From the IMG/VR virus record IMGVR_UViG_3300037295_000333, positions 1-64,000 of that record: a DNA stretch of 64,000 bases; one strand, 5' to 3'. Shown piece by piece: positions 1-64,000 of this stretch. The notes under the pieces are model-generated. The model did no database searches. It was given only the letters and a program-made list of their open reading frames with translations, and was not told the DNA's origin. Every line of letters starts with the position of its first letter. Position 1 is the first letter of the stretch. The position numbers were made by a program, and so were the translations under genes. Origin of the DNA: a virus (Duplodnaviria; Caudoviricetes).

Positions 1-352
1 TTTTAGTCTTCTTTGCATTACCTATTACCCTATCAGACTTTGTGTAAGCCTTGAAAAGCCAATCATAAAGCTTTAAGTCATTTTCTTCAATTTCCGGAGT
101 CTCAAACTCCTCTAACCATTGGTTTCCTTTAGAACTTGTTCTGAAAGTGGTAAATAGGCTATCAGACTTCCTCTTTAACTTTACTTTAACCGCTAACCCC
201 TTGGTTTCAAATTTTTTAATTAGCTCTTCACTTAAGTTCTTTGCCAAATATTCACTTAAATCTTCTGATTTATTTTGCTTTATTGCTAAAAGCACTCCCA
301 TTTCATTGATTGTTATATCTCTTGAATCTAATATTTTAAAGTTAATATACAT
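1..352 (-). CDS. hypothetical protein, partial (runs off the left edge of the window)
   Basis: Manual translation from ATG at 352: MYINFKILDSRDITINEMGVLLAIKQ...KAYTKSDRVIGNAKKTK, open to position 1. Not in the ORF track. Confidence 0.75.
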   Translation of the reverse strand, partial: MYINFKILDSRDITINEMGVLLAIKQNKSEDLSEYLAKNLSEELIKKFETKGLAVKVKLKRKSDSLFTTFRTSSKGNQWLEEFETPEIEENDLKLYDWLFKAYTKSDRVIGNAKKTK

Positions 353-611
353 CTTCTTCAAGTATAAATATTAAACATAATACAAAGCCTACAGTAGGCC
401 ACCCCCAAGCAAATATGTGAGTATTACTTGCAATAAAATCTATAGCCTCTTTAAAAGCTCCGTTCAACCCAAGGAATACAAGTACTATAGTTAATACAAT
501 GTAAAACTTAAACCAATATAAAGTGTATAGATTCTTAACTACATCTAATACATATTCCCATTCTTCTGGCAAGTTAGATTGCCTTAATAAATACTTTATA
601 AAATCTCTCAT
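342..611 (-). CDS. small membrane protein
   Basis: Two hydrophobic segments. Likely start MRDFIK at 611, just after the stop of the upstream gene; the track start at 671 overlaps that gene. Confidence 0.6.
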   Translation of the reverse strand: MRDFIKYLLRQSNLPEEWEYVLDVVKNLYTLYWFKFYIVLTIVLVFLGLNGAFKEAIDFIASNTHIFAWGWPTVGFVLCLIFILEEDVY

Positions 612-612
612 A

Positions 613-894
613 TTAATATAAATCTTCTGAGTACAGTGAAATTGTTGATTGCTTAATCTGACCATTGTCAAAAGCTATTTGAGCAGCCTCTTCCCTGCTT
701 ACAAATCTATTTTTTGAAGTTAAAAAACCTTGTTCATTCTCTCCACTTTCAGCATCCCTAAGTCCGGTTATCGCACATTTTGAATAAATGCATTGGCCAT
801 GCCTGTGACCACTAAAAACTAAACCTGTAAGACAATTTTTAGGGTTTGCATGCTCTTGAATCTCTTTTTTCAATTCTAACTCCTTGTACCACAC
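613..894 (-). CDS. conserved phage hypothetical protein
   Basis: GHRH...QGFLTSKNRFVSREEAAQIA...LYSEDLY pattern, recognised as a common small phage protein. Confidence 0.7.
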   Translation of the reverse strand: MWYKELELKKEIQEHANPKNCLTGLVFSGHRHGQCIYSKCAITGLRDAESGENEQGFLTSKNRFVSREEAAQIAFDNGQIKQSTISLYSEDLY

Positions 895-926
895 TGCAGC
901 ACAAAGTATATACTCTAGTTTTTTTT

Positions 927-1598
927 CTATTTACCTGTTGATCCGTATCCACCATTTCCTCTTTCTGTTTTAGTTAATTCCTCTACCTCTTCAAACTCAA
1001 CTTCAGGGTAGGGTAGAATAAGTATTTGTCCTACTCTATCACCTATTGAGTATTGTTCTGTAAGCCCTAGATCTCCATTTATAATACCAGATTTTACATC
1101 ATCACTAAGTTTTGAAAAGTTATCATTTCTAAACTTAAAAGAAACCTCTCCTCTATACCCACTATCAATTACTCCTACTGAGTTTGTAAGCCTTAAATCA
1201 GTGTTTGATAGAGACGATCTAGGAAATAGTAACCCTACATACCCTTTAGGTATTTCAAAGGCTAATCCAGTACCATAAATTACATTTCCTTGTTCGTCTA
1301 TACGTTCACTTACAGCTGTTAAATCCATTCCAGCATCTCCGTACCTAGCATAACTAGGTACTACACTGTTTGCGTGAAGCTTTTTAATTTTTACTTTTAA
1401 TTTTGATAGAGATTCTTCTTTCTTTTCATGAGAAATTGCTAAATACCATGCACACCAATAACCTCTCTCCTCTTCCACATTTGCCCAATTAAAAGCGTCT
1501 CCTAAGCTATCAGTAGTTTTATTCCAATTTTTATCTGCATCTCTTTGATGCTCTAATGCTTTTTCTTTAACTTCTTGTGGTAATTCTGATATTTTCAT
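927..1598 (-). CDS. dut: dUTPase with N-terminal MKISxLPQEVKE module
   Basis: Trimeric dUTPase motifs GDAGMDL, RSS, GVIDSGYRGE, GQ and RGNGGYGSTG follow a ~60-aa accessory module. Confidence 0.92.
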   Translation of the reverse strand: MKISELPQEVKEKALEHQRDADKNWNKTTDSLGDAFNWANVEEERGYWCAWYLAISHEKKEESLSKLKVKIKKLHANSVVPSYARYGDAGMDLTAVSERIDEQGNVIYGTGLAFEIPKGYVGLLFPRSSLSNTDLRLTNSVGVIDSGYRGEVSFKFRNDNFSKLSDDVKSGIINGDLGLTEQYSIGDRVGQILILPYPEVEFEEVEELTKTERGNGGYGSTGK

Positions 1599-1870
1599 TT
1601 TTTATATTTTTCAAACCAATTAATTTTATCTTCTATTAATACGCAATTACAAATACATAATATATTTTTAACTTCTTCTTCACTATACATTATTATTTCA
1701 GGTGCTGACCATCTATTGCATTCTGACCAATAATCTTCCTCTTCATTTGTATTTCGCCAATCAAAAGCATATTCTAAATTGTCTGTTGTTTTTTCCCAAT
1801 TTTCATCAGCATTCCTTTGATACTCCAATGCCTTTTCTTTTACCTCTTGTGGTAATTCTGATATTTTCAT
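1595..1870 (-). CDS. MKISxLPQEVKE-module protein
   Basis: N-terminal ~55 aa are paralogous to the dUTPase N-termini. Confidence 0.75.
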   Translation of the reverse strand: MKISELPQEVKEKALEYQRNADENWEKTTDNLEYAFDWRNTNEEEDYWSECNRWSAPEIIMYSEEEVKNILCICNCVLIEDKINWFEKYKK

Positions 1871-1872
1871 AA

Positions 1873-2028
1873 TTATTTGTATTTAATGTTCCATTTACCT
1901 ATTATACTTTGCATATCACAAAACTCACATCGGTAAAAAATAATTTCATTTATCCATTTAAAGTTAGCAACTAATAACATTTCTGGATTGTTAAATACGC
2001 TGTGAATGATTTTATAATTTGGTTTCAT
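1873..2028 (-). CDS. small hypothetical protein (51 aa)
   Basis: Manual translation MKPNYKIIHSVFNNPEMLLV...KWNIKYK fills the gap in the operon. Confidence 0.5.
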   Translation of the reverse strand: MKPNYKIIHSVFNNPEMLLVANFKWINEIIFYRCEFCDMQSIIGKWNIKYK

Positions 2029-2155
2029 AAGTTAAAGATTAAAGATTAAACGTAAAATAAATAATATAGCTTCTAATGCTGCCCAAATAATTGACATAAC
2101 GAACGCTCCTAATATTAACGTCCCTAAAATAAAGTTTCTGTTTTTTATAATGTTT

Positions 2156-2350
2156 TTATTTCAAAAATATTTTAAGAGTCCTGCCGTCATCTTGTAATTG
2201 TATTTCTACTTCTCTAGCGTTATAGTGGGTGTATGCTCTACCATTAAAAGGTGGTGAGTGTTGTATGACTTCTACTCTGTTTACCTCACTATACATTCTT
2301 TGCTCTGCTAATTCATCAATTGTTTCTTTTACCTCTTGTGATATTTTCAT
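2156..2350 (-). CDS. hypothetical protein
   Basis: ORF packed into the operon; begins MKISQEVKE. Confidence 0.6.
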   Translation of the reverse strand: MKISQEVKETIDELAEQRMYSEVNRVEVIQHSPPFNGRAYTHYNAREVEIQLQDDGRTLKIFLK

Positions 2351-2353
2351 ATT

Positions 2354-2599
2354 TTATCCTTTTGGATTACAGTTAATACCTCCAAATAAATAATTTGATA
2401 CTCTGTCGTATATTTTTTCTAGTAAGCTCATAGGCTTAAAATCTGTATAGTGAAAGTTTGACCAATAATAAAACCCCTCTAATGTATGCTCCCAATTAAA
2501 AGCACGCCTTAAATTATCTGTTGTCTTATCACAATCCGAATGTTTTTGATACTCTAAAGCTATTTTTCTTAACTGTTGTGGTAGTTGACTTATTCTCAT
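2354..2599 (-). CDS. MKISxLPQEVKE-module protein
   Basis: MRISQLPQQLRKIALEYQ...KTTDNLRRAFNWEHTLEGFYYW; the C-terminus FGGINCNPKG is shared with 34750..34989. Confidence 0.75.
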   Translation of the reverse strand: MRISQLPQQLRKIALEYQKHSDCDKTTDNLRRAFNWEHTLEGFYYWSNFHYTDFKPMSLLEKIYDRVSNYLFGGINCNPKG

Positions 2600-2783
2600 A
2601 GTATTTGTTTTTTACAAATGTAGTGATAATATTAATTTATAACTACTTTTTCTCTTAATAATTTTTTAAATTCTAACCTCTTCTCTAAATCTAGCATTTC
2701 CCATCTTTGCAGTAAATCTCTAACTTCTTCAGAGAGTGCTTCCTTTGGACTTTCTGATATAACTTTGTCTTGACTATTGCTCA

Positions 2784-3443
2784 TTAAAAAAACATTCCAT
2801 TTTTCCAATCGATATTTGACATTACTTCTGGAAGTTCTTTTTCTAATTCTTCACCAATCCTAAATGCAATATCTTGAACTTCTTTTTGAGCATGGTGATC
2901 GCACCTAACATTTAAAAACCCTAACAAATCTCTTAAAGTCCCTGTAATGTGTATTGTAGTTTTAGTACTTAAAGGTAAAATGTCTCTTGCACACTCTTTA
3001 GCTACTCCTGCTTCAACTAGATAAGTATATAGTTTTTCTGTTTGTTCTAAGTGATATGAAATCATATCTGAAGCCTTAACACCCATATCGTTTAACTCTG
3101 GATCAAAAGATTCTGTACTACTTTGTCTATTAGTAGGATGCTCTGCTCTAATATCTATAGTTTCAAATCCTAAAGGCTCTGCATATCTTAATGACCACTC
3201 TTGACCATTAAGGCTCCTATGCCTGAAGATTTGAGCTGAAATACTACGTCTAGTTTCAATTTTAAATCCGAAAGATATGTGCTGTAATGGTGACCAATGC
3301 TTATTATCCATTAAGTACTTTACTAACTTTCCTTTATCCTCTTTAATTGTACCATGCCTAGCAATTGCTGCAATTATTGCATTATTATCTAACTGTCCGT
3401 AGGAGCCTACTCCTACTGTTTTCGAAATTAATTCTGTTTTCAT
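2784..3443 (-). CDS. thyX: FAD-dependent thymidylate synthase
   Basis: HWSPLQH, QIFRHRSLNGQEWSLRY, ECARDILP and LNVRCDHHAQKE motifs. Confidence 0.9.
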   Translation of the reverse strand: MKTELISKTVGVGSYGQLDNNAIIAAIARHGTIKEDKGKLVKYLMDNKHWSPLQHISFGFKIETRRSISAQIFRHRSLNGQEWSLRYAEPLGFETIDIRAEHPTNRQSSTESFDPELNDMGVKASDMISYHLEQTEKLYTYLVEAGVAKECARDILPLSTKTTIHITGTLRDLLGFLNVRCDHHAQKEVQDIAFRIGEELEKELPEVMSNIDWKNGMFF

Positions 3444-3454
3444 TTAATTTTTTT

Positions 3455-4066
3455 TTAAATTCCTACTTTAGCCCATCCAATACCCTGAAAAATTTTATCA
3501 AATCCAGATCTAGCTATTTTATGTTTAAACTTATCAAATAATTTTTCATTTGATGTATATTTTACGTAACTCTGCCTTATTTCAATCACATCAAGTTCTT
3601 TTAGTTTTGTATTAGGGTGATCTTCTCCTTTTAATGAAATATGATTATCAAAACAACCATTTTTAACAGCATGAATCATATTTTCAGACCTACTACACCA
3701 CTCTAAGTTAGATATTCTATTGTCCCATTTAATTGTGTTTTTATGGTTAACTTGTTCTAAGTTTAAATTATTGGTCAAAAAGTGTTCTGCAATTACCCTA
3801 TGCCCTAAAAAGTTATATCTAACTTTATTGACATATAGTATAAGTTGAATATATCCATTTGAGTAATAATTATTTTTTAAAAACTTACCCTTACAAAATT
3901 GTTCAACTCCATTATTTCTTGTAAGCCTTCTGTCCTTACTTTTAAATCTACCTAAAGAACTGACTTCATAGTATTCTTCAAAGTTTTTTATAGGTTTCCA
4001 AATTTCTGAAATTAATTCCTCACTTGTGAATACAAATTTCATTTTTCTTAATTCTTGTGTTGTCAT
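3455..4066 (-). CDS. NUMOD4 + HNH homing endonuclease
   Basis: EIWKPIKNFEEYYEVSSLGR (NUMOD4); HRVIAEHF...VNHKNTIKWDNRISNLEW (HNH). Confidence 0.88.
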   Translation of the reverse strand: MTTQELRKMKFVFTSEELISEIWKPIKNFEEYYEVSSLGRFKSKDRRLTRNNGVEQFCKGKFLKNNYYSNGYIQLILYVNKVRYNFLGHRVIAEHFLTNNLNLEQVNHKNTIKWDNRISNLEWCSRSENMIHAVKNGCFDNHISLKGEDHPNTKLKELDVIEIRQSYVKYTSNEKLFDKFKHKIARSGFDKIFQGIGWAKVGI

Positions 4067-4098
4067 TTTACTTAAAATATAAAGTTAAATTAATTTTA

Positions 4099-5391
4099 CT
4101 AATGCTTTTCAAAAAAGTAAGGTATTGCTACTTTAATATTTTCCTCCCTACTTATATTATAAAATCTAAATCCAGATTTTGAATTTTTAAAATTAGTTTT
4201 TACCCAATTTGATGGAGGTGAAAATGCAGGATAATTGTAATAATGAAAATCATTACTAGTTGTGTCATCATAAAGTCCTCTATGGCTGTCACCTTTAGAA
4301 ACTTCAATATAGTTTCCATTGTACAAGTTATTTTCCTTGCAATACTGATCTAACTTTTCTATTTGAACTGGGTCTAAAAAAGGTTTAAATCCAAATTTAT
4401 TTTCCCCCATGTCTTTTCCGTGAGTTATGACAAAAGTATGTTTGTCTACAGAATAGTTGTCAATAAATTTCTTAATTGTGTTCACTTTAACTCTATCTGC
4501 ATACTTTACTTCTAAAATTCCCTTTACTGCAGTTGAAACAAAATAGGAAAATACTCCAGAGTGATTGTCATTCGTTATATCATTACATATAATAAGTTTA
4601 TAATCTTTTAAAAGTTCTTCAACCAAAGTTATTTTAAACTCAAGCCCTAAATTAAAAGCCTCTTTGTCATTCATATTTTGAGGCAAATGATGTCCTTTTC
4701 TAGTCGTTTCAGCCCCGAGTCCATCCATGAAATCGCCAAGCTCATCTATATAAAGTGTATCAGAAAATTGAAAAGTTTTTACATGCTCAATCATTAATGA
4801 AAGTCTCTTTAATGACTCTTCTTTATCCCACTTTCCATTATACAAAGCATCTCCATCTTTTCCTTGAACGTTCATTGCTAAATGAGTATCAGTATAAACT
4901 AGACGATCAAACCAATCTTTTTTAAGATAGCTTTTTGGAACTATATTTTTATGAATTGGTTCAATAAATTTCTTTATAATGTCTTCAATACTTTCCTGAA
5001 TTTCTTCAGATTCAAATTCATCTAAAGTTTTAAAAGCAATATTATAAACCATATGAGCCTGATTGTGGCTTACAAGTTTTGAGCTTTTTACAGTATTAAT
5101 ATCCAGTCCGTACTTGATGCAATATTCTTCAATTGAATAATATTTTTGCATTTCATTTGACCATGCAGATGGTAAATTAGAATTACTACTTTCATACTGT
5201 GCCGTTTCTGTCACGGTTTCATTTTCAAAATCATTTATATCTGATACTTCAGAAATTAGGTATCTTGAAACTCTATGTCTATATTTTTCTGAGTATTCAA
5301 TACCTTGTTCGCTACAAGCCATTTTAACAGCTTTAGTTATATTATTTTCCTTCTCGTAAAATTCTAATGCTTTTTCAATGTTAAATTCCAT
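4099..5391 (-). CDS. calcineurin-like metallophosphoesterase
   Basis: DTH, GDFMDG, NDNH, THG and GDSH metal-binding motifs. Confidence 0.75.
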   Translation of the reverse strand: MEFNIEKALEFYEKENNITKAVKMACSEQGIEYSEKYRHRVSRYLISEVSDINDFENETVTETAQYESSNSNLPSAWSNEMQKYYSIEEYCIKYGLDINTVKSSKLVSHNQAHMVYNIAFKTLDEFESEEIQESIEDIIKKFIEPIHKNIVPKSYLKKDWFDRLVYTDTHLAMNVQGKDGDALYNGKWDKEESLKRLSLMIEHVKTFQFSDTLYIDELGDFMDGLGAETTRKGHHLPQNMNDKEAFNLGLEFKITLVEELLKDYKLIICNDITNDNHSGVFSYFVSTAVKGILEVKYADRVKVNTIKKFIDNYSVDKHTFVITHGKDMGENKFGFKPFLDPVQIEKLDQYCKENNLYNGNYIEVSKGDSHRGLYDDTTSNDFHYYNYPAFSPPSNWVKTNFKNSKSGFRFYNISREENIKVAIPYFFEKH

Positions 5392-5409
5392 AGATTTGTT
5401 TTTTGTTTA

Positions 5410-5823
5410 TTATAAGTACATGTTGTTTACCTCTTCCTTTGAAACTGGAAGCTCTTTTATTTCATTTCCAATTTTTTGATTTTGAATAAATTCTAGTTTA
5501 AAACGTGGCTGTGCAATCATTTTTTCTGCAGGTAAATCATTAAACCTATTGAAATTCATTGTTGTTCTAACTCTATGTAAGATACCCGAAATTGTACCTA
5601 TTCTAGGCATGTGCAATTGCTTTTTGTCTAGTATTGATTCATACATAATTTCAAAGAGAGCGTCTACAATTTCGGTCGTTTGGATAATTTTAAAACCAGT
5701 TCTTTTTGAAACTAATCTTGATAGCTCCTTACTGCTAATGCTTTCATCTGGTCTTCTATGTCTCAATGATTTGTACTTTCTTGTTTCTTCTTTTTGAGCC
5801 TGTAATTGTTTTTTGTTAAACAT
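5410..5823 (-). CDS. HU/IHF-like DNA-binding protein
   Basis: SKELSRLVSKRTG...VDALFEIMYESI...LHMPRIGT...beta-arm...PRFKLEF matches the HU fold pattern. Confidence 0.65.
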   Translation of the reverse strand: MFNKKQLQAQKEETRKYKSLRHRRPDESISSKELSRLVSKRTGFKIIQTTEIVDALFEIMYESILDKKQLHMPRIGTISGILHRVRTTMNFNRFNDLPAEKMIAQPRFKLEFIQNQKIGNEIKELPVSKEEVNNMYL

Positions 5824-5840
5824 ATTTTATTTATTTATTA

Positions 5841-6785
5841 TTAAATTTTATTTAAAAACCAATTTCTTGATTTTTTTGCTATTGCAGAACTAACTGCTTT
5901 TACATTTAGTTTATTTAAAACTATGGTGTCAATCTCTTCTTTTAAAACATCTTTTACTATCCATTTTATAAATTGTCCTATATTCTTTGATTCAATTTCA
6001 ATATTATTTTCTATTAATGAATTTATGCCTTGATTTAATCTATTTTCAGAAACCGAGTAATTAACAAAGTTTTTTAAGCCTTCAATTTCTTCAATGGTGA
6101 CTGAGTTTAAAACTTTTACTTTAGAAGAAGAGTGTTTTTCTCCCTTTGATTTAAATTTATAATCTTGGTTGTCAACTGATGTAAAAACTATTCCTTCCCC
6201 TATTCCATCAATTCCAAAATAATCACCAACAGGACAATTTTCTTCAACTTCCATTGTTAATTCAATTAATTTATTTTGAATTAATTCAGGATGGTTAAAA
6301 TCAATTTCAATATAGTATTTTTTAAATTGATTTATATTATATATTCTAACATCATTGTCTTGAACGCTTAATGGTAATTCCACCCATAGGTCATCAACTT
6401 TTACACCAAAAATTACAAACATTTTTTCAAGTTGATTTAATGCAACCCCCCTTTGAATTGATCCCCCGCACCACTCTCCATACAAAACACAACTTTCATT
6501 AAAAACAAATTCACTAAAAAGTTTTTCAACATTACTTTGAATTGACAACATACTTAACATAAATCCTGCATTGTCTTTTTCTATAGATAAAACTCTTTCT
6601 CTTGATTGATGTTCAATTCTACCATCTAAGTACTTTACAATGCCTGCATTTGTACCATGAAGTTTTACCGTTCCTTCAAACTTTAAAGTTGGATACTCTC
6701 CAATGTATGATCCCTTATAATCATGTTCATACCTAACATTTTTTACAACACTTCTAAATTGTTCAATACTTGGATACTTTTTCAT
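5841..6785 (-). CDS. RNA ligase (Rnl2-like)
   Basis: Nucleotidyltransferase motifs TVKLHGTNAG, QSR, YGEWCG, GEGIVF and FKSKGEKH. Confidence 0.8.
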   Translation of the reverse strand: MKKYPSIEQFRSVVKNVRYEHDYKGSYIGEYPTLKFEGTVKLHGTNAGIVKYLDGRIEHQSRERVLSIEKDNAGFMLSMLSIQSNVEKLFSEFVFNESCVLYGEWCGGSIQRGVALNQLEKMFVIFGVKVDDLWVELPLSVQDNDVRIYNINQFKKYYIEIDFNHPELIQNKLIELTMEVEENCPVGDYFGIDGIGEGIVFTSVDNQDYKFKSKGEKHSSSKVKVLNSVTIEEIEGLKNFVNYSVSENRLNQGINSLIENNIEIESKNIGQFIKWIVKDVLKEEIDTIVLNKLNVKAVSSAIAKKSRNWFLNKI

Positions 6786-6797
6786 TTTATTTATTTA

Positions 6798-7640
6798 TTA
6801 GTTATCGTTCCACTTTTGGATTAATGCATTCATTTTTAAAACTTCTTTTTCATCTATATCAATGTCAGATTCTATTCCTATAAGGTCTTTTATAAAAATT
6901 TCTGCTGTATTTTTCTTACTTGGATAAACCTTATTTTTTAAAATACTTATTTCAGCCAAACCAAATTTTAAATATTTGTCAATCAAGTCTTGAGTCATTA
7001 ACTCATTTTTTTCTAAATTAAATAACCTATCAGTAAATTCGGTTTTTTTAACTAATAAGTCTGAATTTCCCCTTTCTTCTGCAAGCTCTACAAGCGTAGA
7101 GTAAACAGTTGTTGCAAACAATTGATATAACTTCTCTGCAAACAAAGTGGCGTGAGGTGTACTATACACAACCTCTAGTGCAGACATCATATTTTCAAGA
7201 CCCGTTAATTCAATGGTCTCATAATAGGTTATGTCACACAATATTCTTACATTTTTTGAAACATGGTCAATAAAAAGTTCATCTTCAAAAACTGCATCTT
7301 TTTTGAATCCATTGGTTACATAAGATTGTAAGTTTATAAGAAGTGAATCTTTAGTTAAATTTTTATCTTGAATTATTAAGAATTTATACTCATTAATTAA
7401 GTCAAAAATCTCTCCCTCTTCCATTGGATTTTTAAATACAATTTCACTATTGTGTATTTTCTTTGCAATTCTTTTGTGCATCTCTAATGGTGAAGAATCA
7501 ACGTATTTTAACCCCGCCTTGCCCTCATTTACCCTTTGAAGGCAATAGTTGTTTACCCAAAGATTTGAAGCCTTTATGTCGCCATTAAAATACTCTAACG
7601 CATTTTTAAATACTCTACCTCTACTATACAATTTTTCCAT
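6798..7640 (-). CDS. degenerate, internally deleted ribonucleotide reductase large-subunit homolog
   Basis: Segments resemble Bacteroidota class II RNR (YFNGD...WVNNY, MHKRIAK, EIFDLINEYKF, INLQSYV, LVELAEERG). Only 280 aa, with no NPCxE motif. Confidence 0.6.
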   Translation of the reverse strand: MEKLYSRGRVFKNALEYFNGDIKASNLWVNNYCLQRVNEGKAGLKYVDSSPLEMHKRIAKKIHNSEIVFKNPMEEGEIFDLINEYKFLIIQDKNLTKDSLLINLQSYVTNGFKKDAVFEDELFIDHVSKNVRILCDITYYETIELTGLENMMSALEVVYSTPHATLFAEKLYQLFATTVYSTLVELAEERGNSDLLVKKTEFTDRLFNLEKNELMTQDLIDKYLKFGLAEISILKNKVYPSKKNTAEIFIKDLIGIESDIDIDEKEVLKMNALIQKWNDN

Positions 7641-7686
7641 AATTTATTTTATTTAATTGATGTTATTTACGAGTTAGCGGATATTT

Positions 7687-7965
7687 TTACCTTGTTGGTG
7701 TTAGAATGTCCCTTATACTATATCTTAACTCATCTTGTCCGTTATCAAATCCCTCTCTATAACTAAAAGCACATTGATATCGAATCCAAGCAAAAAGCTT
7801 CGCTTTATCTTCTTCTTTTATTCCTAGTTGTTTTATTAAGTCTCTATCTGTTTTTATGTTATAATTTTGTAATAGTTCTTTTTTTAGAGCGTTTATTTCC
7901 TCAGATTTACTTCTTTTTTCTTCTTTAGGCATCCATGCATCATACCCATCGTTTCCGTCTTTCAT
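7687..7965 (-). CDS. hypothetical protein
   Basis: ORF track; packed into the operon. Confidence 0.6.
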   Translation of the reverse strand: MKDGNDGYDAWMPKEEKRSKSEEINALKKELLQNYNIKTDRDLIKQLGIKEEDKAKLFAWIRYQCAFSYREGFDNGQDELRYSIRDILTPTR

Positions 7966-8135
7966 TTATTTATTATTTTAAAATTATCTCTCATCACATT
8001 TACCTGAACAAGGTCTTTATAGTACGCCAGTAATCCTATTACTTCATATTCGGAAAACCCATCTATTTTTATACTTGTAATAATTCCTTCTTTTGTCTCC
8101 TCTTGTTTTATTATTATTTTTTTTACTATATTCAT
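7962..8135 (-). CDS. small hypothetical protein (57 aa)
   Basis: Manual translation MNIVKKIIIKQEETKEG...; ATGA overlap with the next gene. Confidence 0.55.
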   Translation of the reverse strand: MNIVKKIIIKQEETKEGIITSIKIDGFSEYEVIGLLAYYKDLVQVNVMRDNFKIINK

Positions 8136-8147
8136 ATTTTATTTATT

Positions 8148-8369
8148 TTATTTATATATTAATAATCTTGAATAATATTTTCCAAACTCTTTTACATTTT
8201 CTAAATAATGTTCATTTTGCATTTCTTCAGCCTCATTTATCTCTGACTGAATGTTAAGTTTTGCACCTCTGCGATCTGCAACTTTTTTTGATTTAACACT
8301 TTTTTCCATTTCTGAAATAGAACGATTTCTTTTATCTGTTCTTTGGATTCTTTCAACATTTGGTCTCAT
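8148..8369 (-). CDS. hypothetical protein
   Basis: ORF track; packed into the operon. Confidence 0.55.
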   Translation of the reverse strand: MRPNVERIQRTDKRNRSISEMEKSVKSKKVADRRGAKLNIQSEINEAEEMQNEHYLENVKEFGKYYSRLLIYK

Positions 8370-8406
8370 AATTTTTAATTCTAAATTTAATACTATTTTT
8401 GTTTAT

Positions 8407-8745
8407 TTATGCGTAATTCATCTTTGACTCCACAACTATACATTCACTTTCATTAAATTCTCTTATACAATCATGAGTTAATTTAGTACTCATTGCTAAT
8501 GCTTTAGCAATATCCCTTCCAGTTACTCCCATTAAATATAATTCAATTACTTGTATTTTTCTTGAATGACTCTTTGTGTTTTTAGGTCTTATTCCAGATA
8601 TTATTTGAAAAATTTGACTTTCTGTAAAATATATCAATAGTCCAATTTGCCTTCCCTTTATTTTGTTTTTTGAAACGTGCTTTGACAAAGTGCTTTTGGG
8701 TACATTTGTTTTTTCCGAAATTTCATTGTAATTATATACTTTCAT
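8407..8745 (-). CDS. HTH DNA-binding protein
   Basis: Two HTH-like segments (EISEKTNVPKSTLSKHV; GRDIAKALAMSTKLTHDCI); preceded by a TAnnTTTG element. Confidence 0.6.
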   Translation of the reverse strand: MKVYNYNEISEKTNVPKSTLSKHVSKNKIKGRQIGLLIYFTESQIFQIISGIRPKNTKSHSRKIQVIELYLMGVTGRDIAKALAMSTKLTHDCIREFNESECIVVESKMNYA

Positions 8746-8830
8746 AATTTATTTTTTGTCGCAAAGTGTTTTGCTAATGCAAACATATAACCTTTATTTG
8801 GATATACAATTTTAAAAGTCATATTTTTTT

Positions 8831-8857
8831 AAAATAAAAAACCCCACAAAAGTGGGG
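8831..8857 (-). terminator. intrinsic terminator
   Basis: CCCCAC/GTGGGG stem plus T tract. Confidence 0.8.
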
Positions 8858-8862
8858 AAAGT

Positions 8863-9402
8863 TTATATGTAATCTGTATTTTCTAAAAGAGTTTTATGTC
8901 TTTTATAATCAGCTAATTTATCAGCCATTAAGTTACCTATAATATGCATATCTTTTTTTAAAGCTGCTTTTTTTATAGGGTCTTTTTCTTTTTCTACTTG
9001 ATGAGAACGTATGTGATTAATTTTAAAAGTTAAAAATGGTCTAATCCTTAAAGATTCAACAACATTTTTCCAAAGTTTTTGGTTCTTAACGTTTCCAATA
9101 GAATTAATCCAATTATTTTCAATCCACTTTTCAAGCCTTTTTTCTGTAAAAGATTTTACTACATACTCGCTATCAGAATAAATAGTTAAAGAAATACTTT
9201 CATCACTTAATTTAGGCATTGCATTTATGGCAAAAAGTAAGGCACATACCTCCATTTCCCCCGTTTTAGCTTGTTTAAAGCCTAAAGAAAAAGCTTTGGG
9301 GCTACCATATAGATTTGGGAAATAAGTGCCAAATCCACCCTTTCCTGCATCTTTACCTGCCACAGATGCACTCCCGTCTGTATATGCTATAAATTCTTTC
9401 AT
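8863..9402 (-). CDS. rnhA: ribonuclease HI
   Basis: YTDGSA, GEME, YSDSEY, HIRSH and GNLMADKLA motifs. Confidence 0.9.
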   Translation of the reverse strand: MKEFIAYTDGSASVAGKDAGKGGFGTYFPNLYGSPKAFSLGFKQAKTGEMEVCALLFAINAMPKLSDESISLTIYSDSEYVVKSFTEKRLEKWIENNWINSIGNVKNQKLWKNVVESLRIRPFLTFKINHIRSHQVEKEKDPIKKAALKKDMHIIGNLMADKLADYKRHKTLLENTDYI

Positions 9403-9414
9403 ACCTATTTTTAA

Positions 9415-9783
9415 TTAATTTATAAAACCATCTAGCCATAAACAAATGTACATAAAAATTAACAAAAAAGTTAAAATGGTAAAAATAATTTTTGAATCAA
9501 CTATTGTAGAATTTTTGTAAAAATAACAATCTGCATGAGCAATACAAAACTCATTTCTACTTTTTATAAAAACATTCATTGCATCTAATTCACCTTTTAA
9601 AGAAATGTCATACAAAACAATAAATGATTCAAACTGAATTTCACCTGTAATTGTGTCAATTGTATAGCCTTCACATATACCCTTTTTTCTTTTTAAAACT
9701 ACAAAACCTTTTAAAATCCTATCGCTGTGTAAATCTTTTACAATGTAGAATTTATTTATCTCAATTTTTTTTACTTTTTTCAT
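9415..9783 (-). CDS. hypothetical protein with C-terminal TM helix
   Basis: Start revised to MKKVKK (9783) because the track start at 9816 spans a TATCTTTG promoter element. Confidence 0.55.
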   Translation of the reverse strand: MKKVKKIEINKFYIVKDLHSDRILKGFVVLKRKKGICEGYTIDTITGEIQFESFIVLYDISLKGELDAMNVFIKSRNEFCIAHADCYFYKNSTIVDSKIIFTILTFLLIFMYICLWLDGFIN

Positions 9784-9800
9784 AATTCCTATTTTTTTAT

Positions 9801-9808
9801 CAAAGATA
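9801..9808 (-). promoter_or_regulatory. Bacteroidota sigma70 -7 element
   Basis: TATCTTTG, upstream of the revised start at 9783. Confidence 0.65.
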
Positions 9809-9830
9809 TAAAACATTTTTATATATGCAA

Positions 9831-11546
9831 CTATTTTTTAATTTTATTTTCTAATCTTTTTGCAGCTAAACTTTTTTGTAATATTTTTTGCATCACCATT
9901 CTCATACCAGATTTTTGAGCCACAACGTCAATGCCCTTATTTACTGCCTCAGTGTTTGCTTCTTTGCTGGCTAACATTTCCCACATTTCTTTATCTATAG
10001 AATCATCGCTTAACATATACCTTATGGTACTTGGTTCACTTTGTCCCGATCTATCTAGTCTACCAATTGTTTGTTCTAAATCCGAAGGTCTCCACGGTAA
10101 TTCTAAAATTAACATATTTGAACAAACTTTTTGTAAACCATCAACTCCAGTTCCCGCACTTTGAATGTTTGCAAACAAAAAAACTTCATCATTATTTATC
10201 CATTCAGTAACAATGTCTTGTTTCTTTTTTGAACTTATACCTCCTGCAATTAATTTACTTTTAAATTTTTCTGATAAATAATCTAACTCTTCTCTATGAA
10301 TTCCAAAGACTAATAATTTTTTACTTCCAAGTTTCCAGTCTTTTAAAAATTGTTCTATCGCTTGTAATTTTCCAACAATAGATAATTTTCTAAGTACGCC
10401 CAATGCAACTAGACTTTCAGCTTCCATGGCTCTTTCTGCATCTTCATCGCCTTTAGTTTCTCTAAGGAATTCAATAAGATTTTCAGATGCATGATTTATA
10501 TCCTTAATGTTTGTAACTTTTGTTTTTAAAATTATTTTTGTTACATCAGGCAATTCACTCATTACTTCCCTTTTCTCTCGCCTTAAATAACAGTGCTCTC
10601 GAAGCTTATTGTTTAATTCAATAGTATTTGTTGCTCCACTATAAACAAGCCCAAATTTAGACTGATATGCGCCACAGTAGCGGGTTATAAATTGCTTCCA
10701 ATTGTCTGCAATTAGTTTTTCTTTTTTTATTATAACCAATAAATTCCATAATTCAGAAGGTTTTGACATTACTGCAGTTCCTGTTAATAGTTGAATTATT
10801 GCATCACTTTTTTTAGTCATAAGTTTTGCAGCCTTACTTCTTTGTGAAGATTCTTCTTTTAAAAAATGACCTTCGTCAAAAATAAACATTTTCCAATTAA
10901 TATCTAAAAGTTCTTTGAATTTTACAGTTGATCCTGTTCCAGCTTTTTTACCTAGTATGTCATAATTTATAACTACAACCTCTGCATCCCAATTATTTTT
11001 GTGCTTTGATGTTTCCTTAGACTCTATGATTGATACTGTTCTTTTTTCACTAATTATTTCTAACCATTTACTTTTCCAATCGTACTTTATGGAAGCAGGG
11101 ACGACAACCAAACACGGAAAAGATTTTGTAGACTCAGCATAAAGTATTGATTCCAATGATTTACCAATTCCAACGTCATCTCCATTTATAAAATTAACTT
11201 TGTTTAGTCCATAATATAAAGACTCAACTTGATAATTTCTAGGAGTATATTGAAAATTAAGATTTTTACAAATATCATTCATTTTACCTAAATGTAAATC
11301 TGATATAGAATAATCATATTTTTCATAAACTTTAACTTCTTCGACCTTATGAATGAAATTAAAATCTTTTACTAATTTTTTTATCTTTAAACTTGACCAG
11401 TCATCTACTGGAACTATCCAAAACTTTAACTCAGGATTCCAATGTGAATTAAAACTGCATTGCTTAATTCTAGTGATAATGTCTTTATCAAAATCAAATT
11501 CAAATCTAACTGTTTTGTTTCTTGAATCTATTATATAGTTTCTCAT
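9831..11546 (-). CDS. SNF2-family (SMARCAL1/HARP-like) helicase
   Basis: GDDVGIGKS, DEGH, LTGT, SAGTGVDGLQ and QTIGRLDRSGQ motifs. Confidence 0.88.
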   Translation of the reverse strand: MRNYIIDSRNKTVRFEFDFDKDIITRIKQCSFNSHWNPELKFWIVPVDDWSSLKIKKLVKDFNFIHKVEEVKVYEKYDYSISDLHLGKMNDICKNLNFQYTPRNYQVESLYYGLNKVNFINGDDVGIGKSLESILYAESTKSFPCLVVVPASIKYDWKSKWLEIISEKRTVSIIESKETSKHKNNWDAEVVVINYDILGKKAGTGSTVKFKELLDINWKMFIFDEGHFLKEESSQRSKAAKLMTKKSDAIIQLLTGTAVMSKPSELWNLLVIIKKEKLIADNWKQFITRYCGAYQSKFGLVYSGATNTIELNNKLREHCYLRREKREVMSELPDVTKIILKTKVTNIKDINHASENLIEFLRETKGDEDAERAMEAESLVALGVLRKLSIVGKLQAIEQFLKDWKLGSKKLLVFGIHREELDYLSEKFKSKLIAGGISSKKKQDIVTEWINNDEVFLFANIQSAGTGVDGLQKVCSNMLILELPWRPSDLEQTIGRLDRSGQSEPSTIRYMLSDDSIDKEMWEMLASKEANTEAVNKGIDVVAQKSGMRMVMQKILQKSLAAKRLENKIKK

Positions 11547-11621
11547 TAATTTTATTTAGTTTTTTATATATAAACAAAAAACTCTTTACTTTCATAAAGA
11601 GTTTTAAAAATTTTTTTTACC

Positions 11622-11867
11622 CTAACAAAGGAATTCATTTATTGCCTGAATTTCAGCAGTAGCAAAATATGCCTTGTTATTCATTTTTAATTTAAATCTT
11701 TTTTCTACTTCACTAAACAAAGCAATACTTTGCTGAGTAGACAGCTCATTAAAATCAAAATTAAATAATAGATTGTCTATTGCATCTAAGTTTGAATCCA
11801 TAAAAACTTTTTTAGGTGAAAATGTAGAACCTAATTTTTGAAACACTAATTTTACTAATTTTTTCAT
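11622..11867 (-). CDS. hypothetical protein
   Basis: ORF track. Confidence 0.55.
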   Translation of the reverse strand: MKKLVKLVFQKLGSTFSPKKVFMDSNLDAIDNLLFNFDFNELSTQQSIALFSEVEKRFKLKMNNKAYFATAEIQAINEFLC

Positions 11868-11870
11868 AAT

Positions 11871-12089
11871 TTATTTTTTTAAATTGTTTTTTACTTTATT
11901 CCAATTACCTCCATCTAAATAAAAACATCCTTTTTTTAAACAAAGTAGTCTATTGGGACTACCTTCTAATATAATTAAAAATGCACCATCTTCAACTAAT
12001 GATACTTCATACTGTCTCCCTGTTTTCAATATTCCATATTCAATTTTTTTATCAGTGTAAACAAAATCGCCTGCTTTTAAATTTTCCAT
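11871..12089 (-). CDS. hypothetical protein
   Basis: ORF track. Confidence 0.55.
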   Translation of the reverse strand: MENLKAGDFVYTDKKIEYGILKTGRQYEVSLVEDGAFLIILEGSPNRLLCLKKGCFYLDGGNWNKVKNNLKK

Positions 12090-12108
12090 AATTTTATTAA
12101 TTTATTTT

Positions 12109-12135
12109 GTGCAAAGTGGGGAGTCGAACCCCGTT
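12109..12135 (-). other. isolated tRNA T-arm-like element
   Basis: GGGG-TTCGACT-CCCC followed by ACTTTGCAC; no D arm or anticodon arm found. Confidence 0.45.
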
Positions 12136-12290
12136 AGCCCATATCTTTTCATTCGTTAAAATCTTATTGCCTCCACGGTTACGATATTGCTATTTACTCT
12201 AATCCATTCCATTTTAACTTACTCAAGGTTAAAGGAAATTTTTACTATTACATAATTAAAGTTTTTAGTTGTTTATAATTCTTAACACTG

Positions 12291-12298
12291 CAAAGATA
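12291..12298 (-). promoter_or_regulatory. Bacteroidota sigma70 -7 element
   Basis: Intergenic TATCTTTG. Confidence 0.65.
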
Positions 12299-12329
12299 TA
12301 AAACCTTTTTGATTACACAATACTTTTTT

Positions 12330-12914
12330 TTAATTATTTTTTAAAAATTGTTTGTATCCATAAATGCACAATAAAAAAGAATCTGTTTTGTTGTCATCAA
12401 TTTTTTTTGAACGTTCTGTTTTGCAAAAATTTATTTCGGGTCTTAATTTTTGAGAAAGTAATGCTGAAGTAGCTTTCGTGTCATGCACCATAGTTTTGCC
12501 AGTGGATGAAGGAACCATTATTTTATCAATTCCTTCATACATATAACTTTGCCACTTTTGAGGTCTTACAAGGGTTATTTCAGCTCCTAGCATAAGCAAT
12601 AACATCATTTGAAGCCCTGCTGTATGACCGAACGAAAAGTTGTTTTGAGCAGACCAACCTTGTCTACCATTTACCTCCTCTATGGTTGAATATAATTTAC
12701 ATCCCTTGTATTTTGAATTTATTTCAAAAACTAATTTTACTAAACCCTCAGGATTAAATTCTGTTTTTATTACAATTTTTCCTGTCTTAGATTTTTCTCC
12801 TGTTTCTACTTTATGTTCGGGCATTGGATAAAATGTGTACTCATCCGTTTCTGGTTCATATATTGTTATAAAACCAGATTTACCTGGATCAACTCCTATA
12901 AATATATTTTTCAT
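12330..12914 (-). CDS. RuvC-like Holliday junction resolvase
   Basis: IGVDPGKSG, IEEV, FSFG, PQKWQ and DNKTDSFLL motifs. Confidence 0.8.
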   Translation of the reverse strand: MKNIFIGVDPGKSGFITIYEPETDEYTFYPMPEHKVETGEKSKTGKIVIKTEFNPEGLVKLVFEINSKYKGCKLYSTIEEVNGRQGWSAQNNFSFGHTAGLQMMLLLMLGAEITLVRPQKWQSYMYEGIDKIMVPSSTGKTMVHDTKATSALLSQKLRPEINFCKTERSKKIDDNKTDSFLLCIYGYKQFLKNN

Positions 12915-13318
12915 TAATTTACTACTTCAAATTTTCCACCTACCAACTTTTCTAATTCTTTTTGTGTAATTTTTATTAATCTATTGTCAAACCTAACTTC
13001 TTTAGAATTTTCTCTATAGACATCACTATAAAAATTCCATTTAAGGTTTTCAAAATCAGTGCCTTTTAATAAGTCCTTAATGGTTTGTTTTTTTTCTTTA
13101 AAAGAAATAATTTCCGCATATCCTAAATTTTCATCCCATAGGTTTGATTCTATAATAGGATTATAATTATCTATCCAATATTCATCATCACAAAAATGAA
13201 TATCTTTACTAATTTCTATAGAAATATCAATAACTTTTTTTGTAAATGCACACCTTACTTCTTTTGCATTTTTAAAATGCTCTTTTACTTCTTCTAATGT
13301 TGGAAATTCTTTTTTCAT
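12914..13318 (-). CDS. PTLEEVKE-family hypothetical protein
   Basis: Paralog of 15478..15948 and 15967..16389. Confidence 0.7.
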   Translation of the reverse strand: MKKEFPTLEEVKEHFKNAKEVRCAFTKKVIDISIEISKDIHFCDDEYWIDNYNPIIESNLWDENLGYAEIISFKEKKQTIKDLLKGTDFENLKWNFYSDVYRENSKEVRFDNRLIKITQKELEKLVGGKFEVVN

Positions 13319-13328
13319 AATTTTTTAT

Positions 13329-15476
13329 TTATTTAATTTTACTAATTCCTTTTTCCTTTACAATTGTTAAAACATTTTCAGTTTCCTCAACTGCCACATG
13401 AGTAATTATCATTACGGGCATTGAAAGTAATTTTGCTGACTCAATTAGACTAACTATTCCTGCACCGTCAACGCCTTCAAAAACTTCATCTACGGCTAGA
13501 AAGTCTAAACCTCCATAAGGGTTAGTTTCATTTATCATATGGCGATTTGCTAATATTGAAGCAAAAAGTAAACGTCCCCTTTCTCCTCCACTAAATGATG
13601 AAAAAGTTCTTTCAATGTTTCTAATAATTACAACATTAATTTCCTCTTTTGTGGTTCCGTTTGCCAGCATCTTAAAGCCTTCCATTTTAATGGTTAAATC
13701 ACTTCCCATTTCGTCTAAATATCTATTACAATGATACTCAATTACCCCTAATGATTGGTTGGCTAAAAACATCTTAAATTGCTTGAAATTTTGAATCCAT
13801 TGATTTTTTAAATAGATTTCATCACCTATTTTGTTAAATTTTTTTTCTGCTTCAATTAGTTCAATTTCTTTAATTTTTAAATCAGATTTTAAATCACTAA
13901 TTTGTTTTAAATTGTTTCCCAATTCTAATGAATCAATATCAACTTTTAATAATTCAATTTTATTATTCTTGTTTTGGATTTCCTTTGTTACTGATTCAAT
14001 TTCTAAATCAACATTTGAAAGCTTTACTTTTAATTGACTTAATTTAAATTCCCTGTCTACTTCTTGACTTTGGTTTACTCTAATTTCTTGCTCAAAACCT
14101 TTCATTTTTGCATCTTCAAAATTTAGTTTTTTTACTACAATTTGAAGTGCAGAGTTTAACTCTTGCTTTAACCCTATTTCTATTCCCTCTTTTTGATTTA
14201 TATCTGATAAATCAGACTCAATGCTTAATATCTTATCCTTTAAATCAGATATTTTAATTTCATTTAAATCAAAATTAGTCTTTACAACTTCTCTTAATTC
14301 ACTAACTTTTACCTTTTTCTCATTAAGTGCGTCAATGTCATCATCTAGTATAAAGTCGTGACTACATTTTGGACATGTAATTTTTCCGCTTAAACTTATG
14401 TCAACTTTATGAAGAATCTCAATTATTTTCTTTTCTTGACTTTCAAAGCCTTGTTTTGATTCATTTAAAGGCTTTAAATTGTTTTTACAATCTAATACAT
14501 CATCTTGAAAAGTTTTTCGCTCTAAGACCCAATTTTTAGCCTTAAAGTCATCAACAAGACTTTGAGCTTCATCTAATTCTAAACCAACTTTTTTAATATT
14601 AGGAAGCAAGTCACTTTTATTACTTTCAATTATACAAAATTTTGCAGCTAAAATTGATTTTTGTTCTTCATTTTCTTTTATTTCAATTTCAATACTAGGC
14701 GTTTTTAATCTAATTTTTTCAACAGATAAATGTAAAGCATCAATTTGATAGTTTACATTTTCAATTTCAGCTTTTAGCTTTTGTTTTTCAAATTCACTTT
14801 CCTCAGTAAAGTTTCGAGATTGTTCCTTTAAAATACTTGTTTTTAAAAAGTCAATTGTCCCCTTTGTTCCATCTACTAAAGATGAAGCAGCTTTATGTTC
14901 AGCATTAATTTTTGTTAAATCAATTTGTTCAATCCCATCAATAATGCTTGCATCTGAAAATCGATTAATTAGGGCAACTTTGTCTGTATTTGAGGACTTA
15001 AAAAAAGATTTGAATTGAGTATTATTAACTACATAATAATTAAATAAATCTTCTCGACTAATTGCAAACCAATCCATAATAGCCTTCTTTCCATCGGCAA
15101 CATTTGAAAAACTAACATCTACCCAATGATCTGAATCATACTCTTTTGTTTTTAAACGCAATACGTTTGAACCAGTAATTTTTATTTCCCAATCAATATG
15201 TAAAGATTGTTTCCTAATATTACAACTGGCATATAGTTGACATCTAGCCTGTTTTTTACCGTATGTAATAATTTCACTATCCCTTACCCCCCTACTATTT
15301 GAAGCCGTAATACACTGCTCAATTCCAGTTTGTAGTCCTGATTTACCTGTTCCATTAGTTACTTGACCGTCATCAGTTAAATTAAGCCCTTGAATTAACA
15401 AAGGCTTATTTTCAAAAGTGTAATCAAGAAATTCGTATGTAAGAAAGTCGTTTAAAATTAGTCTATCTAAAGTCAT
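13329..15476 (-). CDS. SbcC/Rad50-like ATPase
   Basis: Walker A NGTGKSG, coiled coil with CPKC hook, signature FSGGE, Walker B AVDEVFEGVD, H-loop ITH. Confidence 0.92.
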   Translation of the reverse strand: MTLDRLILNDFLTYEFLDYTFENKPLLIQGLNLTDDGQVTNGTGKSGLQTGIEQCITASNSRGVRDSEIITYGKKQARCQLYASCNIRKQSLHIDWEIKITGSNVLRLKTKEYDSDHWVDVSFSNVADGKKAIMDWFAISREDLFNYYVVNNTQFKSFFKSSNTDKVALINRFSDASIIDGIEQIDLTKINAEHKAASSLVDGTKGTIDFLKTSILKEQSRNFTEESEFEKQKLKAEIENVNYQIDALHLSVEKIRLKTPSIEIEIKENEEQKSILAAKFCIIESNKSDLLPNIKKVGLELDEAQSLVDDFKAKNWVLERKTFQDDVLDCKNNLKPLNESKQGFESQEKKIIEILHKVDISLSGKITCPKCSHDFILDDDIDALNEKKVKVSELREVVKTNFDLNEIKISDLKDKILSIESDLSDINQKEGIEIGLKQELNSALQIVVKKLNFEDAKMKGFEQEIRVNQSQEVDREFKLSQLKVKLSNVDLEIESVTKEIQNKNNKIELLKVDIDSLELGNNLKQISDLKSDLKIKEIELIEAEKKFNKIGDEIYLKNQWIQNFKQFKMFLANQSLGVIEYHCNRYLDEMGSDLTIKMEGFKMLANGTTKEEINVVIIRNIERTFSSFSGGERGRLLFASILANRHMINETNPYGGLDFLAVDEVFEGVDGAGIVSLIESAKLLSMPVMIITHVAVEETENVLTIVKEKGISKIK

Positions 15477-15477
15477 T

Positions 15478-15948
15478 TTATTTTTGTTTTAGTTCTTCAA
15501 TTTTAATATTGTTTTCTAACATTAATATTTTAATAGATTTAATTGCCTCTATTTTTTTAAGGTCAATTTTTCTAGCATGTCTCCATTTACAAAAGTACCC
15601 CTCTTCATTCTCAACGACAATATTACCATCTTTAGAATATCCTATAAACAAACCTTTTTCATTGTAATATATACCATCACTAACTTCAATCTCTTCTAAA
15701 TGTTCAAACTTTGGTTTAATTTCTTTAAAAGAAATAATTTCTGCAAACCCTAAATCTTTATCCCATAGATTTAAACACTTTCCTGGAAATGAGTTTATAT
15801 CTATCCAATACTCCTCAAAATCCAAATAAATATCTTTAACGATATGTACAGAAATATCACATACTATTTCAGAGTAAACGCATTTTACTTCTTTTGCATT
15901 TTTAAAATACTCTTTTACTTCTTCTAATGTTGGAGTCTCTTTTTTCAT
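15478..15948 (-). CDS. PTLEEVKE-family hypothetical protein
   Basis: N-terminal ~75 aa are closely similar to 12914..13318. Confidence 0.7.
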   Translation of the reverse strand: MKKETPTLEEVKEYFKNAKEVKCVYSEIVCDISVHIVKDIYLDFEEYWIDINSFPGKCLNLWDKDLGFAEIISFKEIKPKFEHLEEIEVSDGIYYNEKGLFIGYSKDGNIVVENEEGYFCKWRHARKIDLKKIEAIKSIKILMLENNIKIEELKQK

Positions 15949-15966
15949 AATTTTTTGTTTTTAAAT

Positions 15967-16389
15967 TTATTTTTCTTGTCCTATTAAAAATGATATATTA
16001 TTAGTTACATTTTCATTTAAAATTGATATACATTCCCCTTTTTTATTCATAACCATTAAAGTTTTTCCCTTAATGTTATACAAGTAATCTGTAAGTCCTT
16101 TATTATCTCTCAAGCTATAGCCCCTTATAAGTAATTTACCTTCAAAAATTACATCAAAATAATTTAAAAGTCTTTTAGGCTTTTTATCATTATTCATTTC
16201 AATAATTTCTGAAAAATTACCGTTTATATATGCTGCATAAGAAATTCCTTTTACATCAAAGTAATAACTATCTTCTATCCATACACCCTCTCTAGGAACA
16301 ATATTTTTTATATTAACTACTTGACCATATGGATAAGTTTTAATATTTTCTGCATCCTTAAAATGCTCAATAACATCTTTTAAATTCAT
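15967..16389 (-). CDS. divergent PTLEEVKE-family hypothetical protein
   Basis: LKDVIEHFKDAENIK...FSEIIE pattern. Confidence 0.6.
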   Translation of the reverse strand: MNLKDVIEHFKDAENIKTYPYGQVVNIKNIVPREGVWIEDSYYFDVKGISYAAYINGNFSEIIEMNNDKKPKRLLNYFDVIFEGKLLIRGYSLRDNKGLTDYLYNIKGKTLMVMNKKGECISILNENVTNNISFLIGQEK

Positions 16390-16471
16390 ATTTTATTTTT
16401 TAATTATTTATAATAGCAAATGTAATAATATTATTTTAATAAACAAGTTTTTATTCATAAATTTTAAAAAC

Positions 16472-16500
16472 AAAAAGTCCCAATCTATTTGATGGGACTT
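16472..16500 (-). terminator. intrinsic terminator after recA
   Basis: GTCCCA/TGGGAC stem plus T tract. Confidence 0.8.
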
Positions 16501-16507
16501 AGTTTAA

Positions 16508-17509
16508 TTATTTATTTTTTAAAGTTGATCTTAACTCCTCATATAGTTCTGGATTGTCATCTAAAACTACCCTTAATTTCTTTATACCTTGAGCAATATT
16601 GCTACCTTTATATTTAAACCAAGCACCTGCCTTTTCAAGAATTTCTTCAAAAACAAGTGATTCAATAAGTCCAGGAAAATCATCAACTCCTATACCGTAT
16701 GTAATGTTATTTTCAATTACCTTAAAAGGTGGTGCAACTTTATTTTTTACTGAAGTAATTTGTTGTTTAAATCCAATTACATCTTCCCCTTCCTTTATTT
16801 GACCTTTATTTTTTACTTCAAGTCTTTGGGAAGCATAGAACTTTAAAGCCATTCCTCCTGAAGTAGTTTCTGCTGGACCGTACATGGCAATAGTTTTTCT
16901 AAGTTGATTTATAAAAATTATTGTGCATCCTACCGTAGAAGCTGGACCTGCAATTAACTTCATACCTTGAGACATCATTCTTGCTTGTAACGCCATTTTT
17001 ACCTCCCCCGATTCCCCTTCTAATTCTGCTTTTGGAACTAATGCAGAAACGGAATCAACGACAATTAAATCAACTTCTGCTGTATTAATTAATGCTCTAA
17101 TTGTTTCAAATGCCTGTTCTCCGTATGATGGTTGAGATATAAGCAAATCATCTACGTTTACCCCAATAGAGGTGCAATATTCAGTATTTAAAGCGTGTTC
17201 TGCATCTATAATGGCAGCTAATCCGCCTGCCTTCTGTATTTCTCTAATTGCCTCTAATGCAAGACCTGTTTTCCCTGCTCCTGATTGAGCAAAAATTTCA
17301 ATTATTTTTCCCACTGCATAACCTCCACCCAATGCAATATCTAAATCAGCTCTTCCAGTTGAAAATGTATCAATTCCCGTATTAGCATCAGACATTCTCA
17401 TTACAACAGGCTCTCCAAATCTTTTGGCTAGTGCTGCAATTGCAGCATCAATTGCTTTTGAATTTTTCTTTTGCGGTTCTTCTTTTTTTACTACTTTTTC
17501 TTTAGACAT
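16508..17509 (-). CDS. recA: RecA recombinase
   Basis: FAQSGAGKT, IDAEHAL, VVDSVSALVP, QARMMSQ, IFINQLR, GGMALKFYAS and KNKVAPPF. Confidence 0.97.
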   Translation of the reverse strand: MSKEKVVKKEEPQKKNSKAIDAAIAALAKRFGEPVVMRMSDANTGIDTFSTGRADLDIALGGGYAVGKIIEIFAQSGAGKTGLALEAIREIQKAGGLAAIIDAEHALNTEYCTSIGVNVDDLLISQPSYGEQAFETIRALINTAEVDLIVVDSVSALVPKAELEGESGEVKMALQARMMSQGMKLIAGPASTVGCTIIFINQLRKTIAMYGPAETTSGGMALKFYASQRLEVKNKGQIKEGEDVIGFKQQITSVKNKVAPPFKVIENNITYGIGVDDFPGLIESLVFEEILEKAGAWFKYKGSNIAQGIKKLRVVLDDNPELYEELRSTLKNK

Positions 17510-17514
17510 ATAGT

Positions 17515-18240
17515 TTACTTTTTGTTTATTCTCTCCTCAGCTATTTTAAAATAATTGTCATCCATTTCGATACCAATAAAGTTACGGTTAGTATTGACAC
17601 AAGCCACTCCAGTTGATCCGCTTCCCATGCAATTATCTAAAACGGTTTCATTTTTGTTTGTGTAGGTTTTGATTAAATACTCCATTAGTTCAACAGGTTT
17701 TTGCGTGGGGTGTAATTTTGACTTTTGCTTGTTACTGGAAAATTTTAATACGCTTCTAGGGTATCTTTCAGTAGAGTCATAAGTAGTTAATTTTTGCCCT
17801 TTATTGTAAACCTCACTTTCAGAGCAATTAACTTTATGTTCAGCTTTACTGACTTTTCTTTTATGTCCCTCCGTTTTTTGATAATTATAAATAGGATTTT
17901 TTTTGTAAAAAACCAAAACATTTTTATGCGCCTTCATAGGCATTTTTTTTGCATTTAAATGTCCAGTTGCACTTGATTTTTCCCAAATCCATTCATATCT
18001 TAATAATTTTAAGTTTGAAGCTCCTAAAACCTTATCAAACGGAGTTTGAGCTGTCAATAAAATTGCTCCATTGGGCTTTATAATTCTCTCATATTGTAAC
18101 CACATTAATTTTAAGTCTATAATGCAATCCCACTTACATTTAGTTGTACCATAAGGTAAATCACAAAGAATCATATCTACGCTACCATCTGGTATGTTTT
18201 TCATTAGTTCTAGGCAGTCGCCATGCATTAAATTTATCAT
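17515..18240 (-). CDS. N6-A/N4-C DNA methyltransferase (beta class)
   Basis: DLPY catalytic motif, HPTQKP, C-terminal DNCMGSGSTG. Confidence 0.92.
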   Translation of the reverse strand: MINLMHGDCLELMKNIPDGSVDMILCDLPYGTTKCKWDCIIDLKLMWLQYERIIKPNGAILLTAQTPFDKVLGASNLKLLRYEWIWEKSSATGHLNAKKMPMKAHKNVLVFYKKNPIYNYQKTEGHKRKVSKAEHKVNCSESEVYNKGQKLTTYDSTERYPRSVLKFSSNKQKSKLHPTQKPVELMEYLIKTYTNKNETVLDNCMGSGSTGVACVNTNRNFIGIEMDDNYFKIAEERINKK

Positions 18241-18245
18241 ATTAA

Positions 18246-19271
18246 TTACTTTTTATTTAAAAATTCATCTAATATTTCATAACCTACTTTATGGTCAAGT
18301 TTTTTTTCTTCACAAAAAGTTTTGAAGGCATTTACAACTGTTCCCAAATCAAACTTTTTAATTAATTTAGGTGACTCTTTTTTTTTGTCACTTGCATATA
18401 CTTTTGTGTAATTCAATTTTACATCAATACCGCTTCCTTCAAAAATACTTTTATCCAAAGACTTTAATTTTGCCTCGCTTCCTACAAACTCAAATCTAAC
18501 CGCATCTTGACTTTGTTTATTGCTCTCTATGAGCTTAACTATTTCTTTAGCGGTAAGTTTGTCAATATCTAAAGTTATCTTCTTAAACTCTCTAAAAACG
18601 CCTTGTATGTGCGTATGAGTTAAGTCATTATAAATCAAAGAAAATCCTTTTACATTATCTTCTCCAAAATCCTGTTGTCTAAAAGAAGCTAAATGAATAA
18701 TATCTTTTGTTATCTTGTGCGTATTATGATAGTGACCCAAGTAAGTCTTTTTCCATTTATTTAATGTCCTTCGGGTTATATTTCCTTTCTCGCTAACTTT
18801 TCCCAAATGACTCGACCCTTTCATTTCAAAGTGACTAATCAACATATCTGAATCTTTAGTTTCTTCTAGCATTGGAACTAGAATAGAGTCGTCAAAAAAT
18901 GGAATTAAAGTAACTGATTTTCCCTCTATATTAATTAAAGTAGGTTTAGTGTACAGTTCAAAATTAGGATGAAATCTATAAATGTCTAAGAAAGAAGTAA
19001 AACTAAAATAATCTGTTTTGTCGTGATTACCTGGTATTGCAATTAGTCTAATTCCAGCACCATTTATAATAGAAAAAATTTCATCACACGCATTTAGTAC
19101 ACTCTCTTTTTGATTGCTCCTTGAGTGAAACAAATCACCTGCAAAAACAATAGTTTTAATACTGTTTTCATTTGCATAATTTACCATATGGCGAGTGGAG
19201 ATAAGAGTTTCCTCTTCATTTCCTGATTTTAAGTGAACGTCATTAAAAATTATAAATAATGGTTTTTTCAT
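18246..19271 (-). CDS. SbcD/Mre11-like nuclease
   Basis: NDVH, GDLFH, GNHD, SHF and GHYH motifs. Confidence 0.9.
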   Translation of the reverse strand: MKKPLFIIFNDVHLKSGNEEETLISTRHMVNYANENSIKTIVFAGDLFHSRSNQKESVLNACDEIFSIINGAGIRLIAIPGNHDKTDYFSFTSFLDIYRFHPNFELYTKPTLINIEGKSVTLIPFFDDSILVPMLEETKDSDMLISHFEMKGSSHLGKVSEKGNITRRTLNKWKKTYLGHYHNTHKITKDIIHLASFRQQDFGEDNVKGFSLIYNDLTHTHIQGVFREFKKITLDIDKLTAKEIVKLIESNKQSQDAVRFEFVGSEAKLKSLDKSIFEGSGIDVKLNYTKVYASDKKKESPKLIKKFDLGTVVNAFKTFCEEKKLDHKVGYEILDEFLNKK

Positions 19272-19320
19272 GTTATTGTTTCTTTACTGCATTTCTAGAT
19301 ATTCTCATAGCTTTTTATAT

Positions 19321-19349
19321 AAAAACCCACCCGTAATGGATGGGTTAAA
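19321..19349 (-). terminator. intrinsic terminator
   Basis: AACCCATCC/GGGTGGGTT stem plus T tract. Confidence 0.8.
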
Positions 19350-19372
19350 TTAATTAATATTAAAATTGTTTT

Positions 19373-20302
19373 TTAGTTTCCCATTAAGGCATCAAGTTGA
19401 CTATCAATGTCAGTTTTTTCAACCTCTGCATTTGCAGAACCAAATGGAAGCTCTTCTTCATTTTGACTTAAATTATACCAAGTAACTAAATCTTCTTTAC
19501 TTAAATCAGGTAAACTTTTACCTTCATAATTTTCAGAAATATAGTTTTTTAACTCTCTTTTCATCTTTAATGGAGTTGCCCCTAAAACTTCTTTAAACTC
19601 TTCTTTTTCAATTACTTTTGCCTTTACTGGCTTTTCTATTGACTCACTAAAATCAGCATCTTCATCTTCATCAGATTGTACAATCTCTTCTTTTTCCTTA
19701 ACCTTTGCAACCTCTTTTTTTGGTAATTCACTTAATGGTTTAAATTTTGGAATTACACTTTCTTCAATTTCTGCTACATACCACTCAGTCAAATCTTCAA
19801 AGTATCTTTTTACTTTCTTTTTATCTCCTGATTTAAACAGCCCCTCTGCAGCTTGTGGCGCATCATCATTTCTCAAATCAATTTTTTGACCATCTTGTTT
19901 AAATGAAATTCCTTGAGCTCGCTTTTTATCTGTACCAATAAAGTCATATGGCTTTATGTAAACTGGTTTTGATAAATCGGCTTTTAACATCATTTTCATA
20001 ATGTCTTGACTATTTCTATTGTTTGTAGAAATAGATAGGATATATCTATCTCCTGAAGCATCAACGGTAACATTAATATTCTCACCGTATTGTTCATGCG
20101 TTCTAAATTGTGCCCCTACAATAGTACCTGTAAGGTCACTGTATCTTGCACCTTGCCTTTGATCTTCTTCTCCGTTTGCTCTTACAAATTTTTGTGTTGC
20201 AAAATTAACGTCTGATTCATCCGCTTTTCTATCCCAAATGTAACCACCTGCAATTGATAAAAATGTTGCTCCACCTTCTTGTACTGTACCTAATCCACTC
20301 AT
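19373..20302 (-). CDS. putative single-stranded DNA-binding protein
   Basis: Beta-rich aromatic N-terminal domain, acidic C-terminal region, located in the recombination cluster. Assignment is by inference. Confidence 0.4.
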   Translation of the reverse strand: MSGLGTVQEGGATFLSIAGGYIWDRKADESDVNFATQKFVRANGEEDQRQGARYSDLTGTIVGAQFRTHEQYGENINVTVDASGDRYILSISTNNRNSQDIMKMMLKADLSKPVYIKPYDFIGTDKKRAQGISFKQDGQKIDLRNDDAPQAAEGLFKSGDKKKVKRYFEDLTEWYVAEIEESVIPKFKPLSELPKKEVAKVKEKEEIVQSDEDEDADFSESIEKPVKAKVIEKEEFKEVLGATPLKMKRELKNYISENYEGKSLPDLSKEDLVTWYNLSQNEEELPFGSANAEVEKTDIDSQLDALMGN

Positions 20303-20430
20303 AATAATGTTTTTTAAAATTGTTTTTTATTTAAGGACTTTTATTTTAGGGTAAATTTTGCCTTATATTTTTATACCCGACTAGCAATCTAATTACTTTT
20401 ACATAATGTATTATTTAAATTAATATTTTA

Positions 20431-20438
20431 CAAAGTTA
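20431..20438 (-). promoter_or_regulatory. Bacteroidota sigma70 -7 element
   Basis: TAACTTTG, upstream of the SSB candidate. Confidence 0.6.
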
Positions 20439-20472
20439 ATTATTTTATTTGCCTTTGCAACTATTTTTATAT

Positions 20473-21030
20473 TTATTTTAAACTTGAATTTTTGCCACTC
20501 TTTTGAATTAAAATACCATTTATTTTACCCTCTATAATTCCAGCTATAAAATCTTCAGGGGTTGTTCGGGAAACTAATCCATTTAACTTTCTACTTTTAT
20601 CTTGAACTGCCCAATAAAGGGAATCTAAAGCATTAAAGTTTCGCTCTGATTTATAAAATTGTTTTTCTAATACAATCCATTTTTCCTCATTGTGAAAGCA
20701 AGTACTTAATGAACTCTCTGTAAGTTTTACTTTTACATATTCATTGTCAACTCTAATTGTATAGTTTCCTGAGTTTTTTGAAGCCTCGCTTCTTAGCTTT
20801 GATTTATAAGCCCCTTCAAAAATCTTGATTTCTAATTTTAAGTCAGCCATAATGCCACCTACTTCAGCTTTTAATAAACCAATTCTATTTGTAGCTGCCG
20901 ATATAGTAACTGCTTCACCAAACAAGTTTGAAGTATCAATTCTAGTTAAATCATCAACATTAATAACGTCATCAAAGTTATCATGTGAAAGCGTTATTTC
21001 TTGTTGCCCTATTTGAATTTTGTATTCCAT
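20473..21030 (-). CDS. coiled-coil protein, possibly a UvsY-like recombination mediator
   Basis: Helical sequence, next to the SSB candidate and sbcD. Confidence 0.3.
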   Translation of the reverse strand: MEYKIQIGQQEITLSHDNFDDVINVDDLTRIDTSNLFGEAVTISAATNRIGLLKAEVGGIMADLKLEIKIFEGAYKSKLRSEASKNSGNYTIRVDNEYVKVKLTESSLSTCFHNEEKWIVLEKQFYKSERNFNALDSLYWAVQDKSRKLNGLVSRTTPEDFIAGIIEGKINGILIQKSGKNSSLK

Positions 21031-21041
21031 AATTTTAATAT

Positions 21042-21233
21042 TTAGTTTAAATTAAATTTTTTTTTAAATTCTTTTTCTGCCCATTTTTCCCAATAAATAT
21101 GTCCTTCTTTTGTATTTTACCAGTTAAATGCTGGATCTAAGTTATCTGTTGTTTTGTCCCAATCTTTATTTGCATTTCTTTGATTCACTAATGCCCTTTC
21201 TTTTACCTCTTGTGGTAGTTGTGATATTTTCAT
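21042..21233 (-). pseudogene. MKISxLPQEVKE-module gene with an in-frame TAA
   Basis: MKISQLPQEVKERAL...AFNW*NTKEGHIYWEKWAEKEFK; similarity to the paralogs continues past the stop at 21117-21119. Confidence 0.7.
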
Positions 21234-21251
21234 AATTTCTATTTTTTTTAT

Positions 21252-21259
21252 CAAAGATA
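21252..21259 (-). promoter_or_regulatory. Bacteroidota sigma70 -7 element
   Basis: Intergenic TATCTTTG. Confidence 0.65.
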
Positions 21260-21293
21260 ATAATTAATTTAACATAAACAAGTTTTTTGTAAA

Positions 21294-22145
21294 TTAAATT
21301 GCAATTTCCAATTTTTTGCTCAATACTGTTGGTTCATATGGATTTTCAATAATAAAATCAGAAAAAGTATATAAGTAAAAGTTTTTATTCTCTTTTAATT
21401 TCATAGAAAAAGATTTTTCTGAACATTCTCTTTCCCTTAATTCATCAATGGCAAACATATGCCTATCGTATATATGAATGTTTTGAACATTGTATTTAAA
21501 ATTATTTAATTTATGTTCAATTCCTGTTTTATAAGTAAGGTGCCCACAAATAGCCATTCCAAACATTACATATTGAATTGGATTAATTGAGGACGTCATT
21601 ATGTAATCTTGTGATCTTTGATTTAGTGTCATATCAACATACATTTCCCCATTTGATTTTGATAAAGTATATAATGTTTCATAAGCGCATGGAACCAATG
21701 CTTTATTATCTTCAATCATTTGTTGCTCTTGCCACAAATTAATTATATGCCTTCTACTAAATGGATTGCCTATCATTCCATTTAATAACTTATTCATTAA
21801 GTCATATCTTCTTACTGTGTGACCGTATGTTTGACCAATACAATTATTTTTCACTTTAAATGGTTTCCACCAAGGCTGAATCGAAGGATGCATTTCTGAG
21901 ATAATGTTTGTTTGATTTATATAAATTGCCTCAATATCAAACCATGCACATCTAATGGCTGTAGGTCTTAATGAGGTTATTGGGAATTCTACTTTTAATA
22001 TGTTGTAATCAAAAGTTTTTTGAGTAATGAATTTACTATAAGATTGAGTTCCATCTAACCATTTAGGTCTAGGATTTTTATCCCATTGTCCAAAAGTATT
22101 TATTTCCTCTAATGTTTCTAAAAAGTATTTATCGGCTTTGTTCAT
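21294..22145 (-). CDS. thyA: thymidylate synthase (folate-dependent)
   Basis: PRPKW, YGHTV, RRHIINLW, LVPC (catalytic Cys), QRSQD...N and HIYDRH motifs. Start revised to MNKADKY. Confidence 0.9.
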   Translation of the reverse strand: MNKADKYFLETLEEINTFGQWDKNPRPKWLDGTQSYSKFITQKTFDYNILKVEFPITSLRPTAIRCAWFDIEAIYINQTNIISEMHPSIQPWWKPFKVKNNCIGQTYGHTVRRYDLMNKLLNGMIGNPFSRRHIINLWQEQQMIEDNKALVPCAYETLYTLSKSNGEMYVDMTLNQRSQDYIMTSSINPIQYVMFGMAICGHLTYKTGIEHKLNNFKYNVQNIHIYDRHMFAIDELRERECSEKSFSMKLKENKNFYLYTFSDFIIENPYEPTVLSKKLEIAI

Positions 22146-22277
22146 TTTTATTTTAGTAATTATAATTTTAATACCTTTATAGCATGTAGTCAATAGTTGT
22201 GGTGCAATTAAAAATAACACAACACGTTATATAATTAATGCTCGGTTTAGTTCGGTTAATAAAGTTCGTGATTCTTG

Positions 22278-23003
22278 TCAAATTTTGCTTAATATATGAT
22301 ATTGTGGATATTGTTTTAATAATTTTTCCTTTAATAAAATTGGGTTTTCATTATTATAATTTTTAGTTTTTTTAGCTTGTAAATTAGCACTACTGCAAAC
22401 TATCCTTAATACTGAACGATTTTCATGAAATTTATAAAATGAGTTAATTATATTTTTGTCTAATATTTCTTGAATTTCTGATGTTCCTAAGTCTTTTGAT
22501 AATTTTATTTCATCTAAATTAATTTTATTTACTAAGATAAATTCAAGCATAATACTATTAAAGGTTAAAGGGTAAACATGGTCAACATGAGAATATATTT
22601 TTTTAAATTTTAAATTTGTTTGACTGCAAATAAATTTATCTTTATCGCCAACTATTTTAAATGCAGAATCTCTAAAAGAATCAGTTTGATCTTTAACAAC
22701 ATTCCTAAAAATAGATCCCCAATTTTTGTTTTTAGAAAATTTTTGTTGTGGATTAAGGCATTTATAAAAACTGAAATCGGTAGTAGTTCCATCAATTCTT
22801 TGAACCATAAAATTAAATTGATTTACTCTCCATTTAGATTTTTGAACAAAAAAATAATCAAGACCACCGCCTATCTTTTCATTAACATTTGGATGGGATT
22901 TTAAAAGTTCAAATAGTATTTTGTGTTCATAGCTATATTTATCAATTTTTAAATTAGCAAATTTATATAAAATTTTTTGTATTTTTTCTTTAGTCATTTT
23001 CAT
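22278..23003 (-). CDS. putative HNH-like (DUF3223-type) endonuclease
   Basis: DFSFYKC and HVDHVYPLTF...LRIVCSSANL; free-standing gene upstream of thyA. Confidence 0.5.
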   Translation of the reverse strand: MKMTKEKIQKILYKFANLKIDKYSYEHKILFELLKSHPNVNEKIGGGLDYFFVQKSKWRVNQFNFMVQRIDGTTTDFSFYKCLNPQQKFSKNKNWGSIFRNVVKDQTDSFRDSAFKIVGDKDKFICSQTNLKFKKIYSHVDHVYPLTFNSIMLEFILVNKINLDEIKLSKDLGTSEIQEILDKNIINSFYKFHENRSVLRIVCSSANLQAKKTKNYNNENPILLKEKLLKQYPQYHILSKI

Positions 23004-23027
23004 AAGTTATTTTTTAAGTTTATTTTT

Positions 23028-23035
23028 CAAAGATA
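23028..23035 (-). promoter_or_regulatory. Bacteroidota sigma70 -7 element
   Basis: TATCTTTG, just downstream of a terminator. Confidence 0.65.
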
Positions 23036-23065
23036 GTTATAATAATTTAATATGCAAATAAAAAA

Positions 23066-23095
23066 ACAAAAAAGCCTTTAAAAAAATAAGGGCTT
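23066..23095 (-). terminator. intrinsic terminator
   Basis: AAGCCCTTA/TAAAGGCTT imperfect stem plus T tract. Confidence 0.65.
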
Positions 23096-23099
23096 AAAA

Positions 23100-23438
23100 T
23101 TAAATTTTCATTTCTTTTAATAAAAGATAAATGATATTTATTTCATTGGAAGAAAATTTCTTGTAATCAATGTTTCTAATAAACCTTAACTTTATTTCAA
23201 TTTTTAGTTTATCTGAATTTGATTCATCTGACTTTATGTAAGATTCACCAAAATGTTTACCTCCCCCAATACCTTTATTGTCTTGTCTTATGCAAGATAA
23301 ATCGGGTAAATATTTTCTATTAAAAACTTTATTTTCGCTATAAGCAAAATCATCAACTACTTTGTCAATAACAATTTTTTCCTCTGCCGTTCCAAATCTT
23401 AATTTATAAACAACGTCATTAATTTCTAAATTTTTCAT
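23100..23438 (-). CDS. hypothetical protein
   Basis: ORF track. Confidence 0.6.
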   Translation of the reverse strand: MKNLEINDVVYKLRFGTAEEKIVIDKVVDDFAYSENKVFNRKYLPDLSCIRQDNKGIGGGKHFGESYIKSDESNSDKLKIEIKLRFIRNIDYKKFSSNEINIIYLLLKEMKI

Positions 23439-23444
23439 ATATTT

Positions 23445-26400
23445 TTATTTTAATACTTTTAGAATACTTTTATTTGTAAGGGTTAATTGATTTCCCTTTG
23501 TCCACTTATCTTCATACTTTAAGTTTGCCGAAAAGATGATTATAGACTTCTCACAGCCCGTTAATTCTTTTTCGTACAACATATACTCATCAGACCAAAC
23601 TATCAGTTTAAATAGCTTATAATTGTGTTCTATGGTTAACCTTGCAAACTTTCCTTTCTTGCTTTTTGATACCTTACACTCTACAATGTAACCTCCAAAT
23701 AATCTAAATATACCAAAACCTTGTTTTGTGTTTAGTTCAATTTGAGTAAAAAATTTAGTATCAATTCCCATTGTACTGGCTATTTCACTATAATTTACAT
23801 CAGCTAATCCAGTTAACTCTTTTTGCTTTAACAGCCACCACCACTTTTGTGTAATTGCACCAACGGTATAGCAATCCTTTTCTTTGTTTGCAATTTTTAC
23901 TCCATACCTTTCTCTAAAGTCTTTGATTAAATTACCTCTTTCTGACTCATTTTTAATATGATATAAGCGGTCAAATGCTCCAGAAGATATAAGTGCTTCA
24001 TAAGTTTGTTTTTTTACCTTAGAGCCTGTAAAACTATGTCTGTCATGAAAGTCATCAAAATCTGTGTAGTCTCCATTCTTATCCCTTTCAGCAATTACCT
24101 GTAAAGCGGTATCTTCACCAATTCCTTTTATAGAACCAATTCCCCAAAAGATATTTTGACTCTTCATATCTGAAATCATTTCTATTCCTGAGCCATTTAT
24201 GTCAGATGGAAGTATCTTTACTTTTTTTGCAGAAAATATTTCAGCTAAATATTTTAAAGTATCTTTTTCATTCGCATAGTCCAATGCAACTGTCCAATAC
24301 TCTAATGGAAAATTAACCTTTAAATACATTCCCACATAAGCCGTGAGGGCATAAGCTGCAGAATGCGATAAATTAAAAGAATATTTGGCAAACTCGAGCA
24401 TAACAGACCAAATTGTGTTAAATTCTTGAGAAGAACACCCTTTTTTAACAAAGCCCTCTTTTACTATATCTTTCCATCCCTCTAAAACAGATGCCTTTTT
24501 TTTACCCATTGCACGTCTAACGTCATCAGCTTCTCTCATACTTAGTCCTCCAACTTGTTGGCAAACTTGCATGATCTGTTCTTGATAGCAATTGTGGACA
24601 ATTAAACCTCCAGAATGAAAACTATGTTCGTCTTTAACTGTAATGTCATACGTATCAATAATTTCATTTTCTGTTATTCTAAGTATTCTTCCCCAAACCT
24701 TATGGTTAACATCTTCAAATTCAGTAAACTTTGATATGGTGTCTCTTGAAACATAAGATGCATTACAATTTTTATTATAATATCTTGCCCTCATAGATTT
24801 CCATTTAGGTTTTGAACTCCAAATTAATCCATTAGTAGGGTAGTATATTTTAGCACCTTTAAAGTCTTCTTTGATTATTCTAAACTTTAACTTATCGTTT
24901 TTTCCAATTGATACTGTAAAAACATTTCCTTCTTCTTTGTAGGTACAAGGTATCCTGTAAGACTGTAACGCTAAAAATAAATCATAAGAAAGTTCTTTGT
25001 TTGCAAGTCTTATTATTCCATTTTGAAAACATCCATCACCTTCAAATAACCCAGAAAGCATATGTATTGAATAATTTTTTGGAAGTCTTTTTGTGTATAC
25101 ATTTTGCTTGTTAGTTATTCCATATTCCAATAACTTTTTTTTCATTAGATTAACTTTAAAATCTTTAGAAAAATAAGCATTTTTGTTTTCTGCAAATGAA
25201 ACTTGAATTCTATGACAACCTCCAAGCCTTTCTTTGTTTTTACGAAAAGTTACCTTTGGAACTGAAGTTGGAAATACTTTTTTAACTACTTTTAAAACTT
25301 CATTGGTTCTATCTTCGCTGCCTACGTATATTGTAGGCGTACACTTTCCGCCTCCCTCAGCTAAATAGTAACCTATTAGCCAATGTTCTAAAGCAGTATC
25401 TTTATCAATATCATCAAATTTTTCCTCACCTATCCAGTTCCCCTTTATTAAGTCTGATGAAGTGTTTAAATCTTTTGCCTCTTTCCATCCAAACTGAGTC
25501 ATAACTTTATGATCTGGGGTCAATATTAATTCTTCCCCAAAAGTAGTTCTTATTCTTATGGTTTCTTTTTTTCCAGAATAAAAACTATCAGTTACTGTAT
25601 CCCAATTATTTGACTTATTTCTTACTTTATCATTTATTTTTACATCTTTTAATTTAACTATACCTCTTTTTGTAATTATATTTGATTCTCCAGAAAGACA
25701 CAGAAGTCCATAGGTATTTTTTGTTATTTCCTCAGTCCCCCAAAGATATTCCACTTTTCTCCCCTCATTTTTACATTTTACGTAAATTTCATGATAGTGG
25801 TTCTCCATTGGTCCAGGTCTGTAAAGTGCATTGGCTGCAGTTAAATCATTAATATTTTTTGGCTTTAATGCTTTTGAATATTCAGTTAATCCTTCTGACC
25901 CCATTTGAAAAATATCACCGTTCCAACCATTTCCAAAATACCTGTAGACTTCAGGGTCATCAGGTAAATTATATATATCTGGCACTTCTTTGCCATTATT
26001 TTTTATGATTTCTAATATGTCGCCAAACTTGTCTAATTGCTTAATTCCTAAAATATCTTCTTTTAAAAAACCAGCATCTTCCATTTGTCCACCATCCCAC
26101 TCTGAAACAATTAATCCGTTTTGACTTCTCATTGGAGACCATTGTGAAGCTGTCATAACTTCAGGGAAAATAATCATTGCACACGGGTGAATTGATTTGG
26201 TTTTTGGCTGATTTAGTATTGTAGGCAATAATTTAAAGATGTCAGACTGTTGTTTTATGTATTGCTTTAGTCTAGGCTCTGTAGTTGAACGCTTGAATAA
26301 ATCTAACATTGTAGAATCTTTTTCGTCTATAATGGCAGTCATTAAGTTTGCATTTGAAAAGTCATTCTCAAATTGCCTGTCCAAATCCTTTATTGCTCCT

Positions 26401-26513
26401 TTCAATTTTAAAGTTACCGTTGAGCCTACTGAGCATATCTGATTTTCTCCAAATCTTTTTTCCATATATGACTTTATATAAGCCCTATCTTTCCCTGCAA
26501 AATCGGAGTCAAT
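23445..26513 (-). CDS. dnaE: DNA polymerase III alpha, C-terminal part (polymerase core, HhH, OB), containing an intein
   Basis: The frame is open upstream of the track ATG (26465) as ATT-DSDFAGKDRAYIKSYMEKRFG. Motifs: SIHPCA, KEDILG, ALYRPGP, YQEQIM, RRAMGKK, KYSFNLSH and IKGIG. Confidence 0.93.
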   Translation of the reverse strand: MDSDFAGKDRAYIKSYMEKRFGENQICSVGSTVTLKLKGAIKDLDRQFENDFSNANLMTAIIDEKDSTMLDLFKRSTTEPRLKQYIKQQSDIFKLLPTILNQPKTKSIHPCAMIIFPEVMTASQWSPMRSQNGLIVSEWDGGQMEDAGFLKEDILGIKQLDKFGDILEIIKNNGKEVPDIYNLPDDPEVYRYFGNGWNGDIFQMGSEGLTEYSKALKPKNINDLTAANALYRPGPMENHYHEIYVKCKNEGRKVEYLWGTEEITKNTYGLLCLSGESNIITKRGIVKLKDVKINDKVRNKSNNWDTVTDSFYSGKKETIRIRTTFGEELILTPDHKVMTQFGWKEAKDLNTSSDLIKGNWIGEEKFDDIDKDTALEHWLIGYYLAEGGGKCTPTIYVGSEDRTNEVLKVVKKVFPTSVPKVTFRKNKERLGGCHRIQVSFAENKNAYFSKDFKVNLMKKKLLEYGITNKQNVYTKRLPKNYSIHMLSGLFEGDGCFQNGIIRLANKELSYDLFLALQSYRIPCTYKEEGNVFTVSIGKNDKLKFRIIKEDFKGAKIYYPTNGLIWSSKPKWKSMRARYYNKNCNASYVSRDTISKFTEFEDVNHKVWGRILRITENEIIDTYDITVKDEHSFHSGGLIVHNCYQEQIMQVCQQVGGLSMREADDVRRAMGKKKASVLEGWKDIVKEGFVKKGCSSQEFNTIWSVMLEFAKYSFNLSHSAAYALTAYVGMYLKVNFPLEYWTVALDYANEKDTLKYLAEIFSAKKVKILPSDINGSGIEMISDMKSQNIFWGIGSIKGIGEDTALQVIAERDKNGDYTDFDDFHDRHSFTGSKVKKQTYEALISSGAFDRLYHIKNESERGNLIKDFRERYGVKIANKEKDCYTVGAITQKWWWLLKQKELTGLADVNYSEIASTMGIDTKFFTQIELNTKQGFGIFRLFGGYIVECKVSKSKKGKFARLTIEHNYKLFKLIVWSDEYMLYEKELTGCEKSIIIFSANLKYEDKWTKGNQLTLTNKSILKVLK
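24591..25700 (-). mobile_element. contiguous intein with LAGLIDADG endonuclease (370 aa) in dnaE
   Basis: GLL|CLSGES ... TPDH ... IVHN|CYQEQ; LAGLIDADG helices IGYYLAEGG and SGLFEGDG. Confidence 0.92.
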
Positions 26514-26581
26514 TAAATGTCGGGAAGAGTGCCTTCATAAAGCTTCTTCCCGACTACTTGTTTTATAGTTTTTACAATCAT
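26513..26581 (-). CDS. dnaE: 22-aa DnaE segment ending in LPDI
   Basis: ATG at 26581 after an A-rich leader: MIVKTIKQVVGKKLYEGTLPDI*. Supplies the first half of the PDIDxDF motif. Not in the ORF track. Confidence 0.75.
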   Translation of the reverse strand: MIVKTIKQVVGKKLYEGTLPDI

Positions 26582-26588
26582 TTTATTT

Positions 26589-26957
26589 TTAATTATAGTT
26601 TATAATTTTGTCGCCCTCAAGCAAGTCTTCGACAAATATAATACTTTCTTTTTGATTTCTAACTATTTTTATTAAACTTCCTTCTGTTAAAATTATATTT
26701 TCTAAATCTGTTTTTATTTCAAATGCAGGACAATCTCTCAGTTCCCCCATTCTTCCTACATTTAGGAATCTTTCAAAGAGTAGGTCAAATTCAATGGGAT
26801 CAATTTGTATTATTCCAAGTAAGTAGGAAACAAGGCTTCCTCCAGCTGAGTTGTGAACTATTGCACCATTTACACTATAGCTATGATCTTGTGTTTGTAC
26901 ACCAATGTCATAAACTTTTCCTGTATGTTGTAAGTATTTTTTAGACTTTAGTTTCAT
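26589..26957 (-). CDS. dnaE: split-intein C-half (36 aa) + DnaE middle segment
   Basis: [20 protein letters not shown]...AIVHN|[13 protein letters not shown]...[11 protein letters not shown], then a ~50-aa extension. Confidence 0.9.
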
Positions 26958-29358
26958 TGTAAAATTTTATTTTATAGTTATAGTTATGTACATATCTTCT
27001 TTTTGAAATATATTTGCAAGTTAAGTCTTTTTCCTGAATTATATTATAATTTTCTTCACATAATTCAATTTTAGCATAATGTGACTTTTTATTTACTTGA
27101 ATTAATCTTTCACTTAATAAGTTATCCATATTCCTCTTTACTTCTATAACCTTGCCGTTAACAATAAAGTCTGGAAAATAACTTCTATATTCTTCATTGT
27201 CTTTAATTTTGTATTTTATTGGAAGTCTATCATAATTTTTAAAATTAATTATATTTAAATTTTTATCACAGTCTATTATGTAAGCCAATTCTAATAATCC
27301 ATTAAATATAATTTTTCCAAATCTAACAGTATGAACTTCTCCGCTATTTTTAAGTGCATTTGTAACATTTTTTATATATTTTGGATTACTTATATAAAGG
27401 TTTCTCATTATAGCTGAAGCTTTATCTTTATTTTCTTTTACATTCCAATATTTTTGCGCATTTATTTTATTATTTAATTTTTGATTTGGCTTGTTTTGTG
27501 CTATTATCTGAGCCTTAGAGTTATTACTTTTTGCTAATTTAGAATTTAAAGCCTCACTTAATGCACATTTACTGCAATTGTTTAATTTGTGAACATTTAT
27601 TTTTAATCCTGATATAGATTTGCTATATTTTTTTTCACATTTTAAACAAAAATCAGTAAAACTTCTTTTACTTGAAAAACCATTTTTTAAAAATAATAAA
27701 GCATCATTAAAGTTCATTTTACCTTCATAAACTTTTAGTAAAACAGATACACTACATCCTATTTTTTTAACTGCATCTAAAAATTTACCTTGCCTTTTAT
27801 TTTCTTGTACTTCATCAAGTTCAGTAAGTTTATCGGCTTCCACCCAGCCCCTATTTTTTGTAAAAAACTTGTGATCTTTTGTGCATCTTATTACATTTTC
27901 TCCAAAATTAAGTTCCACTATTTCTTCATTTATATCGTAAATAAAAGTATTTATTACTTCTGACTTTCCAAAAAAGTGATTAAAGGTATTGTCTCCAACT
28001 TTAACATCTTCAATACTTTTAAATGTTCCGTTTGACATTTTTACCTTACTGCCTGCAACAAAACAACCTCTGCCTATTCCAGTCAACATTCCCTTTTCTT
28101 TTGCCTCAGCTATAATATCTCTTTGTACTAAAAAGTAGTCTATTACGTCACCTTTTTTCAAAACTGATATTTCTTCTTTTAGTCTTTCTACATATTTATT
28201 TTTATCTACTATTTTTTTTTGTGCAAATCCTAACTTTATGTAATGCATAAACAAATCTTCATTTGCCTTAAAGTTGTCTTTTTCCCACTCATTCATCTTA
28301 TATTTTGGAAGCCTTCTGTTAACCGTATCATACATAAAATTACATTGTGATACTAATTCATCTAAATTTTTATTTGATTCCTTATACAGCCTAATCCAGC
28401 TTGTATTGCCTTGTTCAAACAATCCTATTAATTCAGATGCATATATATCATTGTTCTTAAAATATTGATTTTTTGTTTTGTCGCTAAACTTTTTTCCAAT
28501 TCCCCAAAGAATTTCTCTTGCTTCCCAATCAGATTTTTCCAAACAATAAGCGTCAAAAATTGCTATTGGCTTTAAATCAGATTTTAAATACAATTCTAAA
28601 TTATCTATATATTTTTTATCTGTTTCTGCAATATCGAATTCTACCGTATCTACCATATAAAAATCAGCTTGTTTAAACCTGCTTTCAAACGATGTGGTTT
28701 TGGGATCTGTAATTACAAAAATTCCTTCTAAATTATCTTTTAGAAAATCTTCTTTTACTGCAGTGTCTCCATTCACGTTTATTATCTCACTAAATTTTAA
28801 TAAATTAAGCCAACCTTGAAAGTTTTTTGTATATAGTTTTACTTCATAACTTTCTTTTTCATTCACCACACTCAAGGTCATTCCAATTATTGACTTAATG
28901 TTAGAATCTTTACAATCATTTTGAAACCCCATTACACCTGACAAAGAGTTTTTTTCACAAATTCCCAGTGTGTTTACGCCTAAAAATTTAGCTTTTTTTA
29001 TCCAATCCTTATATGAGCCAATTCCATTTAACAATTCATTTCCTGAGTGAATTCCTAAAAATGATTTTGTAGGTAATTTTTGTTTTGCTTTACCTGTATT
29101 TTTTAATTCTGTCATTGATACATCTTCACCTACTTTTTGTATATACCAAATTCCTCCAAACTCATATACAATTCCATTTGCGTATTGGTCTACTTTAGAA
29201 TAAATATCTTTGTGTATTTGAAATTTCTCATCAAATATAGTTATATTTTTATCTACAATCATAAACACTTCATCTTTTAGTATTAGATGACCCTCTTCTA
29301 TTGTGTAGTCTAATAGGTGTCTATCACAATGTTTTTTTATACTTTTTAATTGATCCAT
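26941..29358 (-). CDS. dnaE: DnaE N-terminal part (PHP domain) + split-intein N-half + nuclease-like domain
   Basis: PHP-like region, YFLVQRDI...GIGRG|CFVAGS...TKDH (intein from 28065), then [15 protein letters not shown]. Start revised to MDQLK (29358). Confidence 0.9.
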
Positions 29359-29373
29359 AATGTTAATTTTTAT

Positions 29374-29381
29374 CAAAGATA
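29374..29381 (-). promoter_or_regulatory. dnaE promoter -7 element
   Basis: TATCTTTG, downstream of a terminator and upstream of MDQLK. Confidence 0.7.
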
Positions 29382-29401
29382 GTTTATTTTAATTATAAAC
29401 C

Positions 29402-29430
29402 AAAAAAAACCCTTAAAATTAATTAAGGGT
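29402..29430 (-). terminator. intrinsic terminator
   Basis: ACCCTTAA/TTAAGGGT stem plus T tract. Confidence 0.75.
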
Positions 29431-29437
29431 AAAGCTT

Positions 29438-30073
29438 TTATTTTTTATCAGATGATCCGAATCCTTTTTCTGCTCTTTCACTTTTAGTAATATCATTTGA
29501 AAAAGACATTTCAAAATCATGCATCTTGTAAGGTATTAATTGAGAAACCGCTTTTCCTTTTCCTATAAATACTTCTTCATCCGATAAGTTAAAAAGTTTT
29601 AACTTTATCTCTCCTCTATATCCATTGTCAATTATTCCACCAAATGAAATTACATCTTGATTGAATCCAAGTCCTGAACGGCTTTCAAACTTTATAAAAT
29701 AGCCTTCACTTATATCTGCTACTTGTAAACCTATTGGAACCACCGCTGAACTAAATGGATTTATTGCAATATCTTCTAAGCAAAATACATCATACCCTGC
29801 ATCTCCTGTTTGTGGGTTGTTGTGATTTTTTTCTGGAAGCCTTGCATTTTTATCTAATTTTATAAACTTTACTTTAAATGTTTTCTTTATTTCTTCTATT
29901 TTAAATTCTTTTTCCTCGTCCCATTCGTACCAATAAATATGTTTTTCTTCTGTTGAACCCCAATTAAAAGCTTGACCTAAAAAATCTGTTGTTTTGTCCC
30001 AATATTGATCTGCATTTTTTTGATGCTCTAATGCTTTTTCTTTTACTTCTTGTGGTAGTTGTGATATTTTCAT
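29438..30073 (-). CDS. dut: second dUTPase with N-terminal MKISxLPQEVKE module
   Basis: GDAGYD, RSG, GIIDNGYRGE, SQ and RAEKGFGSS motifs. Confidence 0.9.
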   Translation of the reverse strand: MKISQLPQEVKEKALEHQKNADQYWDKTTDFLGQAFNWGSTEEKHIYWYEWDEEKEFKIEEIKKTFKVKFIKLDKNARLPEKNHNNPQTGDAGYDVFCLEDIAINPFSSAVVPIGLQVADISEGYFIKFESRSGLGFNQDVISFGGIIDNGYRGEIKLKLFNLSDEEVFIGKGKAVSQLIPYKMHDFEMSFSNDITKSERAEKGFGSSDKK

Positions 30074-30075
30074 AA

Positions 30076-30393
30076 TTATAATATTTTTCTAAAAATTACT
30101 TCAATGTTATTTTTTATTGCATAATCAAGTGCATATTGCATACCGCTACTGATTCCATAGTCAATGTAAAAAGCGTGTAAATTAGCTACTTCTTTCCAAG
30201 CTAAACCTGCATTTATTCCCCACATTCTTTCTTCTTCTATATCGTCGTTTAAAATGCCTTCTTGTGTATATAGAAGATGACTTGCAATTGGAGCCTCTCC
30301 TTTACTTAAACTATCTTTTACGCATTTTCTTGCGTATTCAATATTTTTTTGTATGTCTCCTGCAAAAGGACTTTCTAAAATTACTCTTTTCAT
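30076..30393 (-). CDS. conserved phage protein (nucleoside deoxyribosyltransferase-like fold)
   Basis: VILESPFAG...GEAPIASHLLY...GISSGM pattern. Confidence 0.6.
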   Translation of the reverse strand: MKRVILESPFAGDIQKNIEYARKCVKDSLSKGEAPIASHLLYTQEGILNDDIEEERMWGINAGLAWKEVANLHAFYIDYGISSGMQYALDYAIKNNIEVIFRKIL

Positions 30394-31070
30394 ATTGTTT
30401 TATTTATTCTCTCCTCAGCTATTTTAAAATAATTGTCGTCCATTTCTATGCCAATAAAATTGCGGTTTAAATTTTTAGCAGCAACTCCAGTTGTTCCTGA
30501 AACCATAAACATATCTAATATAATGTCTTTTTCATTGGTATGTATTTTTATTATCTCTTGCATTAGCCACAATGGCTTTTGTGTAGTATGAGATGTTTTT
30601 TCACTTTTTTTTGTAAGTGAACCTTTAAATAAAGGTCTTTGATAACTTATATCTTGCCTATTAAAAACCCACTTTGCATTTTTATTAGTTAACCATATAG
30701 CGCACTCATAATCTGTAATATATCTCCTGTCTCTATTCCTAGGCATTGGATTTGATTTTTCCCAACGCAAAATATCTTTTATAGTAAGTCCTAAACTTTC
30801 TGCATACCTTGCAATTTCTCCGATATTTTTCCAGTCATTAAATATAACAACGCTTCCGTTTTTATTTAAAATTCTAGGTATGTCATTTATATAACTAAAT
30901 AAATCGAATCCTTTGTCCCATTCTCCAAAATCAATTCCAGATCTACCCATAGTTTTAAAATTATTTTTTCTAGCTATGTTGTAAGGTGGGTCTGTAATTA
31001 TGGCATCTATGCTACCATCAGGTATGTTTTTCATCAGTTCTAGGCAATCACCATGCATTAAATTTATCAT
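30390..31070 (-). CDS. N6-A/N4-C DNA methyltransferase (beta class)
   Basis: DPPY and HTTQKP motifs; motif I reads DMFMVSGTTG. Confidence 0.88.
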   Translation of the reverse strand: MINLMHGDCLELMKNIPDGSIDAIITDPPYNIARKNNFKTMGRSGIDFGEWDKGFDLFSYINDIPRILNKNGSVVIFNDWKNIGEIARYAESLGLTIKDILRWEKSNPMPRNRDRRYITDYECAIWLTNKNAKWVFNRQDISYQRPLFKGSLTKKSEKTSHTTQKPLWLMQEIIKIHTNEKDIILDMFMVSGTTGVAAKNLNRNFIGIEMDDNYFKIAEERINKTI

Positions 31071-31071
31071 A

Positions 31072-31536
31072 TTAATAAGATTTTATAAAGTCGCATTCGA
31101 CTTGTGTTAATAAATAATTTTGTAAACCCTTCATTCCTAAACTCTCGTCTCCCTCAATTGCTTGTTCAAATGTAATTTTTGCATCTTTTTCATCACCTCT
31201 TTTTAAAAATCTGTCTTTTAAAATATGTCTTGGACAAATTAAATAAACAAAAGAAACGTTGTCAGATAGCGTTAAAATCTTTTTTGCTAAAGTTTCTTGC
31301 CTTAAACCTGTTATAATTAGGTATTCATTTTCCATAGATTGCATTGTATGTTTAATGCTTTCAATAAAATAATCTTCTAAGCTATTGTTAAAAATCCTTT
31401 CTTTTGTTTTAAACTTTTCTCGAACTAAATTTCCTAAGTCAATGTGAGTTATACTTACTCCCGTTTCCTTTAGTTTTTTTACCATTGTATCTTTGCCTGA
31501 ACAAATTTCTCCTGATATTAAGATTATTTTTATCAT
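31072..31536 (-). CDS. P-loop nucleotide kinase-like protein
   Basis: GEICSGKDT, ITGLR and RFLKRG motifs. Confidence 0.6.
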   Translation of the reverse strand: MIKIILISGEICSGKDTMVKKLKETGVSITHIDLGNLVREKFKTKERIFNNSLEDYFIESIKHTMQSMENEYLIITGLRQETLAKKILTLSDNVSFVYLICPRHILKDRFLKRGDEKDAKITFEQAIEGDESLGMKGLQNYLLTQVECDFIKSY

Positions 31537-31539
31537 AAT

Positions 31540-32319
31540 TTATCTTTTATATTTTTTAATTAGATAATCAATACCTTTTTGAAAAACCATAGTTTTTAAG
31601 TAAATACTTACACTTCCATCTGGTCTTGTAAAGCTACTTTCAATTACTCTAAAAAATCCTAAATCTATATAATTTTGATATGGAACATTATTTGACTTTA
31701 AAACTTTGCTATTTCTAAGTAATTCAAATAGTCTGTTTCTACCTATTCCCATATTACATATTTTTGCAACATCTGCCATGTCAAAACAATCTGAACTTCC
31801 AGTAACTTGATCAAAAAATTCTACTTTAGGTTTATCTTCTTTTATTTTTAATTCTCTTTCATTTAGTAATATTTGATTTTGCTCTATTTGTAGCTGTTGA
31901 TCAGCTGCCAAAAGTAAAGCTTCCCTAAAGTTATTAGGGACTTTTGTATTTTGTAAAAGTTGTTTTTCACACTCTATGAAGTATAACCTTGCCTCTCTAC
32001 CTTTATCGTTTTTTTGAAGCATTGCAATTTCCTTAGCCATCTCTAAAGTAAGTGCGTATTCTATTTTATGTACCTTAACTCTCTTAGTATCAGTTTCCCC
32101 ATTATTGGGTAGTGGTATTACATTACCCTTGTGATCAAATTTTAATACTGAATAATCTACGTTTAAAATATATCCAAAGTCTAACTTATCTTTTATCCAA
32201 TTACTAAAGTCTCTACCTACCAAATTTCCATCTGACTCAGATATTAAAAATTTATGCAAATCTCTAGCGGAAACTATACTATTTCCAAAATTTTTTGTAA
32301 TCTTAATTAATTCTTTCAT
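31540..32319 (-). CDS. AntA/AntB + KilA-C (ANT) antirepressor-like protein
   Basis: VSARDLH...FSNWIK...AKEIAM...GREARLYFIECEK, and KPKVEFFD...GRNRLFELLR...VFQKG. Confidence 0.85.
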   Translation of the reverse strand: MKELIKITKNFGNSIVSARDLHKFLISESDGNLVGRDFSNWIKDKLDFGYILNVDYSVLKFDHKGNVIPLPNNGETDTKRVKVHKIEYALTLEMAKEIAMLQKNDKGREARLYFIECEKQLLQNTKVPNNFREALLLAADQQLQIEQNQILLNERELKIKEDKPKVEFFDQVTGSSDCFDMADVAKICNMGIGRNRLFELLRNSKVLKSNNVPYQNYIDLGFFRVIESSFTRPDGSVSIYLKTMVFQKGIDYLIKKYKR

Positions 32320-32388
32320 AATTTTTTTATTTTAAGTTATTGATAATGAGACTCGCCAATAGTGGCGAGTGGTATTTTAAATTAGTAT

Positions 32389-33270
32389 TTAATAATTTAA
32401 TGAATATTTTTTTCTTTTATAGTTTGATTCTTCACCGCACTCACTCCTTAAACTTTGTAAAAGTTTTATTAAAAGTTGAGCGTTTGCAATGGTATCAGGC
32501 AATGCCCTATGCGCCTCTTTAAGTGTCAACCCTAATGCGGCTGCACATATACCTAATGAATAGCTAGATAATTCAGACCATCTTAATCTTACCATTTCTA
32601 AAGTATCAATTTCAAAACTGTTTATTGATTTTTTAAAATCGCCGCCATTTTCTTCAAAAAACTTTATGGTAAATGGATTATCAAACGCTTTTATGTTGTG
32701 TCCTGCTATAATTGGTTTATTGCTTCCTGAGGTGTGTTTTTTAATTAAGTCATTAAAGGCGTTGTAAGCCTCTGAAAACTCTAAGCCTTCATCTAGTAGC
32801 AATTTTACATTTATATGCGTTATTTCAAGTGCCCGTGGGTTGTATGAGTGATTAAAATATACTTTTGAAATATCTTTAAATTCACCTTCTTGTAATTTTA
32901 TATATTCTTCGTAAGAAAATATAACTGACTTCCTTTGTTTTAAAAATTCTACAAAAAATGAAATGTCATCAGCTAACAATTTTAGTGTTTTTAAAGTTAT
33001 TTTTACTCCTTTGTAGTTTAGAGTTTTAATTCCTGATTCTTCATCTTTTTGAGCTAAATTGTTAAATATTATTTTAGCTTCTTTGATTGGTTCCTCTACT
33101 ATATGACAAAGATTTAGTCTTGGCTTTATAGCAACTGAAAATTCTTCAATTATTTCTAAAGTTTCAAGCGATATTACAACCGCTGCCAATTCTGTAATTG
33201 GGTTATACTTTTCACTTAATCCTCCCGTTTCAAGGTCGTAAACTATAATTGTTTTTAGCGGTGATTTCAT
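32389..33270 (-). CDS. DEDDh 3'-5' exonuclease (Pol III epsilon-like)
   Basis: DLETGG, HNIKAFD, IDTL and AHRALPD motifs. Confidence 0.85.
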   Translation of the reverse strand: MKSPLKTIIVYDLETGGLSEKYNPITELAAVVISLETLEIIEEFSVAIKPRLNLCHIVEEPIKEAKIIFNNLAQKDEESGIKTLNYKGVKITLKTLKLLADDISFFVEFLKQRKSVIFSYEEYIKLQEGEFKDISKVYFNHSYNPRALEITHINVKLLLDEGLEFSEAYNAFNDLIKKHTSGSNKPIIAGHNIKAFDNPFTIKFFEENGGDFKKSINSFEIDTLEMVRLRWSELSSYSLGICAAALGLTLKEAHRALPDTIANAQLLIKLLQSLRSECGEESNYKRKKYSLNY

Positions 33271-33317
33271 AATTTTATTTTTGTAAATGTATAAATTTTA
33301 TTTTAATTTTTCTATAA

Positions 33318-34733
33318 TTATTTTTTATATTCTTCAGGCAAAGAAAAACCTTTTAATTTACCGTATGCTTGATTCAATATATACCAATTTTCAATGTATT
33401 TAAATTTAATGTGCATTGTACCCTTTTTAAAAAACTTTACTTCAAAAAATCTAAATTCAAACCATTTATTTGATTCAAATTCTACTGTTCTGTGCCAATT
33501 ATATAAATCCATTGCCACAATTTTATTTTTTTGCTCTTTTGTATCAAAAACTTTTACGTTATAATCTTCTCCAATTAAATTACACACAACCTTTATCAAA
33601 TCATCTATTTTTCTTGAACCGTATGAATCGTATCTTATTTGAAGTTTTCCTCCATAGCTAATTTCTGAAATTCCTTCTACAATAAATTTTCTATTTAACA
33701 TATACCCACTATTAGTTTTCCAACCTGATACTCCAAATCTGTTTTCGTGACTATATTTTGTAAAATTGTCAATTGCTTCTTCTAATGCTTTATCGAATGT
33801 TTGCTGTCTTGTACCTACAATTATTTGCAACATCTTGTAAATATTTTTCATTGTAAAGGGGATTTTAGTTTGAGTTTCAACAAATTTATTGATGTCCCTC
33901 ATTACTCCAGATGTAACATATTTTTCTAAATTCATTTTTTTAAATACGTGATCCCAAGATTGCTTTTGAATTATTTTTGAAAAATCAGCTTTATTGGTTA
34001 TGCCTTTGTTATATCCAATTTCCATTCCTATTGTACTTAATCCAATTTCTTTTGTATTGTAATTTAAATTGTCTAATTGTTCTTTTAGGTTGTCAAAAGA
34101 TTTCATGATAAATACGTATCTATTTACTAATGCCCTTACTTCATTGTATTGCATTATCCCTTCTTGATCTTCTTCTTTTTCATCTTCTTCCATAAAGAAA
34201 CCTTCAAACTCAAAATTACTTGATGTAACAGGTTTAAATAATCTAATTAATCCTATATCTATTACAGTTTTCCTTTCTGCATTAGAAAAGCAGTCACCCA
34301 AGTTTTCAGTATTTCCGTATTGTGAAATTACTGTTCCTAATCTAGGAAACCTTCTAATGTGTTCTATAGTTTCATAGTTGCATAACGAAACTATTTCACA
34401 GCCTTCAGGTGCAATTGTCCAAGCGTGCATTATGTGACGCTCAACATTTGAAAAAGGTGGATTCATATAAATAGCATTTATATGACTTATTTCTTCTGGT
34501 TTACAATCAAAAAAATCTGTTCCTATTATCTTGCATTTAGATTTTAAAATTGCCTGACACCTTTCATTAATTTCTATTGTTAAAACCTCTTTTGCTCCAT
34601 TATTTTTACAGTAATCTACAATATGACCAAACCCTCCATGAGGCTCAAGGATTACCTTTCCCTCACATTCTAAATTCATTAATTCAATTGCCTCTAATGG
34701 AGTTGGGTATAACTCTTGATGAAATTCGTTCAT
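33318..34733 (-). CDS. adenine methyltransferase with DUF4942-type C-terminal domain
   Basis: LYPTP, ILEPHGG, MNPPF; C-terminal WDHVF...PFTMKNIY...KFFKKGTMHIKF. Confidence 0.75.
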   Translation of the reverse strand: MNEFHQELYPTPLEAIELMNLECEGKVILEPHGGFGHIVDYCKNNGAKEVLTIEINERCQAILKSKCKIIGTDFFDCKPEEISHINAIYMNPPFSNVERHIMHAWTIAPEGCEIVSLCNYETIEHIRRFPRLGTVISQYGNTENLGDCFSNAERKTVIDIGLIRLFKPVTSSNFEFEGFFMEEDEKEEDQEGIMQYNEVRALVNRYVFIMKSFDNLKEQLDNLNYNTKEIGLSTIGMEIGYNKGITNKADFSKIIQKQSWDHVFKKMNLEKYVTSGVMRDINKFVETQTKIPFTMKNIYKMLQIIVGTRQQTFDKALEEAIDNFTKYSHENRFGVSGWKTNSGYMLNRKFIVEGISEISYGGKLQIRYDSYGSRKIDDLIKVVCNLIGEDYNVKVFDTKEQKNKIVAMDLYNWHRTVEFESNKWFEFRFFEVKFFKKGTMHIKFKYIENWYILNQAYGKLKGFSLPEEYKK

Positions 34734-34749
34734 AATTTTGTTTTTTATA

Positions 34750-34989
34750 TTATCCTTTTGGGTTACAGTTTATTCCTCCAAATAGAAAGTGGCTAATTGT
34801 ATTGTAAATACCTCCATTGCCTTTTATAGACTTTAATAATTTTTTAATTATTTTCATATTTTTATTTTCTAATTCAACTTTACATTCCGTAAAACCATAC
34901 TTTTTTTTAGCAATTTCAAAAACCTCTGTCGCTATAATATTATTAAAGTAGTTATCAATTTTTTCTTTTAATTCTTTAGAAAGTTTCAT
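34750..34989 (-). CDS. hypothetical protein
   Basis: ORF track; C-terminus shared with 2354..2599. Confidence 0.6.
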   Translation of the reverse strand: MKLSKELKEKIDNYFNNIIATEVFEIAKKKYGFTECKVELENKNMKIIKKLLKSIKGNGGIYNTISHFLFGGINCNPKG

Positions 34990-35069
34990 ATTTTTATTTT
35001 TTGTAAATGTATAATTAATTATTTGATAAACAATACCTAAAACGAAATTTTTTAGTAATTTTAAAATTA

Positions 35070-35771
35070 CTTTTCTATCTATATGGGTGGAGTCTAACTC
35101 AATCCTTTGATTTTCACTGCGTTAAGATAATTAGAAAAATTAGTATAATTGTTGTTAAATATGTTCATTTTAAACTTGTTTCCATTCTCCCATTCTTGAT
35201 GACATTGTAGGCATAAATTATTTATATTTAATAAATTGTGCCTTAATTCTGGTGCAATTGATTTTGGAATTACATGACTATAACGCCACCTTGCTATAAC
35301 TTTTCCATCTTCACCTCTAAAATCTGTGGGCAATTGTTTATTACACTCTTCGCATTTGTGATTAGATAGATTAAAACTTTGTTCATAAAACTTTTCATCT
35401 TCAATTATTGCACTATTTCTTTTCTTTTCATTTGTTTTCCTTCTTAAAGATTCTTTAAATTCAAATTTAAGCCTATTTTCAGCCGCACTGCTTAACTTTT
35501 TATCTTTTTGTATATACTTTGTTGCTTCATTTTTTTTAACGCCTCTATTTGACTGTAAACGATTATTATTACATATCAAACATAGACCAAAAAAAGCATT
35601 CGAAATTTTTTGCTGCTTTTTGCAGTTTTTACATATTTTTTCCATCATTTTTGTCTCTTTTTTTTGTGTAAATATAGGGTAAAAATAACGTTAAAATGAA
35701 ATTTTTTACTCTTTTTTGTAACTTGTTGATTTTCAATGAGTTTCTTAACTCCACTCATATAGATAGAAAAG
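35070..35771. repeat. 24-bp inverted repeats (1 mismatch) flanking the HNH-like gene
   Basis: 35070-35093 CTTTTCTATCTATATGGGTGGAGT vs the reverse complement of 35748-35771, CTTTTCTATCTATATGAGTGGAGT. Confidence 0.9.
35094..35648 (-). CDS. Zn-binding HNH-like nuclease
   Basis: CxxC pairs, plus CEEC...SHVIPKS...NINNLCLQCHQEWE. Confidence 0.7.
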   Translation of the reverse strand: MMEKICKNCKKQQKISNAFFGLCLICNNNRLQSNRGVKKNEATKYIQKDKKLSSAAENRLKFEFKESLRRKTNEKKRNSAIIEDEKFYEQSFNLSNHKCEECNKQLPTDFRGEDGKVIARWRYSHVIPKSIAPELRHNLLNINNLCLQCHQEWENGNKFKMNIFNNNYTNFSNYLNAVKIKGLS

Positions 35772-35849
35772 AACCCCCTTAAAAAAAACAAGGAATATAT
35801 AAAAGGGTTTTATAGGGATGAATTATATCAACAATTCATCCCTTAAAAA

Positions 35850-36389
35850 CTACCCTTTTAAAAGTGATTTAATTTTATTTAAAATACCTTCATTTACTAT
35901 CTTAATTATTTCATCTAGTAAAATAAAAAGTCGGCTTTTTTTATCAAACCTAACTTGTTCATTTTCTCCAATAGATTGCAATTCGATTAATACGACATAT
36001 ATCAACATTGTAAACTTTATGGCAAGAAGAATTGATGAAATAAATCCAAATAATTCTAATCTTAAAGTTTCTATTTCTAAAGTGTATATAAACCAAATTA
36101 TAATTGTAAAAATAAAGATTTTTTCAAACGCTCGCCACCCACGACCGCTTTCAAATGTAAAGGGTTTTCCTAAATCATTTTTTCTCTTTGTATCTGCCTT
36201 AATGCCCGTATGGATGTCAACTATATTTATCCCTAGAGCTATTAGCCATAGAGTTGAGTTTATTCCAAACAAATATAATGGAGTAATTTGATTAATTGCT
36301 CCAATTATACTTGCAAATATAGTTCCAAGACTTGCTGAAACTATATATAAATCCTTGTGCATTAAGAAGTTTGTTATTAATTGCTTCAT
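35850..36389 (-). CDS. holin-like membrane protein
   Basis: Three TM segments; DIHTGI...S..GWR...K and ELQSIGEN pattern of phage holins. Confidence 0.7.
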   Translation of the reverse strand: MKQLITNFLMHKDLYIVSASLGTIFASIIGAINQITPLYLFGINSTLWLIALGINIVDIHTGIKADTKRKNDLGKPFTFESGRGWRAFEKIFIFTIIIWFIYTLEIETLRLELFGFISSILLAIKFTMLIYVVLIELQSIGENEQVRFDKKSRLFILLDEIIKIVNEGILNKIKSLLKG

Positions 36390-36393
36390 AATG

Positions 36394-36822
36394 TTATTGG
36401 TCGTTTAAATCAATTGTAAAGTCGTCTCCACTTTGAAAAGTGTATGAAAAACGACTTAATTGTGCGGTACTGCTCTCATATCCAGTACTATTTGTTATAT
36501 CAGCTGTAAATAAAATTGATCCCGTAAAAATAGTTTTTCTATTATCGGGTAAAAGTGGGTCTTCAATTAAATCTACATCAAAATACCAAGTTCCTACAAC
36601 AGATTCAAATACAACTCCAAATGAATCTATATAATCGATAGCCTTTGATTTTGAAAGTATTAGGTAACGATTATTAAGAATTTCAAATGACCTATATGGC
36701 TGTAATTTTGGATCTTTTTTCATCCAAGAAGACATTGTTCCCATATAAGTTTTACCAAGGTCTATAACAAGTTTTTCGCCACGCCTTGCTTTAACTGTTT
36801 TTAAATTTGGTAGGTTACTCAT
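36394..36822 (-). CDS. hypothetical virion-associated protein
   Basis: Position in the structural module. Confidence 0.5.
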   Translation of the reverse strand: MSNLPNLKTVKARRGEKLVIDLGKTYMGTMSSWMKKDPKLQPYRSFEILNNRYLILSKSKAIDYIDSFGVVFESVVGTWYFDVDLIEDPLLPDNRKTIFTGSILFTADITNSTGYESSTAQLSRFSYTFQSGDDFTIDLNDQ

Positions 36823-36841
36823 ATTTTATTTTTTAATTGTT

Positions 36842-37414
36842 TTAAACTGCTGTTGTAATGCTTACAGCTAATTCTGGCATTGAAGTTTCTCTTACAACTG
36901 CAATATCTGGAGTAGCTAAAGTAACCACATAAAAGTTACTATTTTGTGCCCCAGTATAAGCTCTTTCTGCACCTGACATTCTCAACCCTTGATCTGCTCC
37001 AAATAATTCATAAAGTCCAGTTGAACGGTCAACTGTAATTGCAACAACCAAACCTCTTCCTAATGCTTCAATTGTCTTTCTGTCTTTTGCTAATTTACTA
37101 TAAACGGTAAAAGCAATAGAATGAACGTGTGCAACATCTCCATCTTCTTTTATTTCAGGAGTTGAACTAGGTACAACTGAATAATCAGTTCCTTGAAATA
37201 CATATTGAATTGCTGCTGTTTTTAGTTTAATGGCAGTCAATCCTTCTTGGTTTTTATTAGCATCATCTATCTCTCTATTTGAAGGTAAAAGAGTAGCAAC
37301 TTTGTCAAAATCACTATAATTTACTAATATTAAATCTTTTTCTGCCCCAATGGCAGCATTAACTGTAGCACAATCTCTTAAAATTCCGCTACTTATAACT
37401 CTTATACAACCCAT
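36842..37414 (-). CDS. probable major tail tube protein
   Basis: Beta-rich; MGC..ISSGI..DC....G pattern typical of Bacteroidota siphovirus tail proteins; follows the capsid gene. Confidence 0.5.
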   Translation of the reverse strand: MGCIRVISSGILRDCATVNAAIGAEKDLILVNYSDFDKVATLLPSNREIDDANKNQEGLTAIKLKTAAIQYVFQGTDYSVVPSSTPEIKEDGDVAHVHSIAFTVYSKLAKDRKTIEALGRGLVVAITVDRSTGLYELFGADQGLRMSGAERAYTGAQNSNFYVVTLATPDIAVVRETSMPELAVSITTAV

Positions 37415-37436
37415 AATTATTTTTTTTATTTTTGTT

Positions 37437-37460
37437 AAAAAAAACCCCCAAAATAGGGGG
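37437..37460 (-). terminator. terminator after the major capsid gene
   Basis: CCCCC/GGGGG stem plus T tract. Confidence 0.8.
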
Positions 37461-37494
37461 ATTTATAAAATTTATACTTAAAATTATTTAAATA

Positions 37495-38481
37495 CTAGAT
37501 AAGTGCAGAAGTTGTATAAAAACATACTTCTTCTGGACGTACTACAAAAATGTCAAGTGCAAAAGTCAATAACATTCCATACTCACGACCAAAGTTAGAT
37601 AATCTATTTACTTCAAGGTTGTTAAAGTCAGAACTCAATGAAGTACCCATTTGAATTGCATCTGTCTTCAAATCACCTGACATAGAACACAATAAAAGTG
37701 TGTTGTCTGGGAAAGATGGATTTTCAATCATTGAATAACCTGCATATCTAAGGATACCCTCCTCAGTAACATCAACACCTTTGAAGTTTAAGTTTAAACG
37801 TTGTGCTTCTTTGATTAAATCGGCAGTTCCGTGAGACATCATGAACTTTCTATTTGCTCTTTTTCTCATTCCTTTTGTTTGTCCTTTGATAAGGATTTCC
37901 AATTTTTGGAAAATGTTTGCTGCAGTCAAAGCTGCCCCTAATGCATCTCCTGAACCACCTGCATGAGCTCTAAATGCAATAGATGTGTTGTTTACTACTT
38001 GTGTTGCAGTTGGAGTTGCTCCTTGCAATGCAGTGTATGCACTTGATTTTAGCTGAGGGATAAGTCCAGTTAATAGTGCAGTTGTGTTGTTTGTTAGCAA
38101 TTCTTCAGCTGCTGAAGCAGCAGATCCCAAAAATAATTCTTCTAAAGACGATTGAACAACAGTTGGTAACCCTTCCCACTGAAATTCTCCAGCTGGCTGG
38201 TAATCTTTCCAGTAAGAGTAGTAGTCTGCTGGATCAAAAGTTTCAAAACTTTCAATTACTGCCAAACTTCTTTTAAATGCTTGCTTTAAAGATGTATTAG
38301 ATACTGTTGATGCAGGGTTTGCTGAACGTGCTCTTAATACGTTTCTAATGTCATGTTTAAATGCGTTGTACCCATCTTTGTCTCCTTCATTCATAAATGC
38401 TAAAGAGTTTTCGATAAATACATTTCCTGTTAATGCTCTTGTCAATACGCCTACTGGTGCTGGTCCTACGTTAAATGCCAT
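37495..38481 (-). CDS. major capsid protein
   Basis: 328 aa, directly after the ClpP/scaffold gene and followed by a terminator. Confidence 0.7.
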   Translation of the reverse strand: MAFNVGPAPVGVLTRALTGNVFIENSLAFMNEGDKDGYNAFKHDIRNVLRARSANPASTVSNTSLKQAFKRSLAVIESFETFDPADYYSYWKDYQPAGEFQWEGLPTVVQSSLEELFLGSAASAAEELLTNNTTALLTGLIPQLKSSAYTALQGATPTATQVVNNTSIAFRAHAGGSGDALGAALTAANIFQKLEILIKGQTKGMRKRANRKFMMSHGTADLIKEAQRLNLNFKGVDVTEEGILRYAGYSMIENPSFPDNTLLLCSMSGDLKTDAIQMGTSLSSDFNNLEVNRLSNFGREYGMLLTFALDIFVVRPEEVCFYTTSALI

Positions 38482-38567
38482 AATTTTGTAATTTATTTAT
38501 TATATTTATTGAGATATTTGTGTAGGCTATCCCTGCTCCTTATTTTTTATTATAATTTTAAAAAAGT

Positions 38568-40433
38568 TTATTTTTTAAAATCTGATTCTTGCATTTTATT
38601 TGCCAAAGCTCTTTGAAAAATACTTCCTGTTGGAGATGCACCTACTTTTGCTCTTGCGGATGGCTTAAAATTTGAAGTAGTATTTTTTGCCAAAGTATCA
38701 ATAGCTTGAGCTGCTAATTCTTCAAAAGCCTTTGCCTCTAAAAATTTTGCTTCAACGGCTCCACTTTCGTCTGTAAGTCTATTTACTTCAACCACTAATG
38801 CATCTACAATTTCTTGTAACTTCATAAAGTCTTCCATTGTAATTGAAGGCTGACTGTGATCCATTTCTGGAACTGGCTCAATTACCATTTCCTTTTCTTT
38901 CATTGGGTCGTCCATAGAGATAATCATTTCTTTTTCTTTATCTTTCATGGGGTCTGCAGCCATTTCCTCTTTTTTCATAGGGTCATCCATAGCAACAACT
39001 TTTTCTTCTTTTGGTGCAACTGCTGGTGCAGGATTTGTAATAACTGGCATATCTGCCATTCTTTCTTTACCATAACTTAAATCTTCAACTTCAGGAACAC
39101 TTGTTTCACCTGGAACATTTTTTTCAATAGATGTGATTAAAAAATCAACTATTGTAATTTTTGCACCATCAGATAAAATAATTTCACCACTCTCTAAACT
39201 CGTACGGTCTCCCGTTTGATATTGAGATGGATCTTTTTGGAAAATTTCAAATTCCCCACCTTTGTCGTCATAGTACAACTGATTTACGAATTGTGCACCA
39301 TTGACCATTCCTATCACTCGATGTAATAGATTTAGCGTGTTTTTCATATTGGATTCTTTTTTAATATTTGCGGCAACTGACTTTTGCCTCTTTTTAATAT
39401 CAACTACTTTGTCAGCAAATCCGTAGTTAACAGCTTGTTTTGCATCAAGATAAGTTTCTTTATCCATCAACTTTTTTATTTCTTCTCTGCTTAAATCTGT
39501 AAATAAAATATAAAGTTCATACATCACATCTTCAAGATTCCTTAAAGAAGTTAAATGTATCTCCAAGTCATTAGCGTTTGCATACTGAATTTCAGGCACC
39601 ATAGGATTATGTACCATTATGTCTGCACTGTTCGATATAAGTTTATTATTTGCAGCCAACATAATTAAAGATGCAATACTATAGGCATTTGCCGTGACTA
39701 TAGTGGTAACATTTTTACCCATTTCTGAAAGTAAGTTCATCCAAACCATTATTAATAGTCCCTCGTATACACTACCGCCTGGACTTGCAATTTCAATAAC
39801 CAAATTATCAAATTCATCAATTTTTCCCGCTTGTTCTTGTAGGTTTTTTAACGTTTCCCCTTCAATAACTGCACCTTCTAATTTAATGAGTCTTATAACT
39901 GAATTTTCTTCATTTTTTATTTCCACATTATTTATTGATTTTATTTTGTTAGCTGAGCCTTTTGTTGTATATTTGTTAACCATCCAATTTTTAAATGAAT
40001 CTAAACTAAAAGAGGTAATTGAACTAAATCCTTTCCAATCTTTTGAGTAGCTATCTAAATAACCTTGCTTTGCAGAATCAATGTCTTTAAACCCAAACAT
40101 AACTTTATGTTCGTCAAAAATTCCACTTTTAGGGTCAATTTGATTTACAACATAAACTTCAAAATCACTTTCAAGAAAATCACCTAGAAATACATCAATT
40201 TCGTCACCGTCAACTCCAATAGTATTTTCAAAATAGCCATAAGAGTAAGGCATAAATACAGACCATTTAACGCCTGATTTATCTGTTCCTGTTCTATTTG
40301 ACCCAGACGGGTTTTCTATCGCTATATCGAAGCCATATACACTTAATTTGTCCTTTATATAGTTACCTGATTCCTTTTGATGCTTACTTGGATTTAATTC
40401 TGTTTCTTTGTCTGCTTTTATTTTTTCATCCAT
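38568..40433 (-). CDS. InPase-like domain + ClpP-type prohead protease + scaffold
   Basis: IENPSGSNRTG...YGYF...DGDEIDVFLG...DEHKVM; ASPGGSV, AYSIAS (Ser), MVHNP (His); acidic C-terminal region. Start revised to MDEKIK. Confidence 0.82.
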   Translation of the reverse strand: MDEKIKADKETELNPSKHQKESGNYIKDKLSVYGFDIAIENPSGSNRTGTDKSGVKWSVFMPYSYGYFENTIGVDGDEIDVFLGDFLESDFEVYVVNQIDPKSGIFDEHKVMFGFKDIDSAKQGYLDSYSKDWKGFSSITSFSLDSFKNWMVNKYTTKGSANKIKSINNVEIKNEENSVIRLIKLEGAVIEGETLKNLQEQAGKIDEFDNLVIEIASPGGSVYEGLLIMVWMNLLSEMGKNVTTIVTANAYSIASLIMLAANNKLISNSADIMVHNPMVPEIQYANANDLEIHLTSLRNLEDVMYELYILFTDLSREEIKKLMDKETYLDAKQAVNYGFADKVVDIKKRQKSVAANIKKESNMKNTLNLLHRVIGMVNGAQFVNQLYYDDKGGEFEIFQKDPSQYQTGDRTSLESGEIILSDGAKITIVDFLITSIEKNVPGETSVPEVEDLSYGKERMADMPVITNPAPAVAPKEEKVVAMDDPMKKEEMAADPMKDKEKEMIISMDDPMKEKEMVIEPVPEMDHSQPSITMEDFMKLQEIVDALVVEVNRLTDESGAVEAKFLEAKAFEELAAQAIDTLAKNTTSNFKPSARAKVGASPTGSIFQRALANKMQESDFKK

Positions 40434-40434
40434 T

Positions 40435-43400
40435 TTATATTTTAGTTTTATTTTCTTTAAAAGCAACTTGTGTTTTAAAATCATTATATCTACTTTCTGA
40501 AAAAACAATTCCTTGAGACATTCCTCCCCTTGCATTATTTGCGGCATTTGCATTTGCATTTGAACCAATTGAAGGGTCAATTCCTAATCTTGCAGCATTG
40601 TTTGCAGCTATACTTGAAACTCCAGCTGTGGCAACTGATGTTGCTGCAGAAGAAATAGATCCACCTCCTGCTCCACCTCCTCCACTTTTTCTTGAAGGAA
40701 ACCTAACTTTTTTAATATCAGCCAAACCTTTTATAATTGGTATTATAGTTGTTGCGGTTTCTGCTGCTTTAAATGCAACTGATAATGGAAATGGATATGG
40801 AGACTTAGCTGACCATATATTACTTATTGCTGTAGGTGCATTCATTATAGCCTGAGCTATTGCAACTTCTCTCTGAATACCAAAAAGCTCTGCAGCTTTA
40901 TCCATTTGCCTATTAGCCTCCTTTGTCCTTATATCTCCAATAGACTTTTCTGAAACCGCTACAATCTCACCCCTTGCAGTAGCATATTTATTTATTATAT
41001 CATTTTTTTGAGATTCCGTAAGCTCAGTATTTTCAAGTTCTTTTATCTTTTTTGCATCTAAGAAGGTAAAATCTCTAGTTTGTTTATCAATAAGTTGTTG
41101 CAATTCTAAAGCAAATGTGTTTTCTCCTTTTAATCTTTTTGCTTCAAGTTCTTTTTGGTCGGAATCTAATTGTGCTTGCTCTGCTAAATCGTGGTACTTT
41201 ATGTCAATTAATGCTTTTTCACTTTCGGTCAAATCTTTTTTAAAAACCTCTGCTTGCCTCTGTCTTTCTAAAAAATCTAATTGTAAGGCTAAAACATTTT
41301 CACCATTAGCTTGCCTGTCTTGCAAGTCCTTTTCCTCTAAAGCAATTTTTGAATCAGACTCTCTTTGCAATCTATTAGCCTTAACTTCATCTTCTAAAAC
41401 TTGATACCTTCCCCTTATTTCTGCCTTACCTATTTCAGTAAGTTCATCATTTTGAAGTTCATTATTTTTTCTTCTTTCAAGAAGGTCAATTTGTAATTTA
41501 TCGGTATTTTCACCCAAAGATTTTCTTCTTTGAATGTCCATTTCATCAATTTTAGACTGATTGTCAAACTCTAATTTTGCAGCTTTTATTTTTTCGTCTT
41601 GAGCCCTTTTTCTTTCAGCTTCAGCTTTTTTTTGTGCAGCATCTCTTTTTGCCATAGCTTTTTCGTTTGCAGCTATTTCTTTTTCATCTAATCCAGAATC
41701 TCCGCCTACAACTCCACCACTTTTTGGCTGTAATGATTTTAATGCTGCATTTGCAGCTTGAATTCTTCCACGCCTTACTCCTAAATCTTTGTTAATTTTA
41801 TCAATGTCCTCTTTTGCTTGAGCTCTATCTTGTCTATTAGACCTTTTTAAATTACTTAACTTTAATTTATCTAACTCTTCAAATATTTTTGTTGATTCTT
41901 TTAATCTTTTGTTAAGTGTATTGGTTTCTTCAATAGCTATTTTTTTATTTTCTTCAGCTATTGCCTTTGTTCTTTTTGGATCTAAACCTAAATAAATTTG
42001 AGTATCAGCTTTTAATGATTCTCCTGCGGCAATATTTCTAAGGTCAGAAAAAGTGGCGTTAAATTTAGTTAAAGTGTTAAGTGCTTCGGTAATTATTTGA
42101 ACTGTTCCTGTAAAGAATTTGCTCAATGCACCATCTCCATTATTTAAAGATAAAATTAATCCATCAAAAGCTGAACTCATCAAAGTAGTTTGACCTGACA
42201 AACTATTTAATTGTTCATCTGCCATTTTTTGTGCAGCTCCTCCAGCTTCATTTAATGCAATTCCAAGAGCTTCAATTTTAGGTATATTTTTCCCCAAAAC
42301 AAGAAGTGAAGTAGATGCTGTTCTACCAACTTCATCCATAGAGTCAGTTACAGAAATTCCATTTTTTGCAATTTCCCTTAAGCCTTCATTAAAAGGTTTT
42401 CCAGTTTTTGTAATTTCTGAAAAAATTCGTCTTAATGAAGTACCTGCCATTGAACCTTTTATTCCATTGTCAGCTAAAACTCCAAGAAGTGCAGTAGTTT
42501 GTTCAATTGGAACGTTTAAAGCATTTGCAACTGGTGCAACAAATTTCATTGATTCTTTAAAAGTTGTAATGTCTAAAGCCGATGAAGTAAATGATTTAGC
42601 CATTACGTCAACAACCCTACCCATTTGAGATGCATCAAGATTAAATGCACGTAATGTTTGACCTGCAATTAAAGCTGCATTTGCCAAATCTGTGTCAACT
42701 GCTGAAGCCAAAGTACTTATTGCCTTTGTAGATGCTAAAATTTCAGGTTCAGAAAAACCTAATTTACCAAGCTCTTTTTGCAAACCTACAATTTCAGAGG
42801 CAGTAAATCTTGTTGTTGCTCCTAGCTCTTTTGCATTGTCCGTTAGTCCCTTTATACCTTCTCTATTTGTTCCTAAAGTAGCAGCTAAATCAGCACTTAC
42901 TTTGTCAAAATCTTTTATTGTATTATATGCACCTTTTAATACATTTGCAAACAAACTTATTCCTGCAACTAATCCAAAAGCACCAACTAAGTTTTTTACA
43001 CCTGATGTAAGAGAGCCAATTGTACCACTTATTCCCTTTGAACTTTTACTAAAATCGCCAACCGCTCTATCTGCTTTTCTTACTTTTGTATCAAGTGTAT
43101 CAAATTCTTTTTGAGCCTTTTTTATTGCATCTGTAGAAGCATTTTCACTAGAAATTAAGTCTAGTAACTTTCTTTTTGATTCACTTCTAGCATTAGTAAG
43201 TTTATTATATGCACTATTTAAAGTAATACTAGCAGAAGTTTCTTTTTTAAGGGAAGAATTTAGTCTATCTTCTACTTTAATGCCTGCCTCACTAACTTTT
43301 AAAGAATCGAGTTTTGCTTTATTTAATTTATCAAATATTGCTTTTAATTCTTTTTCCGTTGCACCTCTTCCTTCGAGAGTTCGCCTTTCATTTTCTAAGG

Positions 43401-43575
43401 CATCAATTGTTTTTTTTGAAAGTGCATTTTGAAGTTCAACTGCTTTATTTTTAGCAATTATCCTTTCCTCTAGTGTTTTAGTTCCATTACTAGCAATGGA
43501 ATTCAATTGCACTATACTTCGTTGAGCCTGATTAGTATCAATTTCAACTGTTGTTTTAATTAAATTGTCTGCCAT
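40435..43575 (-). CDS. tail tape measure protein
   Basis: TP901-type core (AKELGATTRFTASE, GIKGSMAGTSLRRIF) and long coiled coils. Confidence 0.92.
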   Translation of the reverse strand: MADNLIKTTVEIDTNQAQRSIVQLNSIASNGTKTLEERIIAKNKAVELQNALSKKTIDALENERRTLEGRGATEKELKAIFDKLNKAKLDSLKVSEAGIKVEDRLNSSLKKETSASITLNSAYNKLTNARSESKRKLLDLISSENASTDAIKKAQKEFDTLDTKVRKADRAVGDFSKSSKGISGTIGSLTSGVKNLVGAFGLVAGISLFANVLKGAYNTIKDFDKVSADLAATLGTNREGIKGLTDNAKELGATTRFTASEIVGLQKELGKLGFSEPEILASTKAISTLASAVDTDLANAALIAGQTLRAFNLDASQMGRVVDVMAKSFTSSALDITTFKESMKFVAPVANALNVPIEQTTALLGVLADNGIKGSMAGTSLRRIFSEITKTGKPFNEGLREIAKNGISVTDSMDEVGRTASTSLLVLGKNIPKIEALGIALNEAGGAAQKMADEQLNSLSGQTTLMSSAFDGLILSLNNGDGALSKFFTGTVQIITEALNTLTKFNATFSDLRNIAAGESLKADTQIYLGLDPKRTKAIAEENKKIAIEETNTLNKRLKESTKIFEELDKLKLSNLKRSNRQDRAQAKEDIDKINKDLGVRRGRIQAANAALKSLQPKSGGVVGGDSGLDEKEIAANEKAMAKRDAAQKKAEAERKRAQDEKIKAAKLEFDNQSKIDEMDIQRRKSLGENTDKLQIDLLERRKNNELQNDELTEIGKAEIRGRYQVLEDEVKANRLQRESDSKIALEEKDLQDRQANGENVLALQLDFLERQRQAEVFKKDLTESEKALIDIKYHDLAEQAQLDSDQKELEAKRLKGENTFALELQQLIDKQTRDFTFLDAKKIKELENTELTESQKNDIINKYATARGEIVAVSEKSIGDIRTKEANRQMDKAAELFGIQREVAIAQAIMNAPTAISNIWSAKSPYPFPLSVAFKAAETATTIIPIIKGLADIKKVRFPSRKSGGGGAGGGSISSAATSVATAGVSSIAANNAARLGIDPSIGSNANANAANNARGGMSQGIVFSESRYNDFKTQVAFKENKTKI

Positions 43576-43602
43576 TGCTTTGTAATTTTATTTTTAATTT
43601 AT

Positions 43603-44127
43603 TTAATAAATCGTATTGTCTATATAAAAAGTAGTAAAGCGTATTCCAAAAAATGTAGCGTCTGCTTGTGTGTCGTTATTTGTATTAGGAATAGAAAAAG
43701 GAGAAGCTTGTATTGTTAAAGTATCTATTCCATAGTAAATAATGGTTTTATCGCTATTTTTCCAGCTAATGGTTATTCCTTGTCCAGAAGTTCTCCCCCC
43801 ATCTAATGGATATTGACCGTTAATTATGTTAGCTGTATCACCTACTGTATATCCTGCAAAACCTGAAGTCTTACAATACAATTCTGCTGTAGTTGAAAGT
43901 ATGGTTACATCTTGGGTAGATAAAAAATCACTACTTACCGATGAACGGGTGTCATTTGACCAAGTGGTTTTTACAACAACTTTTACTTGAATTACACTAG
44001 GGTTAAATGTTTTTATAGAACCATCCGCCATCAAATATTGACTAGAAGTACCACCTTTTTTTATCAAAGAGTCAGCAGTTACTGTTCCATCTACTTCTAA
44101 ATCTGCTTTAATTTTTTGTTTTGCCAT
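43603..44127 (-). CDS. tail fibre-associated protein
   Basis: GGTSSQYLMADGS motif, common in Bacteroidota phage fibres. Confidence 0.5.
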   Translation of the reverse strand: MAKQKIKADLEVDGTVTADSLIKKGGTSSQYLMADGSIKTFNPSVIQVKVVVKTTWSNDTRSSVSSDFLSTQDVTILSTTAELYCKTSGFAGYTVGDTANIINGQYPLDGGRTSGQGITISWKNSDKTIIYYGIDTLTIQASPFSIPNTNNDTQADATFFGIRFTTFYIDNTIY

Positions 44128-46622
44128 TATCCTATGATTATAAATTTAACTGAATTAGCAACAATTGGTGTATTTACGTTAAAAGTCACTAAATTATTTG
44201 TCATAATTACTTCACATAAAAAAACGCTATTATCGCTTACAAATTTTGAAGTTGCTATTACATCAGTTCCAAAAGTATGAGCTATCGCAAAAGTAGAAAC
44301 GAGAGAAGTACTTGATGAAATAGATACAAGTTTGCCTGTAAAACTACTTGGATTAGTTGATGAATAAAAGTCAGTACTATTAAATCCATCTAGTAAATCA
44401 GCATTTAAGTTGTTTACTTTAGTAGTTGATGTCACAACTAATGGTGATGTCCCTTGTGGTATAGTAGAAGTTAATACTGTAACAGCAGCAGCAGCTGGAG
44501 TATTTGCTCCTAATGTACCGTTTAGTACATTTGCGCCTGTCATTGTTTTTGCCCCTGTAATTGTTTGCGCTCCCGCTAATTTTACAACATCAGTATCATT
44601 AGATTTTGTGTCTAATTGTCCTTTAGTAACTAAATGGGTAGCTACTGTTCCGTCTGCCGATGAAACTGTACCGCTAAACTTACCATTACCCACTACGTCA
44701 AGTTTTTCTGTTGGAATTTTTTGATTTATCCCTAAGTTACCTTGATTGGATAATTGCATTAAATTAGTCCAGTTTATATCATTACTTCCATTGTTAAGAG
44801 AATGGTCAAAAGAAAAACCTGCATTACCGCCTGCTCCAGTTCCTGAACCTAATATTCTAACGGCAGATATTGAATCTGTTCTTGAATGCTTCCAAGATCC
44901 ATTACTGGATCTGTATGCATTGTGTGCTGAATAAAATCCATAATCTTGATTTCCGAAAGTAGGAGAACCAATTCCTGATGCTCCAAAGTGAGCGTCTCCT
45001 GTAGAACCTTGCTGTCCTATACTTATTTTAGCAACATTTTGATTAACTAACATATCTCCATTTGATACGTGAAGTTTTTCTGTTGGGTTGGCTTGGCTTA
45101 TACCTACATTGCCGTTAGCTAATTCAGTAATACCACTATCCCCTACAACACCACTTGCTGTAAATTTAGCTATTTTATTTGTCGTCCCTGAACCTGAAAC
45201 TTTAGTGTTTATTTGCCCTTGCAACTTCCCACTTGCAATTAAAACAGTATCCGCAGCAACTATAGGAGTAGCAGTTGCTGTGCTTAATCCTGTTAATGGA
45301 GTCGCTCTAACTCTAACATCTGTATAATATAAATTACTACCCTCTGGTACTACAGTTGTATTTAAAGTCTGAAAAGTTTTATCACCTCTAAAATACTGAG
45401 AAGTTGTACCTGCGGTAATGCCCCCTTCTTTATTGTTTAGTTGCGCTTGAACTTTTCCAAAAGCAACTAAAATACTATCTGCTGAAGTTATCGTAGAATT
45501 TGCACCTACAACAAATCCAACTAAAAGAGTACTTAATACATCTGGTATATTTTTATTAATTACAACCCAATGCGCTCTAGTTGTAGGAGAATCTTGTCTT
45601 GCTATAAGTAAATCACCTGCTTCAACTGCTTCTGTAAAGAAATCTCCAGCAGCACTAACTGCATAAGTCCAGCCTCTTTTAATACCAGTAGCAAAAGGTG
45701 TTGAATCTAATTTAGGAGTATCCGTACTTGCATCATATCCATCTTGAAAAACTAACGCTCCATAGCTTAATACTAATGAATCTACATAGGATTTAGTCGC
45801 TTTTTGAGATGCTATTTTTTCATCTGAATTTTCAGCTAAACTAGCACTTAAACTTAGAAAAGAAGCTGTAATTACACTTTGTGTAGTCAATACTGCATTG
45901 TTAACTTTAACTTTATCTGCAGCATTTAATAAACCAGCTTCTGTAATAGAAGCTTCTGGAATAGTAACTCCAGTACCGTTGCTATTTGTTACAGGAAAAG
46001 TTGTTGCCGTTCTTGTTCCTGCTGCTAAATTAGTAGCTACATTTTGTTGAGCATTGGTAGCTACCGTATCGAGTTTAGTCTTGTCTTCACTACTCATTAC
46101 ACCATCAGTAGATGTAGTTGCTTTTTTTAAAGTCAATTGTTGTCCTAATAAACTAGCAGCTTGTGCCGTTGTATCAACAACTGCATCCAAAGTAACTGCA
46201 GCGTGTAAGCCAGATCTTTCTCCAGTTGTTATAATTGAACCTGAACCTAAATCTAAAACTCCACCTAACTTTGTTTTTTCTGCTGGAGATAAAAGTCCTG
46301 CTTTATTTGTTCCAGATACAAGTGTTGCTAAAGGTATAGTTGCATTGTTGCCTGTACTAGAAGTTACTGAACCGTTAGTTTCTGAGGCTATATAATCTAA
46401 GTTTGTAATACCACTAGATCCTAAGTCCACCCATTCTCCAAAGGGAGCAGATGCAGGTACTGGATCATATGCTTTCCAGACATAAAGTGTTTTGTCCGCT
46501 GTGTCCCAATATATTTGACCATCTTTAGGGTTATTTGGTGCTACCGCTAAATTCTGAACCACTGCGTTCAATAGTTGATTTTTTGTTAAATCTAAATCAA
46601 CTAAGTATTTTATTGCTGCCAT
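44127..46622 (-). CDS. tail fibre/spike protein
   Basis: Ala/Thr/Gly-rich; AGLLS/AGLLN repeats, TNKIAKFT, GNVGI, NLNADLLDG. Confidence 0.7.
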   Translation of the reverse strand: MAAIKYLVDLDLTKNQLLNAVVQNLAVAPNNPKDGQIYWDTADKTLYVWKAYDPVPASAPFGEWVDLGSSGITNLDYIASETNGSVTSSTGNNATIPLATLVSGTNKAGLLSPAEKTKLGGVLDLGSGSIITTGERSGLHAAVTLDAVVDTTAQAASLLGQQLTLKKATTSTDGVMSSEDKTKLDTVATNAQQNVATNLAAGTRTATTFPVTNSNGTGVTIPEASITEAGLLNAADKVKVNNAVLTTQSVITASFLSLSASLAENSDEKIASQKATKSYVDSLVLSYGALVFQDGYDASTDTPKLDSTPFATGIKRGWTYAVSAAGDFFTEAVEAGDLLIARQDSPTTRAHWVVINKNIPDVLSTLLVGFVVGANSTITSADSILVAFGKVQAQLNNKEGGITAGTTSQYFRGDKTFQTLNTTVVPEGSNLYYTDVRVRATPLTGLSTATATPIVAADTVLIASGKLQGQINTKVSGSGTTNKIAKFTASGVVGDSGITELANGNVGISQANPTEKLHVSNGDMLVNQNVAKISIGQQGSTGDAHFGASGIGSPTFGNQDYGFYSAHNAYRSSNGSWKHSRTDSISAVRILGSGTGAGGNAGFSFDHSLNNGSNDINWTNLMQLSNQGNLGINQKIPTEKLDVVGNGKFSGTVSSADGTVATHLVTKGQLDTKSNDTDVVKLAGAQTITGAKTMTGANVLNGTLGANTPAAAAVTVLTSTIPQGTSPLVVTSTTKVNNLNADLLDGFNSTDFYSSTNPSSFTGKLVSISSSTSLVSTFAIAHTFGTDVIATSKFVSDNSVFLCEVIMTNNLVTFNVNTPIVANSVKFIIIG

Positions 46623-46636
46623 TTTTTTTATTTTTA

Positions 46637-47281
46637 TTAGTTAAAATATGCATATCCGCTAAATGATGCTTTAAATGTTATTGTCACCTGATTGTTATTT
46701 ATATAGTTAACTTGTCCTATCACATGACTATCTGCTGTATCTACAACTGTTACAGATGGCTTTTTATCTAGATTATGAGTTATACTCCAAACTGATGATG
46801 CGTTGGTTTGATTATAAATAAAATTCTTATCTTGTTTTATTTTACTTAAAGCTTCATTAATTGTATCTACAGTAGGATATTTATCTCCACTCCCATCTAC
46901 ATCTAAACTATCTTGTTTATTTGATTTACTTTCTTTTAAGTCTAATTGAGCTTTATTTACTAAATGATTTGGAGATGTTGCTTCAGATGCGGAAACCGTA
47001 CCATTAAATTGCCCAATTGCTCCGCTTCCATTGTCAGAAACTTCTCCAAAGAATAACTTTGTTCCTTGTGTAAAAATCGGAGAATCTACTAATCCTGATG
47101 GTGAAGTATATGGAACCTTTCCATCTGTAAGGTTTGAAGGACGAACAAGATTAATTTTTCGTGCCTTAAAACTTGAACCTTCTGAGTCTTGATCTGTATT
47201 TGTTGGATCAACAATATGTATCCAAGCTGTGTTTGGTACTGTTGTTATTTCGGTTAATTCTGTTAATTTTTCTTTTGCCAT
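46637..47281 (-). CDS. tail-associated protein
   Basis: W.ITHNL.KKPSVTVVD C-terminal domain. Confidence 0.55.
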   Translation of the reverse strand: MAKEKLTELTEITTVPNTAWIHIVDPTNTDQDSEGSSFKARKINLVRPSNLTDGKVPYTSPSGLVDSPIFTQGTKLFFGEVSDNGSGAIGQFNGTVSASEATSPNHLVNKAQLDLKESKSNKQDSLDVDGSGDKYPTVDTINEALSKIKQDKNFIYNQTNASSVWSITHNLDKKPSVTVVDTADSHVIGQVNYINNNQVTITFKASFSGYAYFN

Positions 47282-47293
47282 TTTATTTTTTTA

Positions 47294-49540
47294 TTAATTA
47301 TTAAATAAATAATCATTACCTTGTTGAAACGTGTAATCGTTTTGATTTTGAAATATATATGTATTATCTCCAAAGATATATTGATTTATAATTAATTTTA
47401 TTAGTTTTACTCTTACGTTTGTTTCAGAGTCTACATATTCCTGAATTGATTCGATTATATAAAATCCACCAAGACTTTCTACGTAAATTGGTTCAGCCAA
47501 TTCAACATTTTTAACAACCTCAATGGGAAGTAAAAAAGAAGCTTCAGACCTTACTGATTCATCAATTATATTATACCAATCTTTCATTCCACTAGGAATT
47601 ATCAAACCATTTACATTTGAAACTGCAGGCAATGATGATATTGTGCCTTGACTTGCTTGACTTGCTCTTATTTGAGCCAATCCTGTAATTGATCCCGTAA
47701 CTTCTACTAATCCCAAACCTTTATTTGTATATTCAAAATAAGGCGAATTTGTGTTGGCTACATAGTCAATTGCTTCAACATCCTTAAATAATTTAGAAAA
47801 GTTTTGAGTAAAATCTTTATACTTGCTGTCTGAACCCTGATTTGTCAACTGATAAACTGCGGAGTTTCCCTTAAATGGGTCAGACAATGCAATTTCGTTA
47901 TTTTTTGCATAATCTTGTCCGTAGTCCGTGTTATATAGCGGACTTATATATTGCAAGTGATACTTTGTCCAATCTTGATAATTTCCTTCGGTTTTTCTAG
48001 TTTCATATGAACCGTATGAGAACAGTTTAATTGTTTTTGTTGGTGTAACTACCCCATTAATTAATATGTTACTCAAACCTATACTTATTAAAATTCCCTC
48101 CCTATCCATTATTGCAGATAATACATTTTTAATTGTATCTCTAGGTGCTGCATGGGTTAAATTTATATCATTTGATTCATATTGATTAAATTCATCGTAA
48201 GAAATTGCCCCTTTAGGTAAAAACTCATCTTCAAAAATCATATTTGAAATGAATACATCTTGTTGATTTTTAAAGTCATCAGAATTTTGATCTACAACCA
48301 TTGCAACTCCAAACAATCTATCGGCTCCAGACGGAACAACACTTAATTGCGATTTACTAGATTTTACAATAAACAGTGTACCATCATCTATCACTTCTTT
48401 GGTCATTACACTTTGTATAAAAGGGTCTCCAGCGGTCGTTGGATACCACAATGAAATTACGTATGGGTCTAACATAAAGTCAGTATAATTACATTTCCAA
48501 GTTAAACTCCCAAACGCTATATTACTTAAATTAGGAACTACGATCATTTTATCGGTTACCTTGTAATTTTTAGTTTCACTTGCACCTATATTTAAATTAA
48601 AATTAGGTGGTGGATTTAAATCATTTGGAAAAAACGCATTAGCTTCATCTGGATAAACAAAAGATGTGTTATATCTATAATCAAAAGGATCTAAATCATT
48701 TTGAATAAAATTGTGAGAAGTATTTTCTACTACAGGGGTATATATTTTCTTAACTAGAAAATTATCATTTTGACTTTGAAATAAATCTTTGTCAATCATG
48801 TAAGTATTTTCTAATTTTGCCCAATCTATTGAGTTATCATAATATGGTGTATATCCATATGACTCTATGGCAATATCAAATAATGCCTTTACATTAAAAA
48901 TTGGTCTTGATTGATAAGGATTAAACGAATCATCAAGTCTAAGGTCATTTTCTCTAGTGCCATCTAATTTAAGCGCACCCTGACTTATTTGAAACTTATC
49001 GCCTATTGCATTCAAATTATTTGGATACTTTGCTATTCCATAAGTTTTTCCTGATATATTTGTAAGTGCAGGAAGAACTGTTGTCTTTGACATTTTATAT
49101 TCAGTCATTTCTAAAATTGCATCTTTATAAATTTGTGGAGTTTCTGGTAAGTCTGCATTTAGTAAATCAAAATAACTTGAAGTTCCCCATTTTTCTACAA
49201 TATCCAGTGCTTCATCAATAAAATTTACATTAATTTCTCCCATTTCTGTGTTATTAATTAACAAAAATCCAGATTGAAAAAGCTTATCTTTTATTAAATA
49301 TTTTGCTACGTATTTTATATTAAACGCCTTTGCTAATTCTTTTTTGTTAAAAACATTAATTCCCAGTGCATCTATATTTTGTTTAACATATGGTAATGTA
49401 AAAGTGTTTGTGTGCTGTAATTGTCTACCAGAAATGCTTCCTATAGAATTAATAATTGCATTATATTTCACATCATTTTGTTCACTTAAAATTAATTCTT
49501 TCCAAAAACCATCTTTTAAAATTTCTATTCTTGTATTCAT
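47294..49540 (-). CDS. large structural tail protein (hub/Tal-like)
   Basis: N-terminal ...HTNTFTLP..KQN pattern; position in the module. Confidence 0.5.
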   Translation of the reverse strand: MNTRIEILKDGFWKELILSEQNDVKYNAIINSIGSISGRQLQHTNTFTLPYVKQNIDALGINVFNKKELAKAFNIKYVAKYLIKDKLFQSGFLLINNTEMGEINVNFIDEALDIVEKWGTSSYFDLLNADLPETPQIYKDAILEMTEYKMSKTTVLPALTNISGKTYGIAKYPNNLNAIGDKFQISQGALKLDGTRENDLRLDDSFNPYQSRPIFNVKALFDIAIESYGYTPYYDNSIDWAKLENTYMIDKDLFQSQNDNFLVKKIYTPVVENTSHNFIQNDLDPFDYRYNTSFVYPDEANAFFPNDLNPPPNFNLNIGASETKNYKVTDKMIVVPNLSNIAFGSLTWKCNYTDFMLDPYVISLWYPTTAGDPFIQSVMTKEVIDDGTLFIVKSSKSQLSVVPSGADRLFGVAMVVDQNSDDFKNQQDVFISNMIFEDEFLPKGAISYDEFNQYESNDINLTHAAPRDTIKNVLSAIMDREGILISIGLSNILINGVVTPTKTIKLFSYGSYETRKTEGNYQDWTKYHLQYISPLYNTDYGQDYAKNNEIALSDPFKGNSAVYQLTNQGSDSKYKDFTQNFSKLFKDVEAIDYVANTNSPYFEYTNKGLGLVEVTGSITGLAQIRASQASQGTISSLPAVSNVNGLIIPSGMKDWYNIIDESVRSEASFLLPIEVVKNVELAEPIYVESLGGFYIIESIQEYVDSETNVRVKLIKLIINQYIFGDNTYIFQNQNDYTFQQGNDYLFNN

Positions 49541-49543
49541 AGT

Positions 49544-51391
49544 TTATCTTGTTTGATGATTAGACATTGAAATGCTTGAAAGAGTTACTGAAAAATCTCC
49601 ACCATTTGCAGTATTTTGAAGTGGTGTGGTAGCTGATGAAAGTTTCATTACTTCAAGCCTTGATGTTCCATTTTCAGCATATAAAACTATTGGCGATGAA
49701 TGTATGCCCATCATTGATTTCATTTCTAATAAATTTAAGTTTAAAGCTTTTAAGTCTAAACTGTATGAAGAGGAAACTGACGTATAGTTCAATGGCACGT
49801 ATGTTTTACCTCCTAATTTATTTGTACTTTCGAATAAACCTCCTTGTATCATTCCATTTTCTGATCTTGAGTAATTCTTTTTACTCAAATCCATTCCCCA
49901 AAACATCCAGCCTGAAAATCTACTTTTAAAATAAATGAACCCTCCACAAGACTCTTTACCATTTCCTAATATTTGCGTATTTTTTGGAGTTATTGTATTT
50001 GTTGACCCCAAAATAGTTGAAACTCCTTCAGGCGTTATTTTTGAAACATTATTAGATGTAGCATTAGCTGTATAAATATTTCCACTTGTATCAATTGTTA
50101 TACCTTGAGGGTTTGTTCCCGTTGTTCCCAAAATAGTTGAAACGCCTTCAGGCGTTATTTTTGAAACGTTATTTGAACTGATATTTGAAGTATAAATGTT
50201 ATTTGAGCTATCAATTGTAATTGCTTGTGGCAAATCTCCAGTTGTTCCTAAAATAGTTGAAACGCCTTCAGGAGTTATTTTTGAAACGTTATTTGAATTA
50301 TAATTGGCGGTATAAATGTTATTTGAGCTATCAACTGTAATTGCGGTTGGGTTTATTTCTGTATTTCCCAAAATAGTTGAAACTCCTTCAGGCGTTATTT
50401 TTGAAACGTTATTTGAATTATAATTGGCGGTATAAATGTTATTTGAGATATCAATTGTAATTGCTTGTGGCAAATCTCCAGTTGTTCCTAAAATAGTTGA
50501 AACTCCTTCAGGCGTTATTTTTGAAACATTATTAGATGTAGCATTAGCTGTATAAATATTTCCACTTGTATCAATTGTTATACCTTGAGGGTTTGTTCCC
50601 GTTGTTCCCAAAATAGTTGAAACGCCTTCAGGCGTTATTTTTGAAACGTTATTATATGTAGCATTAGCTGTATAAATATTTCCACTTGTATCAATTGTTA
50701 TACCTTGAGGGTTTGTTCCCGTTGTTCCCAAAATAGAAAAAAACTCACTTGGAGTTATTTTAGTTACGTTGTTCGAAACTGAATTTGAAGTGTAAATATT
50801 TCCATTTGTATCAATTGTTATACCTTGAGGACTTAATCCTAAAAATGTATTACCATTTAAAAATGAAAGTTCCGTTTTTATTAATTTTGTATTAAATTTT
50901 AAAGCTAAGCTTTCAATGCTAATGCCATATAAATCAAATTCCGTTAAAGGTTGTGTTTTTTCTACTTTTGGAATAAAATCAATATATTCCCTTCCACCAT
51001 TTAAAGGAAATTTTTGTATTGCAGTAGGATTTGAAGTAGTGTCAGTATATATTAGATACTTGTAGTAAAATTTTGATGTTGTTGTATTGCTTGCTAAAAT
51101 GTCTGAAAAATCAGAAATTTTATAAATATCTGAATCATGCAATTGTCTTGTAATTTCCATTAAGTCAAATGATACTGAAATTCCTGAATTAATATCAAAA
51201 TCTGCATACTTCACTTGTGTACTATTTAATGTTTGATTTTCCGCATTGTAAATCTCTATATCTATATACATTTTATTTGCTAGCAAATTGCTTTCAATGA
51301 CATTAATTCTTAACGGCTCATATATATAACAGTAAGTTAATGTTGATGTTGCCTCTTGTCCTATTATTTCCGTGTTAATTGTTATTGCCAT
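49544..51391 (-). CDS. structural protein with inserted NHL/Vgb-like beta-propeller
   Basis: Seven 40-aa repeats, PQGITIDTSGNIYTANATSNNVSKITPEGVSTILGTTGTN. Confidence 0.75.
   Translation of the reverse strand: MAITINTEIIGQEATSTLTYCYIYEPLRINVIESNLLANKMYIDIEIYNAENQTLNSTQVKYADFDINSGISVSFDLMEITRQLHDSDIYKISDFSDILASNTTTSKFYYKYLIYTDTTSNPTAIQKFPLNGGREYIDFIPKVEKTQPLTEFDLYGISIESLALKFNTKLIKTELSFLNGNTFLGLSPQGITIDTNGNIYTSNSVSNNVTKITPSEFFSILGTTGTNPQGITIDTSGNIYTANATYNNVSKITPEGVSTILGTTGTNPQGITIDTSGNIYTANATSNNVSKITPEGVSTILGTTGDLPQAITIDISNNIYTANYNSNNVSKITPEGVSTILGNTEINPTAITVDSSNNIYTANYNSNNVSKITPEGVSTILGTTGDLPQAITIDSSNNIYTSNISSNNVSKITPEGVSTILGTTGTNPQGITIDTSGNIYTANATSNNVSKITPEGVSTILGSTNTITPKNTQILGNGKESCGGFIYFKSRFSGWMFWGMDLSKKNYSRSENGMIQGGLFESTNKLGGKTYVPLNYTSVSSSYSLDLKALNLNLLEMKSMMGIHSSPIVLYAENGTSRLEVMKLSSATTPLQNTANGGDFSVTLSSISMSNHQTR
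50000..50835 (-). repeat. 7 x 120-bp coding tandem repeat
   Basis: 120-nt periodicity; several units are nearly identical at the DNA level. Confidence 0.95.
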
Positions 51392-51403
51392 GTTTTTTAA
51401 TTT

Positions 51404-51550
51404 TTATCCGAATTTTGAGCCAAAATTATTTAGCCAATCTTTTCTTTTGTTACAGTTACATCCTTTTTCTTTTGCTATTTTTGCTAGTGTTGGTACAACG
51501 GTTTCAATTATCTTTTCTACCGTGTCACCTAGCTTCAATTTTTGTTTCAT
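51404..51550 (-). CDS. small Cys-containing phage protein (48 aa)
   Basis: MKQKLKLGDTVEKII...GCNCNKRKDWLN; manual translation. Confidence 0.65.
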   Translation of the reverse strand: MKQKLKLGDTVEKIIETVVPTLAKIAKEKGCNCNKRKDWLNNFGSKFG

Positions 51551-51570
51551 TTTTTATTATTTTATTTGTT

Positions 51571-51592
51571 GAGGCAAGGGAATCGAACCCAA
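51571..51592 (-). other. isolated tRNA T-loop-like element
   Basis: GGG-TTCGATT-CCC then TTGCCTC; no other arms. Confidence 0.35.
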
Positions 51593-51614
51593 TTTAAATT
51601 ACCAAATACCCCAA

Positions 51615-52073
51615 TTATTTTGCATACTTTTTAAAGTCAAACAAATTTTCTTTAACCACTTTGTTGATTTCTTTTTGAATATTAATTTTTACAGAATCTC
51701 CTAGTTTTTTATTAAATTGTAAAAAGTTTTCTGCAATAGCTTCTTCCAGTGCATTTGGTGCATTTTTTACAAAGTTTTTTGTACCCTTTTTCCCTATACT
51801 GGCTTGAATTGCAAATGCAGTTCCTCGTTCACTTAGTCCTTCAAATTTTATATTCTCTTTTTTTACAAATTGTAATATATTGTCAAAGGGAGGTCTCTTT
51901 CCTGGTCCACGACCATATACCGCAAACTGAATGTGAGATGGTGTTAATAATATTACCTTACTTTCACTTACAACTATTTTACCTTTGTTTGAAGTTTTTT
52001 TGTCTAAAATTGCAGTAGTCATTTGTAAAAATTCTTTTGCAATTTCTATAAATCCTATATCTATCCTAGCCAT
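51615..52073 (-). CDS. neck/tail-completion-like protein
   Basis: YGRGPGKRPP...I..W/F motif; position in the module. Confidence 0.5.
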   Translation of the reverse strand: MARIDIGFIEIAKEFLQMTTAILDKKTSNKGKIVVSESKVILLTPSHIQFAVYGRGPGKRPPFDNILQFVKKENIKFEGLSERGTAFAIQASIGKKGTKNFVKNAPNALEEAIAENFLQFNKKLGDSVKINIQKEINKVVKENLFDFKKYAK

Positions 52074-52074
52074 A

Positions 52075-52527
52075 TTAACAGTTTACCGTATTGGAAATTT
52101 CAGTATTCATAGTCCATTTACATAAAACTCCACTATGCTTACCTGCCCCATGAGCAGGAACTAACTTATAACTTGCATTTGTAATTGAAGGTGAAGTACT
52201 TCTTTGAAAAGGAATTAATTTATCATAAAGTTTTTGTAAAAACAATTGAAATAAACTTCCCATTTGTTGACTTGCAAGTTCTAAATCATTTTTTTTCATA
52301 CTCTCTGCTTTTTTAACTAGCAATGCCGTAATTACTGAAGATGGATTTTCTAAAAATCCATTTGAATCAAAGCTTAAAACAGTATCAATGTCCCAAGAAA
52401 TTAGAAAAACTGGAGAATCTTCCTCTCTAGTTAGTGCATTTAATTGCGTTTCAATTCTTTCATAACTATTTGTAAAGACTGCACTTACACCTACTTCTAG
52501 TGCAGCCTCTTTAATTAATTCTATCAT
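52075..52527 (-). CDS. putative tail terminator/structural protein
   Basis: Position and size. Confidence 0.4.
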   Translation of the reverse strand: MIELIKEAALEVGVSAVFTNSYERIETQLNALTREEDSPVFLISWDIDTVLSFDSNGFLENPSSVITALLVKKAESMKKNDLELASQQMGSLFQLFLQKLYDKLIPFQRSTSPSITNASYKLVPAHGAGKHSGVLCKWTMNTEISNTVNC

Positions 52528-52531
52528 ATAA

Positions 52532-53185
52532 TCATTTTATTTGATTTACTGTAGATGCGGTTAAAAATCCTAAAAAGAATATAGCAACTTTGGATTCATA
52601 CCATTTTACATCTTCCTTTCTTTCATAATACTTTCCACCTACAACAGTAACATTTTTATTTGAATGAACCTCATCTAGTGTATAGGTCTTTTTGCCTAAA
52701 AACCACTTTCTCTTCATTCCTTCAATTCTATATACCGTATCGACTATTTTAAAATCTTTTAATACAAAATCTTTTTCCGTACTTTTGTAACTAAATGAAT
52801 AATCTTTATTAATTACTTCTCCAGTTACTTTAAATGGAATTTTTATTGTATCTTTGTACTTTATGACAATTGAGTCGTATTTTGTTTCTTGTATACTTTC
52901 ACTAAAAGTATTTACTTTTTCAAACTTATTTCTAAGCAGTTTAAGGCTTGAATTTTTTTCATCTATAAGTTTGTTAAGTTCTTTAACTTTTAGTTCAGCA
53001 CGTGCCATAGATGCTACTTGAGTACCATCTTTTAACTCATACTTTACTAATTCAATTTTAGCATTATTTATTTTTAGATTTGCATTTTTAGCTAAACTAT
53101 TTTGAATATAAATTATTGCACAAAGAGAGAGTAAAACTAATAGTAAAATAAATTTTTTTTTAATCCAATTTTGAACGTCTTTCAT
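52532..53185 (-). CDS. spanin-like membrane/coiled-coil lysis protein
   Basis: N-terminal TM, coiled coil, C-terminal KWYE...TM. Overlaps the endolysin 3' end. Start revised to MKDVQNW. Confidence 0.5.
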   Translation of the reverse strand: MKDVQNWIKKKFILLLVLLSLCAIIYIQNSLAKNANLKINNAKIELVKYELKDGTQVASMARAELKVKELNKLIDEKNSSLKLLRNKFEKVNTFSESIQETKYDSIVIKYKDTIKIPFKVTGEVINKDYSFSYKSTEKDFVLKDFKIVDTVYRIEGMKRKWFLGKKTYTLDEVHSNKNVTVVGGKYYERKEDVKWYESKVAIFFLGFLTASTVNQIK

Positions 53186-53744
53186 AAATTTCCTTTCTAT
53201 CTTTAAAACCATTTGCATCGCCATATCTTTGCGTTTGTCTCCCTATGTTTACAATATCACTTATAGAATCAAGGTCATTTAGGTCAGCAAACTTATTTAA
53301 ATTATTTACCTTCCAATACCACAGTGAACTAATGAGTGCATCGGCTTCTGTTTCTAAAAGTTCAGGATTTTTTAAATAATCAATTTTAGTATCTTTACTT
53401 AATTTTGTAAAATTATTTTTACCTGTAATTCCAATAAATCCACCTGCTCTATACTTCCACCCATCGCCACTTTCTTCATCGCCATTACCCATTCTATTTG
53501 CATAAACATAATTTGCCATTTTTTCAGAATTCCTCAAATAAGAAGAAACAAACAAATTAGTTTTGCCTTTAAATGGTGTATAAAAAATTTCTTTTGCCTG
53601 CTTAATTGTTGTGTAGTATGTATCTTCTCTAACTGGTTTTAAATTACTTTCATGCTCCAATTGTGTCATTAAGTGGTTGTACCTAAGTTTTGTGTTAATG
53701 TAAAAAGACTCCAAAAGACTTTTGTATTTTTCTCTAAATTCCAT
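53160..53744 (-). CDS. GH19-family endolysin
   Basis: QLEHES...YANRMGNGDEESGDGWKYR.GGFIGITGKNN...WYW. Confidence 0.88.
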   Translation of the reverse strand: MEFREKYKSLLESFYINTKLRYNHLMTQLEHESNLKPVREDTYYTTIKQAKEIFYTPFKGKTNLFVSSYLRNSEKMANYVYANRMGNGDEESGDGWKYRAGGFIGITGKNNFTKLSKDTKIDYLKNPELLETEADALISSLWYWKVNNLNKFADLNDLDSISDIVNIGRQTQRYGDANGFKDRKEIYERRSKLD

Positions 53745-53754
53745 TTTTTAATTT

Positions 53755-54276
53755 TTAAGTGAACGAAAAAGTGGCAATTATATCTCCTGATAAAATTGTT
53801 CCTGAGTTTCCATCTGATGCACCCGAGGTAATTGCAAAAGCCAAACCTAAACTAAAATTAATTCCAACTAAGGCGGGCACCGTAAATCCACACTGTCCAG
53901 ATGGCAATGGTATTGTAATTAAAGGTATGTCTACCCCTACATTGGGTGCAGTTGCCTTGTTGTATAGTTTAAAAAACTTTATTGTTGCAGATGTGTTTAC
54001 AACAAATAAGTTGCTTAAATTACTTTTTCCTGTTTTTATTAAATTTGAATTGCTTCCTGCTGCAGAAATAAAATTCTCATATATCTGTGGGCTGTCACTT
54101 TGATTTACAACTTTAATTGATTTAATTTCTCCTCCATTTGAACCAGTATCAAATCCTGTATTTTTCTCTATAAATTTTTCAAAATCAATTTTTGTAAAAG
54201 CTACATTATTAATATCTACAATTTCATTTAACCTTATGGATAAAATGGCTCCCCCTAATTTAAAAATAGTGTACAT
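53755..54276 (-). CDS. virion-associated protein (5' end possibly disrupted, true start may be 54395)
   Basis: FFKLYNKATAPNVGVDIP domain; the upstream frame continues past a TGA and a -1 shift. Confidence 0.6.
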   Translation of the reverse strand: MYTIFKLGGAILSIRLNEIVDINNVAFTKIDFEKFIEKNTGFDTGSNGGEIKSIKVVNQSDSPQIYENFISAAGSNSNLIKTGKSNLSNLFVVNTSATIKFFKLYNKATAPNVGVDIPLITIPLPSGQCGFTVPALVGINFSLGLAFAITSGASDGNSGTILSGDIIATFSFT

Positions 54277-54412
54277 ATCTACATCTTGATCGTATTTAAA
54301 AAATTCAAAATTAGATTTTCATCCTGATATTACATCATTATTTATTGTGTCAACTATATATAAATAGTTTCCATTTGTGTATACTTTTTTGCCATTTTAT
54401 TAAATTATTTTG

Positions 54413-55141
54413 TTATCTTTGTCTTTTCATTCTATCCTCAGCAATTTTTGTCATAAGGTGTTGTATATGCGCTTGCTTTGCCTTAGATAAACTATTTATT
54501 TGAGTGAGTCCATAATCAAATTGTAGTGCCTCATTAAATTTTAAATTAAAGTCTGTACAAATACTTTTAATTGTATTTATAACATTAAATTGATTCATAC
54601 CTTCTCCCCCTGCAGATGAATAGTCTTTATCGGGAAACTCAACTTCAAAAAATAGTTTTTTCCAATTCAATTCTGACTGTTCAAGCGAACTATCAATCCA
54701 ATTATATAGCCCTAGCATGTCAAATAGGTTCTCATCTAGTATTTTTTCTCTAAAATTTTTGAACTCTATGGAATCAATGTCAAAATCTTGCTCATTGTTG
54801 GAGCTAAAACAGACAATTGATATAATTTCTGTCATCAATTGTCCTATTTTTTCTTCCGAATTGTCTTTTCCAAGCAATGTTTGCAACTCCATCATGGCAA
54901 TAAAGGTAATATTGTCCACGTTTTGAGGCTTTTTTATTAAACTTTCCTCGTTTACCCTAGCTTTTTTAGGATCAATTTGTTTAATTTCCTCAATTTGAGC
55001 CTGCATTTTTCGAAAAAATCTAATAAAATCAAATATTTTCCAAAATTTCCACCTATTGTAAGTGTAAACCTCCTTCATAATTTTATTAAAATCTACTTTT
55101 TCCTCACATATTTGGTCTAAAAACCTTAATTTGTATATCAT
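54413..55141 (-). CDS. hypothetical protein (possible assembly chaperone)
   Basis: ORF track; start of the late operon. Confidence 0.55.
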   Translation of the reverse strand: MIYKLRFLDQICEEKVDFNKIMKEVYTYNRWKFWKIFDFIRFFRKMQAQIEEIKQIDPKKARVNEESLIKKPQNVDNITFIAMMELQTLLGKDNSEEKIGQLMTEIISIVCFSSNNEQDFDIDSIEFKNFREKILDENLFDMLGLYNWIDSSLEQSELNWKKLFFEVEFPDKDYSSAGGEGMNQFNVINTIKSICTDFNLKFNEALQFDYGLTQINSLSKAKQAHIQHLMTKIAEDRMKRQR

Positions 55142-55642
55142 TTAGTCTAAAAAATCATCTAACATAATGAGAAGTTCAGCTTGTTTTTCAAAAAGTAACG
55201 TTCTATGCAATGGTGTAGCTTGATATAGGTTACATATAATAAGTTCAAGATTCTCTTCTATTTCTTCTTTGGTATAATTGTGTGCTACTTTTTCTTTAGT
55301 ATCTTCTTCTTTAGTTTGGCTTTCATCTATTACAATTTCCTCAACTACCTCTATTTCTTTAAATGAAGCGTCTGTAATCAATTCTTTTTCTTTTTCTTCC
55401 TCTAGCTTGCTTTTAACAATTGGGTCGCTCAAATCAATTCCTTTTGCTTCAATAGCTTTCACCTCTTCTAATCTTTGCAAAGCTAGATTTATTAAATCTA
55501 CTTTTTTCTTTCCTTGATGCCACACCTCAGGGATGCCCAACTCAGTAAACTTTTCCTTCAAGTCTCCATAAGCCACTGCTTCCAATTCTAATTTTTGATC
55601 CAATGCTCTTTGGTATTCAATTTGTTCTAATGCTTTACTCAT
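55142..55642 (-). CDS. hypothetical acidic protein
   Basis: ORF track; TAAATG junction with the next gene. Confidence 0.6.
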   Translation of the reverse strand: MSKALEQIEYQRALDQKLELEAVAYGDLKEKFTELGIPEVWHQGKKKVDLINLALQRLEEVKAIEAKGIDLSDPIVKSKLEEEKEKELITDASFKEIEVVEEIVIDESQTKEEDTKEKVAHNYTKEEIEENLELIICNLYQATPLHRTLLFEKQAELLIMLDDFLD

Positions 55643-55761
55643 AATATTTTGTTTTTAAATTATTTACTTATCTCTATTTTAAAGCCTGTATTTTTAGGTA
55701 TACGGCTTTGTTATTGTTTTTTGGTAATATATTACCACTTTATTTTTTTAATGCCTTAAAT

Positions 55762-55769
55762 CAAACGTA
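55762..55769 (-). promoter_or_regulatory. structural-operon promoter -7 element
   Basis: TACGTTTG; a perfect 16-bp palindrome TGGTAATATATTACCA lies downstream at 55722-55737. Confidence 0.5.
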
Positions 55770-55782
55770 TTGACTTTATGAC

Positions 55783-55821
55783 AAAAAGAAACCCACTCTA
55801 TTTTTAATAAAGTGGGTTTCT
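55783..55821 (-). terminator. intrinsic terminator
   Basis: AGAAACCCAC/GTGGGTTTCT stem plus T tract. Confidence 0.8.
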
Positions 55822-55990
55822 GCTATTGTTTTGTTTTTTAAAAATTTTTACCCTTTTAATTAATTTAATTGTATTTCAGTATTGTTAAAAATCTTGTATC
55901 CAATTTTTTTAAATGCTTTATATTGTTCAATTACCCAATCTTTATATAAACAATACTTTTAAAAACATTTTTAACAAAACTTTAACAAAT

Positions 55991-56191
55991 CTACCTTACT
56001 ATAAAAATTACATTTTTAGGAGCCATCTTTCGAAAAGAATCTTCCTCCTCTTTATTTTCTACAGTATGAAGTGTTACTTTGTATTTCTTTTGCTTTGTGT
56101 CTAAAACAAAGTTTATAAAATTGTCTTTTGCATCACATCTATATTCTCTTGCTTCCAACTCTCTTGGATAAATTTCTTTTTTCTTATTCAT
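55991..56191 (-). CDS. hypothetical protein
   Basis: ORF track. Confidence 0.55.
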   Translation of the reverse strand: MNKKKEIYPRELEAREYRCDAKDNFINFVLDTKQKKYKVTLHTVENKEEEDSFRKMAPKNVIFIVR

Positions 56192-56194
56192 GTC

Positions 56195-56443
56195 TTAAAA
56201 TTTTTTATTTAAATTGTCTTTTATGATAAAATCCATTTCATCAATAGGGATTGATATAAAGTTTAGCTCTATTTCATAATCACTAGAAAATATGCTTAAA
56301 TCAAAAATATGTTCCTTTACATATATTCTAGCTATTCTATCAAATAAAATACATCTGTAATAGTTAGTACTGATTTTTTGAAATCCGTATTTGTCTAAGA
56401 TATACAAATCAACTTCCGATATTTTATGCTCTGTATTTTTCAT
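56195..56443 (-). CDS. hypothetical protein
   Basis: ORF track. Confidence 0.55.
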   Translation of the reverse strand: MKNTEHKISEVDLYILDKYGFQKISTNYYRCILFDRIARIYVKEHIFDLSIFSSDYEIELNFISIPIDEMDFIIKDNLNKKF

Positions 56444-56458
56444 AACTTTTTTTTTTGA

Positions 56459-56532
56459 TAAAGAGTCAGGATTCGAACCTGAAAGAATTGGGGTTTTTGT
56501 CCACTCGTTTTGCCTACTTAAACTATCTCTCT
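56459..56532 (-). tRNA. degenerate tRNA-like element
   Basis: D arm GTTT/AAAC with a GG loop, T arm TCAGG-TTCGAAT-CCTGA, 6-bp acceptor. Anticodon stem has two mismatches and the loop lacks U33. Confidence 0.6.
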
Positions 56533-56538
56533 ATTTTT

Positions 56539-56612
56539 TGGACAAGGTGGGATTCAAGCCAACTTTATATTCAACGCTCATTGTCTCACATTTTAAGCGA
56601 CTCCCCGTGTCC
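56539..56612 (-). tRNA. highly degenerate tRNA-like element
   Basis: 74 nt; acceptor GGACACG/CTTGTCC (6 of 7 pairs); T-arm relic GTTGG-CTTGAAT-CCCAC. Confidence 0.4.
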
Positions 56613-56647
56613 TACGCTATATTGTGTATTTTAATAATTATTTTGAA

Positions 56648-56674
56648 CTTTGCCTTATCGACTTTACAAAGATA
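56648..56674 (-). promoter_or_regulatory. early promoter/leader cassette
   Basis: TATCTTTG-N8-ATAAGGCAAAG. Confidence 0.7.
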
Positions 56675-56720
56675 AGAAACTTTATTTAATAAACAATACT
56701 TTTTAAATATTATTTTTAAT

Positions 56721-57842
56721 CTATTTTAACATACATGGCATAATCAAAACCGTATGTAAAGATTCTTTCCCTTGTGGATGCATTAGCATAGCTCTATTTG
56801 GCAAAGAAAATTTTAATACAATAGTTTTTTCCTTTATATTTTTTAAGCCCGTTAAAAGAAGTTTATAATTCAATCCTATTGTAATGTTTTCGTCAATAAG
56901 TTTTTTGCAATGTAGACTATCATACATATCAATTTCATTTCCTTCGTATGTATGAATTTTCATTAGGTCTTTTACTATCTCTAATTTTACTATTGAAGTT
57001 ACTTTATTTGTAATTGCACCTATATTTTTTAAAGCAGTTTCAAATTCCTTTTTGTCTACATAAATTTCAATATTGTTTTCTTTTGGAATAACGGCTTCAT
57101 AGTTTGGATATTTCCCATCAATTACATTTGATCTAATTTCGTAGTCTTCAAATTTTAAATTAATTTCTTTACCGTTAAAATCAATTTTACAAATTCCCTT
57201 TTTCTTATTCGTTATTTGTTTCACGAATTTTAAAAATCCTATTGGTAAAATTATTTTTGATTCAATAGGCATTCCGTCTAGTGATTGAATTGTATCTTTG
57301 TATTTATATTGAATTAATTTGTGCGCATCTGTTGCAGCTAAAGTTAATTCTAAATCGTGAAAGTCAAATAATACTCCTGACATAACAGGTCTTAAATCAT
57401 CCTTTCCTGCAAATTCAATTGTTTGCGTTATTCCTTCATTCAGTTTTTCTGCATCCATTTCAAAAGAGTACATACTTTCTAAATCTTCTTTTATAAAAAC
57501 ATCAGCTTTTAATTCAGTGTTTAGTTTAAATGATTTTTCAAAGTATGAGAACGTACATTGTTTCTCTCCATTCTCAATTGTTAAATCTTGTTTTCCAATT
57601 GATTTTAAACAAGCAAACAGTTTCTTTGCATCTACCATGAAAGCATTGCTAGGATCACATACTGCCTCTACAGTGAATTGAAAGTATTGGTCTATGTTTC
57701 TTGTACTTAAAACAATTTGATTACCTTGTGCCTCTATTAATATGTTATCAAGGTCTGGATTCCTATTGCTTGCTTTTTGAATAGTTGTTACTAATTCTTT
57801 TACACCTTTCAATAATTCAATTGATTGTACTTGTATTTTCAT
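56721..57842 (-). CDS. dnaN: DNA polymerase III beta sliding clamp
   Basis: DDLRPVMSGV, AATDAHKL, IDGKYPNYEAVIP, IGLNYKLL and LIMP. Confidence 0.93.
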   Translation of the reverse strand: MKIQVQSIELLKGVKELVTTIQKASNRNPDLDNILIEAQGNQIVLSTRNIDQYFQFTVEAVCDPSNAFMVDAKKLFACLKSIGKQDLTIENGEKQCTFSYFEKSFKLNTELKADVFIKEDLESMYSFEMDAEKLNEGITQTIEFAGKDDLRPVMSGVLFDFHDLELTLAATDAHKLIQYKYKDTIQSLDGMPIESKIILPIGFLKFVKQITNKKKGICKIDFNGKEINLKFEDYEIRSNVIDGKYPNYEAVIPKENNIEIYVDKKEFETALKNIGAITNKVTSIVKLEIVKDLMKIHTYEGNEIDMYDSLHCKKLIDENITIGLNYKLLLTGLKNIKEKTIVLKFSLPNRAMLMHPQGKESLHTVLIMPCMLK

Positions 57843-57937
57843 CTTGTAATTTTATTATATGGTTTGGAAATATTTCCTTTGCAAAGTTAATTAAAAAAAT
57901 TGGTTATTCAATAATTTTTTAAATATTATTTAATAAA

Positions 57938-57965
57938 ATAAAAACCCCACTATTTCTAATGGGGC
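57938..57965 (-). terminator. intrinsic terminator
   Basis: CCCCA/TGGGG stem plus T tract. Confidence 0.75.
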
Positions 57966-58075
57966 TAATAGGTCTCAGTTACCTATCTTGCTATCTAAAG
58001 ATGTGCATTGTATTATAATCCCCAATACCTGGGTCGTAGCTTGATAGCATCCCTTAGCCGACTCTGATTATAAAT
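57940..58075 (-). ncRNA. candidate structured ncRNA ending at a terminator
   Basis: Locally GC-enriched and ORF-free, with several complementary helices (see findings). Confidence 0.35.
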
Positions 58076-58146
58076 AAAGAAAATGAAGGGCTATTAACAC
58101 GTCTATTAAATTATCGCCACGCATTAAGCTTTATTTGACATTATTT

Positions 58147-58440
58147 TTATAAACTTGTATATAGTCCTGTAGCTTCAGTAAACAAATTTTGTAACTGATC
58201 GCAATAAATATCTTCATAAAGTACTTTAACTTTCTTTTCAAAGTTTTTATTCATACTATAGAATTCCATTGTATATGTATCCATAGGCGTTAATATTATT
58301 TTTAAGTACTTTGCTTTGGACTTATTGGTTTGTATTGTCATATTGATACCATCACTATATGAACCAAAGTTTTTAGTTCCTGTCATTGCAATAAATTCTC
58401 TTCCTCCTAATTGTTCCAATATTGTTTTAGCTACTTCCAT
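58147..58440 (-). CDS. conserved early phage protein
   Basis: A.TIL.QLGG..F.AMTG...DTY...YCDQL...F...TGLYT.L pattern. Confidence 0.7.
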   Translation of the reverse strand: MEVAKTILEQLGGREFIAMTGTKNFGSYSDGINMTIQTNKSKAKYLKIILTPMDTYTMEFYSMNKNFEKKVKVLYEDIYCDQLQNLFTEATGLYTSL

Positions 58441-58467
58441 CTTTCTAATTTTAATAAAATTTAGTTT

Positions 58468-58677
58468 TTAATTATTTCTATTTAAAAATAATTTTGCATT
58501 TCTTTCAGCGTCTCCTAATCTTGCAAACATAGTTGTGAAAACTAATTTTCCATCTCTCTCCACTTTAAAGAAGGTTCTTTTTGTGCCCTCTTTTAATACC
58601 TTTGATACATTTACACTCTCACCTGTTTTTGGGTTGCTTATTTTAGATACTTTATTTAAGGTAGTGAAAGTTTTCAT
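58468..58677 (-). CDS. early hypothetical protein
   Basis: First ORF after the promoter at 58711. Confidence 0.65.
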   Translation of the reverse strand: MKTFTTLNKVSKISNPKTGESVNVSKVLKEGTKRTFFKVERDGKLVFTTMFARLGDAERNAKLFLNRNN

Positions 58678-58691
58678 AGTGTCTTTTTTTA

Positions 58692-58829
58692 CTTTGCCTT
58701 ATTGGCTCTACAAAGATACGAAACTTAATGAGAAATCAAATAAAGTTTAATGTTAAAATTTTGTTAAAAATTATTTTAAAAAATAATCAAATAAAAGTAT
58801 TGTTTATTAAATAAACATTCGTATCTTTG
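58692..58829. promoter_or_regulatory. divergent early promoters
   Basis: TATCTTTG on the minus strand (58711-58718) and on the plus strand (58822-58829), both preceded by CG. Confidence 0.75.
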
Positions 58830-58864
58830 TACCAGCAATAAAGCTAAACACTAAAACAAATATT

Positions 58865-59032
58865 ATGACAACTATTTCAAACACTACAGCAACACAAACA
58901 GCAATTCAATTAGTAATTATGGATGCGATAGAAAAAGGACACATAAATAAAAACGATTTAATTGAATTTATGAAATCAGAAGTTTTTGAAAAAGCTGTTA
59001 AAAACTACGTTAAACTTTTAAAAACACTATAA
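58865..59032 (+). CDS. small hypothetical protein (55 aa), divergently transcribed
   Basis: MTTISNTTATQTAIQLVIMDAIEKGHINKNDLIEFMKSEVFEKAVKNYVKLLKTL, after a plus-strand TATCTTTG at 58822. Confidence 0.65.
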   Translation: MTTISNTTATQTAIQLVIMDAIEKGHINKNDLIEFMKSEVFEKAVKNYVKLLKTL

Positions 59033-59149
59033 ATGAAAATTCAAAAATATCTAGCAACATTTAGCCTGGCTTTATTGGAAACACTTTATTTAAAAAAATT
59101 ATTTTTAAAAATAAATGTTAAAAAACTTGTGAGAACAAAACTATAGTTG

Positions 59150-60880
59150 TATCTTTACACTATAATAAAAAGCAAAGTTAAACACTTGAGACGTAGACTC
59201 CGTCAAACCTTATAATTAAATCTTGATTTACAAAAAACCTTTTTAGTAAAGGTACGTAAAAAATAATGAATAAAAAAATAGGATATTAAAAATATTGTTT
59301 TCAAAAATAATCCTTCCGTACAATTTATGTTAATTATTTGTTAAAAGTTTGGTTTTTAAAAATATTGTTTTTGCAAATAAACTTTAACAAATGTTATTTT
59401 GAAAACCCGATTTTTTGAAATCAAAAGTTTTTGAAAATAAATTTGTTTTGTATTATTATATTTTGTATCTTTACGTTGGCGCTTTTTACTTTTTAAAAAA
59501 ATGAATTTGGAAAAAAGTTTTTTAGTAAAAATACAACAAAAATAGTTTTAAAAAAAATAGGATATTAAAAATTTTTAGTTATTAGGTTTTGTTAAATATT
59601 GTTTTTGGAAAACTGTTTTTTTAAAAACCAAACTTTTAACAAAACTTTAACATAAGAGCCACTGAAGAAACTTTATGGAAAGATTAACAAATGTTTTTTG
59701 GAAATATGATTTTTTTAAATAACTTTTTAAAATTTGACTTATACAAGTTTTTAACAAAACTTTAACACAGAAGCCACTGAAGAATTTAAAACAAATCGGT
59801 ATCATAAAGTTACGACTTATTTTTGTATTTTACAAATTTATTTTTAAAAACTTTTGATTTTAAAAAATCGGATTTTGCAAGTTTTTTTTTAGAAAAGATT
59901 TTTGTATAGCTACTATGTATAACATAGTACCGTCCACTGAATTTTTGGAAACATATTTTTTTAAATCCTATTTTTTTATTCAATTTTTTTTACGTATCTT
60001 TGTAGAAAAAGGATTTTTGTAAATTGGTTTTTTAAAAAAAAGACTTTTAGTGAAGGTACGAATAAAATTTGTCTTTGACAAACTATTTTATACTTTTGTT
60101 TTAAAAATAATTTATGTCCTATATTTATCCAGTTCTTATACTATATGAAACGATTACAATTTTTACCCCATTTTTGTAGGAAAAATTAAATTTTTGCAAA
60201 AACAACGATGTCAATGAGAGTCGCACTTTAGTATACTTTTTTTCGGGGTTATATAAAACTTTTTTTGTAGGAAAAATTTTTTAAAAAGTAGGTTTAAAAT
60301 TAGGATTTGTCGAAAAAAAGTGTATTGTGCAATAATGGTGGTCAAAAAATTGGATTTGAAAAATTTTTTTTCAAAATATAAAAATCGCACGTTTTAAAAA
60401 CTTTTTTTTGTAAAATACTTTTTGATAAAAAAATTATCCAAACTTTTCATGACAAATCTTGTCATAAAATAACCTTTTACCGACAATTATTATAAAAAAT
60501 TACTCTTTGATGGTTTATATTTTTTAAAATCTTTTTTTTACAAAATATACTATATCAACAACTTACAAAAATTTAAGTGGGAAAAAGTCATAAAAAAAAC
60601 ATATAAAACCTTAAAAATCAAAACAAATCATTTAAAACCCTTCTTTTTTCTTTATAATCCTATGCTAATATCTTACTCTATTCTATTTACTTTATGATTG
60701 ATTTATTGTTTTTATTTATTTCTCTTCTTTATTTTTGTTGTAGTTTATTTTTTTTATTATTCCTTATCTTTATTTTCCATTAAGTTAAACTTTTTATTAA
60801 AATCATTTTTAGGCTATTTTAAGGCATTAAAAATTATTTTCTATATAAGTAGGCATAAAATGTATTATCTTGTCTTAGAA
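59150..60880. repeat. ORF-poor, very AT-rich region with nested inverted and direct repeats
   Basis: Inverted repeats 59238-59307/59941-60012, 59402-59445/59831-59876 and 59338-59362/59618-59642; direct repeat 59634-59669/59749-59784. Confidence 0.8.
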
Positions 60881-60886
60881 CAGCCT

Positions 60887-61111
60887 TTAAATTACTACAA
60901 TTTGATTCTCATGCATATTGTTGTTCACCTTTAATCTCATTCCTTTGTAATAAAAATAATTAGTCTTTTTTATATGAGTTTTATTTACTAGATTTTTAAA
61001 GTCTTTCTCGCCCAACATTATTACAGATGGACTTTGTATGCTTGCTTTTAGATTTGACTTTGATATTAATTCTATCTTTGCCTTAATCTTTCCTTCTAGT
61101 ATTTTATTCAT
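60887..61111 (-). CDS. hypothetical protein
   Basis: ORF track. Confidence 0.55.
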   Translation of the reverse strand: MNKILEGKIKAKIELISKSNLKASIQSPSVIMLGEKDFKNLVNKTHIKKTNYFYYKGMRLKVNNNMHENQIVVI

Positions 61112-61140
61112 CGTTTGTATTTTATTTTAATTTATAATTT

Positions 61141-61225
61141 TGTAGTTGCAATGGATTTGAACCACTATAAATTTAAGCTCCATTCACTTTAACTCCTTTG
61201 AGTATTATTTATTTAACAACTCCAT
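61141..61225 (-). other. degenerate tRNA-like element
   Basis: AGTGG-TTCAAAT-CCATT T arm, plus a GGAGTTGT/GCAACTAC acceptor-like pairing. Confidence 0.35.
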
Positions 61226-61400
61226 GAGATACCTCTCATTTAGGCACATAAGATTAACTTTTTTATGTGAGAAAATTAGTTTTGATAGCTTAGCTTCCGT
61301 CCAAGTATCCCAGACATTACTGATTTTTAAGTCTTTAGACCTTAAGGAGCAGATTCCCTCACGATATAGTTTTTTTGAAATGGTGGTCGCTAACCATTTT

Positions 61401-61475
61401 TGTTGCAGTAAAGGGACTCGAACCCTCTTTTATACCTATTTTCATGGGTAAGAAATTAAAGTAACCTTACACGAT
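61401..61475 (-). other. degenerate tRNA-like element
   Basis: GAGGG-TTCGAGT-CCCTT T arm; upstream TACC/GGTA stem enclosing AT-GAA-AA; no good acceptor stem. Confidence 0.4.
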
Positions 61476-61612
61476 TCTCATTTATTTAGTTAACATTATA
61501 AATGGTTGTCTTATTCTTTTTATACCACACTCCTTCGCAAGACTTTCATCAAGCATCCTTATAGCTTAATTAATTAGGCTTTTGGCTGGACTCTACCAAT
61601 TTTAATTTTTAT

Positions 61613-61620
61613 CAAAGATA
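61613..61620 (-). promoter_or_regulatory. Bacteroidota sigma70 -7 element
   Basis: TATCTTTG, upstream of the tRNA-like cluster. Confidence 0.6.
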
Positions 61621-61748
61621 AACTAATTTATTTAATATGCTAAATTTATATATGATTTTTATTATAATTATAAATGCGTTGCTGAACTGTTATTTCTTTC
61701 GTCTAAGATGAGGCATAGTTCCTTATCGCACTGGTACGCATTAATAAA

Positions 61749-61940
61749 TTATTTCATTATATCTTTTAATTGGTTTATTATTGATTGACTTCTTTCTCCC
61801 CAAAACATATCACACTTTCCCATTTTTATAGGTGGATCTACAAAAAAGGATTGCCTAAACTCTGATTTTTTTGCATTGAATCTATAACATCCGACTTTTA
61901 ATGGACAATCTTTTCCTGAACACATAGTTATATCTGCCAT
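61749..61940 (-). CDS. small Cys-rich conserved phage protein
   Basis: MADITMCSGKDCPLKVGCYRF...C pattern. Confidence 0.7.
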   Translation of the reverse strand: MADITMCSGKDCPLKVGCYRFNAKKSEFRQSFFVDPPIKMGKCDMFWGERSQSIINQLKDIMK

Positions 61941-62007
61941 ACTTTTTGTTGGTATTTACAAACATTAAGTGATTTTTATAGACTTAATGTTATGGTTAGT
62001 ACTGTTT

Positions 62008-63309
62008 TTATATATATCCTTTTATTCTTCTAGCTTTACGAACTATTCTAAACTCTCCACCTCTTAAATTTTCTCTAGGTTTACGACTATTAATTCCATA
62101 TCTTAATGCAGCTAGTTCATCTGGTTCGTGAGGTAGTTTATTATTTTTATCTCTTCTAAAGGTCATATAAGCATAGTATAGTCCTGAATCTTCACTACCT
62201 ATCATTACAATTGATTTATCTTGTACTTTCTTTATTCCTGATTCTACGTTACCCTTTGTACATCTTCTTATTCCACCGTAACCACCTAATCTAATTTCTT
62301 CAATTAATAACGGCATGGCAGAATCAGCATATATTTTAGCCGTAAATGAAACTTCAGCCATTCTTATTTCTCTTAACGTTTGCTTTATAGTTAAGCCTGC
62401 CTTTGAAAACATTTCTTGTACATAGTAAGTTTGCTCAAAGTAAGTAATTTTTATCAAAGAAGTTTTATCTTTTCCTCCATATCCAAAATCCAATCCATAC
62501 CAAGTATCGCCTTCATTATCAAAGTTATCCCATCTATCCCATCCACCATAAATTCTGCCTGAAACTTCTAATGTCCATTCAGCCATAATGGTATTGGTAT
62601 AGTAAGTTGGATTTGTTTTTTCTAAGTCTCTATATCTTTTTACTACAGACTCATTTAAATTATCAATATTGTCTAAAAAAGTAGAATGAATATAAATAGT
62701 ATCATCTAACCTTTCTCTTTTTTCAACTCCTTCTTTAAACCATTCCTTGTGTATCCAAGACTGTATGGATGAGGTTGGGTTGTAGATTAGAATTATCTTT
62801 AATGGTTTTCCCTTTATTCTTATTGATTCATCTACCTTTGAGAATTCGTCAAAACTTTCAACTTCTTCTGCTTCCTCAACGACTAAAGTTGTTATTCCTG
62901 ATAGCGACTTTAGTTTTGCGGTTTGTGTTCCCGTTGACCTTATGCCCTTAAATATTATTGTTGATCCTGTTTTTTTATTAGTAATTACTCCATTTGCAAT
63001 TCTAAAATCAGAAGCTAAACCCATTGTTTCAATTGCATTTTCTACGTCTGCGATTGTTGAGTCTTCAGAAGATGACATTGTTTGTCTTAAAAATAATATT
63101 TTATGTTTATACGGGCTATATGTTTTTTCTACCATAGCCACGGAGACAGTAAAAGATTTTCCTGATCCACGTCCACCATATACTTGATAATACCTAGGGT
63201 CTTCTAAGTTATCTTTAAATAAATCTGAAAACAATGGATTAATTAATAATTCTTTTATTTCGGGAGCGTTGTCTTTTTCAATTTCTGCATTGGTTCTCCT
63301 CTTTGCCAT
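62008..63309 (-). CDS. terL: terminase large subunit (PBSX/SPP1-like)
   Basis: YGGRGSGKS, LKSLSG, VVEEAEE, IYNP, HSTFLDN and GLDFGYG. Confidence 0.92.
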   Translation of the reverse strand: MAKRRTNAEIEKDNAPEIKELLINPLFSDLFKDNLEDPRYYQVYGGRGSGKSFTVSVAMVEKTYSPYKHKILFLRQTMSSSEDSTIADVENAIETMGLASDFRIANGVITNKKTGSTIIFKGIRSTGTQTAKLKSLSGITTLVVEEAEEVESFDEFSKVDESIRIKGKPLKIILIYNPTSSIQSWIHKEWFKEGVEKRERLDDTIYIHSTFLDNIDNLNESVVKRYRDLEKTNPTYYTNTIMAEWTLEVSGRIYGGWDRWDNFDNEGDTWYGLDFGYGGKDKTSLIKITYFEQTYYVQEMFSKAGLTIKQTLREIRMAEVSFTAKIYADSAMPLLIEEIRLGGYGGIRRCTKGNVESGIKKVQDKSIVMIGSEDSGLYYAYMTFRRDKNNKLPHEPDELAALRYGINSRKPRENLRGGEFRIVRKARRIKGYI

Positions 63310-63312
63310 ATT

Positions 63313-63729
63313 TTATTTTTTTAATCCAAATGTTATTTTAATGGGACTTACTCCACCATTGCCACTAAGAGTGGCTTCCATTTCTTCAGAGTCTTTTGCT
63401 TCTAAGTTAGTATCTAAATCTGATTTGTAAGTCTGCAATATATACTTTGATGCTTGAAAGTGTTGTGGATGCTCTTTGTCTTCTAATATTTTTTGAACAT
63501 TATCTGCTGCCATATCAACTAAGGTTCTTCTCATTATTTGAAACATTGCCCTTAACTCTGGACTTTCAGAAAATGCACCTGAAACCTGCCAAAGTGGAAT
63601 GTTACAATTTTTAGCTATCTCGCCTTTCGTTGTAAATCCTAAAATCATTGCCTGTTCTATAAGAGTTGATATTCTTTTTAATTTTTCACTTTTTTCTCTG
63701 CTTGCTTTTTTTGCTACTGGTTTTCCCAT
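63313..63729 (-). CDS. terminase small subunit (probable)
   Basis: HTH plus helical region, directly upstream of terL. Confidence 0.6.
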   Translation of the reverse strand: MGKPVAKKASREKSEKLKRISTLIEQAMILGFTTKGEIAKNCNIPLWQVSGAFSESPELRAMFQIMRRTLVDMAADNVQKILEDKEHPQHFQASKYILQTYKSDLDTNLEAKDSEEMEATLSGNGGVSPIKITFGLKK

Positions 63730-63927
63730 TTTTATCTATTTTTTTATTGTCTCGTCTTCAATTGACTTTATGAAGAACTCTAAAGTTTTGCAACATATAT
63801 TTAAAAATCCTGTTACTAATTTTATTGAGATTAAAAAAATCTTTGGTAAAAAGAGTAAAATTATAATAAATATTGATACAAATAATTTTCCTAATAATTT
63901 TACTACTTTCATTTGTTTTTTTGTTTT

Positions 63928-64000
63928 TGGAGATGGTTCGGGCTTTGAACCCGAATCTTTTCACTTTTGCAATTGCTTTTCCAATTAAGCTATCCATCTC
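63928..64000 (-). tRNA. tRNA-like element with intact acceptor, D and T arms but no anticodon stem
   Basis: GAGATGG/CCATCTC, GCTT-AATTGGAA-AAGC, TCGGG-TTCAAAG-CCCGA. Only 20 nt lie between the D and T stems. The 5' end is at the window edge. Confidence 0.6.

Follow-up and report, generated by a model that had tools for sequence, protein, structure and literature searches.

A candidate five-nucleotide stop-hop within the catalytic motif of a phage DNA polymerase

The only DNA polymerase gene recovered from an uncultured marine or salt-lake phage carries five extra bases, a stop codon among them, within the sequence encoding its catalytic motif. The phage is represented by a stretch of 64,000 nucleotides (positions 1 to 64,000 of IMG/VR record IMGVR_UViG_3300037295_000333), hereafter the window; no family A or B polymerase was found in this 96%-complete genome, and DnaE is the sole polymerase found. 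We consider that the interruption is best read as a programmed short translational bypass, i.e., a +5 stop-hop, to which we assign a probability of roughly 0.68. The earlier note on this DNA, made from sequence alone, had suggested that an essential replicase is produced by recoding, and the comparative data (a real insert, a hairpin tied to the gap and a second lineage, L039) favour bypassing.

On the minus strand the site reads CTT CCC GAC ATT TAA TT GAC TCC GAT TTT. The second ATT shares the last A of the TAA stop, and GAC TCC GAT TTT (DSDF) comes straight after it, in a frame that stays open as far as 23445. What the earlier note had described here, a 22-codon ORF ending in LPDI-stop, a DSDF lying in the frame of the C-terminal ORF and an ATT repeated five nucleotides on (26513-26511), immediately before the Asp codon, proved accurate throughout. 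IDSDF matches, residue for residue, IDTDF in the solved structure of Pol III alpha from Thermus aquaticus; it also aligns to Pfam DNA_pol3_alpha, starting at profile position 104. Met 26465, the annotated start, falls 16 codons past DSDF, and a start there would, as had been pointed out, cost both aspartates. The features of the site are as follows.

26589 to 26957, minus strand: middle piece of DnaE (C-terminal intein half, extein and tail)
26513 to 26581, minus strand: leader ORF of 22 codons plus UAA, with ATG at 26581; an 18-aa extension, then LPDI
26519 to 26554, minus strand: 5' stem-loop, ending on the base that precedes the take-off codon
26516 to 26518, minus strand: AUU, the Ile codon of PDI; proposed take-off codon, putative in role
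26513 to 26515, minus strand: UAA stop, which would occupy the A site at take-off
26511 to 26515, minus strand: the five extra bases TAATT, missing from every gapless relative (alignment A1)
26511 to 26513, minus strand: AUU, first cognate triplet 3' of take-off; proposed landing codon, putative in role
26499 to 26510, minus strand: resume codons GAC UCC GAU UUU (DSDF), with the two palm aspartates by alignment
26463 to 26465, minus strand: ATG chosen by gene callers; a start here would omit DSDF
23445 to 26510, minus strand: remainder of the C-terminal DnaE subunit, comprising palm, fingers, HhH and a cis intein (about residues 292-641)

The DnaE of the window is assembled from several polypeptides. 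Its middle piece starts with a 36-aa C-terminal intein half (end ..IVHN/SAGGS), continues into the extein and ends in a non-polymerase tail of about 50 aa (..IINYN-stop) that relatives also conserve (alignment A2); the tail block opens with Arg in most relatives and with Cys in the window and in L013. Uninterrupted close relatives had been named by the earlier note as part of one refuting case, but more than 25 relatives (Cbastvirus-like phages) carry DnaE naturally split at the same place, at the motif, and not as single genes. In these relatives the leader runs in frame into PD[IV]DxDF, and the five extra nucleotides are absent. The leader of the window retains the residues that are invariant among the leaders of relatives, save for Lys2, which is replaced by Ile; leader conservation equals that of the body, and the L-P-D residues are invariant. 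Judging from these alignments, the C-terminal DnaE subunit normally begins with this 22-codon ORF. The ORF also encodes the stretch GKKLYEG, situated 7-10 residues from the take-off residue, where relatives have KKLV(D/N)G without the Tyr. A GIY-YIG endonuclease or other genes lie between the DnaE halves in L006, L007, L008 and L039; the endonucleases found between the halves in relatives are of the GIY-YIG/NUMOD3 type, and none occurs in the window. A split-intein signature is missing at the junction, as the leader ends ..G-T-L-P with no HN before the extein, and since neither tail nor leader has intein splicing residues, the DnaE halves are probably held together non-covalently. L023, by contrast, has a true ..CHN/S intein end at the same site. 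Megablast against phage records returned no near relative, and a metagenome scan yielded only relatives at 66-72% identity together with two partial matches at 75-80% that stop short of the leader; all scan relatives covering the site are gapless.

The five inserted nucleotides are genuine. They are present, at a depth of 31 and with 0 differences, in a Logan re-assembly of what is likely the source run, and contigs of strains ca. 96% identical, recovered in two further samples and studies, cross the insert without an indel: contig X2 spans 358 nt with 14 substitutions, and contig X4 spans 294 nt with 10 substitutions, the gap in X4 being followed by length only. This support comes from assembled contigs of three samples, among which minority variants free of the insert are possible. 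All 25 strain differences listed in the polymerase part (25700-26513) are synonymous and at third positions, and three synonymous ones fall, in the DnaE frame, between DSDF and Met 26465 (26466, 26478 and 26484), whereas in the adjacent intein the synonymous share is just 6 of 14. This substitution pattern indicates that the gene is functional and that the insert has been kept in diverged strains under purifying selection. An exact-protein look-up matched solely the Logan contig of the source run, and a protein search for gene fragments on the short strain contigs gave no match, nor did a gene inserted in the X2 strain when queried by its first 30 nt in IMG/VR and the window. A search for RNA runs that contain this DNA returned none. 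Two further apparent frame breaks in the window (overlapping ORF pairs at 40435-40580 and 53160-53224) turned out to be ordinary neighbouring genes.

Directly upstream of the proposed take-off codon lies a strong hairpin. The 10-bp stem that the earlier note had placed one nucleotide before take-off (10 perfect pairs, 26554-26545 with 26528-26519) was confirmed, and its suspected extension amounts to five more pairs (26543-26539 with 26535-26531) that close a triloop (26538-26536), i.e., 15 bp in total, lower and upper stems being separated by a 1x2 internal loop. The loop sits 18-20 nt 5' of take-off. The predicted energy is -19.7 kcal/mol (z = -4.9 against dinucleotide shuffles), while 20,000 synonymous recodings of this peptide, sampled by the codon usage of the genome, give a mean of -3.6 and a minimum of -12.4. 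The hairpin is composed of the rare codons GTC (3%), GGG (9%), CCC (4%) and GGC (9%). Across all 64 kb of the window, the sense strand has just one other 39-nt stretch below -18, an intergenic terminator. No stem-loop was seen in or after the 5-nt gap, nor do the first bases of the gap form a take-off stem-loop in the window.

Gaps at the same codon position occur in other lineages. The C-half of L039 is only 65% identical to that of the window, and a GIY-YIG homing endonuclease gene lies directly upstream of it, yet it retains the identical lower stem, the AUU and the UAA; its upper stem differs but still pairs through compensating changes. The gap in L039 is 6 nt long and in frame (TAAGTC). 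Third-codon-position identity between the window and L039 is 70% in the leader and 45% downstream. Of the signals that the earlier note had singled out for comparison, the stem, the take-off codon and the stop are kept; the codon match is not exact, as GUC, on which the hop would presumably land, is no more than near-cognate to tRNA-Ile (first-position G-U). In three further lineages the same site carries gaps of 1, 39/40 and about 34 nt, with mostly matched codons:

L098 and L105: GAU-UAA, 39-nt gap, landing on GAC
L062 and four others: 40-nt gap, GAU to GAU, frame +1
L064 and L071: GAG-UAG, stem-loop gap (about 34 nt), landing on GAA, frame +1
L044: CCC-UGA-C, one extra base

The extra C of L044 is part of a CCC run and may reflect an error of assembly. 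The longer gaps (L098, L062 and L064) hold a take-off stem-loop of their own. A 5' stem-loop ending 0-2 nt before take-off is present in 8/8 gap alleles (-15.2 to -20.4 kcal/mol), and 23 gapless alleles range from -2.4 to -14.2 (Mann-Whitney U = 0, p = 2e-5, a value that overstates the evidence, since the gap alleles represent about 4-5 phylogenetically independent lineages). The hairpin type of the window is found only in gap-bearing alleles and gapless relatives are without it; it is non-random and tied to gap alleles. Searches of IMG/VR with the full 26-mer gap pattern returned no match, and a degenerate version matched only L029, in antisense within an unrelated ORF, which we rejected as chance. 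The 15-mer CTTCCCGACATTTAA matched 14 stretches, among which only the L039 contig is DnaE.

We postulate the following course of events. Ribosomes would initiate at AUG 26581, where the C-terminal DnaE subunit normally begins, and read 22 codons. While peptidyl-tRNA-Ile sits on AUU 26518-26516 and the A site holds UAA, the anticodon would release, the mRNA would shift by 5 nt and the same tRNA would re-pair on AUU 26513-26511, whereupon decoding would restart at GAC; the product would read ...GTLPDIDSDFAGK..., i.e., the sequence encoded by gapless relatives, with LYEGTLPDIDSDFAGK as the peptide across the hop junction. On its way the ribosome would melt the hairpin directly 5' of take-off, placing its apical part at about -13 to -25, near the mRNA exit, where re-zipping could draw mRNA out of the exit and advance the ribosome, in line with the proposal for the 5' stem-loop of T4 gene 60. 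The gap has probably been retained because it disrupts DNA that encodes PDIDxDF and is highly conserved, a sequence targeted by homing endonucleases and inteins, which have invaded this site time and again, and it may thereby have a protective value. Bypassing as such, a function of the hairpin and the protective value of the gap are our inferences. In favour of a hop, take-off and landing codons are both AUU and a stop stands right after take-off. Counting against it, the nascent chain would have reached only 22 residues by then, UAA with a following U terminates strongly in E. coli, and the synthetic stop-hops of Weiss in 1987 reportedly reached only about 1%; the lack of a stem-loop in or after the gap and the near-cognate GUC of L039 also weigh against it. 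A phage tRNA that promotes hopping was also considered, and the search turned up only two aberrant tRNA-like genes, none with an Ile anticodon.

The earlier note had offered coupled re-initiation as its alternative: the leader would be released at UAA and translation would resume on the overlapping AUU (UAAUU), giving a separate C-terminal subunit that starts M-DSDF and acts as a non-covalent piece. The stop/AUU overlap resembles the common UAAUG couplings, the DnaE of the window is already built from several polypeptides, and AUU stands before DxD in most gap alleles, the latter because AUU is the motif's Ile codon. Even so, we regard this as unlikely. AUU is a very poor start codon, and it is the only candidate start beside the stop in the downstream frame of the window; L039, which shares hairpin, AUU and UAA, has none at all, with no AUG, GUG, UUG or AUU from its stop to DSDF, and this argues against re-initiation at ATT. 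Moreover, a wrong-frame UUG (26512-26510) adjoins as a would-be competitor, and re-initiation would sever the invariant L-P-D and the conserved leader from the subunit that holds them in every relative, besides leaving a hairpin that ends at -1 without a role.

Conventional frameshifting (-1 or +2) near AUU-UAA, producing for example PDI-LI-DSDF or PDI-I-DSDF, with readthrough in L039, appears to us highly improbable. It could draw on a downstream frame that is indeed -1/+2 relative to the leader and open from 26534, on a stop in the A site, which is a known stimulator, and on the resemblance of L044 to a classical CCC-UGA +1 shifty stop. However, 26534-26513 contains no X XXY YYZ slippery heptamer for a -1 shift, tRNA-Ile would be unable to re-pair at -1 (CAU) or +2 (UUA), and RNA structure 3' of take-off is not significant (z = -1.4 for 26515-26440 and z = -1.0 for 26530-26470). 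The products would also have a changed catalytic motif, and separate mechanisms would be needed for the window and L039 despite their common signals. We give equally little credence to the hairpin and the following AUUUAAUU being an intragenic transcription terminator or attenuator, or to a removal of the five bases at the RNA level. The hairpin does equal the one clear terminator of the window in strength, and the insert raises U in the following 8 nt to 5/8, but termination would leave the production of the selected C-half unexplained, as no obvious downstream promoter or start is present, and a consensus terminator scan made no call at the hairpin; as for RNA-level removal, no Rfam intron, ribozyme or other family was detected in 23000-30000 at permissive thresholds, and we know of no bacterial system that excises 5-6 nt from RNA. 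The least probable reading, a gene broken by a sequencing or assembly error or by a recent inactivating mutation in a defective lineage, could appeal to the window being a metagenome-assembled contig for which contigs and not reads were inspected, but is already largely refuted by the recurrence of the insert in an independent assembly and in strains of two other samples, by exclusively synonymous substitutions in the polymerase part since the strains diverged, by the standing of DnaE as sole polymerase and by a purpose-built hairpin common to L039.

Beyond the single site, we see about even odds that the window is a member of a natural family of miniature bypasses at the DnaE catalytic motif, with gaps of 1, 5, 6, about 34, 39 and 40 nt that occupy a single codon position in four or more lineages, that homing endonucleases and inteins would have seeded or made use of, and that share as their sole signal a strong 5' hairpin ending at take-off. 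If true, the re-folding of exiting mRNA alone can power efficient short hops, and short stop-hops would be a normal means by which phages keep essential genes working and conserved DNA immune to selfish nucleases, which would link recoding to the arms race of phage genes against homing endonucleases and inteins. The site would constitute a minimal natural system, i.e., 5 nt, one hairpin, one stop and matched codons within the catalytic motif of the only polymerase. Natural variants, with the same hairpin and a 6-nt gap or with longer gaps that have their own stem-loops, make the model of exiting mRNA as driver testable in a very small cassette. Such genes also go silently mis-annotated as truncated or split, since the Met start chosen by gene callers drops both catalytic aspartates. 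Efficient natural bypassing has been experimentally established mainly for T4 gene 60 and for the yeast mitochondrial 'byp' elements, and short stop-hops have so far been only synthetic; the window would be a rare natural short form of the gene 60 bypass.

The set of papers that we searched describes no bypassing in a DNA polymerase or in Cellulophaga phages. The fractured genes of Dassa et al. 2009 (PMC2677866), split genes with free-standing homing endonucleases between the halves, share with our case, where the gene is DnaE, a split at one conserved place and endonuclease genes between the halves, but no recoding was described for them and the DnaE junction considered here is without intein splicing residues. 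A nearer comparison is the terminase of the Streptomyces phage Hau3, a candidate for bypass of two 10-nt UUA-led inserts (PMC10732093), where short frame-disrupting inserts likewise occur in an essential phage gene, with a slow codon at the 5' end of the gap and RNA structure near, and where the junction peptide was found by MS in E. coli using a UAA variant (PMC10732093). Hau3 differs in the length of its gap (10 nt vs 5 nt), in having the rare sense codon UUA in place of a true stop, and in the proposed regulation via host tRNA supply, as opposed to the association with homing endonucleases and inteins seen here.

In E. coli, synthetic stop-hops of +5/+6 between matched codons do function (Weiss, Dunn, Atkins and Gesteland 1987, as cited in PMC5009743), and the same 2016 review knew of no natural in-frame stop hop (PMC5009743). 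In these constructs, too, the peptidyl-tRNA quits a codon beside a stop and re-pairs 5 or 6 nt on, which would correspond to +5 in the window and +6 in L039; unlike them, artificial, of low efficiency and without stimulators, the window has a natural, conserved arrangement in an essential gene with a dedicated hairpin.

The closest overall parallel remains the T4 gene 60 bypass, which reportedly lies within a MobA homing-endonuclease element (work attributed to Huang in 1988 and Bonocora in 2011). Both concern an essential phage replication gene in two halves with short C- and N-terminal extensions and, in some alleles, a homing endonuclease between them, and in both the downstream half is interrupted by the gap a few dozen codons from its start, within highly conserved coding DNA. 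The parallel drawn by the earlier note holds for the matched take-off and landing codons, the stop right after take-off and the 5' stem-loop, but not for a stem-loop of the gap itself, so that the site resembles a synthetic stop-hop joined to a gene-60-like 5' stem-loop rather than a full cassette. The gap spans 5 nt here as against 50, an A-site take-off stem-loop and an internal Shine-Dalgarno are lacking in the window, and its nascent-peptide signal is only putative, the spacing of GKKLYEG in the leader differing from that of KKYK in T4. The take-off tRNA is Ile and not Gly, the loop lies 18-20 nt and not 26 nt 5' of take-off, the nuclease of relatives is GIY-YIG (absent from the window) and not HNH, and the host gene is DnaE and not the topoisomerase II large subunit; with no sequence homology to the MobA cassette, the window site is an analogue of the MobA/gene 60 cassette, not a member of it. 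The gap of gene 60 guards against the cassette's own nuclease (Manning & Atkins, 10.1101/2022.08.31.505936), and pairing of mRNA leaving the ribosome has been proposed as the forward driver in gene 60 (Wills, Parsawar & Atkins, 10.1101/2024.12.09.627546). The 5' stem-loop, weakly conserved in gene 60 homologues, is the one constant signal at the DnaE gaps.

The anatomy on which the earlier note based its candidate +5 stop-hop inside the PDIDxDF motif of DnaE was recovered in every detail at the site itself, where the minus strand reads CTT CCC GAC ATT TAA TT GAC TCC GAT TTT. The leader, an ORF of 22 codons, opens with ATG at 26581 and ends L-P-D-I-stop (stop codon 26515-26513), and D-S-D-F with ~1,000 more DnaE codons lies in a frame offset by 5 nt (equivalent to -1). 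The take-off codon ATT (26518-26516) recurs at 26513-26511 with GAC immediately next, and RNA folding reproduced the stem of 10 perfect pairs, its 3′ end at the base preceding the first ATT. In an alignment with the solved Thermus aquaticus Pol III alpha, IDSDF falls on IDTDF; it also matches Pfam DNA_pol3_alpha, starting at profile position 104. The two Asp of DSDF are the palm aspartates (E. coli D401, D403). The window departs from gapless relatives in a single respect: TAATT, five added bases, separates the Ile codon from the first catalytic Asp codon.

The source is a 77.5-kb IMG/VR phage contig (estimated completeness 96%, 64 kb of it in the window), and cultured relatives of the genus Cbastvirus are Cellulophaga phages phiST and phi13:1 and Tenacibaculum phage Larrie (DnaE 63-70% identical at the protein level). 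Its DnaE lies in four pieces:

Piece 1, minus strand: 811-aa ORF with the PHP domain, the palm start, an N-terminal intein half and a ~285-aa part without Pfam hit
Piece 2, minus strand: 122-aa ORF with a 36-aa C-terminal intein half, extein and a 50-aa tail
Piece 3, minus strand: the 22-codon leader ORF
Piece 4, minus strand: the C-half, containing one further intein

In all relatives examined (Cbastvirus-like group; >25 distinct loci from IMG/VR, JGI, TARA and ENA metagenomes, plus cultured phages) DnaE is two genes, broken at the same place. The first ends in a conserved ~50-aa C-terminal tail (..EGDxII.Y-stop) and the second reads M-K-V, ~18 residues, then G-T/S-L-P-D-I/V-D-x-D-F in a single frame. 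Since the same leader is in frame in >25 gapless loci, it is the genuine N-terminus of the C-terminal DnaE subunit; the 22-codon ORF is thus real, as claimed, and has to be read also as the natural start of that subunit, given that the relatives' DnaE is split here. Because tail and 18-aa leader both lack intein splicing residues, they probably form a non-covalent clasp, judged from sequence to be probably a remnant of an old split intein or nuclease cassette. The split point falls between ..FERFLNxGRMGx and LPDIDxDF (window 26513-26957; relatives L001-L025 and L031-L048, DnaE loci from databases and metagenomes). Upstream, the first intein of the window is itself split (26941-27804), its N-half fused to the ~285-aa part without Pfam hit and its 36-aa C-half having its own ATG and an overlap of 17 nt. 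One contig of X2, a sequencing run of another sample with a ~96%-identical strain, has 30 nt in place of 853 nt (joint 26950->27804); as the net loss of 823 nt is 1 mod 3, both intein halves would share one frame, and this sister strain seems to have a contiguous mini-intein.

The stem next to the take-off codon belongs to a larger structure:

26554-26519, minus strand: 5′ hairpin of 10 perfect pairs, a 1x2 internal loop, 5 pairs and a triloop (RNA folding)

Its energy is -19.7 kcal/mol (z = -4.9), whereas 20,000 recodings of the same 13 residues with genome codon usage averaged -3.6 (SD 1.8) and reached -12.4 kcal/mol at best. The stem uses rare codons, i.e., GTC (3% of Val codons), GGG (9%), CCC (4%) and GGC (9%), and the homologous 39-42 nt in gapless relatives within the genus give -2.4 to -9. 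Among sense-strand 39-nt windows across the 64 kb, two places fall below -18 kcal/mol, this hairpin and an intergenic terminator (55824-55786). The hairpin is purpose-built and tied to the gap. Apart from the hairpin at the gap, the one at 55786-55824 (minus strand) is the strongest in the window; a U run comes after it, and it is a probable intrinsic terminator. At 26488-26495, 23-30 nt 3′ of the take-off codon, GGGAAAGA is complementary to the hairpin 3′ arm UCUUCCC; this region reuses the rare GGG codon and its local folding is not significant.

An IMG/VR profile search returned 80 loci, which were then screened for gaps by script. In L039, whose C-half is 65% identical to that of the window, the first DnaE gene is followed by a GIY-YIG homing endonuclease, the leader ..GTLPDI-UAA and GTC GAT TCA GAT TTT. 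L039 keeps an identical lower stem (GTCGGGAAGA / TCTTCCCGAC) plus ATT TAA, and its upper stem differs in sequence yet pairs (ACUG/CGGU vs GCUUU/AAGGC in the window), the kind of compensatory change that the earlier note asked about. The L039 gap is 6 nt and in frame, its landing codon is near-cognate only, and third-position identity to the window is 70% in the leader vs 45% downstream. More distant gapped clades carry further designs at the same codon:

L098/L105, 2555-2605: GAU-UAA, 39-nt gap with its own stem-loop, landing GAC, then AUU GAU ACA GAU
L062/L087/L093/L103/L107, 2470-2520: L098 design with a 40-nt gap, GAU to GAU
L064/L071, 2460-2510: GAG-UAG, stem-loop gap, landing GAA
L044, 2490-2515: CUU CCC UGA C AUC GAU, one added base, behind a -15 kcal/mol hairpin

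The L098-, L062- and L064-type gaps (34-40 nt; clades from metagenome 3300045988 and others) have an internal stem-loop, a G-rich stretch before landing, matched Asp/Glu codons and differing frames (L062-type differs from L098-type because its gap is 40 nt, not 39), and are candidate gene-60-like cassettes. L044 could be a prfB-like +1 shifty stop of the classical type or, alternatively, a homopolymer assembly error. In each of the eight gap alleles a 5′ stem-loop ends 0-2 nt ahead of the take-off codon; its energy (-15.2 to -20.4 kcal/mol) is fully separated from that of the 23 gapless alleles (-2.4 to -14.2, mean -7.2; U = 0, p = 2e-5, the alleles not being phylogenetically independent). The gap-allele stems comprise four unrelated sequences, their 3′ arm always over the leader's last codons (..G-T/S-L-P-D). 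Varied gap lengths that cover all three frame relations yet share one position and matched flanking codons are what bypassing would predict, and what frameshift or restart would not.

In the proposed hop the P site holds AUU and the A site UAA when peptidyl-tRNA-Ile lets go of the mRNA; the AUU pairing is weak (all A-U or G-U). The mRNA would then slide 5 nt, the tRNA re-pair at the first cognate triplet, AUU 26513-26511, and GAC be decoded next, restoring the ancestral PDIDSDF. At take-off the ribosome would enclose the lower stem's 3′ arm (-1 to -10), and the apical 5-bp hairpin (-13 to -25) would lie about at the mRNA exit, which is at -12 to -15, so that, as the lower stem zips up, mRNA could be drawn out and the ribosome driven forward. 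Two points speak against the hop: UAA-U terminates translation strongly in E. coli, and the nascent chain at take-off is short (22 codons). Across the whole 77.5-kb genome no normal tRNA was found; in two tRNA-like genes (56459-56532 and 63930-63999, minus strand) the acceptor, D and T arms are well formed but the anticodon arms are aberrant (9-nt loop, mispaired stems).

Re-initiation at AUU, which the earlier note gave as its alternative, is unlikely: it would sever the conserved leader and the invariant L-P-D from the subunit, and it cannot serve L039, where none of AUG, GUG, UUG and AUU occurs between stop and DSDF. Slippage by -1 or +2 would reach the right frame and is more doubtful still, there being no slippery site, no cognate re-pairing and, on folding, no significant downstream structure. 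Reading the hairpin as a terminator does less well than the stop-hop, as production of the C-half is left unexplained. That the gene is simply broken, as a pseudogene or by assembly error, is very unlikely, given the insert in several assemblies, the synonymous changes and the sole polymerase. The TAATT-length insert is present without indel in all three sets of assembled contigs: the independent Logan re-assembly of the probable source run (insert region at depth 31, zero differences) and, compared at contig level, X2 and X4, runs from two other samples and studies, whose contigs span the site collinearly over 358 nt (26200-26557; 14 substitutions, 0 gaps) and 294 nt (26307-26600; 10 substitutions, 0 gaps). 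Placed on the frame, all 25 listed strain differences in the polymerase part (25700-26513) are synonymous and third-position; eleven synonymous changes share the X2 contig with the gap, and three (26466, 26478, 26484), located after DSDF but ahead of the annotated Met 26465, show that translation there follows the DnaE frame. In the neighbouring cis intein of the C-half (24591-25640) 6 of 14 are synonymous, vs 25/25 in the extein, i.e., the intein is under much weaker constraint. DnaE is the sole polymerase found, family A or B being absent from the genome. These comparisons indicate that the insert is both genuine and old and that selection acts on DnaE.

The site also attracts foreign DNA. 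GIY-YIG endonuclease genes lie between the DnaE halves in four loci (L006, L007, L008, L039), a PAPS-reductase-like gene in L003 and DUF7220 in L018. In the X2 strain, which keeps the 5-nt gap, foreign DNA separates the two DnaE genes at 26586-26588 (contig loose ends); it opens with the ORF start ATG AAT AGA GAA ATT AAA TTC. In the relative L023 (JQIA01019624.1, about 400-450), a genuine intein C-terminus, ..APCHN|SDIDSDF, is inserted immediately ahead of the catalytic motif, at the very site of the DnaE split and gaps, which by these sequences appears as a hotspot for selfish elements. In T4 gene 60 the gap shields the DNA from the cassette's own nuclease (10.1101/2022.08.31.505936), and by analogy a 5-nt break in PDIDxDF-coding DNA could protect likewise; the window, which carries the gap and lacks a nuclease gene, would on this reading represent a 'hit and run' state.

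Functionally, we consider the site, at odds of roughly two in three, a natural candidate stop-hop combined with a gene-60-like 5′ stem-loop. Stop-hopping has been described for synthetic +5/+6 constructs (Weiss 1987, as cited in PMC5009743), and that 2016 review knew of no natural in-frame case; a literature search for bypassing in a polymerase gene found no description. Among short natural sites in the literature surveyed, the closest is a candidate bypass of two 10-nt UUA gaps in the phage Hau3 terminase (PMC10732093). The site in the window falls outside the MobA cassette family, as host gene, nuclease type and sequence all differ, and it lacks the A-site stem-loop of the MobA and gene 60 cassettes. 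The 5′ stem-loop of T4 gene 60 is proposed to act likewise, pulling exiting mRNA and pushing the ribosome forward (10.1101/2024.12.09.627546), and its loop lies 26 nt 5′ of take-off, compared with 18-20 nt in the window.
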